NCBI GenBank assembly: GCA_951406725.2
Contig: OX597839.1
Coordinates: 15,934,001 to 15,998,000, forward strand
DNA length: 64,000 nucleotides
Direction of reading: 5' to 3'
Origin: Octopus vulgaris
Lineage: Eukaryota
A program made the translations under genes and the position numbers. Below the pieces are notes generated by a model. That model worked only from the letters and a program-made list of their open reading frames with translations. It searched no databases and was not told the origin of the DNA. Below, piece after piece: positions 1-64,000 of the stretch (positions are counted from its first letter, which is position 1; every line of letters begins with the position of its first letter).

Positions 1-1253
1 CGAGAGTGTAATGGGTGCTTTTACATGCCACCAACAAGGGTGTCAGTTTGCATTACACCAGTACCTGTCACGACTATGATTTCACTTGGCTTCATGGGTC
101 CTCTTCTCAAGCACATCATTTGTCATTGCCTCCTTGAGACCCAGCATTCAGAAGGTGCTTTTTACATGCCAGCAGCATGGCTGCTAGTTACGTGACATCA
201 GCATCACGTTGTCTCTGTGAGGTCCAGTGCTCGAAAGATGCTTTCTACGTGCCACCAGCACAGGTGCCAGTTACATGGCAATGACCACAGCTTTCACAGG
301 TGCCAATGACCACAGCTATCACAGATGCTTTCACAGGTGGTAATGATCGTGACTATGATTTCACTTGGCTTGATGAGTCTTCGCATGCATGGCATATTAT
401 AACCAAAGGTCTTGGTCACTAGTCATTGCCTTTGTGAGGCCCAACATTTGAAGATCATGCATCACCTTATTCCATGTCTTCCTGGGTCTCTCTCTTCCAC
501 AGCTTCCTTCCACTGGTAGAGATCAGAACTTCTTCACACAACTGTCCACATCCATACACATCACATGACTGTACCAACACAGTCATCTCTCTTGTACACC
601 ACATCTGATGCCAGCTTTTCTTTCAAGATGCTTACACTCTGTCGCACGTGCACACTAACATTACACATCCAGCAAAGCATACCAGCTTCATTTCTTTCAA
701 GCCTATGCATGTCCTCAGCAGTCACAGCCCATGTTCCACTGCCACATAACATGGCTGTTCATACATAGGCATCTTACAACTTGCCTTTCACTCCGAGGGA
801 GGGGCCCTTTGTTACCAACAGAGGTAGGAGCTCTCTGAATTTTGCCCAACCTATTATACTCTCAGCTACTGATTTGGTCGCCTAGGTAACGGAAGCTGTC
901 AACTACTTCCAGTTTTCCTCCCTGGCATTTGATGGAGTCCCTTTTCAGAACATTTATAGTGTTGATTGTACCTCTGCATCTACCAAACACAAAAACTTTT
1001 TCCCTTGCTAACCTTCTTGTGATATTGCTGCAACAAATTCCATAAGATGAACCCAGTGTACACTGGGTACATCTTATGGAATTTTTACCTACGCCTTTCT
1101 GACAGAACAAGCAGGGCCATCCACTTGAAGGGATTTGTGATTTATCTGCTTTCCTACTTATTAAGACTTTGGTTTTTACTAAGTTAACTCTAAGGCCCTT
1201 TGGTTCTAGACCTTACTTCCACACCTCAAATTTCTTCTCTAGTTCTGGTAGTG
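1..1253 (-). mobile_element. Degenerate 5'-truncated RTE-clade LINE (RT end, PHD-like insert, thumb, C-terminus, 3' UTR repeats)
   Basis: Minus ORFs 862-1110 (GVGKNSIRCTQC...KLEVVDSFRYLGDQ) and 561-752 (TWAVTAEDMHRLERNEAGML) match the family at 57-60 kb. Frameshifted. The 3' UTR GCTGGTGGCACGTA-type repeats lie at 1-270. Confidence 0.9.
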
Positions 1254-1347
1254 ATCATATGTAAATGTATATATCTATATCTATATATATATAAAAATAG
1301 GAACGTGATCCTATTCTTAATAATTTATTTACTGACTATATTATACC

Positions 1348-2520
1348 TGCAGCGGCAGCGGCAATACACATAAGTTTGGAATGACAACAAGATTTCTTTT
1401 TAAGATATATACATTATTTATTTTACATATTTTACAATCATGTGGATTCTAAGAGTTCGTAAGCGTTAGCATGTTTTTGTGTCTGTGTGTTCGTTAGGCG
1501 TAAAAAGGTACTGACCAGTGAAATGACGATGGGATTTGATTCACAGTTCATGTTGTTGGTATCGGCCTGGCAACAGGTAATAACAGATGGCTTAAGGTAG
1601 TTCTTAGAAGAAACTAGAACCCAAGAACAGATAATTGATTTACCGTTTATGAGGTACAGCGTGAGAGTTCTATATCAAGGTTGCGTCTCGTAGTGTAGAT
1701 TAATTGAATCACTCGTTGTGTTTATCTTTCTCTTGATATGAATATACTTCCAGACATGTTGACTGTAGCCGTTTTTTCCGTGGCGAGAATTTCACCTAAC
1801 CGCTATAGCTGAATCTGTAGTTGTCTCGTGTACAAATTAAATCTTCGATGTTTGTCGATTGGTTCTTGCTGCTTCTTCATTATTTTCTGCTTGGTTATTT
1901 TTCTCTAGTTATAGATATCTTGTAACCGTTTTCATGGTGATATTTCACACTAACAGTATGAGAGGTATCTGTAACATCTTGTATTAATGGTGGTCGCCTG
2001 CCTTCGGACTGGAACTTCGTCGAGTATTCTCTGTGTGGTCAGAGACTTAGCTCTTAAAAGAACTAAAAGCCTAAGACGAGCTCTGTGGTCAGAGGTTCGC
2101 CCTGAGAAGGACTGGAAACCTAAGACAAGCTCTGTGTGGTCAGAGGTTTAGCTCTGAGAAGAACTAAAAACCTAAGACAAGCTCTGTGTGGTCAGAGGTT
2201 TAGCTCTGAGAAGAACTAAAAACCTAAGACGAATATTTTTCTGAGAAACCTTGTTTTATAAGCTTCACCAGGCTCCCAGTGAACTTCAGAAATGGAAAGC
2301 TGTGATTGGCTGCTTGGACTATGGCGCGAAAATAAGTCGAGACATTTTGCGCCAAGTTATAACCAGCGGTGCGAGCGTAGTAGAGACCAACGTGTCAGCC
2401 AATCGAATTAGTGTTTACAACAATGTTGAACTAGCCAAAGCTGTTTGTAATCTCGACCAAGGTCATTCTTAATACTCTTCTCAAACAGTGAAGATAGCAA
2501 TGAGAGACGATATTGCTACA
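1348..2520 (-). mobile_element. Probable solo LTR or LTR-like element (left boundary uncertain)
   Basis: CpG-rich block in CpG-poor DNA. Minus strand starts TGTAGCA at 2520, has CCAAT-type motifs (2305, 2399), TATAAAA (2254-2260), internal tandem repeats and a downstream AATAAA (~1417-1422). Confidence 0.5.
2029..2230. repeat. Minisatellite, 4 x ~49-52 bp
   Basis: Unit CTCTGTGTGGTCAGAGGTTTAGCTCTGAGAAGAACTAAAAACCTAAGAC starts at 2029, 2081, 2130 and 2182. Confidence 0.9.
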
Positions 2521-2775
2521 TATATATATGTGTGTGTGTGTGTGTGTGTTTGTGTGTGTATGGATGTGTTTGTGTGTGCATATATATGTATGTATATATA
2601 TATGTGAATGGCGGTGCCCCAGCATGGCCACAGTTCGTGAGCTGAAACTAGATAAAATAAAATAAAATAAATGTATGTATGTGTGTATATATATATATGT
2701 ATGTATATGTATATAGATATATATGTATATATAAATATATATGTATATATATGTATATGTATATAAATATATATA

Positions 2776-2951
2776 TTTGAAGAAGGAAAAGAATGGCTTC
2801 ACTGGCAGTTCTAATCAATTTAATTTTCTAATAATATAATTTTACTGTTTTGTTTTTTGATCTAGATCTAAAAACCAAACTATAAAATTATATTATTAGA
2901 AAATTAAATTGATTAGAACTGCCAGTGAAGCCATTCTTTTCCTTTTTCAAA
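2776..2951. repeat. Near-perfect 176-bp palindrome
   Basis: Arms GGAAAAGAATGGCTTCACTGGCAGTTCTAATC / GATTAGAACTGCCAGTGAAGCCATTCTTTTCC centred on GATCTAGATC. Confidence 0.92.
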
Positions 2952-3025
2952 GATGACTAACTGTACCAAGGATTTCACAAATTTTCCAGTGTGTGTGTGT
3001 GTGCATGCACATGTGTGTGTATGTC

Positions 3026-3063
<38 letters not shown>

Positions 3064-3187
3064 AGATACACACACACACACATATATACTTACATATATA
3101 TATGTACACCAAAGTCACACATAACACCAAATATATAGTGCGTGTGTTTTTATTGGCTAAACTGGCAATATGACCATTCCGAAATAT

Positions 3188-3228
<41 letters not shown>

Positions 3229-3301
3229 CACACACACACATATATACTTACATATATATATGTGTGCACATACACCGCTATATATATATGATAATAAAAA
3301 A

Positions 3302-3342
<41 letters not shown>

Positions 3343-3989
3343 TACACACACATATGTAGGAAATTGTTTTCTTCTATTAAGCTTAAGATTCGAAACTGAA
3401 TCCTCACACTTGTTGCTTGTCAGAAAAATATCTGATCCCTTGTGTTTAGTCTTGATGTAGGGTGATTAACGAGAAACACCTGACCTCTAAAGACCTTCAG
3501 TGTTTGGAGAAAGATCAATCCATTGTTTTAAGTTCGACTGACTTCCTGACCAAACCTTATATAACTGATTGAAGGGCTTGCTTCTATCTCTCTTTGGTTT
3601 TCAGTCGGCTAACCAGGGGCATTAACTGAATGAAAAGAACAAAGCAATTCTCACTCTTTCTTCTTCTCTGTCAACAGTGTGTAACTTGGCTTCCATACAC
3701 AGCTTCCCGCACACAGCTAAAAGCCCATGAGCAACACATTGTCATTGCCACTACAATTACTAATGTGTCTCTGTTACTAACCACTGTCAGCATATGGATC
3801 TGTAAATATTATTCTTTTCTCTTCGATGCTGCTATTACGCTGTCTCATCCTACTTTTGACCATCTACAAATAACAACCCAAGGCAGAACAAAAACCGTTA
3901 TTTGTACATCAACTAACATTTCATCTGTGCTCTACAAATGGAACCACATCTGTCAAATATATTTGGTGACCCCAAACACTCATACGTTG

Positions 3990-4205
3990 TTATATGTGAC
4001 CGTGTGTGTACTGTTGGCGATTTTTTTTCCTCTGTCTTCCCTCCTCTGGATCTTTCCTTCTCCTATCTTTCCGATGAAGAGCTCCGCTCGAAACGTTAAA
4101 CCCTCCTTCTTCCCTTCCTTCCTGAGCATCCAATAATACTATATTTGTTCCATGTCCTCGTGTTGTTGTGTTTTCTCTTTGTGTTTTCATGTTTGGATTA
4201 ACTTT
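3990..4205 (+). mobile_element. Penelope-like terminal repeat family A with minimal hammerhead motif (4067-4101)
   Basis: CCGATGA-A-GAGC-TCC-GCTC-GAAAC-GTT-AAAC. Homologous copies on the minus strand at 44585-44793 and 47172-47362 have CTGATGA. Confidence 0.65.
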
Positions 4206-4897
4206 ATACACATACGTATATATATATTCTTTTACTTATTTGAATCACTTGACTGTGGCCAAGTTGGAGCACTGCCTTAGAGGATTTTAATCAAAGAAAT
4301 TGACTCCAGGACTTATTCTTTATAAGCCTAGTACTTATTCTATCGGCCCCTTTTGCCAAACTGCTAAGTTACAAAGACATAAACACACCAGCATCAATTG
4401 TCAAGTGATGAGGAGGGGGGAAGAAACACAAACACACACACATAAATACATATATACATATATATACATACACACACACACACACATATATATATATGAT
4501 GATGTGTAAATGCCAGTGTGTATGAATTAATGAATGGCAGGACACAAATGGGTCAAGAGAAAAACTGGGTGTAAAAGGCATCAGGTGGAATGTGCAAGGG
4601 GTGGGGGCAGTGTGTTGATTCAGATGTGTGATGTAGATGAAGACTGACAATGAGATGAAGAAGTGCCAAGCAATCCAAGTTGACATAACAGAAGTGGAGG
4701 GCATGGGAAGAAGTAATGAAGGTTGCCCTCGGGTTGTTGAACCTCAAAAAGTAGAGGATAAGAACTGTGACGTAGCAAGATGGTGTGCTGGAAAACTACA
4801 CTTGCATCCAAAATATGCAAGTGAAGAAAAACTGGACATAAAATGATGATGATGACTAAAAGTAGATGATTGACATGACTAGTGTTACTGATATTGT

Positions 4898-5320
4898 AAG
4901 GTGCTGAACTGGCAGAATTGTTACTGCATTTCGTCCATCTTTATGTTCTGAGTTCAAACTCTACCAAGGTTGACTTTGCCTTTCATGTTTGATAAAATAA
5001 GCACCAGTTGAATGTTGGGGGATCGATGTAATTGACTTTTGCCCTTCCTTGAACGTGCTGACCTTATGCCAAAATTTTAAACCAATATTTCTGGTCAAAA
5101 TAAAGCTGAACGCTGACAGAATCGTTAACATACTGGGAAAAAATGCTTAGCAGCATTCCACCTGTCTTTAAGTTCTCAAGTTCAAATTCTGCCGGAAGTG
5201 ATTTTGCCCTTCATCCTTTTGGAGTCGATAAAATAAATATACCAGTTGAGTACTGGGGTCGATGTAATTGACTTACCTCTTCTTCCGAAATTGCTGGCCT
5301 TGTGCCAAAATTTGAAAGCA
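4898..5320 (+). mobile_element. Two tandem tRNA-headed SINEs with Deu/Nin-like central domain
   Basis: GCTGGCAGAAT...GAGTTCAAATTC (A/B-box-like), then TTTCATCCTTT..GTCGATAAAATAA.TACCAG. Same family at 5850-5975, 6925-7365 (-), 37735-37850 and 55560-56237. Confidence 0.75.
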
Positions 5321-6104
5321 GTATTACTGATATTGATAAAAACGCCCCTGTGCACACAGGTGAAAGCCTCCCCTAGGTGGAAATTGCAAGCTAGTTTTGC
5401 AGAACCTACGGGTTGCTCAATAAATTTGCAGCTTCTTACAACGATGAGTTGTTTAAACACCAAGATTTCAACTGGCAGCCTTCTTGTCCAATTGATTTTT
5501 GATCAATATTGCTGATTAGGTTTTAATAGGAAATGATTAACAATAATAATAATTTTACAGAAAATAAAGTAAATCTTGACTGCGGAATAACTGCGCAAAC
5601 ATCTTAGAATATAGGATGAATACCCTTAGAAGACAGAAAAAGTGGCCAGCAAGCTGCCTCTCAAATTCCAGCTAGGAAGAGATACAAGGTTCGATTCTCT
5701 GTAGTGGCTTCTAAGGGTATTTACACAATCTTTTTAGCTGCTTTCACAGCTACTCTCTGTTTGAGATTTTCTTTATTTTCTGTAAAATACCAAATCCCTG
5801 AGTGCTTCAGTTTGTTTATAAAAATGTTCTCAAAAATAATAACAATCATCATCCTTTCTACTTTAGACACAAGGCCTGAAATTTTGGGGGAGGGTGGGGG
5901 ATATTCAATTACATCCCCAAAGAGATGAAAGGCAAAGTTGATGTCAGCAGAATTTGAACTCAGAACACAAAAACAAATGAAAAGTTGTTGACTGCCATGA
6001 CACTGCATCTTTTAAGGCCCTCATGCTTTCCGAAATCCGCCGAAACTACACCTGATTATATATACACTTTAGATGAGTTGTAGTGCACCTGAGCACTGTA
6101 CACA

Positions 6105-6137
<33 letters not shown>

Positions 6138-6199
6138 AGTATTTTGCCCAGCATGCTAATGATTCTGCCAGCTTGCTACCATCATCATCTTTGTTGTTG

Positions 6200-6812
6200 T
6201 CATCAGCATTGTTTAATGTCTGCTTTCCATGCTGGCATGGGTTGGACGGTTTGACTGGGGACTGGCAAACCAGTAGGCTGCACCAGGCTCCAATCTGATC
6301 TGGCAAAGTTTCTACAGCTGGTAGCCCTTCCTAAAGCCAATCACTCCAAGAGTGAAGTGGGTGCTTTTTACGTGCCACCAGTACAAGGGCTAATCAGGCG
6401 GTACTGGCACTGACCACACTCAAATGTGCTTTTTAGGTGCCACCTGCACAAGATCCAATCCAGCGGTACTAGCAATGCCCGTGCTCAAATGTTGTTTTTT
6501 ACATGCCACTGGCACAGGAGCCAGTCAGGCAACGCTGGCAACGATCACGCTCGAATGGTACTTTTTACGTACCATCAGCACGTGAGCCAGTCAGTGACCC
6601 TGGCAAAATCATGCTTGAATGGTGCTTTTAACATTCCACTGGCACGGGTGCCAATCAAGTGGTACTGTCATCAGCCACGACACCAATTTCACTTGCCTCA
6701 ACAGGTCTTCGTAGTTTATTATCCAATGATTGAAGGGTGCTCTTAACTGGGCTGGTTATACAGCACTGGCATAGGCCACGGTTATGGTCTCACTTGGCTT
6801 GCCGGGTCTTCT
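6200..6812 (-). mobile_element. RTE LINE 3' UTR/tail fragment
   Basis: Reverse-complement similarity to 59830-60475. Other tails at 8890-9105, 10629-10815, 11506-11950, 14860-14972, 15342-15515, 16046-16327, 23370-23560, 24208-24392, 24700-25030, 46984-47166 and 61785-61975. Confidence 0.85.
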
Positions 6813-7977
6813 CTAACAATAATAATAATTCTTTCTAAATGCCACTAAGAATTTTATCCGGAGTAGATGCTGCTTGCTCGCTGCCTTTAATAATAATGAT
6901 ACTACTACTACTAATAATAATAATAATCCTTTCTACTATAGGCACAAGGCTTGTAATTTGGTGGAAAGAGACTACAGTTTATTACATTGACCCCAGTACT
7001 CACCTGGTACTTATTTTATTGACCCCAAAAGGATTAAAGGCAAAGTTGACCTTGGCAAAATATGAACCCAGAACGTAAAGACAGACAAAACACTGCTAAG
7101 CATTTTGCCTTGTGTGCTAACAATTCTGCCAGCTTGCCACCTTAATAATAATTATTATTATTTCAAATTTTTGCTACAAAAGCAGCTTGGGGAAGATGGG
7201 GATGAATTAATTACATCAACCCCAGTGTACAACTGGTACATATTTTATTGACCCCGAAAGGATGCAAGGCAAAATTGATCTCGGTAGAATTTGAACCCAA
7301 AATGTAAAGAAGGACAAAATGCCAATAAGCATTTAGCCTGGTGTGCTAACGATTCCACTACCTTAACAACAACAATAACCACCACCTTTGATTTTAGGTA
7401 TCTAATTTAAATAAATATACAAAGGTCTAATGTAAAAAAAAAGGATCGATGGAATCTAAATTACGAAAAACTGTTTCCATATTGTAAGTGTTTGAAATTG
7501 TGATTACCAACGAAGTACACAACTTATCATCATACACACACATATGTATATACATAAACATATGCACATATACACATAGAAATGTATATGAACATATAAA
7601 CACACACATGTATACGAATATATAAACACACACACACATGTATAAACAAATGTATACATATGTGGTGCTCCAGCATGGACCCAGTCACATAGCTGAAACA
7701 AGTAAAAGAATACACATGTACACACACGTTTATAAACCTACACATGTGTACACACACATATATAAACTTTTATACATGTACATATATTGTGGATTCTACA
7801 GCTGTAGTTGACAGTTGAGAGTTCTCCAGTTTCTTGCTGGACAATCTGAACGGATATGTTGATAACAATTAAATATTTGTGTATATATAATTATATATAA
7901 ACCCACACACTTGCAAACAAGCAAATACACACACATACTTGTGTCCAACAATGGCTTAACTGATCAAAACTTCAAAG

Positions 7978-8176
7978 TTACTGAAGTGACTTTTTTGTGA
8001 ATTTTCTATCCAAAACCAAATCAAAATGCCCGAAACTTGATACGCCAATTGAATGCCAGCTAGCTGTATGTGATTGGTCAGAGATTTGAACAGTACTCGC
8101 GTGTATGTACACACGCAAGCAGCTGTATATGCATGTACTAGCACTATGACCCGGCGTTGCAGGGTCATAGTGCTCG
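7978..8176 (+). mobile_element. 3' part of non-autonomous Helitron-type element
   Basis: Reverse complement of the 41030 and 41891 elements. Terminal hairpin CTAGCACTATGACCCGGCGTTGCAGGGTCATAGTGCTCG. Confidence 0.75.
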
Positions 8177-9747
8177 TATATATATATATATTGAATGATA
8201 GATACATTCAAAACTTGGTAATTTGTGAATATATTGTCTGTAACTGATGGCGCCATGGACAGCAGATTTATAACAGCTGAAGAAGTGCTATGATCACTGA
8301 ATTGTTGGCACAGAAACTTAAAGTCCAGTATGTGAGTCTCTATAATTGTATCATTCAATAAATAGAGTCCTCTATTTCCAACAATACTGAGATTTACTTC
8401 TTTAGTTGTCACATCTACATTCAATCTCACTGCATCCACCTGGGGTATCTTTTACTAAAACCTTGAGTCAACCAGTATTTGGTGGATGGAAAGTACCAGT
8501 CTAAAAATGCTGATGTTGTTATTGTTTATTTTTGTATCACTTGATGTCTCATAACATAGCAGCTGTATAGATAGGGTCCTACAAAAAGTCCTAAAGTTGA
8601 AGTGATTAACCTAAAACAACTCTTGAGGGTGGTGCCCCAGTATGGCCACAGTCCAATCTCTGAATCAGTAAAAGAATATATCTCTATGATGTATTTATAT
8701 ATATATATATTCCTTTTTTTTCTCTTTGCTTTTTCTGTGTCCCTTTCTGTAGAAGAACGTAGGCTCGAAATGAAAAGATTTTTTCTATTCCTGAGCATTA
8801 TACTAATACATCTGTTTGTTTTGTACACCACCTGTCTTCATCTTTTGTTTTTCTCAGAAACTCTCCCTATATATATATATATATATAATATGCTGGTGCC
8901 ACATAAAATACACCTGTGATAGTGCCCCATAAAAGGCATCCAGTACACTCTGTAAGGTGGTTGGCATTAGGAAGGGCATCCAGCTGTAGAAATCATGCCA
9001 AAACAGACAGTTGGAGCCTGGTGCAGCTCTCCTGCTTGTCAGTTCCTGTTAAACCATCCAACCCATAGCAGCATGGAAAACGGACATTAAACAATGATGA
9101 TGATATACACACTTACACACACACACATATACATGTATAGGAATGCTACCGTGACATAAGATTGTGAAGCCTAACATTTATAGATCTTTTTAATTGTGAG
9201 CTATTCAAGACTAGAGAAGGTGAGGTAGAAGACTGCTCCCTCGATATGAGTAGTGGTTGAATAAGATGGAGAAACACAGCAGTCAGCAAAGGTGGAGAAA
9301 GTAGATGCTAAAGTTTCAATATTTGAATGATAAAAAGACATTAGAACAAAAATTCAAAGAACCAAGTTCAACCTCCATCTATATCACCTGATTAAAATTA
9401 AAAATGTTTTATCTAATTTTATTTAACGTTTTTTTGGATTTTTTTTTTCCCGCAAAATATCGTTTTATGCTGTTTATGAATTATTTATAAATATCCAGTT
9501 GAAATAACTGCACTTTCAATGTATTTATGAATATGTGTATCTGTCTGTCTGTCTCTCTATATATATTTAGATCACATTCTCAGATTGGAAAGACAAAAAG
9601 GTGAGGAGACAGACAGCGATAGATAAGATGAAGTGGGTAAATATATAGATTAGCTTGTTATGTATTGTATGTAAGATAATATAAAATAGGCAGACAGAAA
9701 TAGAGGAAGAGAAAGAGGAAATGTGTTCACTAATAATGTCTGTGTAT

Positions 9748-9795
<48 letters not shown>

Positions 9796-9824
9796 GTGTA
9801 TCTAAGCACAGAAATTTATGTACC

Positions 9825-9859
<35 letters not shown>

Positions 9860-12794
9860 ACATACATATAAATGTGTATCTCTACATATAAATATATATA
9901 CATACAGATATAAATATAAATATATATACATACACATATAAATATATGTATATATGCACACAAATATATGTAAATATGTGCACAACTATATATAATATAT
10001 GTATATATGCATACACACACACATATATTTATATACACACAGATACATGCACACATAAACCCAGATATGATCACACACACACACACACACACATTGCAAT
10101 AACCGAACATACACACAGTCTCACAGACAGACATAATTACTGCTTCTGAATTAATGATGTTGACAAAATTGGCCGCTATTTGAATGTGACACCAGTGTGT
10201 TGTGGTCCATTATATATGACAGAAGGTGAAATGGTGAACAAATTGCTGCTGTGGTGGTGGCGGCGACGGCCGGGTTGGGGGTTTGAAGAACAGGAGGAAA
10301 GAGAACGGAGAGGAGGTGGGGGGTGGGGTGTTTAAAAACAACACATTAAGAGAAGAGATTCAGAGATGGCACTGGACCGGATGTAAGAGATCAGTTAATT
10401 CGACTCCATCTTTCCTGCTTTGAGGATAAAAATAAAACAAATGAAAGCGAAAACAGAAATAAATAATGTAAAAAAAAAAGAAGCAATTGTCAACAAAATT
10501 GTGGAGACTGACAGACTGGCTGGCAGGCTGGTTGGGCTGGTCGGCAGAGATTCTGATGTCTCCCTCCCCAAACCCACATCTCTCTCTCTCTCTCTCTTGA
10601 TATATATATATATACATATATATATATATCATCATCATCATCATCATCGTTTAACGTCCATTTTCCATGCTAGCATGGGTTGGACGACGGTTTGACTGGG
10701 GTCTGGGAAGCCAGGAGGCTGCACCAGGCTCCAGTCTGATCTGGCAGTGTTTCTACAGTTGGATGCCCTTCCTAACGCCAACCACTCCACGAGCGTAGTG
10801 GGTGCTTTTTTACGAGCCTTGTATTTGCTATCAGGATGAGCAGAGGTGCAAGTCCTGGCACTCCAGGTTCCAGTTGATATGTGACTTCAATTATATATCA
10901 ACTGAAATTTGTTAATCAGTAGCTACAACACTATTACTGTCCATTAAAAAAAATTCAGTTTTCTGGATATCTTCCAAAGAATATCCCCACCCCTACTGTA
11001 CACTGAGTAACCAGAGGTGATCAGAGGTACATGTTATCATGGGACTTTTAAATATGCACAACAAACCAAGAGCCATTCTTGTGCTGGTGTACTCTCTAGC
11101 CATTAGTTCACCTGCCATATTTTCAACAAAGGTTCCTAGAAATGTTTCAAATAACATTAGAATGAGTACATAGTCCTGCTTTACTCCATGAGCAACCAAA
11201 AAAGAAGGCCAAGATGCCACACTGTAGGGGGAGGGAGAGAGACTGCAGTAATCATTACTACAGATGAAACTACCTATCTCCATCAATTTGTCAGGCTATC
11301 CATATCTTTTGAGCAGATACCAGGTGTGGCTGTGTGGTAAGATGCTTGCTTCCCAACCACATGGTGCTGGGTTCAGTCTCAGTGAGTAGTGCCTTGGGCA
11401 AATGTCTGCTGTAATAACTGTGGGCTGATTGAAACTTAGTGGGTGGATTTGGTAGATGAAAACTGAAAGAAGCCCGTCATGTGTGTGTGTGTGTGTGTAT
11501 ATATATCATCACCATCATTTAACATCCACTTTCCATGCTAGCATGGGTTGGACGATTTTGACTGAGGTCTGGTGAACCAGATGGCTGCACCAGGCTCCAA
11601 ACTTGATCTGGCAGAGTTTCTACAGCTGGATGCCCTTCCTAACGCCAACCACTCCGAGAGTGTAGTGGGTGCCTTTTATGTGCCACTGGCACGGGGCCAG
11701 TCAGGCGGTACTGGCAATGACCTCGCTCAAATCTTTTTACACATGCCACCGGCACAAGTACCAGTAAGGCGACGCTGGTAACAATCATGCTCAAATGGTG
11801 CCTTTTACGTGCCACCAGCATGGAAGCCAGTTAGCCGCTCTGGTAATGATCACACTCGGATGGTGCTCTTGGCACCCTACTAGCATGGGCACAAGTGCCA
11901 GTAAGGCGATGCTGGTAATGATCACACCCGAATGGTGCCACTGGCATGGAAGATACAGATAAAGAAATAATTTTATTTTCAAACGCAGGATAATGCTGAT
12001 AATATAGCATGAACGGGATAAACTATCTGTATTTTTCAGAAAAATCTGTTGGTGACCAGCCATGAGACTCGAACTCACATCCCTGTGATTACCATTAAGC
12101 TAAACTGCCCAGCGACAAATTCCTCAAAGATTTTAGGATAAATAAATCTAGCTTTATAAGACGCTATCATACATTAAATTCAACTTACATTGAAAGTCAA
12201 CAAAGTTTGCTTTAGAAACGTTGAGATGTATTAAAAGATACAGATTATCTTTGTTTGTTGACTTTCAACCTAAGTTGAATTTAATATATATATATATGAA
12301 ATAAAAATGAGGGTGAAAAATTGGATATTAATTCAATAACATCAATTTTAACACCAGTGGTCTAGCATATAGAAAAACTGAGATTCAGTAAATAGTATTT
12401 TATACATAAATATAAGTGGGAAGTTTTTAACAACTAAGTAGAAACCCTTATGCTAGAAGAAGATCCGCTATGGTCTCAACCACTAAGAATTGTTCTCCAG
12501 AATATTTAGCACACCAGAAACGTTTCAGGAAAGTTTGACCTTTGCCTTGAGTATACTGCTGAGTAATGAGTAAATTCCAAGGTGTATAAAAATGATAATT
12601 ATAATTCAGTTTCCCCACCTCCCATCCCATATGTATATGTATATATATTGGAGTGCCCAGAAATATACTTATGTACATGCATATATGTAAATAAATGTAT
12701 GTGCATGTATGTATAAGGATGAATGTATTTGTTGATTAATGTATGTATATAAGTATGCATATGTCTGTGTGTATATATATGTATGTATATATAT

Positions 12795-13193
12795 TTACTC
12801 TTACTCTTTTACTTGTTTCAGTCATTTGACTGTGGCCATGCTGGAGTACCGCCTTTAGTTGAGCAAATCGACCCCAGAGCTTATTCTTTGTAAGCCCAGT
12901 ACTTATTCTATCGGTCTCTTTTGCCGAACTGCTAAGTGACGAGGACGTAAACACACCAGCATCGGTTGTCAAGCAATGCTAGAGGGACAAACACAGACAC
13001 ACAAACATATACACACACATACATATATACGACAGGCTTCATTCAGTTTCCGTCTACCAAATCCACTCACAAGGCTTTGGTCGGCCCAAGGCTATAGCAG
13101 AAGACACTTGCCCAAGATGCCATGCAGTGGGACTGAACCCAGAACCATGTGGTTGGTAAGCAAGCTACTCACCACACAGCCACTCCTGCGCCT
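12795..13193 (-). mobile_element. Full-length tRNA-derived CORE-type SINE
   Basis: Minus head GGCGCAGGAGTGGCTGTGTGGT...GGTTCAGTCCC, CORE-like CTTGGGCAAGTGTCTT, internal (TG)/(TA) tract, tail TGACTGAAACAAGTAAAAGAG. Confidence 0.85.
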
Positions 13194-13202
13194 ATTATTT
13201 GA

Positions 13203-13247
<45 letters not shown>

Positions 13248-15776
13248 TATATTTATTTATATATATATATAGGGGTGTCCAGAGATGTATATGTGTATAT
13301 ATACATGATTGTATATATATATGAAGTTATGTGAGTGTATCTGGATGTTTATGTGGGCATGTATACATGAATATATATATTTATGGGGAGGCTGTGTATG
13401 TTTCTGAACCAACGAATACTGAAGGTCAAATAATAAAATTTCACATGTGCAGTCTAACATGAGGAACAAAATAAACAGCCAAATACATCCAATACTATTC
13501 ATATCAAGTATGCAGAAACACGTTAAGAGCAAGCAGATTGAAACTGCCATCGTCTACCAATTCAAACAAGGCAGACGGATGTGCTAGCATCGAGGTCGAA
13601 GGTTTTGTAACTATTGGGGACAGTAATTGAATATCACCTGAAGAACTACAATGGGATCCCATTATACAGGTAAACTGTTGCATAATCAAATTTCTGTATG
13701 TATGAAGAACTATTTTGTGTGAAAACATTTGTAGTGATTAAGAAATAACTGTCTAACCGTCCTCCTTCATGTTGACGCTATCTTATTCAAATATATATAT
13801 ATGTGTGTGTCTCTGATTGTCTCCCACCTTTACTCCACAACCAGTGTTGATATGTTTATGTCCCCGTGACTTAGTGGTTCAGCAAGAGACCGAAAGAATA
13901 AGTACCAGGCTTAATAAAAAATAATTCCTGGGGTCAATTTGTTTAACTAAAATCCTTCAAGGCGGTGTCCCAGCATGGCCACAGTCAAATGACTGAAACA
14001 AGTAAAAGAATAAAATCATCTCCACAAAGAGATGAAAGTAGAAGACACATGCCCAATGTGCCATGCAGTGGAACTGAACCTGCAACTATGTGGCTGGGAA
14101 GCAAGCTTCTTAGCACACAGCCATGCCTATATATACACACACACAAATATATATATATATACCTATGCATATGAAATGGTGCAGATATATCTGGGTTATT
14201 AAGAGGTTAGCTTCTCAACTCTGTAGTTTTGGGTTCAGTCCCATTGTGTGGTACGCTGTACAAGTGTCTTTCACTGTAGTCCCAGGATGACCGATGCCTT
14301 GTGAACTTGGTAGACAGAAACTCTACAAAGACCATCAAGTGCAGGTATGAGCAAACATGAATGGTTACATTCTATACTTCAGTACAATTGATAAACTTTG
14401 TTAACAATTCCCTGTTAGTTCTCTGCTCTTGAAGATGTGCAGAATAAAATGTTTCTTACTGGAAAAACAGGTAAGGGTTAGCAACAGGAAGAGCATTCAA
14501 CTGCAATACAATGGCTCAATAGTAAGTATACATCTAACAGACTAAAAACGACAAAAATGAACACACACATATATATAAGGTTAAGGATAAAGATCCTTCC
14601 CAAGTCATACAGACTCACTGGGCCAATTTCCTGGTTTTCATGGGATATACATTTTACTCCCTGGACAGGAATCCAGTCCATCGCAGGAAATACTTATTTT
14701 TGCTAGCTGAGTGGACTGGAGCAATCTGAAAGGAAGTGTTTTGTTCAAGAATACAATGTATCACCCAGTGCAGGAATTGAAACTACAATCTTATGATCAG
14801 GAGTAACACCCCAACCATGAAGTCACATGCTCCACATATATGTACACAAATACACACATATCATCATCATCACCGTTTAACGTCCGTTTTCGGTGCTAGC
14901 ATGGGTTGGACGGTTCGACCGGGGTCTGGGAAGCCAGGAGGCTGCACCAGGCTCCAGTCTGATCTGGCAGTGTTATGTTTTGTTGGAAATGATTTGTTTC
15001 AACCTGTGTCGGTTATTTGTCAAAAATTCCTACCTGCATATATTGATGCCATACTTTTCTGAATTTCCTTTTTAGCACAGCCAACCCATGAATGGTGGAA
15101 CCAACTAATCTTCCAAGAGTCACCTCCCTTCTGTGACGCCCCACCGTATATACACACATATGCCAAAAACTTGCTTCTATACACTTTCTATCTATCAAAT
15201 TCCACTCATAAGGCATTGGTCAACACCAGGGTGAGTAGGAGACATTCATATAAAACTCTGGACAGTGGAACCATAGAACAATGTGGTTGTGAAGCAAATG
15301 CCTTAGCTATGTAGATATAAATGCACGCACACACACATATATCATCATCATCATTTAATGTCCATTTTCCACGTTGGCATGGGTTAGATAGATTCCCTGG
15401 AGCTGGTATGCTGCACCAGGCTCCAGTCTATGCTGGCTTGGTGTCTACAGCTGGATGCCCTTCCTAAAGCCAACCACTCCACAGAGTGTACTGGGTGTCT
15501 TGTACATGTCACCAGCAACGTCTGCCCTTTTCACAAATCCTTAAAAATGTTTTAGCCCGAAGGCCGCGGCCATGCTGGGCACCATATACTCTTTTACTTG
15601 TTTCAGTCATTTGACTGTGGCCATGCTGGAGCACTGCCTTTAGTCGAGCAAATCGACCTCAGGACTTATTCTATTGGTCTCTTTTGCCAAACCGCTAAGT
15701 TACGGGCGACGTAAACACACAAGCATCGGTTGTCAAGCGATGTTGGGGGGACAAACACAGACAGAAAGATATGCAC

Positions 15777-15839
<63 letters not shown>

Positions 15840-17220
15840 CACATACACACACATATATATATATATATTCAAAGGGGTGTGTTAAACATCCAATTCACTG
15901 GTACGTCAGTTGAATACCGTATAAATATTGGTATAAAGATAAATTAAATAGAGAGATATTATTGCCAATCCAATAATTTATTTATATTATATTACATGAT
16001 ATACGTTGATATAGTATAACATAACAATAGTATAACATAAACAATTCATCATCATCATTTAACGTCCGTTTTCCGTGATAGCACAGGTTGGACGGTTCGA
16101 CCGGGGTCTGCACTAGGCTCCAGTCTGATCTGGCAGTGTTTCTACAGCTGGATGCCCTTCCTAACGCCAACCACTCCATGAGTGTAGTGGGTGCTTTTTA
16201 CGTGCCAGGGAAGGCTGGCAGCGGCCACGATCGCTTGGTGCATTTTACGTGCCACCGGCACAGGAGCCAGTCAAGGCAGCGCTGGCATCGGCCACATTCG
16301 AATGGTGCTTTTTATGTGCCACCGGCATTTAAAAAAGAACCATAAAAGGCCAACAAATTGTTTCAACTCATATACATATTCTGATACACATACATATAAG
16401 GGAACTGTTATTGGGTATGTATATCAGAAAATATATATAAGTCGAAACAATTTGTTGGTCTTTTATGGGTTTTTTAAAAAATAATTGTTTATGTTATATA
16501 ATATTATGTTATATTATATCAAAGTGTATCATGTAATATTATAATAATATATAAATTATTGGATTGTCAATAGTATCTCTCTATTTAATTTATCTTTATA
16601 TATATATATGTGTGTGTAGGTATGTTTGTGATCCATGTTCATGGTATTTTTAAGCCACAGTAATGGCAAAATATTGGTATCTACAACTCTTGGATTCATG
16701 CCAAGACAAGTTGTTTTACCTGGTCTATGATATTCAGGTGTTCTTTAACACTCAGCATTGTGAAGGGAGCTTTCTAGATGCTATCCCGCAGCAAATTCAG
16801 TGTATGAACAAAACACATACACTGTGTATGTGCAATCGATAACGTTTATATATTTATATATTTATATATACACACATACTATTTAATTTACAAAGGATTT
16901 AAATGCAAACTACTATATATTGAGCCTTAATGACTGCCCAGTAATACATGGCATATTATACATGCTTGTCTGACTATTGTATTATCAGAGGCATGAAACT
17001 TAATCACTTGCATTTAAATCCTGTGCAATTATCACTTTCACACACACATATACACATGATGGACTTTAGTTTCTGCTTGCTCAATTCCCTCACAAGGCTT
17101 TGGTTGGCCTAAGGCTACAGTAGTAGAAAAAACACTTGCCTACAGTGCCATGCAGTGAGATTGAACCTAATATCATATGTTTGGAAAACAAACTTCTTAC
17201 CCACCCAGCCATGCTTACAC

Positions 17221-17439
17221 TTACTCTTTTACTCTTTTGTTTCAGTCATTTGACTGTGGTCATGCTGGAGCACCACCTTTTAGTCGAGCAAATCGACCCC
17301 AGGACGTTTTCTTTGTAAGCCTAGTACTTATTCTATCGGTCTCCTTTGCCGAACCGCTAAGTAATTGGGGATGTAAACACACCAGCATCGGTTGTCAAGC
17401 GATGTTGGGGGGGACAAACACAGACATAAACATATACAT

Positions 17440-17472
<33 letters not shown>

Positions 17473-17631
17473 AATACATATACGACGGGATTCTTTCAGT
17501 TTCCATCTACCATATCCACTCACAAGGCTTTGGTCGGCCCGAGGCTATAGTAGAAGACACTTGTCCAAGGTGCCATGCAGTGGAACTGAACCTGGAACCC
17601 AGACTACTTACCACATAGCCACTCCTGCGCT
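17221..17631 (-). mobile_element. CORE-type SINE copy
   Basis: Colinear with 12795-13193. Further copies at 32310-32678, 42675-43318, 52987-53403 (-) and 48983-49392, 62414-62780 (+), plus many partials. Confidence 0.85.
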
Positions 17632-18043
17632 TATCAAAATGTGTATTAAATGATATTCATCCCCCATTAGATGAAGTACTTTTTTTGTTGATAATGGAAC
17701 AGTACAACAAACACACACACACACACACAAACATACACATATAAAACCAGGCTCAACAGTGGGGTGATGTATTCAAGATTCAAGAAAAAGAAGACTAAAA
17801 AGAAGAAAAAGAAAGAGGAATTTATATAAAAGAAATAGAGCTATAATTATAAACATTGTTACATTTGTTTTCCTGTGTTGCTGTTTGGTAAAATTCTGCT
17901 ATGGACATGGATTCCAAATTGCATTATTAAAAAAAAAACAAATAACCAAATAGATTATATTTTGTGTGTGTATATGGATGTATGTACGTATGTATGTTGT
18001 ATGAACACACACACTCACTTTCACACACATACAATAACACATT

Positions 18044-18090
<47 letters not shown>

Positions 18091-18105
18091 CATAATACAA
18101 ACACA

Positions 18106-19315
18106 CAGAGGGTGGCCCAAAAAATGTATACGCACTTTATCAGCTGATAATTCAATTTTCATTTATTTTTAGTTTTAACCCATCTGAAATAATGAAAGGA
18201 GCCAAAGTAAGCTTTGAAGAAAGGAAATTTAACCCAAAGTGCTGCTGGAAATTTGGGAATACCATCCAAGTGACTTACTATCACTTGAATTACAGATGAG
18301 TTTGAAGTAGATGGAACTATTCAGAATGTCTTGAAGAAATATTCCAGAACTCTGCAGACATTGACGAGTCCCACACAGCAAGGATACTAGTAACGTACTA
18401 TCAGAGTTCAAGAATATCTGTGTGGCAAGCAAGTTGTAAGATAGGAATTTCAAAATCAAGCGTCCGTCCCATTTTGAAGCATTTGTCACGGGAAAAGTTC
18501 TGTTCCAAGAATAATCCATGATATCTATGAAGATGATCTGAACCAAAGACTGGAATTTTGTGAATGGAAATTGGAAAGATGAGTAGATGTACATTTTCCA
18601 ATAAGGGTTGTTTGGACTGATGAAGCTACACTTAAATTAAATGGCTCAATTAACTACCACAATTGCACCAAGTGGGGATTTGAGGAACCACATATTACGA
18701 AGGAACATCATGTTAATTTACCAGTATGGTATGGTTTATCATCAAAGTGATTAATTGGGTCATTCGAATTTGAAGGTACTGTCACTGGTCCCATTCACTT
18801 GAACTTGCTGCAACAATCTGTCATGCCAAGCATTCAAGGGCATTTTGAAGACGTGCAGTTTTCTTTCTAGCAAGCTGGGGCATCACCCCACACTACTATA
18901 GTAATATAAGGGCCTACCTTGATGTGATTTTGCCAAATAGGGGGAATTGGATGAAGGGGTTCAATAGAAAATCCTCCAAATTCACTGGACTTCACACTAC
19001 AAGACTTTTTGAATGAGGATACTTAGAATATAAAGTGTATGATACAAAACTGGAAACGGTCAACAAACAGAGGTTAGCTATTGAACAAGAACGTGCACTA
19101 ATACTGAATAAAAGATTCCTTGATGTTTGCATTTCCATTGCTTTGTATTGTCAGCAGTGCCTGGACATCAACAGACATCAGTTTAAAAACAAGCATTCAT
19201 AAAAAAGATGAATACTGTCTGCAGATTCTATTGAATTTTGAAAATGAAATATATTTTAACAAATGTTGACTTTCTAATCGTTCAATGCATGTATGCATTT
19301 TTCTGGGGCATCCTG
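18106..19315 (+). mobile_element. Decayed Tc1/mariner transposon (rosa/DD41D-like)
   Basis: Imperfect TIRs CAGAGGGTGGCCCAAAAAATGTATAC / GTATGCATTTTTCTGGGGCATCCTG-TA. Disrupted transposase: [63 protein letters not shown]. Confidence 0.85.
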
Positions 19316-20323
19316 TATACATACATACATACATACAAATATATACATATATATGTATTTGTTTTACAAGATTCTTGATGTGAAATCATGTGTTAAATAT
19401 TGTTATATTTAAAATGGTCATATTTTACCAATCACATACAAACACTATTGGTGCATGTGTCTAATAGACAAAATATGACCATCCCTAAGTATAACAATAT
19501 ATATAAATGCACATAATTTTATATTTGGGCATGCATGTGTGTGTATAAAGTGAAATTTCTGTCAAGTGTTATGTGTGAGTGTGTGTTGTGTACTCCATGT
19601 CCACAGAACAAGAGACCCTACCTAATGAGCTCCCACTCTTCCAGAACACCCATTTTAAGCTATAGTTTTCATAGATACTGTTAAATGGGGCAAGAAGCAG
19701 GAGCACTGCATCATTAACAAGTGTTTCACGAGACGGAGTAAGTGCTGAGTGTTCGCTCCCCCATGGGAATCCCATGAATCTGGACAAAGCAAACAGGCCT
19801 ACACTCCAATATATATCTTTGTTGTCAGCACTGAAATCAGGTCAAGGGTCCCAAGATAGTTTAAGGATTTTTATTAGTTTTTTTTTTTTATTTTTGTAAT
19901 TCAGCGATAGTTGTGTTTGATTGCTGGCCGGGATTGTACCCCAAGTTGCAGGGAGATACTTAAATTACAAATACTCTGCCTTCCTGCCACCCTTCCCTTT
20001 TCCCACCCTGAAGTCCACAGTCACCCATAGTTGTTTTCTTCATCACCAGAAAGTCAAACATCGGAACAGATTCATCACATTGGAATAAGTATCCACAATA
20101 TCTGTGTGCGTGTATGTGTGTGTGTGTTCCTGTGTGAATATGTGTGTGAGCATGCACGCACATTAAATATAATTTATATATATGCATAACCACATGCATA
20201 ACACTTACAATATACACATACACCCATACATACATTCAAACACACACACATATACACACAGGACAAACAAAAGACAAGACCTGTCGAAGGACTTGTAAAC
20301 ATCTTATTTTTACATGCATACAC

Positions 20324-20367
<44 letters not shown>

Positions 20368-20774
20368 TTTTTTTATTATTAATATTTAGTAGAAGTAACA
20401 GAGTGACTCAAGGTGAGAGTTTCGTGTGTTGGCACTTATCAACGCACAAACCTCTATACATACACACACAAATGCACTTACATACATATATGTGTACACA
20501 TGCACAGATATAATTTACACACACACACACACACATGAATATATACTGCATGCACGCACAAACACACACACACTGACTCATACACCTAGCAATTGGTTAC
20601 AGTTTTTTTTTCTTTTACAGTTCTGGTATAAAAACACATTGTTTTTGTTTGCTGTTGCAGTCGGTAAATAAATATATACAAACATGAAGGTGTTGTGTGA
20701 CATGTGCCAGTTTATGTTCAGTTTTGCCATTTACATGTCGCATTTAAAAAAATTTTTTTGTTTTTTTTTATTTT

Positions 20775-22264
20775 TTATACATGTTGCTGGTTAACAAAAT
20801 GTAGATTGAAATCATTCTTGTCCGCACACACTTTGTGACATATGCTACACTCCCATGGATTGTACGCCCCATGCAGTGAATTGTGCAGGAAGTACATGCC
20901 TCGCTCCTGAAAAATAATCCCGCAATGGCTGCACTTGTAAATCTTACCCTGGGACATGTAGTAGGCTAAGGTATCTTCCAGTAAAGGCACGCCGTCGATT
21001 GGGGTCGCGAATTGCGTTGCAACATCCTTTGTCGATTTCCTCGGTGTGATTGCAACAGAGAAACCACCCGACGAGGATGGCTCCAGCTCCTGGGACTTCT
21101 GGATCAGGTTCTGGAGCATGGAGAGCATCTCTGACAGGCTGCTCGTCGAGTCGGCAATGTTGCTGGGTATGAGGTCGCGTGGTGATGGCACAGTGTAACA
21201 CCGATTTGAGACAGGCTGGTCGGGAGTAGCCGGCACTTCTACCACCTGCATCATCTCGTCAATGGTCGTCGACGCAAGAGCCGGATGTGGAGGACTGCTG
21301 CTCCGGTGATTGCTTGTGTTGTCCAGCCTGGATACAGTCAAACGGCATGCAGCCTCCGACGTCACACCACTCGAACTGCCATTGCTGCTGTTGCCATTGT
21401 TACTGTACTGCTTCTGCTGGTTTTCTACAAAACAGCGCTCATTATTTGAGACACTGATACCAACTGGAAATACTGGTTGTGAATCATATGATGGTGAAGG
21501 CTGTTCTTGTTTAATAGTGGCTCCTCCGACAACACTGTCATTGGAAGGCGTCGTGCTGTTACTGCGACTAGCAAGCTGTGAGCAGATATTGTCTATCTTG
21601 CGCATAGATTCCGTCTCAGTGCTCAGCTGCAAGTTGTAAGAGAGGACACTGTCTATGCCTGAACCACCACTGCTGTTATCGTTTGCCGAGCAGGTGGACA
21701 CAATCGACAGACTGCCTGCCGTACTATCTCCACCCGCAAGATCAACCCGGTTTTTGTCTCGTGTATCATAATACTGAGGTGGATGAGCTTCAAAAATGTG
21801 CGCATTCAGTGATGTTTGATTGCTAGCTGCGTAATTACAAATACTGCACTGCAATGCTTCGCCTTGACAGGTGAGCAGGTGGCGCTGCAACTGGACTTCT
21901 TTGTCGAATCGTCTGTTGCACATTCGACAGCAATACGGCTTCCTGTGTATCAGACGATGCTGCACCAGATTGGAGCGAGCAGCAAATTTTTTGTCGCAGA
22001 GGTTGCAAGCATAAGGCTTAATACCAAAGTGAATGTTCTGGTGTTCCAGTAAGATATTCTTATAGCCGAATCGACGGTGACATATGTCACACTGAAATGG
22101 ACGTTCTTTATCATGGGTGAGGCGTACATGTCGAATAAGACCATTTTTATAACCAAAAGCTTTACCACATATAGAACATTTATAATTTTCACCATCTTTT
22201 TCAAATGAAATTTGGCTACCGGCGGCAGTGCTGAGGCTAACAGGTGATGCAACATGATCCACAG
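20775..22264 (-). CDS. Terminal coding exon of a C2H2 zinc-finger transcription factor with Ikaros/Hunchback-type C-terminal finger pair
   Basis: 495-codon open frame. Five N-terminal fingers (CSICGKAF..H..H; CDIC; CNLC; CRMC..HLLTC; CSIC) and C-terminal YKCSHCGIIFQERGMYFLHNSLHGAYNPWECSICHKVCADKNDFNLHFVNQQH. Strong acceptor (pyrimidine tract TTTGCAG, AG at 22266-22265), phase 1, so the GTG 'start' is not the true start. Stop TAA at 20777-20775. Confidence 0.93.
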
Positions 22265-22305
22265 CTGCAAACAGAAAAAAAAAGAAAGAAAAAAAAAATT
22301 ATTAT

Positions 22306-22770
22306 TTAAAATATCTTCAAATTCTTGATTAATCTTTCAAAATTAACCAAGAATAAATTTTTCAAAATTAATTCTTCAATTAATTTTTCAAAATTATTTC
22401 TTGATTAATATTATCTAAAATATTTTCAAATTCCTGATTAATTTTTCAAAATTAACCAAGAATAAATTTTTCAAAATAAATTTTTCAAAATTAATTCTTC
22501 AATTAATTTTTCAAAATTACTTCTTGATTAATATTATCTTCAAATTCCTGATTAATTTTTCAAAATTAACCATGAATAAATTTTTCAAAATTAACCAAGA
22601 ATAAATTTTTCAAAATTAATTCTTCAATTAATTTTTAAAAATTACTTCTTGATTAATATTATCTAAAATATCTTCAAATTCCTGATGAATTTTTCAAAAT
22701 TAACCAAGAATTAATTATTGATTAATATTTTCTAAAATATCTTCAAATACTTGATTAATTTTTCAAAACT
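22306..22770. repeat. AT-rich intronic minisatellite
   Basis: Recurring subunits TTGATTAATTTTTCAAAATTAACCAAGAATAAATTTTTCAAAATTAATTCTTC in a ~100-120 bp higher-order pattern. Confidence 0.9.
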
Positions 22771-22964
22771 CAGTGAAAAGCATTGACAAAGTATTTCAGT
22801 GAAAATACAGTCTAGAAGAATTAAACTTTTCTTGGTTATATTTCTAATGTACTACTTTCTTCTGCTTATGTTTCAATTATTATTAACACATACACACAGG
22901 GGTACATGTGCGTACAGTATTTAATCCAGTTGATCTTTACCGATCAGCATTTAATCCACTCGAG

Positions 22965-23110
22965 CTCTTGCCAATCTATAACTGTGGAGGGAACCTGTGG
23001 AAGAGGTAGACCCAGGAAAACGTGGGACAAGGTGGTGAAATATGATCTTCGGATGTTGAGCCTCACGGAGACAATCACAAGTGACTTTTGGTGATTCGTT
23101 GTGCTTGAGA
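22965..23110 (+). mobile_element. RTE LINE C-terminal fragment
   Basis: CQSITVEGTCGRGRPRKTWDKVVKYDLRML matches 59577-59680. Confidence 0.85.
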
Positions 23111-23679
23111 GTAAAATCCTTGTTGTGGCCGGTGCCCAGTGACACACAGACATGGTGAGCAAAAAAGTTCAATTTGAAATGAAATCTTTGTTCATGAAGT
23201 TGTACAGTAGAAGGGAGTTTGGAGCATTGGATTAATCCTAAGACAGATATGATGGTAGAAATGGCTTCAGAAATTGAAACGGAAAGCCACATATTTGAGG
23301 GAGCCAGGGGTGTTGTGAAAACTATCAAGGAGACGTTCATGGAAGCAGTCTGTCAAGTATTAGACAAGTTTGTGCTGGTGTCACATAAAAGGCACCCAGT
23401 ACAGTCTGCAGAGTGGCTGGCATAAGTGGAAGGGCATTCAGTCGTAGAAACGAAGCAAAAACAGATTGGAGCTTGGTGCAGCTATCCAGCTTACCATTTC
23501 CAGTCAAACTGTCTTACCCATGCCAGCATGGAAAACGAATGTTAGATGATGATGATGATGAAGATGATAATGATGATACCAAATCATCTATGACTGTCTT
23601 TGATACTGTGCAGTAAAACAGTCCATTTTAAAGTGTTCAGAGTTAACCTTAGCACAAAAGAGCCTTGCGTCTCAAAAAC

Positions 23680-24597
23680 GAGCTACATGTTAGTGAAATA
23701 TCAGTGAGTCAAGTGGAAAAGTTTAAGTATCTCTGATCCATATTCGCATGTGATGGGAAGCAGGAGGCTGTCAATCGATGATGGGGAGACAAACACAGAC
23801 ACACAATAATACATACATACACGTGTGTGTGTGTATGTGTATATATACATATATACAATAGGCTTCTTTCAGTTTCTGCCTACCAAATCCACTCACAAGG
23901 CTTTGGTCAGCCCAAGATAATGGTAGAAGACACTTGCCCAAGGTGCCACGCAGTGAGACTGAACCCACAACCATATGGTTGGGAGTCTTTAGCTATGGTC
24001 ATGAAATTGTGGGTAATGAGTGAAGGAGTACAATTGCAAACACAAAGGGTTACTCTGAAAGATTTCTGGAATGATGTCATTTGACAGGCTCCATAGAGTT
24101 TGTCCAGGTTGAGCTGCTACTTCTCTGCCTTAAGTTACAGCTCTGGTACTATGGACTTGATTAGAATGTCACAGGGAAGAATCTGGAATCACCCGTTAGA
24201 TTTTTGAAGCTGGTGGCACGTAAAAAGCACCCACTACACTCACGGAGTGGTTGGCGTTAGGAAGGGCATCCAGCTGTAGAAACACTGCCAGATCAGACTG
24301 GGCCTGGTGCAGCCTCCTGACTCCCAGACCCCAGTCAAACCGTCCAACCCATACTAGCATGGAAAACGGACGTTAAACGATGATGATGATGAAGTTCAAC
24401 CAGCAGGAGACCTAAGGGTAGAGCAAGAATGAGATGGTTGGATAAGATCTTTAGCCTTACTTGGTCACACTTGGGAATCCAACTGGAAAGTGTAATGACA
24501 GTTGATTCCAATGGGATGCTATTGAGGAGGTGCCTGAGGACTCTACCCCCATGACCTTCCCATGAATTGTGGGCAGAAAAAAAAATGGATGGATCGA
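23680..24597 (+). mobile_element. Decayed Rex3/Expander-like RTE LINE, interrupted by a SINE (23771-23983) and an RTE tail (24208-24392)
   Basis: Hand translation: SQVEKFKYL*SIFACDG; YGHE/LWVMSE; RRPKGRARMRWLDKIFSLTWSHLGI...LPP*P. Ends AAAATGGATGGAT. Confidence 0.75.
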
Positions 24598-25039
24598 TTA
24601 AAATCCAGAGAAGAAATTAGTGTGGGCTTCCATTAGCAACAAATATTCCAAAGGAAATATAGATATGAATAAAATATACATATGAATACGCGTCATCTAT
24701 CATTACCGCGTCGCCTTACTAGCACTTGTGCTGGTGGCATGTGAAATATTCGAGCGAGAGCATCGCCAGTGCCGCTGGACTGGCTCCTGTTTAGGTGGCA
24801 TGTAAAAAGCACCATTTGGGCGTGGCCGTTGGCAGTACCACCAAACTGGCCCTCGTGCTGGTGGCACGTAAAAGCACCCACTACACTCTTGGAGTGGTTG
24901 GCGTTAGGAAGGGCATCCAGCTGTAGAAACTGCCAGATCAGATTGGAGTCTGGTTCACCAGACCTCAGTCAAATCGTCCAACCCATGCTAGCATGGAAAG
25001 CGGACGTTAAATGATGATGATGATGATGATACATATGAA

Positions 25040-26360
25040 TAAAAGAAAAATGTTAAAAATTAGGGCTGGGGCTCTTTATCAAGAAAGAGAAAAGAGAGAG
25101 CTCTAAGTACTGCTGTGGTAGTAATGGTGCTAGAAATGAGTTGGTATGGTTTCTGAGTTGAGGAGAGTAAATATGGATAGTGGAACTGAAATGAACATGA
25201 GCAAAAACAATAGTAAAAAGCAGCAAAGTGTTAATCCTCATGACTGTGAGGGAGGGCTGAGTAAGTGAGAGAAAATGCGTACGTATACACTCTGCATGTG
25301 TTGAGGCGGAGGTGATTAGAAGATATTTACCTTATTGTTGATGCCACAGTGAGTAAAAAAGTGCAATTTGAAATTAGATCTTAGTAGAAGGGAGTTTGGA
25401 GCATTGGATTAATCCTAAGACAGATATGATGGCAGAAATGGCCTGAGAAATTGAAATGAAAAGCCACATATTTGAGGAGACCAGGAGTGTTGTGAAAACT
25501 ATCCAGAAGGTGTTCATGGAAGCAGTCTGTCAAGTAGTAGAGTTTCGCCTAAATATATAATGCATCATAAGGTTGACATTTAACACTTTTATTATCGTAT
25601 TTCTACTAAAATACACTGCTTTGTTTCAAATAGTTTAAAAAACAATGAAGAATTTTAGTAAACTGACTTTGTTGTTTTTATGCTGGTGTTTGGACATGAA
25701 ATTTTGATGGAAGGTTTTACTTTAGATCACTTTAAAACAATCGTGGAACCAAGGGTGTTTCTCAGGCAAGTTGGAATCAAAAGGCTTAATGCAGTATATA
25801 ACGTTGATGAAAATGTATGTAAAGTGGTCAGCAACTTGGAACATGGACTAAGGGCCACCTTGAATTGTTGACGTAAATGAAAGGACAGGGGACAGTTGCT
25901 TCAAAGGGATCAGGAATAGACAGATGTTCTAGGTCAGGTCTGACTACCGATGTTAACTAGGGGGGTCAAATAAATTTCAGCTCTGTTTAAAGGAGGAGAG
26001 TGTGGGCTCAGGTAGGATGGAAGTGGTAATTGGGTCATACTGGATAAAGTGGAAGTTGCAGAGAATGGTACTATGGAAGGACCAGATGGGAGATGAGGGG
26101 CTCAAGAAGGCAGATGTGGGGTAGGAGAAATGGTTGATGGCTTAGACTTAATAATTTGTTTTAATTGGCAGGTTGGGACTGGGGGACATACTTTATGCAC
26201 AGACTTCAAAGTCAAAATTTAAGGCTGAGGGATAGCGAAATTATGACAAAAGGATAGCCTATTTGATGTGAGTGAAGCGGGAGGAAGGGAATCTAACTAG
26301 GAGTGGGAGATGATGGGTTAGTAAAGAACAAAAAGGGATAAGTAGGGGTTGCTGAAACAT
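25040..26360 (-). mobile_element. Highly degenerate CR1-like LINE relics
   Basis: Weak translated motifs (FSATSTLSS; LLTTLHTFSS) in purine-skewed sequence. No intact frame. Confidence 0.35.
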
Positions 26361-27383
26361 ATATGTTCATTATGAAGTTGATAAATGTGGAGGTGCATGG
26401 CTTAATGGTTGTGGTGTTCATTGTGGTTTCAACCCCTGGACCAAGCAATGATTGTAAGATTGTAGTGATGCATTGTGTTCCTGAGAAAAACACTTCATTT
26501 CACTTTGCTCCAGTCCACCCAGAAAGTAAAAATGTGGAAAACTCAACCATTTTCAGTGTAATGCATAGCTTAGTGGTTAGGGTGTTCGACTCACGATAGT
26601 AAGATTGTGGTTTCAATTCCTGCATTATGTTCTTGAGCAAAACACTTCATTTCACATTGTTCCAGTCCACTCAGCTGACAAAACTGGCTAATCTTGCAAC
26701 GGACCAGTGTCCTGTCCGGGGAGGAATATACATACACCAGAGAAACCAGGAAACCTGGCCCAATGCTCCTTACAGAGTAAAACAGACAAACCATGAAGTT
26801 GCTAAAGATGTCAGAGATGATAGAAATGGATTCTGCAGTGAGGTGTTTCCACAGAAGGAATGATTAAAACCTTGCAAACAATTAGCAAGAGGGATAACAG
26901 TAATAAAATCAGTTGACTGAAATTTTTTCATAATATAAGCCAATATAGATTGGAGTGAATCTGCTGATGAAAACCAACTGATGAAAGCAACAGACATGTT
27001 TCAGCCTTATTAGAACTTCTCAGCAAAGCAGGTTCTTTTCATTTAGCAAGACTATGAATTATTAATATTTATAGAAAGAGAGGGAATGAAATGATGGTGA
27101 TAATAAAGGTTCACCTTTGTTATGACTCTGCAAGAAAGGACTTTTTACCAAACAGTCCCGTGGGACTGAATGCACCAATAGCAATGAAGGAGACCCTAAG
27201 TGGTTGTTTTGACCTGCTAGAATTAAAAACCAAACTCCCTCACATCACATCCATCAAGGAAGAATTCACTGGATCGTCAAGGATGAAATATCTCTGATCA
27301 TAACTTAATTTGGTTAAGGTTGAACCTGACCTAGGGCTAAACAGCAACATTCATAGAGAAGGTTTCAACTTGGTTGATGAGTC

Positions 27384-27620
27384 CATGTCTGGTAAATTCA
27401 CCGCCATGAATTCATCACAGGGAAAGTTCACCATCATCAATTCACTGCAGGGAGAGTTCATTGTCATCAATTCACCATTTTTTTCTCAATAAAGTAGTTT
27501 TTAACTATTAATGGCGGGATACCATGGATATATTTTCTTGGTAAACTTTCCTCATGGTGAACATTCTTCATGGTGAATTGAGGGTAGTGAACTTTCCCTG
27601 TGATGAACTTACCTGTAATC
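27384..27620. mobile_element. MITE with repetitive subterminal inverted arms and 8-bp TSD (MULE/foldback-like)
   Basis: GATGAGTC direct repeat at 27376-27383 and 27621-27628. Arms built of ~15-bp AATTCACC / GGTGAA(C/T)T units. Confidence 0.75.
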
Positions 27621-29453
27621 GATGAGTCAAAGCTGGTGCCTCTATGTGGTTACTCGGTTTGCTAGAAATAGCATGCAAAACTCCCTTAAATCAAATTACA
27701 ATCCATGTAGTTTCAGTGAGTTCAGTCCTACTGCAGGTCATCTTAGTCAACAAAGCCTTGTTAGAGGATTTGGCAGATGGAAACTGAAAGAAGTCTATAC
27801 GAGAATGTGTGTGTGTGTGTGTGTCTGTCTTTTTGTGTTTATGTTGTGTTTATCCTCCAGTGTTGGTTTGTATACATCCCTGTAACCTAAATTCACAAAA
27901 AAGAGATTGGTAGAATAGGTACCAGACTTTAAAAATTAGGTACCGGGATCAATTTGTTTGATTAAACCCTTCAAGGCAGTGCCCCAACATAGCTCTGCAG
28001 CCTAATAAATGAAACAAGTAAAGGATACACACACACATACATATATTTTATGTGTGTGTGTGTGTGTGTGTGTATCTATGTGTGACTGTAGCACAGTCAC
28101 AGACTATGGAATAACCACTGAGGCATTAAGAATCATTAACACCTGCATTTGACTCCATTTCTTAATTTATCCATGTTATACAAAAACATTTCACTTAACC
28201 CTGTAATTTCTACCTTTATAAATAGGCTGTAATATCATTGGCACTTATGTGAATTTTTGCTACCCTGGTAACTATTTATTTATTTTTTCCTTGTTATTTG
28301 TACAATTAAAAAATTAAAAAATACATACATTTATAATATATAGTTATTAATAAGGGATTATAAATCCGGGCAAAATACTTGTCAAGCTCTCTGTTAATAC
28401 AAATACACCAAGCTAACAAAATGCTTTCAGATTGGTTATAGAACTCCAGATAATCCTAAGGCTAGGTCCTCAGTCAAAGTCTATATCACCAGTTGATTTT
28501 GTAAATCCATGGTTGCACTCCCCAGTTAAACCGCTCCTTTTCACTGAGTGATATACAAGAAAATGCATAAATAGTAGGCTTTACATATTTCTTTATTTGT
28601 GCATCTATGTCTTACCGCTGTTTCTGATAAACATTGTAGGTGTGTTCATAGTTCCATATTACTCAATCAGTTGACTGTATGATTGCAAAAAATTGAATGA
28701 TCTTAAATACTATCATCATTAAAGTCGGTGCATGGAATAGTATTTGTTGAGGTCATTCAAATTTTTCAGTCAATCACTCATCTGATTGTGTACATGGAAC
28801 CATGAATGCACCAATGATGCACGTCAGAAACAGCTGTAAGTCGAAGATGCACAAACAAAGAAATAAGTGAAACCTATTATTTATGCTTTTTCTTGAGCAT
28901 GTGCGTGCATGTATACACACACATACACACATATATATATCATATATCCATTTTGTTCCCCACCTAAAAATAACCCCCTACAGCATGAAGAGGTACAGTA
29001 GAAGATCAGGATACGAATGGTGGGAAGTAATTAAAAATGCTGCCACTTACGTGAAGAAGAACTCATTGTCGTTTTGCATGTAGATGGTTAGAGAAAAGGG
29101 TGGTCAAAGCAAAGATTATTGTTTATGGTCAGAATTGGTTAATCTGTAAGAGCAAAAAGGCAGAAAGAGAAAAAAAACCAGTTAATAGCAGATTAGACAT
29201 TACAGTTCATTCTTTATTTCTTTTTATTATGTGTTAGTCAGATGAGCAGTGGTAGATGGCGTGGTGTATGTGTGTGTGGGGAGGTCTGCGTCCCTAATCT
29301 TTGCAGATTTCTGCCCTCTCCTTCTAGTTGCCCTGCCACTACAATCTGGGGAGCTGTAACAAGGCAGTGGTGAGATCAACTGCAAAAAATAGCAAATGAA
29401 TGCATTTGTTAAAGTGCAGCAGCATCACTGCATATGCGTGTTTTCAGGATTAA

Positions 29454-30488
29454 CCATTCAGCATTCAGATTATCTTGTGAAACGTAATGCTTGTTCATTC
29501 ACATTGTTTTGAATTAATCATGCATTACCTTGTATTGATGAGATTTTGATAAGGTAACTGTTAATGTTTTAGAATGACATTGTAGGGGAGGTGTGACATG
29601 CCCAATCTGGCTTGTTTGAACATAAACAAGTGGAATATTTTGACCAGATATGGCCGGTTTAAACCATTAGAATTCAGATTTTTCTGTCAAATGTAATGTT
29701 TATTTATTCACATTGTTTTTAATTAATCATGCATTATCTTATAGATTTGAGATTTCAATGATGTCACTGTTTACTTTCAGTATGACATTATAGGGTCGGT
29801 GTGAGAGACCACATCAGACCAGTTTCAACATAAAAAATATTTTGGCCGGATATTGCTGGTTTGAAATGCTAAAGGGTTAAAGATGAAAAGTGTGTATAAT
29901 TATTTAACAGGTTAGTTTTTGAGAAATAGATAGATATATAAAAAGAAACATTTAAAAAAAGAAAAAAAGATGACAATTTGAATTCAAACGGTGTTGAGAC
30001 GCACAGTTTACATTTGATTGGTAAGTGTGGGAGAGGGGAAGAAAAAATATATCCATGATTAGATACCTTAACCCTTTAGTATTCAGATTACTCCGTCAAA
30101 TGCAATGTCTATTTATTCACATTTAATTAATCATGCATTATCTCGTTGCTTTGAGATTTTGATGATGTGATTGTTTATTTTGAGAGTGACATTGTAGAGC
30201 AGGTGTAAGAGACCAGATCTGGACAGTTTGAACATAAAACAAGGAGAATATTTGAGCAGAATATGACTAGTTTAACCCTTTGACATTCAGTTTACTGTCA
30301 AATATAAAGCTTATTTATTCATATTTAATTAATCATGCATTATCTTGTAGCTTCAAGATTTCAATGATGTGATCATTTATTGTCAAAATGACATTGTAGA
30401 GTAGGTGTGAGAGGCCAAATCTGGCTGGTATCAACATAAAACACATAGAATATTTGGGTCTGATATAGCTGGTTTCAATGCTAACAGG
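29454..30488 (+). mobile_element. Two dimers of a ~210-bp piggyBac-like MITE (29454-29876 and 30072-30488)
   Basis: Termini TTAA-CCCTTTAG.ATT / ATGCTAAAGGG-TTAA, four homologous units. Further copies at ~33905-34095 and 63335-63435 (-). Confidence 0.75.
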
Positions 30489-31024
30489 TTAATAAAATAA
30501 ACCAAATGCAATCAGCTGAGAAAGGTAATTAAAAATACCTAAAAAGCAAACTGAAATTGAGTTTCGATTTAAAAGATAGAATTAGTTCAATTAAATGTTT
30601 TTCTTTTCCTAATTTTGAATTTGTAGTTGGTGTAGCATCTGAAGAAGCTCATAAAGATTGGAGGGATAGTGGTGCAGTTAAGAAATTCAAGCTTTAAACA
30701 TGAGGTCACGTTGTGTAATACATTGGATAACTACCTTCTAATAAATCCTTGAATATACCAAGCCTGGTGCAGCTCCTGACAAACTGTGCAACCCATGCCA
30801 GTATGGAAAATGGATGTTACATGATGATGATGATGAATAAAAACAGATGAATGGGTTATTTGATGTTGCTGCAGTTGCTTCATTAGGCATTTTTATTTTG
30901 ATGTAAGCGTAATACAATTAGTTAAATAGTGTAATTACATTACATGACTCCCAACTCATCAGTGGTGTGCTTTACTTTGTTATGCCTTGATCCACTAAGG
31001 ATCCTTTGTAACTGAAACTATATA

Positions 31025-31242
31025 CAAGGAGGTGTTGAAAAGTTCCTGGCTTTAAAGGGTATCATGAAAGGTCTGGTGGGAGGTCCAACCTTCCAGGTTC
31101 TTTTACAGGGTTTAGAAAAACTGAAGAACCGCTGTAATAAGTATGTGAATCTGAGAGGGAAATCTCATGATTAAATTCATAATTAACTGATCCTCCTGTA
31201 TTTTCTTTTACCCAAAACCAGGAACTTTTCAGCAGCTCCTCA
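31025..31242 (+). mobile_element. Mariner-derived MITE
   Basis: TIRs AGGAGGTGTTGAAAAGTTCCTGG / CCAGGAACTTTTCAGCAGCTCCT. Internal relic GLEKLKNRCNKYVNLRG resembles a mariner C-terminus. Confidence 0.75.
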
Positions 31243-31274
31243 TCTCGCTCTCTCTCTCTCTATATATATATATT

Positions 31275-31312
<38 letters not shown>

Positions 31313-34128
31313 AAGTCATTTAAAAGTCCATAAGTCAGGAAAAAGATGCACTCGTATTACTGTCAATAGAGTGGGTATATCATCCAAAGTGACATTGTAA
31401 CATTGTAACTACATGGTTTCATGTTCAATCTAACTGCATGGCACTTTGGGCATGTGTTTTCTGTTGAAGCTTTGGGGATACCAAAGGAACTGGAAGACAA
31501 ACTGTATGGAAAGCCTGCCATATGTACGTTTGTATGCAGTGTTTGTGTGTGGTTGTGTTATTCTCTGTATCTTCATATGAAACTAATCAAAATGGTCATG
31601 TCAAGTTTATAATCCCTGATTCCCTGTTAACAAATGCTTTCAAAAACAAATGGAATTTAAAAAAAAAAACAACTCCTTACTTGAAAAATGTTAAAAATTA
31701 GTGAAAGGAAGCTCATCCAGCTGTAAAACAATGCCTCCATAATGAGTACTCATCTAATCCATGCTGACATGGAAAAAGACATAAAACGAAGGAATGGTAT
31801 GGTAATAATATACATATATATATATATATACAAGACAAAAGATGGCCAAAGAATTATAGCTGGCAGGAATTCATTTTTATATATGAGATGTTATAGATAT
31901 TTGTAGTACATGATGAAAATATATCTTTACAGCTGTTTCAAAGATTCAGTGACTGTTTGATGCTACAATGCACATTATGCAACAGGTGTACATAATGAGG
32001 CAATAATTATTCACAACAATTACGCATGAATATTATCTACTCATATGAAGCATGATATGTTAATATCTTCAAGCTGGAAACACTGAATATTTCTGTAGAT
32101 TAATGATATCTTCATTGGTATGTTAATATAGCGTACGGTTGTTGTGCAATGTTCAAGTAATGGCATGCAGTTAGTTGATGGAATGCCCCATCTGTAACCC
32201 ATAGCTCTATTGTTTCAGATCTCCCAGAACCATGAAACACATTCCGACATACAGCGTTAACCAGTTACAGATGACTCATCTTGTAATCATTCATTTGTCT
32301 GGTTTCCCTTTTATCTGTTTCAGTCATTTGACTGCGGCCATACTGGAGCACTGCCTTTAGTTGAACAAATCGACCACAGAACTTATTCTTTGTAAGCCTA
32401 GTACTTATTCTATTGGTCTCTTTTGCTGAACCGCTAAGTTACAGGGACATAAACACACCAGCAAGCGATGGTAGGGGGGACAAACGCAGACACACAAAGT
32501 TATACATATATATACGATGGGCTTCTTTCAGTTTCCATCTACCAAATCCACTCACAAGGTTTTGGTTGGCCTGAGGCTATAGTAGAAGACACTTGCCCAA
32601 GGTGCTATGCAGTGGAACTGAACCCAGAACTAAGTGGATGGTAAGCAAGCTACTTACCACACAGCCACTCCTGCACCTATTTATTTGTGCATGTATATTG
32701 TTATTGAAGTTCAGCCCTGATTGAGCAGATATTTTGTAGAGGAGTAGAGTTAATCTGTGATATAAAATACAAGCCTGGCCCTCAAGGTGATGAGGACCAT
32801 CTAGTCATTCTCATTGTGACTTTGTTTAAACCTCACTCTCTTGTCCATGACCATCTTCAGTCCAGTGGCAAGACTAGGTCAAGACATCTGGGGATGGAGA
32901 CAGATGTAGTAGATGACCAGGGTGTCTTACTTGCCTCATCTTGCTCTCTGTATCCCACAATGCATCATTACAGCAACCTTCCTCTCCTGTTGAACCATGA
33001 AGGTTTCTTCTGCAGAGTCTGCCAGACACAGTCTTCCCATGCATAAGTAAGCAACAAGCCTCAACATGTTAATTAACCCACAACTGGGACCCTGATACTT
33101 GCTACAACTCCAGGTCAGAGTAGACCTGGGAACAAATAGTTGCTAAGAAGTTGTTCCACACTCCTCAAGCCTTCGAACTCCCAAATCAAGGCCCCACTAA
33201 CAGATGCAGTTTTAAAGTCATATGTAGTATATAAAACACCTCATTACTCCCAATACTTACAGTGAACAAGGTGGGTAACTTCACTCCTGTACTAGTCATG
33301 ACAGAAAGTCCTTGCTCCTCAAGTCTTGCCTCACGAAAGACTTGACAACTTCTCTACTGCTGGTGACATGAAAAGTGCACCCAGTACACTCTGCAAAGTA
33401 GTTGGTGACAGCAAGAGCATCCAGCCATAGAAACCAAGTAGAAAAGACATATATGAGCACCAGTCTTTGAGAGTAGTGGCTCCCAATAAGAACTGACAAT
33501 CCATTCAACCCATACCGGCATGTAAAGTGGACATACGATGAAGATGATGGTGGTGATGGTGATGATGATCATTGTGCTGATGATGATGGTGAAGATGATG
33601 GCATTGTTGTTGGTGATGATGATGATGACAATGATGATTAGAAGGAAGATGATGGTAGTGATAATGATGATGATGATGATGAATTTGGTATTGTGCAACT
33701 CCATCAACAGAGAATGAAAAAACAAAATTTAATCAGTCAAGTTGATTTGAACTTGGATGTCTAACATTCATGTATGGAACACAACAGACAGAAAACTGCA
33801 GTAGCAGCAACAGTTAATTCTTAGTGCAGTTCTACCACTGAAAACTGGGTCATTGGAGTTATTGTACTGATCAAACAGATTTTATCTTTTAGAATCAAAA
33901 TTTTTACCCTTTGGCATTTACTCCAGCCATATCAGACCCAAATACCAGTTCCGTGTTCAAACTAGCCAGATCCGGCTTCTCACACTCAAACCACAATATC
34001 ATTCTAAAAATAAACAATCACATCATTGATGTCTCAAAGCTTTGAGATAATGCAGGATTAATTCAAAACAATGTGAATAAATAAATATTACATTTAACAT
34101 CACTTGATGATGATGATGATGAACTGTC

Positions 34129-34362
34129 TAGGGCTGTGGAGTTGAAACAAAAATCTTCAACTCCGACTCCGATACTATTGGCACCTCCGACTCTGACTCC
34201 TCTTTATGTACTAAAGTGATTGTAGTCTACCTATGTCATAAAGCATATGCATATGTTTGTACTTTGAGTAGGCCTACATGTTACAACTGGTTTATATTAA
34301 AGACTAAAGATATTGTGAGTTGGAGCTGGAGTCACTATAGTTTTACCAACTCTGACTCTGTC
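34129..34362. mobile_element. hAT-like MITE relic with GGAGTC/GACTCC subterminal repeats
   Basis: Starts AGGGCTGTGGAGTTG and has repeated CTCCGACTCCGA. Right terminus degenerate. Confidence 0.55.
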
Positions 34363-35449
34363 GAATGAATACTAGAGTTAAGGTGTGAGGAAATTAACCC
34401 AGTCAATCAACAAACAATTATAACAGACTCAGCTCACTTCTAACTCAGTTGTGCATTTAAAACTTTGCATGGAAATGCAAATACTACACTCCCCTCTTCC
34501 TTACCCTCTCACCTATTCACTGTGCTATGACACACGACATTTAATCTTTCTGTATTCAACCACTCCACCATCACCCTTGACCATTCTACCCTTCTCCTAC
34601 ACCATCATTCCTCTATTACTGCACCACCTTCCCATCTTAACACCAGCACAATGGTACCCCTGTACCATTTCACTAACAATTATTCTCTCTCACCCTCATG
34701 TGATCCTTCACTAACATCTACCATTCACACAAACTATTGCCCATCTTTATCTCTACCCAACACTCTTTCTTACAATCATCTAGCTTTGTGGCTAGTCCCA
34801 CATGCTGCTCATGTAGTTTTTTTATTCACTCCCTTTATAAACAACCAACATGTAGCTATCACTATCCCTTTCATTACATAGCCCCTTCATCTACCATCCT
34901 TTCACTCCTCTCACCAGACTCATGTTCTCTCTCTTCTTTCACCTGCATGGTCATCAGTCTCTCTTTTATTCACCTCTCAGTCACATTTACCTTGATAGAA
35001 TGGAGACAGCATAGAGAGAACCCTTTAGTCTTAAAGGGGACAAGTTTACCTCACTATTGTTGGTAGCACAATAAAATGCATCCAGTACACCCGGTGAAAT
35101 AGTTGGTGTTAGGGAGGGCATCCAGCCATAGAACCCATACTAAAAGAAAAAAAAATGAACGCAAGACATGGTCCTCCAAAGTGTATTTGATGGCAGTAAA
35201 GCCAAATAAGAACTGACATGGATAATGATGACACACCCAATCTTTACCAGCAGAGGAAATGGATGTAAAATGAAGTTCATTATCACCATTCTCATCTCAT
35301 CATTTAATGTCATTTCCCATACTGGTATGGGTTGGATGGTCTGACAGAGTCCAGCAAGTCGCAGAGCTGTGTCAAGCTCCAAATGTCAGCTTTGGCATGG
35401 TTTCAACAGCAGGATGCCCTTCCTAATGCCAACCACTTTAGTGTGTTGT

Positions 35450-35742
35450 GGAGGCACTTGGCCTAGTGGTTAAAGCAGCAGACTTGCGGTCGAGGGATCG
35501 CAGGTTTGAATCTCAGACCGGGCGATGTTTGTGTTTATGAGCGAAACACCTAAGCTCCACGTGGCTCCGACAGAAGGTAATGGCGAACTTCTGCTGACTC
35601 TTTCGCCACAACTTTGTCTCACTCTTTCCGCCTGCATCTTACAGCTCACCTGTGACGGACCGGCGTCCCATCCAGGTGGGGAACCTATACACCAAGAAAC
35701 CGGCCCTTATGAGCCAGGCATGGCTCAAGAAGGATCAAACAA
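35450..35742 (+). mobile_element. tRNA-derived SINE, third family
   Basis: A box TGGCCTAGTGG, B box GGTTTGAATC, body GACGGACCGGCGTCCCATCCAGG. Reverse copy at 63720-64000. Nested in an RTE tail. Confidence 0.8.
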
Positions 35743-36726
35743 CTTTAGTGTGTACTGGGGGCTTTTCTCATGCCACTAGCACTAGTAAAGTCTCTAAGTA
35801 ACTTGCAAGACAAAAGAGTAGAAAAAGAATAAAAGAAAAGCAGCCCCACTCAACTAAATCAGGAACAGAGTATCTAAGACAGGGAAAGAGGTGTTTACAC
35901 CAGCTGTTGAGTGGCTAAAGTAATCCAGCCTCTCTGTTGTAATGGTTCTGAATTTGAAACAAGACTGTATTCAGATCCAGCAGATTCTGAAGAATTCAAA
36001 ACCAAATACCAATAAAATAAAGGAGGGCGGAGTATGAGGTTTAATCAGTACAAATAGTACGGAGTGGAGATTACAAAAAGTTCATACGCAAGGTGCAGGT
36101 ATGGCTGTGTGGTAATAAATTTGTTTTCCAACCACATGGTTCCAGGTTCAGTCCCACTGTATAGCACTTGAGCATGTCTTCTAATATAGTCCTGGGCCAT
36201 TTAAAACCTTGAGTGGATTTAGTAGACAGAAACTGAAAGAAGCTCATAAGCCTGTTGTGTGTGTGTATGCAGTCATGGCTGTGTGGTAAGATGCTTGTTT
36301 CCAACCACATAGTTTTGGGTTCAGTCTCACTGCTTGACAACTTGGGCGAGTGTCTTCTACTAAAGCTCCAAGTCAACCAAAGCCTTGTGAGTGGATTTGG
36401 TAGATGGAAGCTAAAAGAAGTTCATCATATATATATAAAATTCAGTGTGTTGTGTTCCATTACTTAATAAATAAAAAAATGTATGGTAAATAAACAAATG
36501 GCATAACGTATACTGAATGTAAAAATGAAGAGGAGACAAACAGAAGGCCTGTAATTCTTCATCAGTTAAAGACCAATAAGAAACCTTCAGTTTCGCACCT
36601 TTAACGATAAAGGTGCAAAACTGAATATTACTAATTGGTTAATAACGATGAAGAATTACGAACCTTCTGTTTTTACATTCAATATAAGTTATCTTGTTTG
36701 TTTATTTACCATACATTTTTTTCATT

Positions 36727-36769
<43 letters not shown>

Positions 36770-39044
36770 TGCATGTATGTATATATGTATTATGTGTGTG
36801 TATCCATGTGTTTGCCCACCACTACCACCACCACTTGACATCCAGTGTTAGCTTATGTCCTGTAACTTACCAGTTTGTCAAAATGAGATTGCTAGAATAA
36901 GCATCAGGCCTAAAAATAAATACTGGGTTTGATTTGTTTGAGGCAATGCCCCAGCATGGCTGCAGCCCAATGACTGAAACAAGTAAAGGATAAGATATTT
37001 GTGCATGTGTGTGTTTACATCCCTTTAACCAAGCAGCTTGGCAAAAAGAGATTGATAGAATAGGTACCAGGCTTTAAAAAAATAGCTATTGGGATCAATT
37101 TGTTTAACTGAACCCTTCATGGCAGTGCCTCAGCATGGCCACAGTCCAATGACCAAAGCAAATAAAAGGTATGCATACATACATGAAACTTGGGAGTCTC
37201 TACTCGATCAGGAATGAACAATGAGGGGGGACTATGTGGTCACTCGATTTGTTAGAAATAGCAGTTAAATTCCTCTCAAATTACATCCTACTAGCTTTAA
37301 AAAAAAGGGGGGAAGGACAAATTGGATAATGCAATCCTGAATAGATTGTCTAAGATGGGATGACCATGGTTGGAATGCTTTGATCAATACGGGTTAAACA
37401 ATAATAAAAGGAAACCTATAACCGGTTGCTCGATCTGCTAAAAATAGCAGTCAAATCACCCTGAAACCATACCTGTCATCATAAAAAGAGGGCATATGGG
37501 ACAAAGCAGTCCCAGACTCATCGACCAGGATTCACTAGAGGCTAGTTTAAGGGGATAGTGAACAAAAGACTTGATATTGGTTTTGCTCCCTTTGTTCTGT
37601 TTTTGCTATCTCTCATTTCTTCTTTTATTCATAGTTATTTCTTTATAGGCTACAAAAGCAACAAACAGACATTATTTTGCTTCACTCTATAATTCATTCA
37701 TATTATAAAGTTCGTTACTTTATTATTATTATTGCGACTTCACCTTTCCAGGTTGATGAATTAAGTACCAGTGAAACACTGGGGTCAATGTAATTGACTA
37801 GTCCCCTCCCCACAAATTTCAGGTCTTGTACCTATAGTATAAAAGACTATTACTACTACACTTTTTTTTTTTTTTTTTGCTTTAACAGACACACCCTACA
37901 ATTAGTATATTGCTTTGTGTTATTAATTAGTGACTGATGCATTTTGCTTTGGTTTGCTTTCGTGTAGATAATAGAGTGGTCATCATCATCATCATCGTCA
38001 TCACCATCACCATACGTTTTGAGTATAAACTGCGCCAGAGTTCAGTTTGCTTCTCACCTTGCATGGAAATGACCATAATAATTATTATACTCGACCCGTT
38101 GCATTTGATTATATACCCTTACCGCTATTCTTGTAGTGATTTCAGCCACTGGACTGCAGCCATTCATTCTAGGGAAACTGTCGAAATTCATTACTTATTT
38201 TATCGGTCTCCATTTCTGGAACCGCTAAGTTACGGGACAAAGAGGGACACAACACTAGCAATTTTTCAACTGCTATAAAGTAAACACATATGTACGTACG
38301 TACGCATGCATGCACACACACACACACATACACACATGTATGACAAGCTGCCATCAAACAATTTATATTCACAAGGTACTGGTCAACTCGAGGCTAAAGT
38401 AAAAAAAAACACTTGCCCAAGGTATCAAGCACTATCCATATAAAATTATAAATGAAGAAAATTGACCGAGAGTTTAGTTAGAAATAAACCACCGTTCTAT
38501 GTTTACATAGAATTTTAACCCTAATTGTATATAATGTTTTAGATACACCGCCTTCGCGGTAAGGAAATTATTGTTGTTGTTGCGATGGTGTGGTGGGGAT
38601 ATCGTATCCCTTTAATATCTCTTGAAAAAGTAAGAAGCAATAAGAAGAGAGAACAAAAGTGTGTGTATACACACACATATATATATATATATATATACAC
38701 ACACACGTTACTAGATTAGCTAAATGTTTTTTGGGGTGTTTTTTTCTGCTTTTCTTCCACAAAATATAGTTCGTGGCTTGTTTGTTTACGTTATACATTA
38801 AAAAAAAAATTTAATAAAAATATCAGCCTTGTCAACGAGTTAACTATAAAAGTCCGTCGTATATTGTAATTTAATATTTGTTTCCTTTTTCGGATATGAA
38901 GACAAATCCAGAAACAAATTCCTAATTAGCATTAAACGAAAATAAGAGAAAGAATAATTAAGCTATTGGTTTGCTTACGAATTATATTAATAATACATAT
39001 ATATCTATATCTATCCATATAGATATATATATACACACACACAC

Positions 39045-39450
39045 ACGTAGACGCATGCATAGATCCCCGTCGTTCTTAACGAGCTGACTAATGTTACACA
39101 AGAGAGAACGATAGCCTTTTGTCCAGCGATGACGATTTCGCCAGCAAGGACACTGAAAGGGGCTGTCTGTGAGAGAGAGCCAACGAACGTACTGGCTATT
39201 CCGATAAATTAAATAGCCATCACCGAGACACCACGGCCTAAATACCTCGTCAGAAACGCGAATAAAACCGCACCGAGACTAGTTTATTCTATGGAGGGTA
39301 ATAACAGCGAGGTTTGAAAAGGTGAAAGGCCACAGTAATTGGTTCTTCAGTTGAGGAATTTCTTACCTGCTATATGAACAAACCTCCCAGCGTCGAACCT
39401 CCATCTTGAATATACAAACAATAGTTCCCATCTTAAAATGAGCCCGAGGA
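39045..39450 (-). promoter_or_regulatory. CpG-rich unique region; candidate promoter/first exon of the zinc-finger gene
   Basis: High CpG density, non-repetitive. Minus-strand CAAGATGG (ATG 39404-39402) followed by consensus donor CAG|GTAAGA (exon end 39367). Confidence 0.45.
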
Positions 39451-40166
39451 GATTAAATTATCTTGCTTTGTATATCAGTTTTTTCTACCTAAATAATACC
39501 ATTAGCCAATTCTAATGTTATAAATCCAACAAAAACTGTTGCTTTTTATAAATTCTATTCCATAAACTTAAAGAAAATGAGATGTATACATCGCTATAAT
39601 ATATGTTCTTAAACTATCACATGGGAGCAAATTAAGGGAGTTTTATAGATATTTTGTGATTAAAATGGAGAAAAAAAGTCTCTTGTTTTCACACATTTTA
39701 GAAGAATAAAGTCAATTTTACAATAAAACAAGTATATATAGTTAGTCATAAGAGTAAACAGATTTATCGATTTTCGGTTGTAAATTAAGAGTAAACATCT
39801 AACACCGTGTGTGGGACAACATATTCAAGGGAGACAAATGGGTTGAGACTGATTCTTCCCGCAATCCCAAACGTTGTTTTGGTTGATAAAGGTTTTGGCT
39901 GTGTTCAGTGAATCAACATACACTATAGGGCCCTGGCAAACTAGCAGTATATCGAGAGATTGTACCATCTGCTATATAGACCCGGCAAAGTGGAAATACT
40001 GAGTGAATACATTTACTATATGGCCTCCTAGAGTAGCAGTATAATAAATGAATATATTATATTAAACGGGCTCAGCAAAATAGAATTGTTTTAAGTGAAT
40101 GTATTACACCATATGGATCTCTTAAAACTTAATTATATTTAGTGAATATATTTTTTCCATGCGATC

Positions 40167-40286
40167 CTTCGGTATAGGTACCGTAAGTGGTTTTGTTTAC
40201 ATTTCTGAAGATAACAGAAATCCTTTTCTCCCCCCCCCCCATATATATATATTAAAAAAAACACTTTCTTGAAATGTATCCGGTAC
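40167..40286. mobile_element. Small MITE
   Basis: Inverted termini CTTCGGTATAGGTACCGTAAGT / ACTTCCGGTACCTATACCGAAG. Confidence 0.65.
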
Positions 40287-41029
40287 TTCCGGTACCTATA
40301 CCGAAGTTACGCCCTTTTCCAGTCATGGGTAATCTGCGGCCCGAGGACTTTCTGAGTGGTAACAAAAAATTATCTTGAATTCGTTTTTTAGTGGGGCCGC
40401 CCGCCGAAGATGAGCCATGTCTCATGCTGTTTGCTTCTAAAGACCCTGCAAAATAGAAGTATTCGGTGAATATATTATATATTATGTGGACCTTGCAAAA
40501 TAGAATAAGATTCAGTAATTATATTACACAATATAGACCGACCAAAGCCTTGTGAGTCTATTTGGTACACACATGTATGTGTGTTTGTGTTTGTTCCCCG
40601 CCACCGCTTGGCAACCGGTGTTGGTTTATTTACGTTCCCATAACCTAGCGATTCAGCGAAAACAAATCCAATACCAGACTTTAAAATAAATATAAGTACT
40701 AAGGTCGACTTGTTCGACTAAAGCCTTCCAGACGATGCCCCAGCATGGCCGCAGTCTAATGATTGAAACAAGTAGAAAATAAAAGAAAGCTGAACTCCAA
40801 CAAATGGATTGAGTGAATTATATTACAGGGCTTTTTGTTTTTTTTCAGGAACAGCTTGATAATAATGATAATGAAATTATTGTATACAGTGCTGAGGTGC
40901 ACCACAAACGAGTGAACAGTCAATTTCTTTATTAACCATGAGGTTGAGAAAAAGAGAGGACGATACGAGGACAGACAAAACAAACATTGGGGTCAGGGTA
41001 TCGAATGAGACGAAACAAAAGATATACAA

Positions 41030-41390
41030 CTAGCACTATGGGGCAACGCTGGGTCATAATGCTAGTGCATGCATATACAGCTGCGTGCGTGCGCACATAC
41101 ACGAGAGTACTGTCCAAATCTCCGACCAATCGCATAAAGCTAGCTGGCATTCAATTGGCGTATCAAGTTTCAGGCATTTTGATTGGGTTTTGGATAGAAA
41201 ATTCACAAAAAAGTCACTTCTATTAATTTTTTAATAGCTTTGCGGGGTGACTGGGGAAATGTAAAGATGTGCACGACCACCCTAGGACGGTTTTGAATGA
41301 CCATAGAAAGTGCGAGCCCTCTAACTGAAAAATTGTGGAATTGTATAAAGGACACGCACGTAGACATTTTGCTGTTTATATATAGAGAGA
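41030..41390 (-). mobile_element. Non-autonomous Helitron-type element
   Basis: Minus strand begins TC(TCTCTATATATAAAC) and ends hairpin + CTAG. Sits between A and T with no TSD. Confidence 0.8.
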
Positions 41391-41569
41391 TTAAATGAGA
41401 AAGAGTGATTTACAAAAAATGAAGCGGAGGATGGTCAGCGGCGTTAGATAGCATAAAGATTAAAGTTGTAACTGGAAAAACATTAGCTGACATGAAGGAC
41501 TGAAGGCTCTTTGAATATTCACTGTTGCTCCAGGCTCTGTGAACGCTACAAAGGCTGTAAGGTGTGACA

Positions 41570-41815
41570 TGGACATCATGAAAACCAAGTTCCTCAAACT
41601 GTGAAGGTCTTTGAGTGTGTCTATAGTGTAAAGGTGACATCATGCCGCCCCACTCCTTTAAACGGGATCTTAGGCTCAATTCAGACGGCTATGTGCAGTT
41701 GCTGGAGACTGTGGTTAAACACTGGCTAAAGAGGGTGACTGTTGGAAGGCCATACGTCTGACAGCAGGATTCCACTTCTTGTCATAGGTCTGGAAAGAGT
41801 TAGAAGTTGTTGGGG
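41570..41815 (+). pseudogene. Tc1/mariner (maT/DD37D-like) transposase fragment
   Basis: MKTKFPQTVKVF...GDIMPPHSFKRDLRLNSDGYVQLLETVVKHWLKRVTVGRPYV*QQDSTSCH. Confidence 0.8.
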
Positions 41816-41890
41816 AATTTGTTTTTTAATGGGGTTGCCCACATGGATCCCCGCAAAATAACTATTTTTAAGTGAATATATTATACTACA

Positions 41891-42231
41891 CTAGCACTAT
41901 GACCCGGCAATGCCAGGTAATAGTGCTAGTGCATGCATGCACACATACACGCGAATACTGTCCAAATCTCCGACCAATCACATACAGCTAGCTGGGATTC
42001 AATTGGCATATCAAGTTTCGGGCATTTTGATTGAAAATTCACAAAAAAGTCATTTCTATTGATTTTTTAATGGCTTTGCGGGGTGACTGGGAAAATTGTA
42101 AAGATGTGCACAACCACCCTTGGACGGTTTTGAATGACCATAGAAAGTGCGAGCCCTCTAACTGAAGAATTGTGGATTTGTATCAAGGACACACACACTG
42201 ACAGACATTTCGCCGTTTATATATAGAGAGA
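41891..42231 (-). mobile_element. Non-autonomous Helitron-type element (same family as 41030)
   Basis: TC...CTAG termini, A|T site, colinear with 41030-41390. Confidence 0.8.
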
Positions 42232-43822
42232 TATGTGACCCCGCCACAGAATAGAAGGGCAGTGGATAAACATAGTATATTATATGAACTTGGAAATTAA
42301 GAATTAGACAAGAAGGAAGCTTGTTACAGTGGAGGGGGGGACTTGTGTAGCTATGCCTAGATAACAAATAGACCCTTCAGATTATGCCCTGCTGACTTTT
42401 AAAAAAAATAAAGAAAAAGAAAAAAATTACATTCAATAACGTAATCTAAGAACCAACAATGAAGCTTCAAGTGGATGTTTGAACTACCAAAAATAGCAGC
42501 CAAATCTCCCTCAAATTACACTTTTGTATTAAAAATAATTAATGATAGGTTGGGTAATATAGTCTTAGATTATACTAAGTCTTAGAAATATAGAAAAAAA
42601 AGAAGATGGAACGATCATGGCTGGATTTTCTTTGTTCTTAGAGCTGCTCAAACAGGGTGGTAGTGATTATTGATTTACTGGTTTCAGTCATTTGACTGCG
42701 GCCATGCTGGAGCACCGCCTTTAGTTGAGCAAATCAACCCCAGGACTTATTCTTTGTAAGCCTAGTACCTATTCTTTCAGTCTCTTTTTTTCCAAACCGC
42801 TAAGTTACGGGGATGTAAACACACACCACTGGTTGTCAAGCAATGTTGTGGGGACAAATACAGACACACAAATATATACACACATATACATATATATATT
42901 AGAAGGTTTGGAGATGATGTACAGGTATTATATATGAGAAGAAATGATGTACTCAGAAATCCGGATTGAATTTGAAGACTCCACTAGAATGGATGAAAGC
43001 ACTAATATATGATATATGATGTATAAAAACATGTAACATACTCATAAATATATGTGAATATAAAACCATCCAGATTTCTGAGTACCTCATTTCTTCTAAT
43101 ATATATATATATTTATATATATATACATATATACAATGGGCTTCTTTCAGTTTCTGTCTACCAAATCCCACTCACAAGGCTTTGGTTGGCCCAAGACTAC
43201 AGTAGAAGACACTTGCCCAAAGTGCCACACAGTGGGAATGAACCCGGAACCATGTGGTTGGTAAGCAAGCTACTTACCACACAGCCACTCATGCACCTAC
43301 AGACCACTCCTGCGCCTACTATATACTATATACTATATGAGCACAGAGGTTCTGGGCCCAGATAACGCGGCCAAAACATTACAGTTTCCATTATCTGGCC
43401 ATCATCACCGGCTTTCGTTCCACTCCCATCTCTTCTAGGGCTGAGGCATTCATTCTACTGTGCTCTTCCAGCAACACCAACAGTCGTCCCTTATAACAAC
43501 CATCACTTCAGGACTGATTGGAAAATACCTTCAACTAGAAAGACAACAACTAGTTTTCTCTGTTGATAAAAAAATAAAAGAATGTGTATATTTATTTTGT
43601 GTGTTGTACGTGTCTGTGTAATACAGGTGTTTAGGATCAATCCTAGCTGTTTCCTCTTGAAGAACATCTGCTTATTCTATTGTTGCAAATCAATATGTAT
43701 TCTTTGTTATTGTTGCATGTAAATCAAAACATTAAAATTGAGGATTATGGAAATATCATTTGCAGTGTCGGTGAATAAACAAAACAGGAAAATGGAAATT
43801 TCTTGGTAATATTTATTCTCTA

Positions 43823-44188
43823 CTAGCAGTATTACCCGGCATTGCTCGGGTTTGTTTTGACCCTATAGATTTGGAATTTTTGAAAAGTAAAAAATTTGCA
43901 TTATGTAGCTTTTTTTCTGTTTGAAATACACCGAAAAATGACGACACAGCAGTCAAAAAATCATAAAAAATAGGGATTTTCTTAGGAAAAAAGCACCTTT
44001 TTGATGTAAATAATTTTTGGTCTTAACATGGTCCGATTTGAATTTTATCTACTACAGAATGAAGAACAAGCCTTCTTCTATCATACTTTCAATTTTGGTC
44101 AACTTGTGCTGCAGGGTCTTGGAGATAGTGTTAGTTGAAGGCTACCAAGCCTGCCACACACAGACAACTTCAGCTTTATATATATAGA
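43823..44188 (-). mobile_element. Non-autonomous Helitron-type element, second family
   Basis: TC(TATATATATAAAGC)...ACCCGAGCAATGCCGGGT hairpin...CTAG. Inserted at A|T inside one arm of a fold-back. Confidence 0.8.
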
Positions 44189-44991
44189 TGATTACAAGTG
44201 TTTTATTTTTCAATAGGAATCACAAAGATTTACATGTTCGATAGACATGTAAGGAATTTCCTATTAGAGAAATCATCAGACGGAGAAAGAGAATATTTTT
44301 TAATAATATAATGATACAATATTATTTAATAGTATAATGATATAATATTATTATAGTATTAGGAAAAATTTCTCTTTTTGGCAATTTCTCTCATAAGAAA
44401 CTCCTTATATGTCTATCTAACTTGTAAATCTTTGTGATCCCTGTTAGAAAATGAAACATGTGTAATGGTGAATAAATAATACCTAACAATTTCCATTTTT
44501 CCTTTTTTGATTATTCAACAACTCTGCAAATAATGTTTACATATATATATATGTATGTATGTGTGTGTGTATATATATATATACAGTTAATCCAAACATG
44601 AAAATACAAAGAGAAAACACAACAACGCGAGGACGTGGAACAAGTATAGTGTTATTGGACGCTCAGAAAAGGAAAGAAAGGAGGGTTTAACGTTTCAAGC
44701 AGAGCTCTTCATCAGAAACATAGGAAAAGGAAAGATCCAAGGAAGGGAAGATAGAGGGAAAAAAAAATCGCCAACGGTACACATGCAGTCACACACACAC
44801 ACACACATATATATATGTGTGTGTGTGTGTATAAATGGACTGCTGAAGTCTACACGTTTTTTTCATTCCCTTTCTATTTATTTCCTCTTACTTCTTTCTG
44901 TCGAAGAAGCGTAGGCTCCATTTTCCCCAAGTGTCAAACTAATACACTTGCTTGTTGTTCCTACACCTGTCTTTTGTTTTTCTATAAATTT

Positions 44992-45098
<107 letters not shown>

Positions 45099-45149
45099 CT
45101 ATATATATATATATAAACTATATATATATATAAACTATATATATATATA

Positions 45150-45199
<50 letters not shown>

Positions 45200-45346
45200 T
45201 ATCGCCATACTAATATGGCATTCTTATAAAAATAAGAAAAAAGCTGTCCGCTTATTAGCTCCATGAGGCCATCGCCTTAAGTTAGCTATTTGATACACAA
45301 ACTGTATCCATATAACCTTCGAACAAGGGAGATCAGTCGCTCCACA

Positions 45347-45417
45347 CTACTTGACCGGCAGCTACAGACGCGTTTCGGGGTATTGCCCCTTTTCAATGCA
45401 GCGTAGCCAGCCAGTAG
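45347..45417 (-). ncRNA. Type I hammerhead ribozyme, copy 1
   Basis: Minus RNA: GCUGCA-UUGAAAA-GGGG-CAAUA-CCCC-GAAA-CGCG-UC^UGUAGC, with extended stem I UGGCUGGC/GCCGGUCA and CUAC/GUAG. Predicted cut between 45367 and 45366. Confidence 0.8.
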
Positions 45418-45708
45418 GTGTCGCTTCTGGCAATCTCTGTTCGATGGTTTTATTTACCTAGTTTCGGTGGAATACATCCACTTGTTTTCAATAATAGAAA
45501 TATTAAAATTACTAAGTCTCTCTAAAAGAGAACAGCAGCAGCGTTCCCGGAAAATAATAGTTATCGCCATACTAATATGGCATTCTTATAAAAATAAGAA
45601 AAAAGCTGTCCGCTTATTAGCTCCATGAGGCCATCGCCTTAAGTTAGCTATTTGATACACAAACTGTATCCATATAACCTTCGAACAAGGGAGGTCAGTC
45701 GCTCCACA

Positions 45709-45779
45709 CTACTTGACCGGCAGCTACAGACGCGTTTCGGGGTATTGCCCCTTTTCAATGCAGCGTAGCCAGCCAGTAG
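45709..45779 (-). ncRNA. Type I hammerhead ribozyme, copy 2
   Basis: Identical to copy 1. Predicted cut between 45729 and 45728. Confidence 0.8.
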
Positions 45780-46362
45780 GTGTCGCTTCTGACAATCTCT
45801 GTTCGATGGTTTTATTTACCTAGTTTCGGTGGAATACATCCACTTGTTTTCAATAATAGAAATATTAAAATTACTAAGTCTCTCTAAAAGAGAACAGCGG
45901 CAGCGTTCCCGGAAAATAATAGTTATCGCCATACTAATATGGCATTCTTATAAAAATAAGAACAAAGCTGTCCGCTTATTAGCTCCATGAGGCCATCGCC
46001 TTAAGTTAGCTATTTGATACACAAACTGTATCCATATAACCTTCGAACATTAGAATCCTTATTGGATAAAAAGAAAAATTGTTTTCCCCAAATAACAGAC
46101 TTAAAAAATGAATTTGCTTCATACAATTCAGGAAGTTATTTTTATTCGCGAAATGTAAAATAAGTGAAAAATAAACTTCCTAGTAATACACTTATTCCAC
46201 AGTTTACACCGATTTCAACAACATACGGGTGATAAATCATTTAACAAGTTGGTAAGCAGGGATGAGCAAAATGATTATGTAACATCTATATATATATACA
46301 TATATATATCGACATATCTACGTATTTATCTATCTATCCATCACTCTGTCTCTTTATATACA

Positions 46363-46399
<37 letters not shown>

Positions 46400-47391
46400 A
46401 ATATTTGTGTCTGTATAAAGCAGCGAATGTATACAAAAACAAGGACGGAAAAAACAAACAATGTTACACAAATATAAATACAATAAAAATGTCCCTCTGC
46501 TTCTACTGCTCTCTCTTCTCTTCCCACGAGACCGTTCGGCCAAGCCTGCTCTTTCTTTCTGGGTCTGACCGTGGTCCGTGTAACATCGATATTCTTCCCT
46601 GTGCTTGTGAAACATTTATATCTCTGCCGTAAGGCTTCATTTTCACACGTGCCAGCTTAATTCAATTCATCCTTAGTCGAAAGACACCTGTTGTTATGTC
46701 CTGTTATTATTTTTATTGTATTTATATTCGTGTAACATTGTCCATTTTTTTGTTTCTTGTTTTTGCATACATTCGCTGCTTTCTTCCAAGGAATCTAATG
46801 CTCTTAGCTTTGTTTTTCCTTGGCGCTGGCCAGATTAGAGCAATCTCAAGAATAATCAGCCAAAATTGCGAGGATAATCTGGTGTTTGACTGAGGAAAGA
46901 AAACTTCGAATGACCCGTCCTTGTTTTCTTTGTATCGTCTATCTGGATGTTTTGCGTTCTTGTCCCATTTTGTATTTTATATACACGTAAAAAGCACCCA
47001 CTACACTCACGGAGTGGTTGGCGTTAGGAAGGGCATCCAGCTGTAGAAACATTGCCAGAAAAGACTGGAGCCTGGTGCAGCCTTCTGGCTTCCCAGATCC
47101 CCGGTCGAACTGTCCAACCCATGCTAGCATGGAGAACGGACATTAAACGATGATGATGATGATGATATATAAAGTTAATCCAAATATGAAAACACAAAGA
47201 GAAAACACAACAACGCGAGGACATGGAACAAGTATAGTGTTATTTGACATTCAGGAAAGGAAAGAAAGAAAGAGGATTTAATGTTTCGAATGGAGCTCTT
47301 CATCAGAAACAGGAAAAGGAAAGATCCAAGGAAGGGAAGACGGAGGAAAAAAATCACCAAATATATATAGTGGCGTACATACATTTTGGTC

Positions 47392-47427
<36 letters not shown>

Positions 47428-48732
47428 ATTATTATTAATTATCTTAAGTGAGAGTGACCCAAGAGCAGGGTATTTCGGCACTTGAGTCACTCTGTAACCT
47501 CTGCCAATTATTTATTAAAAAAAACTCCCTGTATATATATATACATGTATGTGTGTCTGTGTCTGTGTATATATTAGTGTGTGTGTTTGCAGCTGTGTCT
47601 GTATGCATACATGCATGTGTACATACATACACATACAGAGGCACAAGCAGTAATATGTTTGCACTTAGTTTATGAATCCCCAAAAATGAAAGACAAAGTT
47701 GACCTTGGCGGAATTTGAACTAACACTGCAGTGCATCATTCCATTATATACAACAATGTAACAACTCTACCAGTCAACCAATAAAAAATATATCCACACT
47801 GCTCTGACCAGAGGGTTGCTAAAACTTTCTTTCAGCTTCGTCTTTCAACAACTATAGATTGACTTCTCTGTCCTTCGTAAGCCGATTTTTTCACATGCGT
47901 TCTAACTAATTTTTCCACCGTCCAGGCAAAAAAAGCCCTTATTGTCTGTTTCCTGTCCTGTCTCTTTATTGTACTGTTTTTTCTTCATTTGTATTGCTTT
48001 TACGTCCTGTTTTTTTATTTAATTCCTTTTGCAGGAAGGACTTCTTCGACTGTGTTCTGTCCTTACCTTCAAAACACACTTTGAGTCGAACCAGGGACAG
48101 CTGATGAAGGGGAATTTTCCTTGTATTGTTTGTCCTGTACTCTGTTTTTTTGTTGTTTAAAAAATAGTCTGTTTCCTTGTTTGATTTTATGTTCTCGTCT
48201 CTCGTTGTGTTCTACATTTATGTGTGGTGTCCTGTACTCATATATATATATATGTATGCATGTATATATACATGTAGATGTAAGTATGTACATATATGTA
48301 TGTATATATGCATATATTTTATCTATTTATTATATTACTATATGACCGAACGCACGCGTTATTTCTCTATTTCTCTTCTCCAAGTTTTTATTTATATATA
48401 TATATCTAACGTAGTAATTTATATGTGTGTGTGTGTGTGCATGTGTGTGTGTATGTATGTGTATATATATATATGCATTTGAAGACTAAGGCTCATCATT
48501 TAAGCATGCCTAATTAGGCACATGACTTGAAGGTCTTTTGTAATTCAATCAATCTTGCTTACTAATGCATTTCTCAGCAGGTTAAAATGGGGGCAGGGAT
48601 GGTAGATGAATTGATATTTCTAAGCAGGCAGCAATGGGCCTGGCTTTCTGCATTTTCAGTGTGTGAGGGTTTCGTGTATTGTTGTGTTAGAGTATTACTT
48701 ACAGGTGAATTGATCTTGTTACCCAGTCATAA

Positions 48733-48793
<61 letters not shown>

Positions 48794-49874
48794 GTATATA
48801 TATAATATATATCTCTGTTTTTCTCCATCAGAGTACAATGGCACCTTAGAAAGCATATATGTGTTTGTATGCGCATGTGTGTGTGTGTGTATGTGTGTAT
48901 GTATATATATATTATTCAATGATAAATATCCCTATAAGAGGTTGGAATATCCTCATTGTGACGACACACATACACACACACAAGTGCAGGTTTGGCTGTA
49001 TGTGGTAAGAAGCTTGCTTCCCAACCACATGGTTCTGGGTTCAATCCAGAACCATGTGGTTGGGACCTTAGGCAAGTGTTTTCTATTATAGTCTCAGACC
49101 AACCAAAGCCTTGTGAGTAGATTTGGTAGATGGAAACTGAAAGAAGCCTGTCATATATATAAATATGTGCATGTATGTGTGTGCCTTTATTTGTCCCCTA
49201 CCACAGCTTGACAACTGGTGTTGGCGTGTTTATATCCCTGTAAAAATAGCAGTTGAGCAGAAGGAGATCAATAGAATAAGCAAGTAACAGGCTTTAAAAA
49301 AAAAGAACTAGGGTGAAATCTTGCAACTAAAAATTCTTCAAGGCAGTGCCCCACCATGGCCAGAGTCTAATGACTGAAACAAGTAAAAAATAAGATGTGT
49401 ATATATATATATATATATATAAAGAGAAAGTGGACACTTAATATGCTAAACATAGATGTCACATTGCCATTACCACAAAGAGTGTGTTCTCAAGAAAAAT
49501 CTCAGCAAAACGACAAAATGTAAAAATGAGCAAAACAAATGAAAATATACGAAATAAAAAACGATTACCTTCATACCATGGTTTCACTTGTTAATATCTA
49601 CGTATGCAAACATGCAGAAATCCTCACTTTGGCGCGCTGAGTGATTTCCGGCCTTAGCATGCCAAAATGAAGTCATTTGAAAAATACACCCAAATATAAT
49701 TTGTAGAACTTAATACATACTTGATTTCAGTTGAGCGTTCTGTATCTAGTTCTGTAAATTGTGTTTTGTAAGCGACAGACTACGCTTGTGATTTTGTATG
49801 CGTTGATATTAACAAGTGAAACCATGGTACGAAGGTAATCGTTTTTTATTTCAAGGTATGTATGTATATGGGTG

Positions 49875-49918
<44 letters not shown>

Positions 49919-50033
49919 GGAGTAAACACATAAATGTGAAACAAGGTGGAAAAAAGAGTCCATTTCTTTTTAAAGGTGTAGCGTTTGTAAGAGTCTAGAT
50001 TGAATTGATATATCAGTTCCATTCTAGCAAAAA

Positions 50034-50071
50034 CTGTCTGATGAACGGCAACGAGAAACTCAGAGTAACAG
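50034..50071 (+). ncRNA. Minimal type I hammerhead-like motif
   Basis: CUGU-CUGAUGA-a-CG-GCAA-CG-a-GAAA-CUCAGAG-UA^ACAG. Intact core, stem I CUGU/ACAG, weak stem II. Confidence 0.6.
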
Positions 50072-50103
50072 ATTTTGTTGAATTTTCTGCTGCTTAAAAT
50101 AAA

Positions 50104-50142
<39 letters not shown>

Positions 50143-51225
50143 AAATAATATGTTACATTTACTCAATAGTCAAGATAAAACTCTGAGTTTCAGATGCCGA
50201 ACTGGAAATCCACAACACTATCTTTTCGGTTATCTGGCCATCTGAAAAACACTATGAAAAAATACCGTTATATAAAGGGAAATTACTGTGTTATAATTCT
50301 GCTACTCATATAAAATAAGATTAAAATTTCATAGTAAACACGTAAACATGGCTAGTCATATGCTCACATGTGCACTCGCGGACCCACGTGCGTACTTATA
50401 TGTCACTATGAAAACGTACACATCTTCACTAGCACTTTTCGCCAAATATATACACATATATATACAAACTCATACACACACACATGCGTACCGTAAAAGT
50501 TCATACATACGTCTATATACGCACAAGCACAAGAAAAACCATGGTTAAAGGTAACAGAAAAAAACATAAGGAAGTATACAAAGCATAAAAACCACGTTCA
50601 TATACGGACATGTCCCTAGGCACTCATACACACACACGCCCATATATGTACATACCCGCACATGTTTATATACGCATACACACACACGCATATACAAAAA
50701 ATGAATATACATATGCCCCCCCCCCCCTAAAAAACCTAAAAAAATGGAAAAATACTAAGTAAAAACGTCTATATATACATATGCATTCTTATGCCTGCAC
50801 ACATGCACACATCTAAAACTGCCCACTCATACATATTCACACACGTGTACAAATGAATCTATATACACGTCTATATAGGCACAGGAAAAAATGCAGGATA
50901 GAAAAGTACAGAAAAAATTATTATGTGTGAAAATATAAAAATATATGAAATAATAAAAGGTATAATGAGATAAAAAAACTTTTTGGGACATAATATAGAA
51001 GGCAAGTTCTATGTGTTTTCTTTAGGGGACCAAAAACGTAACAAAAATTTTGTCACAAGTGGGCATGATCCGAAAAAGTTCTGTCCTTGAGTTTAGACAT
51101 GTAGTAGGGTCTAAGCTGCTTTTCCAGATAAGCCATCTCTCCATGTCGCATAGACCGCACCTTCACGTGCCGTTGGTGTAGGGCTTATATATATATGTGT
51201 GTGTGTGTATGTGTATATATATATA

Positions 51226-51277
<52 letters not shown>

Positions 51278-52279
51278 CATATATATACATACACACACAT
51301 GATGGGGTTTCTTTCAGTTTCAGTTTAGCAGATCTCAGGGCTATAGTAGAATACATTTTCCCAAGGTGCCCTGTAGTGTGGAATTGAACATCATCATCAT
51401 CTTTTAATGTCCATTGTCCATGCTGGCATGGTTTGGACCCAGAAGCAAACGTCTTCCCACACAGCCACACACATGTGCATGTGTGTGTGTGTATATGTAT
51501 ATTTATATATATGTGTGTCTGCGTGTGTATATATATATATATTCTTTTATTGTTTTACTTGTTTTAGTCATTTGACTGCAGCCATGCTGGAGCACTGCCT
51601 TTTAGTCAAAGAAATCGAGGGAGAGAGAGAGAGAGAGAGAGATCATAGATAATTAACTTCTCTAATTAAAGAAGATTCTATAATTAGATTTGTTTATCTT
51701 TCTTTTTTAATTACCCCTAAAGAAATAGCTACATCTAATTAAATTTCCCGAAACGTTCTACACATGTCAAACTCACCCCCTTCACCACCACCACCACCAC
51801 CATGACCCTTATCTTTGAAATCTTCAGTTCTATTCTTAAATTCTAAAACATATATTGTATGCATACAAGCATACGTACCCCACCCCCAACGCACACAAAC
51901 ATACACACACATGTTTGCCAACATACTTTCACTTTCTAATGACCTTGACCTTAAATTTTGCAGTTATCTGTCACCTTTTGACCTCGTTGCCAATTATACG
52001 TCAATTTTCTCTCCTATTATTCCTTTTTCATTCATTAAAATTCCATTTAGGGAACAGCCCTACCGCATACACATACATATGCTCACAAAGATGCTGACTG
52101 TGCCTTTACAGAATTATTTCAAACCTGATTTCTGAAAGAAAGGAAAAGGGAATATAATTATTTAGAATTTGCTTCCAATTCATCAACACTTGCCTCATCA
52201 TTAAATACATAAAAGCACAGACACGCACACACACACACTCATACACAAACATAACCACTTACAAATATGCCTCCAAGCA

Positions 52280-52310
<31 letters not shown>

Positions 52311-52932
52311 TCAAACACAATCACTCACACACACAATCATTCAAACACACACACACACACTCATTCACATGCACAATCACTAACACACTCACTCATACAC
52401 ACACACAAACGCACTCACACAATCAATCACATGCAATCACTCATAGACTCACTCAAACATACACTTACACATAAAACCAAGCATGTGCATGTGTATGCAC
52501 ACACACACACATGTACATACACACATGCACATACACACACCTAAACACACACAATGAAAAACACTAAAGATTCCCAACACTTATTAGATAAACCAAATAA
52601 AACAAACAAAAACCAAAAAAGATAAATATATATATCCCCACCCATCTATTATTCTATTATGAAAGCCTCTTACACAACCTACTCCATGCCCACCCCACCT
52701 CCACACCGTCCTTGAACATCTCCAGCTTCTCAAAGTTTTACAAACGGGAAGATTCCCAGTTGGGATGAAAATCATTGATCACTGTGGCACATTGAATCAT
52801 CCAATCACCTCACTAATATTCTTACTCTACAATTATCCTGTATTGAGTTCTCTTTATTTCAGAGGTAGTCATACCAAGTGTGACTTAACCAAATGTTACA
52901 CATCTCTTTCTCATGCATGTATTTTCTTTCTT

Positions 52933-52980
<48 letters not shown>

Positions 52981-53208
52981 AATATACTCTTTTTACTCTT
53001 TTACTTGTTTCAGTCATTTGATTGCGGCCATGCTGGAGCACCGCCTTTAGTCGAGCAAATCAACCCCAGGACTTATTCTTTGTAAGCCTAGTACTTATTC
53101 TATCAGTCACTTTTGCCGAACCGCTAAGTTACAGAGACGTAAATACACCAGCATCAGTTGTGAAGCGATGTTGGGGGAACAAACACAGACACAAACATAC
53201 ACACACAT

Positions 53209-53241
<33 letters not shown>

Positions 53242-53477
53242 CAACGGGCTTCTTTCAATTTGCGTCTACCAAATCCACTCACAAGGCTTTGGTCGGCCTG
53301 AGGCTATAGTAGAAGACACTTGCCCAAGGCTCCATGCAATGGGACTGTACCCGGAACCATGTGATTTGTAAGCAAGCTATTTATCACACAGCCACTCCTG
53401 CACTTATATATATATATACATACATACATACATACATATATATATATATATACATACATACATATATATATATTTAT

Positions 53478-53517
<40 letters not shown>

Positions 53518-56040
53518 CAATTAGTAAGAGGAATGACCACCAAAGTGGATTCCTATATGCTAAAAGTAGACGTCAAATCACCTTACCATGAAAAGTGTGT
53601 TCACAAGAAAAAATTTAAATATTTGATCTTCACAATGATCAGACCTAATTCTGCATTTCACTACTCACAGTTTTCAACTGCTAAACCTTATTATTGCACT
53701 TTCTTGATGCATGTACACTTTCAATGCCCATAACTCCAATAATTCTGCATTTTTCCAGTTAAATTTTCGATGACGCTACATAAATTTTTGATTCCAGAAC
53801 GTATGTGTCCCAATACAATTAACTCATACTTTGAATGATTAAAATTCTTAAAAAATGAAACCAAACTTCCACCACATTCAGTTGGGACACCCTGTATCAC
53901 TTATACTTATTGCTTATTTGCTAGGTGAAGCCTTCTTCAGCAGGTACAGCTTAGATTAAATATATATACATGAGGCAATCCAGTATATGCCCTGTACTTA
54001 TACAGTCTAATTTTTCAAATCTACTGTGCAAGTGCAGTTCCTTGTCGGCAGTAAATAAATATGCCGGATTTTCAATTCGAAAATTTTCCAGAAAAAAATT
54101 ATCAATAATTAATAATATCAATGGGTAATCTGAAATATTAGAAATTTCCATTACCAGTGTGGCCTAGCGTGTAAAAATTTAGTCAATAGACTATATATTA
54201 TTCATATAAATACAGTGTACATTTAAACACATAAGAGGTATCCATCATAGGACTACCTGCACGCTAGAGAGGACAGTTAAATTCCAAACCACTATTAGGG
54301 ATAAAATCGCGAAGGGAAGATATATATCATCATCATCTTTTAATGTCCGCCTTCCATACACACACACACACATATCTTTATATAGATAGATACACACACA
54401 GATATACATTCAGTCCTGAAACATCATTATCTGCTGCTCCCGCCAACACCATACAACAAACTTATCCAAACTTAAGAATATCATTTCATAATATAATTTT
54501 TGATAACGCAGATCCTCCCAAAAGGAGTGGATATCTGAGTCAGGGCCTCCTGGTGATATACATAAAAATACTTAAGTATCATTATGTCAGAACATTATCA
54601 AAACAAGTTTATCTTACCAACACAAAAATATCACATTGATAATATTAATTTGCAAAGAGAACTTTTTCTAACCTTCCAACTAGCAAAGATATCAATTACA
54701 GTAATAATTAAGTTCATGTGCAGAAGATGATTTGACTTCTGAGATGCCCAGATTAGATAACCTGTGTGAATACATTGTTGATCTCATAACGTTCTTAATA
54801 TTATTTGAAAGATCTTTCTGTCTGTGCAAATGTGGCTGGTAAGCAGCAAAAATTTCAAAGTGTTATAATTACATTTGGGGGACGGTACTTTGAGATGCAG
54901 CTCAGTAAGTTTGTGGAATAATTCGATTGGTGGAACTGTGGTTGTAGAAAGATTTGATTTATGTATTGATTCTGAATGGAATATTTTCATTGATACCAAT
55001 GGTAAAAAGTGAAAAAGACGAAAAAGAGAAATAGAAGCTAAAAATAATTGTAACAGGAAAGAACTGTTTATTGGTTAGATGGATGTATACAGGTGTGTAT
55101 AAATGAGTACTTTTGTGCATCTGTATTGGTATGCAGATGTGTGTTTATGTATGTATATGTACATGTGTACAATGTGTGTGTATGCATGTGTCTGTGCATG
55201 TATATATATATATATATATATTTACATATATATAAAGAACTGTGCATGTATGTATATAAATATATGTAAATATATATATATAAATAAAGAACTGTGCATG
55301 TATATATATATATATATATATGTATAAAAAATATATATAAAAATACAAAATGGGACAAGAACTCAAAACATTCAAATGGACGATACAAAAAACAGACGGA
55401 TCATATACACACATATCTATATTCATATGGGTACCTGTGTATGGATATATATCATTGATGTTTTTGCACTGGGTTTGAACTGATTACTCCCCCACCACCT
55501 AAAATTGCTGGTCCTCACTAAAAACTTGAAAAGATTATTATTATTTTTATTATCATTTCAGGTGGTGAGCTGGCAGAATCGTTAGCATGCCGGAGGGAAT
55601 GCTTAGCAGCATTTTGTCCATTTTGATGTTCTGAGTTCAAATTCCACTGAGGTTGATTTTGCCTTTCATCCTTTCAGGGTCAATAAAATAAGTACTAGTT
55701 GAACACGGAGGTCAATGTAATCAACTCATCTCCTCTCAAAAAATTGCTGCCCTTGTAGCAAAATTTGAAACCATTATTATTAGTAATAGTAAGGCAGCAA
55801 GCTGGCAGAACTGGTAGCACATCAGGCCAAATGCTTAGCAGCATTTCATCCAACATTACGTTGTGGGTTCTGCCAATGTTGACTTTACATTGTGTCCTTT
55901 TGGGGTCGATAAAATAAGTACCAGCTAAACAGTGGGGTCAATTAAATCAACTAGTCCCCTCCCCACAAATTTCAGGCCTTGTGCTTATAATAGAAAGGAT
56001 TATTATTATTGTTGTTGTTCTTCTTCTTCTTGCTTTTGTT

Positions 56041-56081
<41 letters not shown>

Positions 56082-56561
56082 CATCATTATTATTATTATT
56101 ATTATCATCATTATTATCATTATTATCATTATTATTATTAAGGTTATGAGCTGCAGAATTGTTTGCACATCGAACAGAATACTTAGCAGCAATTATTCTG
56201 GCTCTTTATTTACATTCTGAGTTCAAATTCCACTGAGAAAAAATTATCAATTATCCAGCATGGCCACAGTCAAATGACTGAAACAAATACAAGAATAAAA
56301 AAAGAATGTGTGTGTATGTAAAAAGGGAGTCACATGAATGTTTGTGTGTGTGTGTAATGGAAATGGAATGGTGAACACTCAACGCTGGAAAGAAAAATCA
56401 AGCAGCATTTCAACTCTGTGTGAGTATATGTGTGTATGTGTGTGCGTGTACAAGGGAAGTATGTGAATGTTTGTTTCTGTGATTATTATGTACCATAATT
56501 AGATATAAAATACTACAATGATCTGTCATTTTTGACAGCACGATGCTAGCTGGTTATAATA

Positions 56562-56951
56562 TTAGGTTGAGGGAAAAGTTCATGCGCCGTGTTAAAAGTA
56601 TATATTTTTGTGGTGTGTGTGTTCATTCAGTTCATGTAATGTTCAATGGTGACTCACTGTGTGTGCGACCAGGCGTTGCTCCATCTGACTATAGTCTCTT
56701 CCGATCAATGCAGTACTTTATGAAAGTCACCGATTTGAGTCATTCGATGAAGTTGAAGAAGCCTGTCAAGAATTTTTCAATTCAAAGCTGAAGGATTGCT
56801 ACTTTGACCAAATCTGAAAGCTTGCAGACCGTTGGCAGAAGATCGTGGAAAATGATGGTCATTATTTTGAAGAATATTTGTTGTTTTTGAATAAATTCTT
56901 GCATAAAAAATCATTATATTAACATGGCACACAAACTTTTCCTCAGCCTAG
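56562..56951 (+). mobile_element. Internally deleted mariner (DD34D) element
   Basis: TA-flanked TIRs TTAGGTTGAGGGAAAAGTT / AACTTTTCCTCAGCCTAG. Relic PGVAPSDYSLFRSMQ...KLADRWQKIVENDGHYFEE. Confidence 0.88.
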
Positions 56952-57234
56952 TATAATACGCTTCCTTAAACGGATTATCAGTCAGCTGCAGCGTTAATCT
57001 TAATCTGCTGCTGGTTCTTGTTTGCAGCTGAGTCAACTGCAGCAAAGTGAAATAAAGCGCTTTGCTCAAGAACACAACATGCAGCCTGGTCTGGGAATCG
57101 AAACTACGACCCTGCTATTGTGACTCTAACACTGTAACCATTAGGCCATATGTTTTTGTACTTATTTTATACATATGCATACATGCATGTGTGTGTGTGT
57201 GTTTGCACATCTGTGTCTGTATGTGTGCAAGTAT

Positions 57235-59742
57235 TGGGCAGGAAAAACTGACAGGGTTGGAGGCGTGGGTATACGTCTCGCTGAAAAACTGGTAGATAAG
57301 GTACTTGAGGTAATCAGAGTAAGTGACAGAATACTTAAGATTAGAATAGTGCTTCATCATAGATTAGCAACCATTATATCGGCCTATGCCCCTCAGCCAG
57401 GGCTACCCGATTGACAGAAAGACAGTTTCTATGACACCCTACTGCAGACCACCTCATTGACGAATGACAGGGACCTTCTCTTTGTAGCTGGTGACTTCAA
57501 TGGGCATGTTGGACGACATGCTGGGGGCTTCCATGGCGTACATGGAGGCTACGGTTATGGTTCCCGCAACGAGGAGGGAACCAGGCTGCTGGAGTTCTGC
57601 GATGCGAATAGTCTTAAGGTTTGCAACACTAACTTCAGGAAACCGACAAGCCACTTGGTCATCTACCGATCGGGCCGGCATACTAGCCAAATCGACTACA
57701 TCCTTGCCAGAAAAAGGGAAAGATGGCTGCTTATAAATGCCAAAACCTTCCCAGGCGAAGAATGTATCCCACAACATAGACTGGTAGTTAGTGACTTTAG
57801 GATCAGGACTAAGAGGACGACTAGAAGACGACCAACATGGAGAAGAAGGGTCTGGAAGCTTAAAGACCCTGCGAATGGACAGAGATTTAGAGACATGTTA
57901 CTTGAAGCCTTTGACGAAATAGAAGGGGGTATAGCTACACATGGGGTAGAAGACAACTGGACGCTTCGGAGGGACAACCTGCTGAAAGCCACTGACCAGA
58001 TCTGTGGCTGGTGCAAAGTCCCCTCAAGACCCAAAATAACGTGGTGGTGGAACAATACTGTTGACAGGGCTATTAGACAAAAGAAACAGGCTTGGAAGGA
58101 CTGGAAGAACGGTGGTAGCAGGGAAGTGTATCAGACTGCCATAAGGGAAGCTAGGAGGCAGGTGTATTTAGCCAGAGGGGAAGCAGATAAGAAAAAATTT
58201 GCCAATGTCCTGTGCCGTGAGGATGAAAGACTTGAGGTATTTCGTGTTGCAAGACAGTGTGTGAGAGAGAATCATGACGTGGTAGGAGAAAAATGTGTTC
58301 GCAAGGATGACGGTTCACTTGCGCTAAATGAGGATACAAAGAGAGAGGTATGGAGAAGCCACTATGAAAGGTTGCTGAATGAGGAAAATGAATGGGATAA
58401 AGAGAGTCTGCCGAATGTTGACCCAACAGAGGGACCAGCAATCCGAGTTGAGAGTTCTGTGGTAGTTAAGGCAATTACAAGCATGAAAACAGGGAAAGCC
58501 CCAGGCCCATCAGGAATTACTGCAGAGATGCTCAAAATATCTGGTAGTGTCGGCTATAGCCTAGTCACCCGTATAGTTAACCAGGTGATACACGAAGGAG
58601 TCATTCCCAATGACTGGTGTAGCAGCATAATAGTCTGCTACAAAGGTAAAGGTGACGGCCTAGATACAAATAACTACAGGGGTATCAAGCTGCTGGATCA
58701 GGTAATGAAGGTTACGGAGAGGGTTATAGTCCAACTAATTAGAGAGAGAGTTAGCTTAGATCAGATGCAGTTTGGGTTCGTGCCAGGGAAAAGTACTACT
58801 GATGCTATATTCCTGGTAAGACAGCTGCAGGAAAAATACCTAGCCAAAGATAAGCCCGTGTACCTGGCTTTTGTTGTCATGGAGAAAGCCTTCGACAGGG
58901 TCCCCCGATCCCTTATCTGGTGGTCAATGAGGAAACTAGGGATAGATGAATGGTTAGTGAGAGCTGTGCGAGCCATGTACAGAGATGCTGCTAGTAAGGT
59001 AAGGGTTGGCAATGAGTACAGTGAAGAATTCAGGGTAGAGGTTGGGGTCCACCAAGGTTCAGTCCTCAGTCTCCTCCTATTTATCATAGTCCTCCAGGCA
59101 ATAACGGAGGAATTCAAGACAGGATGCCCCTGGGAGCTCCTCTATGCTGATGACCTTGCTCTAATTGCTGAGTCTCTATCAGAACTGGAGGAGAAGTTTC
59201 AGGTGTGGAAGCAAGGATTAGAATCGAAGGGCCTTAGAATCAACCTAGCCAAAACCAAAGTCCTAATAAGTAGGAAGGTAGACCAATCACAAACGCCTTC
59301 AGGTAGATGGCCCTGCTCGATCTGTAAAAAAGGTGTAGGTAGAAACTCTATAAGATGCACCAAGTGTAAGCTATGGACACATAAGAGGTGCAGCAATGTC
59401 AAAGGAAGGCTAACTAGGAAAATAGTTTTTGTCTGTGGCAGATGCTCAGGAGCAATAAACACTGGAAATGTGCAGAGACCAACTTCCACCACGTTCCAGG
59501 GTTGTGGTATGCAAGAGAGACGTTTGCGCTGGTATGGTCATGTGACGAGAATGGCTGAAGATAGTTGTGTGCAAAAGTGCCACACCCTAGCAGTTGAGGG
59601 AACCTGTGGAAGAGGTAGACCCAGGAAAACCTGGGACGAGGTGGTGAAGTACGACCTTCGCACTTTAGGTCTCACCAAGGAAATGACCAGAGACCGAGAC
59701 CTATGGAAGTATGCTGTGCGTGAGAAGACCCGGCAAGACTAG
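57235..59742 (+). pseudogene. APE endonuclease-reverse transcriptase ORF, inactivated
   Basis: APE motifs SAYAPQ, GDFNGH, QIDY, QHRLV. RT motifs KAPGPSGI, NYRGIKLL, QFGF, GVHQGS, YADD (59143-59154). In-frame stop at 57412-57414, FVVMEKAFD instead of FVD, thumb segment deleted. Confidence 0.92.
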
Positions 59743-59959
59743 TGAGACCATAACCTGTGGCCTCTACCTGGTATGTAGCCAGTCGACTTATACATACCTT
59801 TCCTTCTTGGGACACAAAACTCCACTTGTGAAGACCCGTTGAGGCAAGTGAAAATCAAAATCAAAATCAAAATCAAATCAAACCAAATCAAATCAGATAC
59901 CATAAAGCAGAACCAAAATCGAGGTCGATCAACATCAATGGAAATTGCGACTGTGATAC

Positions 59960-60305
59960 CAGTGCCGGTGACAAGTAAGCGAACCATCCGATCGTGGCCG
60001 TTGCCAGCGCCGCCCCGACTGACCTCCGTGCCGGTGACACGTAAAAAGCACCATCCGTTCGTGGCTGTTGCCAGCCTCGCCTGGCCCCCGTGCCGGTGGC
60101 ACGTAAAAAGCACCATTCGTTCGTGGCCGTTGCCAGTGCCGCCCCGTCTGGCCTCCATGCCGGTGGCACGTAAAAGCACCATCTGCTCGTGTCCGTTGCC
60201 AGCCTCGCCTGGCTCTCGTGCCGGTGGCACATAAAAGCACCATCCGTTCGTGGCCGTTTGCTAGCTCCGTCTGGCTCCTGTGCGGCTGGCACATAAAAAG
60301 CACCC
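59960..60305 (+). repeat. Six ~62-66 bp tandem units in the RTE 3' UTR
   Basis: Core CGTGCCGGTGGCACGTAAAAAGCACC at ~59961, 60027, 60089, 60155, 60217 and 60279. Confidence 0.9.
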
Positions 60306-60474
60306 ACTACACTCGCGGAGTGGTTGGCATTAGGAAGGGCATCCAGCCGTAGAAACACTGCCAAATCAGACTGGGCCTGATGCAGCCTTCTGGCTTCACA
60401 GACCCCAGTTGAACCGTCCAACCCATGCTAGCATGGAAAACGGACGCTAAATGATGATGATGATGATGATGATG

Positions 60475-60507
<33 letters not shown>

Positions 60508-61075
60508 TATACACACACATATGGATTACCATCCTTAAGCACTTTCTGGTGCACAACTGCTCTGTTTGATGTTAGTGTATTATATTTCACAAGGCATTCA
60601 TTCTTTAGAGGGTAAAGTACTGTATGGGTTAAGAATCCCCCTGACTCTCTCTCTCTCTCACCATGATTGTGTGATTTTAGGGAAGAGGCAAAGTTTTCTT
60701 CATATTTCCATATTTGCCATTTTGACTTTACAACTTACATTAAAAAAATCATCTTTTTCAGCAAAACCTTTTAGCAATGACATACTGGAAAACATAGATT
60801 CAGAAAGAGCATTTTTGGTTTCAGGTTTATATTTCCCAAATTGAAATCAAATCTGCCAGAATATTCAGTAAATATTCTTTGTTTCTTTAATACAATCTGC
60901 ATTAATGGAGATAAATATATTCTTTCAGATTCCCCCCCACCACCACCACCACCACAACAACACTTCCGAGATATATCTCACACTTCAAATCTTTAATCGT
61001 ATGTTTTATTTTTTTTATCTGTTTCAGTTATTGGACTGTGCCAATGCGGGAGCTTTGCCTTGAAGGGTCAACTCA

Positions 61076-61360
61076 AACAAATCGATCCTTATTTTAATAA
61101 TAATAATAATAATGAAATTATTATATAAAGTGCTCAGGTGCACCACAATTTGTCAAATGTGCATATAAAGCATATGCAATAATGTACAAATGTCCGGGGA
61201 GTGAACAGTGTATGAGTCAGATACATGCTTGTGTGTGTATGGAGGGGAGAAAATCAGGTGTAGTGTTGGCAAATCTCAGGAAGCATGGAAGTTTTGAAGG
61301 ATGCAGTGCTCCAACAACTAACAACTGATGCCGGCAGCTTGTTCCATGCTTCAGTAACTC
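61076..61360 (-). mobile_element. CR1-like LINE 3' end with (ATT)n tail
   Basis: [26 protein letters not shown]. Related tails at 5985-6135 (+) and 40860-40920 (-). Confidence 0.8.
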
Positions 61361-61568
61361 TTATCAGTCTCTTATGCCAAACAGCTAAGTTATGGGGACA
61401 TAAACAAACCTACACCAGTTGTCAAGTGGTGTGAGGAGACAAACAAACACAGGCATATACATATGTGTGTATGTATCTATATATATAAATATATATATAT
61501 AAATATATATATATATGTATATATATATAAATATATATATTTATATATATATATATATATATGTGTGT

Positions 61569-61614
<46 letters not shown>

Positions 61615-61998
61615 GTGTGTGAGGATGTGTAAGTCATCTAAGAGTCCATAAATCAGGAAAAAATGCACTCATATATCTGTCAATAGAATGGGTATATTAT
61701 TCGAAGTGTACAGTATTATATATCCATTATGGCTGACCTTACCAATTCTTTTTCTCTCTTGCAAGTTATGTGGAAGCCTTTCTGTTACTGGTGGCACACA
61801 TTCACACAAAGAAGCACCCTGTGCACTCTGTAGAGTTGTTGACATTAGGAAGGATGTCCAGCCATAGAAACCATACTGAAGTTGACACTGGAACTCAACA
61901 TGGCTCTGCAGCTTGCCAGGTCCTGTTAAATCATCCACCTCACGCCAGAATGGAAAATGGATGTTAAATGATAATGAAGATATGTGTGTGTGTGTGTG

Positions 61999-62037
<39 letters not shown>

Positions 62038-62090
62038 CATACATGTGTGCACACATAAATCTACATACATACTTATATGTATGTATATAC

Positions 62091-62136
<46 letters not shown>

Positions 62137-62328
62137 GCTCCTGCACGCATTTTTTTTCTCTCCTTGTTTCTCTCCATGTTTCTTTTCTGTGTATCTTTCT
62201 GTTGAAGAGCGTAGGCTCGAAACGTAAAAGACTTGTTTTATTTCTATTCCTGAGCGGCATACTAATACAATTGTTTGTTTGTACTCCACCTGCCTTCGTC
62301 TTTTGTTTATTTTCGTAAAGCTTCCCGT

Positions 62329-62329
<1 letters not shown>
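62137..62329 (+). mobile_element. Penelope-like terminal repeat family B with minimal hammerhead-like motif (62194-62231)
   Basis: TCTTT-CTGTTGA-A-GAGC-GTAG-GCTC-GAAAC-GTA-AAAGA, flanked by (TA)n. Homologs at 8711-8868 and 44838-44996. Confidence 0.6.
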
Positions 62330-62410
<81 letters not shown>

Positions 62411-64000
62411 TATGCACAGGAGTGGCTGTGTGGTAAGTAGCTTGCTTACCAACCACATGGTTCCAGGTTCAGTCCCACTGTGTGGCACCTTGGGCAAGTG
62501 TCTTCTACTATAGCCTCAGGCCAACCAAAGCCTTGTGAGTGGATTTGGTAAACGGAAACTGAAAGAAGCCCGTCGTATATATGTTTATGTTTGTGTGTCT
62601 GTGTTTGTCCCCCCCAACAACGCTTGACAACCGATGCTTGTGTGTTTACGTCCCCGTAACTTAGCGGTTCAGCAAAAAAGACCAATAGAGCAGTGCTAGG
62701 CTTACAAAGAATAAGTCCTGGGACCTATTTGCTCCAGCATGGCCGCAGTCAAATGACTGAATCAAGTAAAAGAGTAAAAGCGTACATATGTATATATACA
62801 CACAAACACATATCTTCTTGAACAAATCTATGTATATGTGGGTAAGGATGGGGAGGGGTTGCCTGCATGCACACGTTTTGCGTGGGTGCCTGTGTGTGCT
62901 TTTTGCTTGCATTCTGTTGTAAAATTAAGAAGAAGCAGATAAATTCCTCGATATGGCCGTAACCGAATCCACTTGATGCTGGTATGCCTGTAGCAAGGAT
63001 AAGGTTACAGCATGAAACCTCCATTTGTATTTCGAATATATTATGTGATAACTGAAAAAGAGATACAGACTTTCTAGATGCACCATTTCTGAATGCAGCT
63101 GCACGTGTTTATGGCAGTAATGGCCTATGTTAGCAGTGATTAGATACAGGATAAAGAAGAAACACTTTAGCTCATCTCATACAGTGTGGTGATAAACAGA
63201 TATATATATATATATATGATGCTATGAATTACTGGTTTGTTCTCAGAAATGTAAATATTTTTACAAATTTGGTGTATAATGTGTGTGTGTGTGTAGTCTT
63301 GGGTATGATTTTAATCTTTAAATATTCAAGTCAACCATACCTGGCCCAAATATTCTATCTGTTTTATCTTCAAACTGGCCAGATCTGGCATGTTACATCT
63401 GCTCTACAATGTCATTCTCAGAATAAACAATCTCATGCACTGGATGTGTGGTAAGAGGTTCGCTTCCCTACCACATGGTTCCAGGTTCAGTCCCACTGTG
63501 TGACACCTTGGAAAAGTTTCTACTATAGCCTCAGGCTGACAAAAGCCTTATGAGTGGATATAGCAGGTGGAAACTGTAAGAAGCCCATCACACATGTTTG
63601 TATGTGTGTGTGTGTATGGGTGTCTATGTGCCTGAGGATTCCCCCACCACTGCTTGACAACCGGTGTTGTTTACATCCCTGTAACTTAGCAGTTTGGCAA
63701 GAGACTGATAGAATAAGTTTATTTTTTTTTGTTCCTTCTCAAGCCACACCTGGCTCATAAGGGCCAGTTTCCCGTTTTCCTTGGCGTATAGGTTTCCCCA
63801 CCTGGATGGGACACTGGTCTGTTGCAGGTGAGCTGCAAGATGCAAGAGGAAAGAGTGAGAGAAAGTTGTGGCAAAAGAGTCAGCAGAAGTTTGCCATTAC
63901 TTTCTGCCAGAGCTGTGTGGAGCTTAAGTGTTTTGCTCATTAGCACACACATCGCCCAGTCTGAGATTCGAACCTGCGATCCCTTGACCGCAAATCCACT

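Follow-up and report, generated by a model that had tools for sequence, protein, structure and literature searches.

The window analysed here, a 64,000-nucleotide stretch of the Octopus vulgaris genome, contains a short tandem repeat in which a hammerhead ribozyme had been recognized in each full unit, and this locus raises the question of what kind of element the repeat is, which enzyme moves it, and from which form of RNA it is copied. TRF run on the window reports a period of 362, 2.4 copies and 99% matches at positions 45189–46049, in full agreement with the original prediction. The first two units differ at 3 of 362 bases, and the third piece, of 137 bp, differs from the second unit at a single base; the unit also proved devoid of any substantial ORF, as claimed, the longest stop-free stretch in the six frames being 73 codons. 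No TSD was seen by eye around this copy. The array is a single young copy of a dispersed family of non-coding hammerhead repeats (Table 1). Elsewhere in the window, there is a second, unrelated hammerhead core of the C3-G8 variety within a short repeat, approximately 500 bp from the array (44680–44720, minus strand), probably another end derived from a Penelope-like element (PLE), as well as two ORFs judged from their translations only, a 507-codon C2H2 zinc-finger-like one (22298–20778, minus strand) and a 775-codon LINE-like one (57415–59739, plus strand).

Table 1 Features of the array in the window. Unit positions q1–q362 are numbered from 45189 and again from 45551.
Feature	Positions	Strand	Basis
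Whole insertion, 2.38 head-to-tail units of the 362-bp hammerhead repeat	45189..46049	- (sense = minus)	TRF
(TA)n tract next to q1, the short 'S' form of the sense 3' end; usual target of the family	44996..45188	.	
Boundary of the insertion on the sense 5' side, q137; it falls within the family 5'-end hotspot q125-144	46040..46049	-	
60-nt 'tail' spanning q362-q303 and bounded by the fixed 3' ends S and T; lies internally here	45491..45550	-	
Type I hammerhead, unit 1; U3-A8 core 45396-45367; predicted cut 45367/45366	45342..45420	-	
Type I hammerhead, unit 2; core 45758-45729; predicted cut 45729/45728	45704..45782	-	
Predicted 362-nt monomer between both cuts	45367..45728	-	inferred
Predicted proximal sequence element (PSE) of snRNA type, unit 1, at -57 from q240	45472..45488	-	
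Predicted PSE, unit 2, upstream of both hammerheads	45834..45850	-	
q240-q224, unit 1: predicted transcription start and, in other copies, target (TSD) of a Tx1-like LINE; empty here	45412..45428	-	
Same predicted start and LINE target, unit 2; empty here	45774..45790	-	

On the minus strand, each full unit comprises, in this order, stem I (GCUGCA/UGUAGC), the core UUGAAAA, stem II (GGGG-CAAUA-CCCC), GAAA, C-GC-G and GUC, in line with the type I hammerhead originally proposed. Past a bulge, stem I gains about 15 more pairs, rather than the 12 or so previously counted, and with C17 at 45729 and 45367, the predicted cuts coincide with the bounds that had been given for the monomer, 45728 to 45367. 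Folded over 86 nt, the hammerhead has a z-score of −3.0, and over 79 nt, one of −4.1. The helix sizes are canonical by the standard of PMC4209133, in which the typical metazoan hammerhead has 6 bp in helix I, 4 bp in helix II and a short palindrome as helix III, and works as a dimer. Two features had gone unremarked at first, the core variant and the shortness of stem III. The core is U3-A8, not C3-G8, and U3-A8 is known from the hammerheads of Schistosoma PLEs (PMC4209133). Given that stem III consists of only 2 bp with a 2-nt loop and forms the palindrome ACGCGU, the predicted activity probably requires a dimer. A search of Rfam yielded no hammerhead match at E ≤ 1. Among the 163 hammerheads in the fetched loci, the third pair of stem I is G-U in 118, G-C in 27 and A-U in 17, the first pair of stem II is G-C or A-U, and the 6-mer of stem III is palindromic in 152, with the loops GC, AU or UA; these tallies count copies, not independent events. 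Pairing in the hammerhead is maintained by compensatory changes between subfamilies. Another hammerhead-like string at q272–302 was rejected as a ribozyme because stem I is missing, the string is disrupted in a sister subfamily, and its position overlaps with that of the PSE.

The search of the genome (2.8 Gb, 227 contigs) identified 784 exact copies of a 35-nt core (0 in the control) and 1,881 copies of a looser core (1 in the control), spread over many contigs with unlike flanks, such that the repeat is indeed a dispersed family rather than a single-locus occurrence or an artefact. Sister subfamilies are approximately 75–88% identical, and their diagnostic motifs occur 299, 114 and 6 times. 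We analysed 105 loci, namely, the 26 best-scoring ones (30 minus 4 overlapping), 40 picked from the core position lists and 39 more that formed a second set; the arrays range from dimers to multimers of up to 10 units, and a PSE is followed by at least two hammerheads in 31 of the 105 loci. As non-LTR retrozymes, we considered tandem units of about 150–450 bp without an ORF, LTR, PBS or PPT; the 362-bp unit is of this kind, and, as far as sequence goes, the family appears to be a non-LTR retrozyme in every respect. We regard the repeat as a novel representative of the non-LTR retrozymes, probably a non-autonomous partner of PLEs, and an ordinary one within the described class. No description of this particular family was found among the papers searched, but the novelty implied at first was overrated because non-LTR retrozymes of 350–390 bp have already been described from mussel (PMC7229834).

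Sense 3' ends fall at q1–11 (S) or q302–312 (T, that is, S plus a 60-nt tail) in 184 of 200 arms (109/119 in the first set and 75/81 in the second), and 155 arms (91/119 and 64/81, respectively) adjoin TA alternation. The 3' ends are accordingly fixed at two sites 60 nt apart and only the 5' ends vary, so that the variable end points that had been expected exist on one side only. Inverted arms are 5'-truncated, with the tail on one arm only. S is paired with T in 72 of the 83 inverted junctions (39/47 and 33/36); of the others, 10 show a non-standard end on one side, a single one, part of a complex insertion, is S/S, and none is T/T, such that the one-site-per-arm rule holds in 72 of the 73 classifiable junctions. 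Neither poly(A) nor a LINE-type 3' end was found at the ends of the repeat. Because (TA)n targets, inverted arms and the one-sided tail (PMC3846280, PMC8557442) are known marks of PLEs, we conclude that the 362-bp repeat was very probably moved by a PLE-type enzyme. Of the proposed mobilization in trans by a PLE or LINE RT, the trans and PLE parts stand, and the LINE part is largely refuted by the S/T junction pattern. The strict pairing of S with T suggests one RT start site per strand; for a PLE, PMC11167929 shows the tail to be flanked by a pair of internal start sites of the RT and predicts that the protein acts as a dimer and cuts both strands.

To characterize the potential promoter, we selected 10 promoters by eye among 50 U1/U2 loci of the same genome and built a PSE matrix from them. 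The best of the 724 unit positions lies at −57 from q240, the offset in the U1/U2 genes being −56 to −60, and scores 12.2, within the leave-one-out range of 10.2–18.1; among 2,000 shuffles, 42 reached this score anywhere and none in a fixed 6-nt window. The unit is thus predicted to carry an snRNA-type promoter with the start at q240. In the second unit of the window copy, the PSE is upstream of both hammerheads, which could allow this copy to produce a monomer using a promoter of its own. A promoter located upstream would be lost from the primary transcript unless the RNA exceeds one unit or is circular, which might be the reason for the tandem form. The 5' ends are not piled up at q240 (3/167, with 3.2 expected). 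Two other candidates were discarded: the 5'-end hotspot around q140 lost its support as a transcription start once the PSE indicated q240, and putative Pol III A and B boxes in the unit were unconvincing by eye.

With moderate confidence, we favour the explanation that the hammerhead repeat is an animal retrozyme, a non-autonomous element for which a Penelope-like RT/endonuclease serves in trans as the copying enzyme, in many cases probably with circular RNA as the template. Pol II would start at q240, driven by the PSE; the dimer-assisted hammerhead would cut free the 362-nt monomer, which would be ligated into a circle; the PLE protein would nick (TA)n on both strands, with the RT beginning internally at S and T; and copying round the circle would restore the external promoter ahead of the hammerhead and yield multimers. 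The features on which this scheme builds and that can be read from the sequences are the dispersal, the (TA)n targets, the inverted arms, the presence of S and T one per arm, the hammerhead pairing and the PSE-like motif.

The form of the template is the point on which the strongest alternative differs. We consider it unlikely, but worthy of serious attention, that the same non-autonomous PLE partner is copied from linear, uncleaved multimeric transcripts, with the hammerhead being slow or dispensable and long arrays arising via template jumping or local tandem gain. The U3-A8 core and the 2-bp stem III predict weak activity; in PMC11167929, a PLE is reported to have inserted without hammerhead cleavage, and of nine predicted retrozyme dimers from Xenopus, one was cleaved in vitro and eight were not (bioRxiv 10.64898/2026.07.22.740005). 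Furthermore, the q125–144 hotspot, which accounts for 41 of 167 5' ends including that of the window copy at q137, could mark a processed 5' end; this hotspot, stronger than the one at the cut site, is not accounted for by a circle. It is located 35–53 nt beyond the cut site, close to a conserved CCTGTTCGAAGG-like motif, and is found in several subfamilies, some of its junctions using a TTCGAA palindrome. On a linear template, however, daughters cannot exceed the length of the parent, yet homogeneous arrays of 5–10 units occur, in particular L072, where 5 private variants are common to all 5 units, and L110, with about 10 near-identical units; the lack of a 5'-end pile-up at q240 and the compensatory changes that keep the hammerhead paired across subfamilies also argue against it.

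The comparison of units within arrays gives a mixed picture. In favour of a circle, the distance between units is 0.008 within a locus vs 0.020 between loci; against it, private variants are common to all units in only 3 of 30 multi-unit loci, 5 of the 30 mix frequent variants, and among 61 comparisons of arms 14 were discordant. Array homogeneity is compatible with a circle, but with other explanations too. The 5' ends at the cut site (q169–178), 10 of 102 in the first set (scan p ~0.08), were not replicated as a cluster in the same preset window of the second set (3/65). None of the sequencing runs that contain the stretch is recorded as RNA; of 14 that we guessed to be so, 4 have contigs covering the unit, and a contig of 392 nt (the unit plus 30) fits a tandem and a circle equally well. 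The fractional copy number, which had been taken to fit the copying of a circle, is explained by internal RT starts and 5' truncation and by itself implies no circle.

A second alternative, which we deem improbable, is that the units are remnants of pLTRs, solo or in tandem, left by an autonomous PLE outside our sample. Their footprint is identical to that of PLE ends, 150 of the 6,136 GIY-YIG candidates were scored, and in two loci (L076 and L133) the unit is joined directly to PLE ORF pieces. Nevertheless, there is no recurrent PLE ORF beside the unit in the 105 loci (79 with flanks of about 3.5 kb and 26 with short flanks), which upholds the original separation of the repeat from pLTRs. PLE ORF fragments are present within about 3.5 kb in 7 of the 79 loci and nowhere in the window, and one of the first 30 loci has such a fragment within 1.5 kb; the 7 belong to unlike families, five of them are parted from the unit by (TA)n or at least 1.8 kb, and the two direct joins involve different PLE pieces with microhomology. 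These two joins are consistent with insertion of neighbours accompanied by a deletion, or with template switching, in which case they might point to the partner enzyme; the joined pieces (L076:3097 and L133:3753) belong to a GC-richer family. At its boundary, the unit passes from q1 to q362 of another unit rather than into an ORF, neither the main unit nor subfamily 2 showed homology to PLE pLTRs, and the search turned up no autonomous PLE whose pLTR is homologous to the unit. In short, the 362-bp unit does not look like a pLTR.

For the trans-acting enzyme of the favoured scheme, the same genome offers candidates, namely, young PLE ORFs of 781 aa that combine RT and GIY-YIG with a CxxC linker; these PLEs end in (TA)n, invert and carry the tail on one arm (L065, L067), and the unit has no detectable homology to the pLTR of this family. 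In one such PLE (L061:406-4087), a long ORF lies upstream in a different frame, the hammerhead is of the minimal type with U3-A8, and the tail measures 36 nt; an optional ORF1 with a frameshift is depicted for PLEs in PMC8557442 (fig. 1).

Mobilization by a LINE, or else a satellite or assembly artefact, is the least credible reading and very improbable: an intact APE-RT LINE, Tx1-like, does lie within the unit at 16 loci, but it has its own TSD inside pre-existing units, the ends of the repeat are not of the LINE type, copies reside on many contigs with unlike flanks, and the S/T junction pattern largely refutes all these variants.

The LINE is instead a later guest in the units, as follows from the position of its TSD (16–17 bp) inside pre-existing units of several unlike haplotypes, including 5'-truncated copies (L243). 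It is young and 5.36 kb long, with a zinc-knuckle ORF1 and an APE-RT-zinc finger ORF2, both intact in 7 of 16 full copies. All 16 exact matches of its 5' end are at q224, and 20 of the 30 3' ends that we examined, namely, the 19 closest plus a single other, are at q240 or in the duplicated target; relatives of this LINE adjoin the +1 positions of U1 (L216) and U2 (L301). By anatomy and target habit, the guest appears to be Tx1-like; no Tx1 LINE targeting a retrozyme was found among the papers searched. The guest is represented in L180–L189 and L236–L244 (for example, G000:C2:73044600-73068730), with five copies in tandem on C2, and also accounts for a 3-kb flank shared by L092 and L166, for which 5' transduction had been considered. 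A 69-nt fragment of the LINE 3' end is present in the inverted arm of L242, and on C14 (L188), a 5'-truncated LINE is joined to an inverted arm; these might be composites of LINE and unit re-mobilized by the PLE.

Tentatively, and with less confidence than we place in the favoured scheme, one could envisage a three-tier stack of parasites in which a circle copied for more than one round keeps its external promoter, a dimeric Penelope protein uses two fixed sites of the same RNA to prime both strands, strictly one per strand, and a Tx1-type LINE has switched from the U1/U2 starts to the start of the repeat. If so, the hammerheads flanking the LINE could trim its transcript.

The family touches on two open questions, how animal retrozymes move and how the inverted, one-tailed Penelope insertions originate, and provides a compact test system, with a young, ORF-free substrate of 362 nt, mapped S and T RT start sites, a predicted promoter and an intact candidate PLE enzyme in the same genome, such that circular vs linear templates and twin priming become directly testable in vitro.

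Among the known systems, the closest are the metazoan non-LTR retrozymes of mussel (350–390 nt), coral and axolotl, which, as described in PMC7229834, share with the octopus family short, low-GC, non-coding tandem units with one type I hammerhead each, arrays from dimers to multimers, co-existence with PLEs, and a hammerhead with a 6-bp helix I, a 4-bp helix II and a short palindromic helix III. The octopus unit differs in the U3-A8 core and in that its circle is only predicted; conversely, its junctions directly bear the PLE tail and inversion footprint, whereas PMC7229834 only proposes PLEs as candidate mobilizers. The Xenopus retrozymes (bioRxiv 10.64898/2026.07.22.740005) are likewise non-autonomous PLE partners with tandem hammerhead units; that preprint, which by its text samples no mollusc, presents them as pLTR derivatives linked to PLEs via co-occurrence and pLTR homology, whereas for the octopus unit, no pLTR homology was found and the link consists of insertion scars. 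With the EN+ PLEs Poseidon_Ac (PMC11167929), Adineta Pen2a (PMC3846280) and Neptune (PMC8557442), the family shares partial tandems, an inverted 5'-truncated arm, a one-arm tail, AT-rich or (TA)n targets and a hammerhead, but the octopus unit has no ORF, its tail is 60 nt long vs their 30–40, and its hammerhead has canonical helices, in contrast to their min-HHR. Newt satellite 2, likewise a tandem repeat with a hammerhead, is reported to use a Pol II promoter of the snRNA type (cited in PMC2220036); in our case, such a promoter is predicted from sequence only. Finally, the guest resembles the target-specific LINEs of the Tx1 clade, Keno (in U2), Tx1L (in Tx1D) and Tx1-Mar, as outlined in PMC4494074, in being an APE-RT LINE that inserts, and re-inserts in tandem, at one site in a multicopy RNA gene or mobile element; unlike these, it targets the predicted +1 of a hammerhead repeat, with its relatives adjoining the +1 of U1 and U2.

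Follow-up and report, generated by a model that had tools for sequence, protein, structure and literature searches.

A tandem element with two hammerhead motifs

On the minus strand of the window (the whole 64,000-nt stretch of Octopus vulgaris DNA that was analyzed, to which all plain positions refer), 45361..45402 reads as a type I hammerhead motif of 42 bases, in the order stem I, UUGAAAA, stem II, GAA, ACGCGU, C17, and stem I. A second, identical copy at 45764-45723 lies 362 nt from the first, and both are part of a short tandem insertion with the following features.

44996..45188, no strand: (TA)n microsatellite adjoining the element at its 3′ end, the insertion target of the family (from sequence and mapped ends)
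45189..46049, minus: whole insertion, 861 nt, 2.4 head-to-tail units, 99% match (from sequence)
45353..45412, minus: whole downstream hammerhead, including the extended stem I and the UAC/U internal loop (from sequence, fold, and covariation)
45402-45397 paired with 45366-45361, minus: stem I of the downstream copy (from sequence)
45390..45396, minus: core strand UUGAAAA, with U3 at 45396 and A8 at 45391 (from sequence and the 3/8 counts)
45377..45389, minus: stem II, GGGG/CCCC, 4 bp, with loop CAAUA at 45385-45381 (from covariation)
45368..45373, minus: stem III, the self-complementary hexamer ACGCGU, predicted to form six pairs in a dimer and one in a monomer (from sequence, fold, and covariation)
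45367, minus: C17 (from sequence)
45715..45774, minus: upstream hammerhead, identical copy, with the predicted cut between 45729 and 45728 (from sequence)
45367..45728, minus: 362-nt monomer expected from two cuts (prediction)
45489..45499, minus: second fixed site of family 3′ ends, located about 60 nt beyond the first, with 53 of the 125 mapped 3′ ends

In the downstream copy, the cut is predicted between 45367 (C17) and 45366. The predicted fold extends stem I past an internal loop, in which UAC (45405-45403) lies opposite a single U (45360), by seven further pairs. Sequence and covariation together give the attributes of a type I hammerhead: a three-way junction, the conserved core, a Watson-Crick 3-8 pair, A15.1-U16.1, and H17. 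The motif with its UUGAAAA core, which a preliminary description had reported without naming a strand, is therefore real, lies on the minus strand, and is present in two identical copies. The expectation that standard hammerhead searches would overlook it was also borne out. Rfam cmscan returned 0 matches in the whole 64-kb window at the gathering threshold, and a hammerhead was among none of the 27 matches in 44600-46100 at E <= 10. This result probably reflects a limit of the models for variant cores and is not a matter of definition.

The insertion has its 3′ end at 45189 and is 5′-truncated at 46049, which falls in a hot spot of the family. As a circle, the 362-nt monomer has a predicted folding energy of -114.4 kcal/mol (z = -6.1 relative to 100 dinucleotide shuffles). 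No long ORF is found in the 362-bp unit, and no tRNA was found in 45000-46300; hence, there is no sign of a tRNA-derived SINE head. Elsewhere in the window, Pfam identifies a C2H2 zinc-finger array frame at 20778-22298 (minus strand) and a LINE-type reverse transcriptase frame at 57415-59739 (plus strand). Near the element, what appears to be the end of an older Penelope-like element (PLE) contains, at 44689-44715 on the minus strand, a minimal hammerhead-like motif of the canonical C3-G8 type whose palindrome is AACGUU.

A young family of non-coding tandem repeats

The exact 30-nt core is present in 892 copies in the 2.8-Gb genome, which is rich in TA repeats, and its reversed control in 0, so the motif is not due to chance. 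With a looser core pattern, 1893 matches were obtained versus 69 for the control; among the first 100 listed, 95 are U3-A8, 3 C3-A8, 2 U3-G8, and 0 C3-G8, as read by eye. The best copies of the family to which the window element belongs (family A) are 98-100% identical and are spread over many contigs, which indicates a young family, and the genome holds about a thousand near-identical family insertions. Related tandem families with units of 353-364 bp align with the window family via short common motifs; between families A and B, there is only weak likeness outside a few such motifs. Larger arrays of 7 to 9 or more units also exist. Taken as a whole, the family has the makeup of a non-LTR retrozyme, in that many copies exist of a short tandem unit that is non-coding and carries a single type I hammerhead.

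Core positions 3 and 8

The two changes in the core had been interpreted as preserving the tertiary pair between positions 3 and 8. Applying one scaffold pattern to the whole genome, we found 1391 cores with U3-A8, 37 with C3-G8, 7 with C3-A8, and 2 with U3-G8. These counts, which span sister families, support the interpretation, and the amplified subfamilies that were seen all have a Watson-Crick 3-8 pair, with no mixed state amplified. The support is weaker than the counts suggest, as the copies are not independent. The 37 C3-G8 cores, at 17 loci, are mutually identical, and in a tree in which 53 of 80 rows were kept, the C3-G8 copies form one clade (100/100) nested among the U3-A8 rows, with the six mixed rows scattered. 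Because the C3-G8 copies are a single clade, one switch event is represented and not many independent ones. Support for the nesting is moderate (82/97 and 80/94), with a long-branch warning at the root. The 37 copies stem from a single switch, probably a reversion from U3-A8 to C3-G8; the two subfamilies are about 90% alike. The covariation check across genomic copies that had been proposed thus gives a divided answer: stems I, II, and III covary and positions 3 and 8 are paired, but the 3-8 switch is single. The implied newness of the U3-A8 core does not hold, since natural U3-A8 hammerheads have already been published (PMC3088659, PMC4209133).

A search for C3-G8 in family A itself gave 55 matches, none with the family A stem II. 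Another pattern yielded 3152 C3-G8 matches; because many of these are copies of a single repeat in which no stem II is evident, the total was not taken as a hammerhead count. In the first 100 rows of that list, most matches come from an abundant dispersed repeat with a palindromic AGGCCU and no recognizable stem II. At one place (G000:C28:20675573 and 20675835), cores with C3-A8 and with C3-G8 lie 260 bp apart in opposite orientation, facing each other, and their loops II differ in length. This pair is possibly a mixed-template insertion or an intermediate.

Covariation of the stems and the loop contact

In 17 variants, hand-picked to span the subfamilies, 92.7% of 357 cells are paired compared with 31-50% in slid controls. 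Both sides have changed in 15 of the 21 pairs (13 of 17 in stems I and II); the shuffle control takes no account of relatedness. In stem III, the middle of the palindrome alternates between CG and GC, and the hexamer stays palindromic. Moreover, the U3-A8 pattern with four G/C bases in stem III has 8155 matches in the genome (control 190), from several families. Of the first 100 listed, 99 have a palindromic middle by eye, of three kinds, although the pattern allows 16 middles, 12 of which are non-palindromic. The palindromic nature of ACGCGU, pointed out in the preliminary description, is thus kept across the variants despite the CG/GC swap.

Loop II is invariant in its first three bases and its 3′ A in all 17 aligned variants, and so are the C that ends the stem I loop and the U facing it. 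This C, the U opposite it, and the A at the 3′ end of loop II correspond to the bases named for the loop contact in the Schistosoma hammerhead (excerpts of PMC2632901). This agreement favors the idea that loop II and the UAC bulge are placed for a tertiary contact.

Insertion anatomy and Penelope-like elements

Junctions were mapped at 97 loci, 30 retrieved by full-unit match and 67 by a motif downstream of the cut, and were de-duplicated by junction. Among the 3′ ends, 110 of 125 are located at two sites about 60 nt apart, and 103 of these 110 are at TATATA. In contrast to these fixed 3′ ends, the 5′ ends are variable, and 99 of 129 are arranged head-to-head with an inverted arm. Most insertions are under two units long. 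The sister families likewise have 3′ ends at two sites. For PLE insertions, 5′ truncation, partial tandems, inverted arms, tails, and a microsatellite bias have been described (PMC8557442, in part). The insertions studied here have 5′ truncation, partial tandems, an inverted 5′ arm, and a microsatellite target, as a non-autonomous PLE insertion would. The described PLE tail is 30-40 bp, whereas the second 3′ end here lies about 60 nt out and is thus longer (PMC8557442, in part).

The genome also carries autonomous PLEs. A young, Neptune-like family has many intact 753-aa frames (L037:1093-4070, L079-L108, L122, L123) with an RVT_1 match in Pfam and, by eye, GIY-YIG-type and CxxC-linker motifs; all 144 scored candidates matched, many at 99-100% identity. 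Its U3-A8 hammerhead motif has an extra A in stem III, which makes the N17 register ambiguous. The protein of a second autonomous family (L112-L114) is 56-57% identical to that of the young family. Both families have U3-A8 hammerhead motifs, inverted pairs, and (TA)n ends. The L112-L114 elements, together with an abundant related repeat end (L117), carry minimal U3-A8 hammerheads with an ACCGGU palindrome and dominate the first 100 of the 8155 matches mentioned above. No DNA similarity was found between the family A unit and PLE UTRs in nine loci, which comprised the two autonomous families and other hammerhead-bearing repeats; the PLE partner is accordingly inferred and not found.

In the loci read, no PLE ORF is contiguous with the repeat except at L037:4730-6816, where a family insertion is joined through its inverted arm, at a short microhomology, with the 3′ end of a different element. 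The latter is likely a PLE endonuclease fragment followed by a 3′ UTR, a minimal hammerhead remnant, and a TA end. The endonuclease label comes from motifs seen by eye; the fragment had no match in Pfam and none by BLASTP against the neighboring PLE protein. The fusion could have arisen by a template switch or by a later deletion.

5′ ends near the predicted cut

In unit numbering, the predicted cut falls between positions 184 and 185. Positions 185-192, which are +1 to +8 relative to the cut, hold 3 of 45 5′ ends in one set (0.77 expected) and 10 of 84 in the other (2.65 expected), giving a pooled 13 of 129 versus 3.4 expected (p = 4e-5), where the expected counts are exposure-corrected for locus selection and some copies share ancestry. 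Upstream of the cut, there is one 5′ end in the 8 nt of 177-184 and two in 165-184. Six 5′ ends at position 187 have different flanks, and a start at this position would fit run-off at 185 followed by joining at TA microhomology. The excess just downstream of C17 is likely a footprint of in vivo cleavage. Against this, most arm passages cross the cut site, and 152 reach position 178. The sister families have no matching excess (3 of 66 5′ ends from C17 to +8), in a sample biased against finding one because the loci were chosen by the core itself.

A larger peak of 5′ ends, unrelated to the cut, is located at unit positions 220-228 (21 of 129), and five ends are at 306. Positions 220-228 correspond to 45331-45323, and the 5′ end of the window element itself (46049) is in the same hot spot. 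The hot spot sits at and just after a short motif common to families A and B. It might mark an internal start of transcription or a point where reverse transcriptase stalls on entering the long terminal stem.

Collectively, we lean toward the view that the genome records hammerhead cleavage in vivo, jointly with a natural reversion from U3-A8 to C3-G8. Insertions would preferentially start after C17 with Penelope-type junctions, the cut retrozyme RNA being the template of a PLE reverse transcriptase. If true, the junctions would be direct evidence of cut retrozyme RNA templating a PLE reverse transcriptase.

RNA contigs and a putative editing signature

None of the data sets listed as containing the unit is on record as RNA. 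Contigs from seven putative RNA runs and one likely DNA run cover the unit and are uninformative with respect to ends, strand, and level; contig ends at 45362 were not counted as evidence. One putative RNA run (X5) stands apart, with T>C accounting for 22 of its listed changed places. Its contig on 45257-45444 has 27 differences over 188 bases, at least 18 of which are T>C, i.e., A>G on the hammerhead strand, and the changes include core A6, A9, and A15.1 of the minus strand. This single contig, which carries another organism label, likely reflects hyper-editing (A-to-I) of the hammerhead strand, and such changes would disable the ribozyme. The inverted arms would supply the double strand for editing.

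Monomer or dimer

Stem III can form only A15.1-U16.1 in cis in the monomer, and the predicted probability of this pair is 0.0000 in eight of eight fragments. For two separate strands, folding favors the double hammerhead, in which the palindromes of two copies pair, both with 60-mers (-55.7 vs 2 x -23.7) and with 115-mers, where it is optimal (-107.7 vs 2 x -50.8). On a single transcript, the outcome varies with the fragment ends, which rules out the double hammerhead as a general optimum. It is optimal in two of eight fragments, of 423 and 482 nt (P 0.99 and 0.96). In the remaining six, it is less favorable than the optimum by 2.8 to 17.3 kcal/mol; in the whole 861-nt element, the difference is 12.7 kcal/mol. 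In sister families, a short two-copy fragment folds as a double hammerhead in two of three cases. Since the double form is optimal only in some contexts, these predictions suggest that the dimer is plausible but competes with cis hairpins. The earlier proposal that the two tandem copies act as a double hammerhead thus agrees with the two-strand folds and the 423- and 482-nt fragments and disagrees with the fold of the whole element. Its implied newness does not stand, as dimer cleavage through a palindromic stem III is already in print (excerpts of PMC4209133).

With one pair of stem III available to a monomer, cutting probably depends on two copies pairing their palindromes. Alternatively, cleavage may take place chiefly in the monomer, where the one-pair stem III would be held by the loop-loop contact together with a long stem I in cis, and the palindrome would be secondary. 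The full 861-nt transcript, with a probability of 1.0 for cis stem I in one calculation and of 0.94-1.0 for cis stems I and II in another, is in keeping with this, as are the invariant loop-contact bases and the cutting of coral and mussel retrozyme monomers during transcription (PMC7229834, in part). This reading, however, has to accommodate the zero probability of A15.1-U16.1 in cis and a palindrome that was kept through base swaps, for which a monomer has no need. Moreover, a hammerhead from axolotl that has a single pair and a palindromic tetraloop cut to 6% as a monomer and much more as a dimer (PMC7229834, in part). We therefore regard cutting mainly by the monomer as unlikely.

Proposed mechanism and alternatives

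We consider it likely, as judged from the DNA, that the motif is a hammerhead ribozyme, probably active, in a young non-coding tandem non-LTR retrozyme that is likely mobilized by PLE enzymes. Multimeric transcripts would be cut after C17 by a ribozyme in which U3-A8 replaces C3-G8 and the stem I internal loop may dock on loop II in a Schistosoma-like manner. For cutting, two copies would pair their stem III palindromes, and the competing cis hairpin likely makes cutting slow or partial. The product would be unit-length RNA, either linear or re-ligated to a circle. Nicked (TA)n would prime a PLE reverse transcriptase, which would copy this RNA from one or the other of two internal UA-rich sites. 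The 5′ ends at +3 to +8 would be accounted for by run-off at the cut end, and the tandem arrays by a circle or an uncut multimer as template.

Two other explanations have to be weighed against this model. The motif might be a dead relic, with U3-A8 fixed by a founder effect and hitch-hiking while the repeat was amplified by other means. Conservation within family A is hardly informative, its copies being about 99% identical, and eight of nine predicted frog retrozyme dimers did not cut in vitro (excerpts of bioRxiv 10.64898/2026.07.22.740005); both points are in line with a relic. A relic would not explain why families A and B, which are only weakly alike outside a few motifs, have both retained the core, paired stems, and loop-contact bases, why one sublineage switched both position 3 and position 8 with no mixed state amplified, or why the 5′ ends step at the predicted cut. 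A relic is, in our judgment, highly improbable. The other explanation concerns the mode of spread and accepts the repeat as a left-over PLE terminal repeat, the tandem units being local satellite-type amplification and not retrotransposition of its own RNA. Such a route has been discussed for vertebrate retrozymes (in the same preprint, in part), and the arrays of 7 to 9 or more units speak for it. Yet copies are dispersed over many contigs and are mostly under two units, their 3′ ends are fixed at two sites in (TA)n, the 5′ ends vary, inverted arms are present, and apart from the L037 fusion, no PLE ORF is contiguous in the loci read. Satellite-type amplification is likewise highly improbable, and an active retrozyme mobilized by PLE enzymes is the preferred reading.

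Both the exchanged core pair and the proposed dimer have precedents, which makes the 42-base motif by itself unremarkable to a specialist; more deserving of attention are the junction map and the natural 3-8 reversion. The 2020 papers left open how animal retrozymes return to the genome, and the 2026 preprint calls this unresolved (PMC7229834, PMC7761336, and bioRxiv 10.64898/2026.07.22.740005, each in part). The near-identical insertions, mappable junctions, active-looking PLEs, and U3-A8/C3-G8 sister forms in this genome make re-entry a testable question. In addition, the natural U3-A8 and C3-G8 subfamilies are a ready-made pair for a 3-8 exchange in an element that spread. Searches restricted to CUGANGA or to Rfam would undercount the hammerheads of this genome by thousands.

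Comparison with known systems

Natural U3-A8 cores, palindromic stems III, dimer cleavage, and retrozymes as non-autonomous PLEs have all been published. In the literature searched (few subscription papers, preprint supplements outside it), no description of the window retrozyme family was found, nor any counterpart to the PLE anatomy of retrozyme insertions with 5′ ends by the cut. From pLTR homology and co-occurrence, chiefly in vertebrates, the 2026 preprint (excerpts of bioRxiv 10.64898/2026.07.22.740005) describes retrozymes as non-autonomous PLE derivatives. That work and ours share the interpretation of PLE-dependent tandem hammerhead repeats; here, pLTR homology was not found in the nine loci compared and insertion junctions were mapped. 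The text of the preprint does not contain the terms octopus, cephalopod, mollus-, core, or cleavage site.

Metazoan non-LTR retrozymes are tandem non-coding units of 150-450 bp, with 350-390 bp in mussel (Cervera & de la Pena 2020, PMC7229834; PMC7761336; both in part). The octopus family resembles them in having one type I hammerhead per unit, a GC content under 50%, a self-paired predicted circle, and PLEs in the same genome. It differs in its majority U3-A8 core with one C3-G8 sublineage; no U3-A8 retrozyme was found in the excerpts of these two papers. The same excerpts leave the mobilizer open, whereas the insertion ends here are of PLE type.

Perreault et al. 2011 reported natural 3-8 covariation, cited U3-A8 as active in vitro, and described palindromic weak stems III in repeat-type hammerheads (PMC3088659, in part). 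Their "several examples" of U3-A8 compare with 8155 pattern matches (control 190) in one genome here. The full-length Schistosoma mansoni hammerhead (PMC2632901, in part) likewise has a stem I loop ending in UAC, a facing U, and a loop II running from C to a 3′ A, and subfamily A3 of the present repeats shares its six-base loop II. In the window element, the internal loop is smaller (3x1 vs 4x4), loop II has five bases, the core is U3-A8, and the contact is predicted.

A precedent for the core is found in the Schistosoma Cercyon PLEs (PMC4209133, in part), whose U3-A8 minimal hammerheads (about 1,300 hits) have a palindromic stem III and a proposed dimer cleavage. The core swap and the palindromic stem III are thus the same in both. 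The Cercyon motifs, however, are minimal, with a long helix II and an ill-defined loop 1, and are linked to coding PLEs, whereas the octopus element combines canonical 6-bp and 4-bp helices and loop-contact bases with an ORF-less unit.
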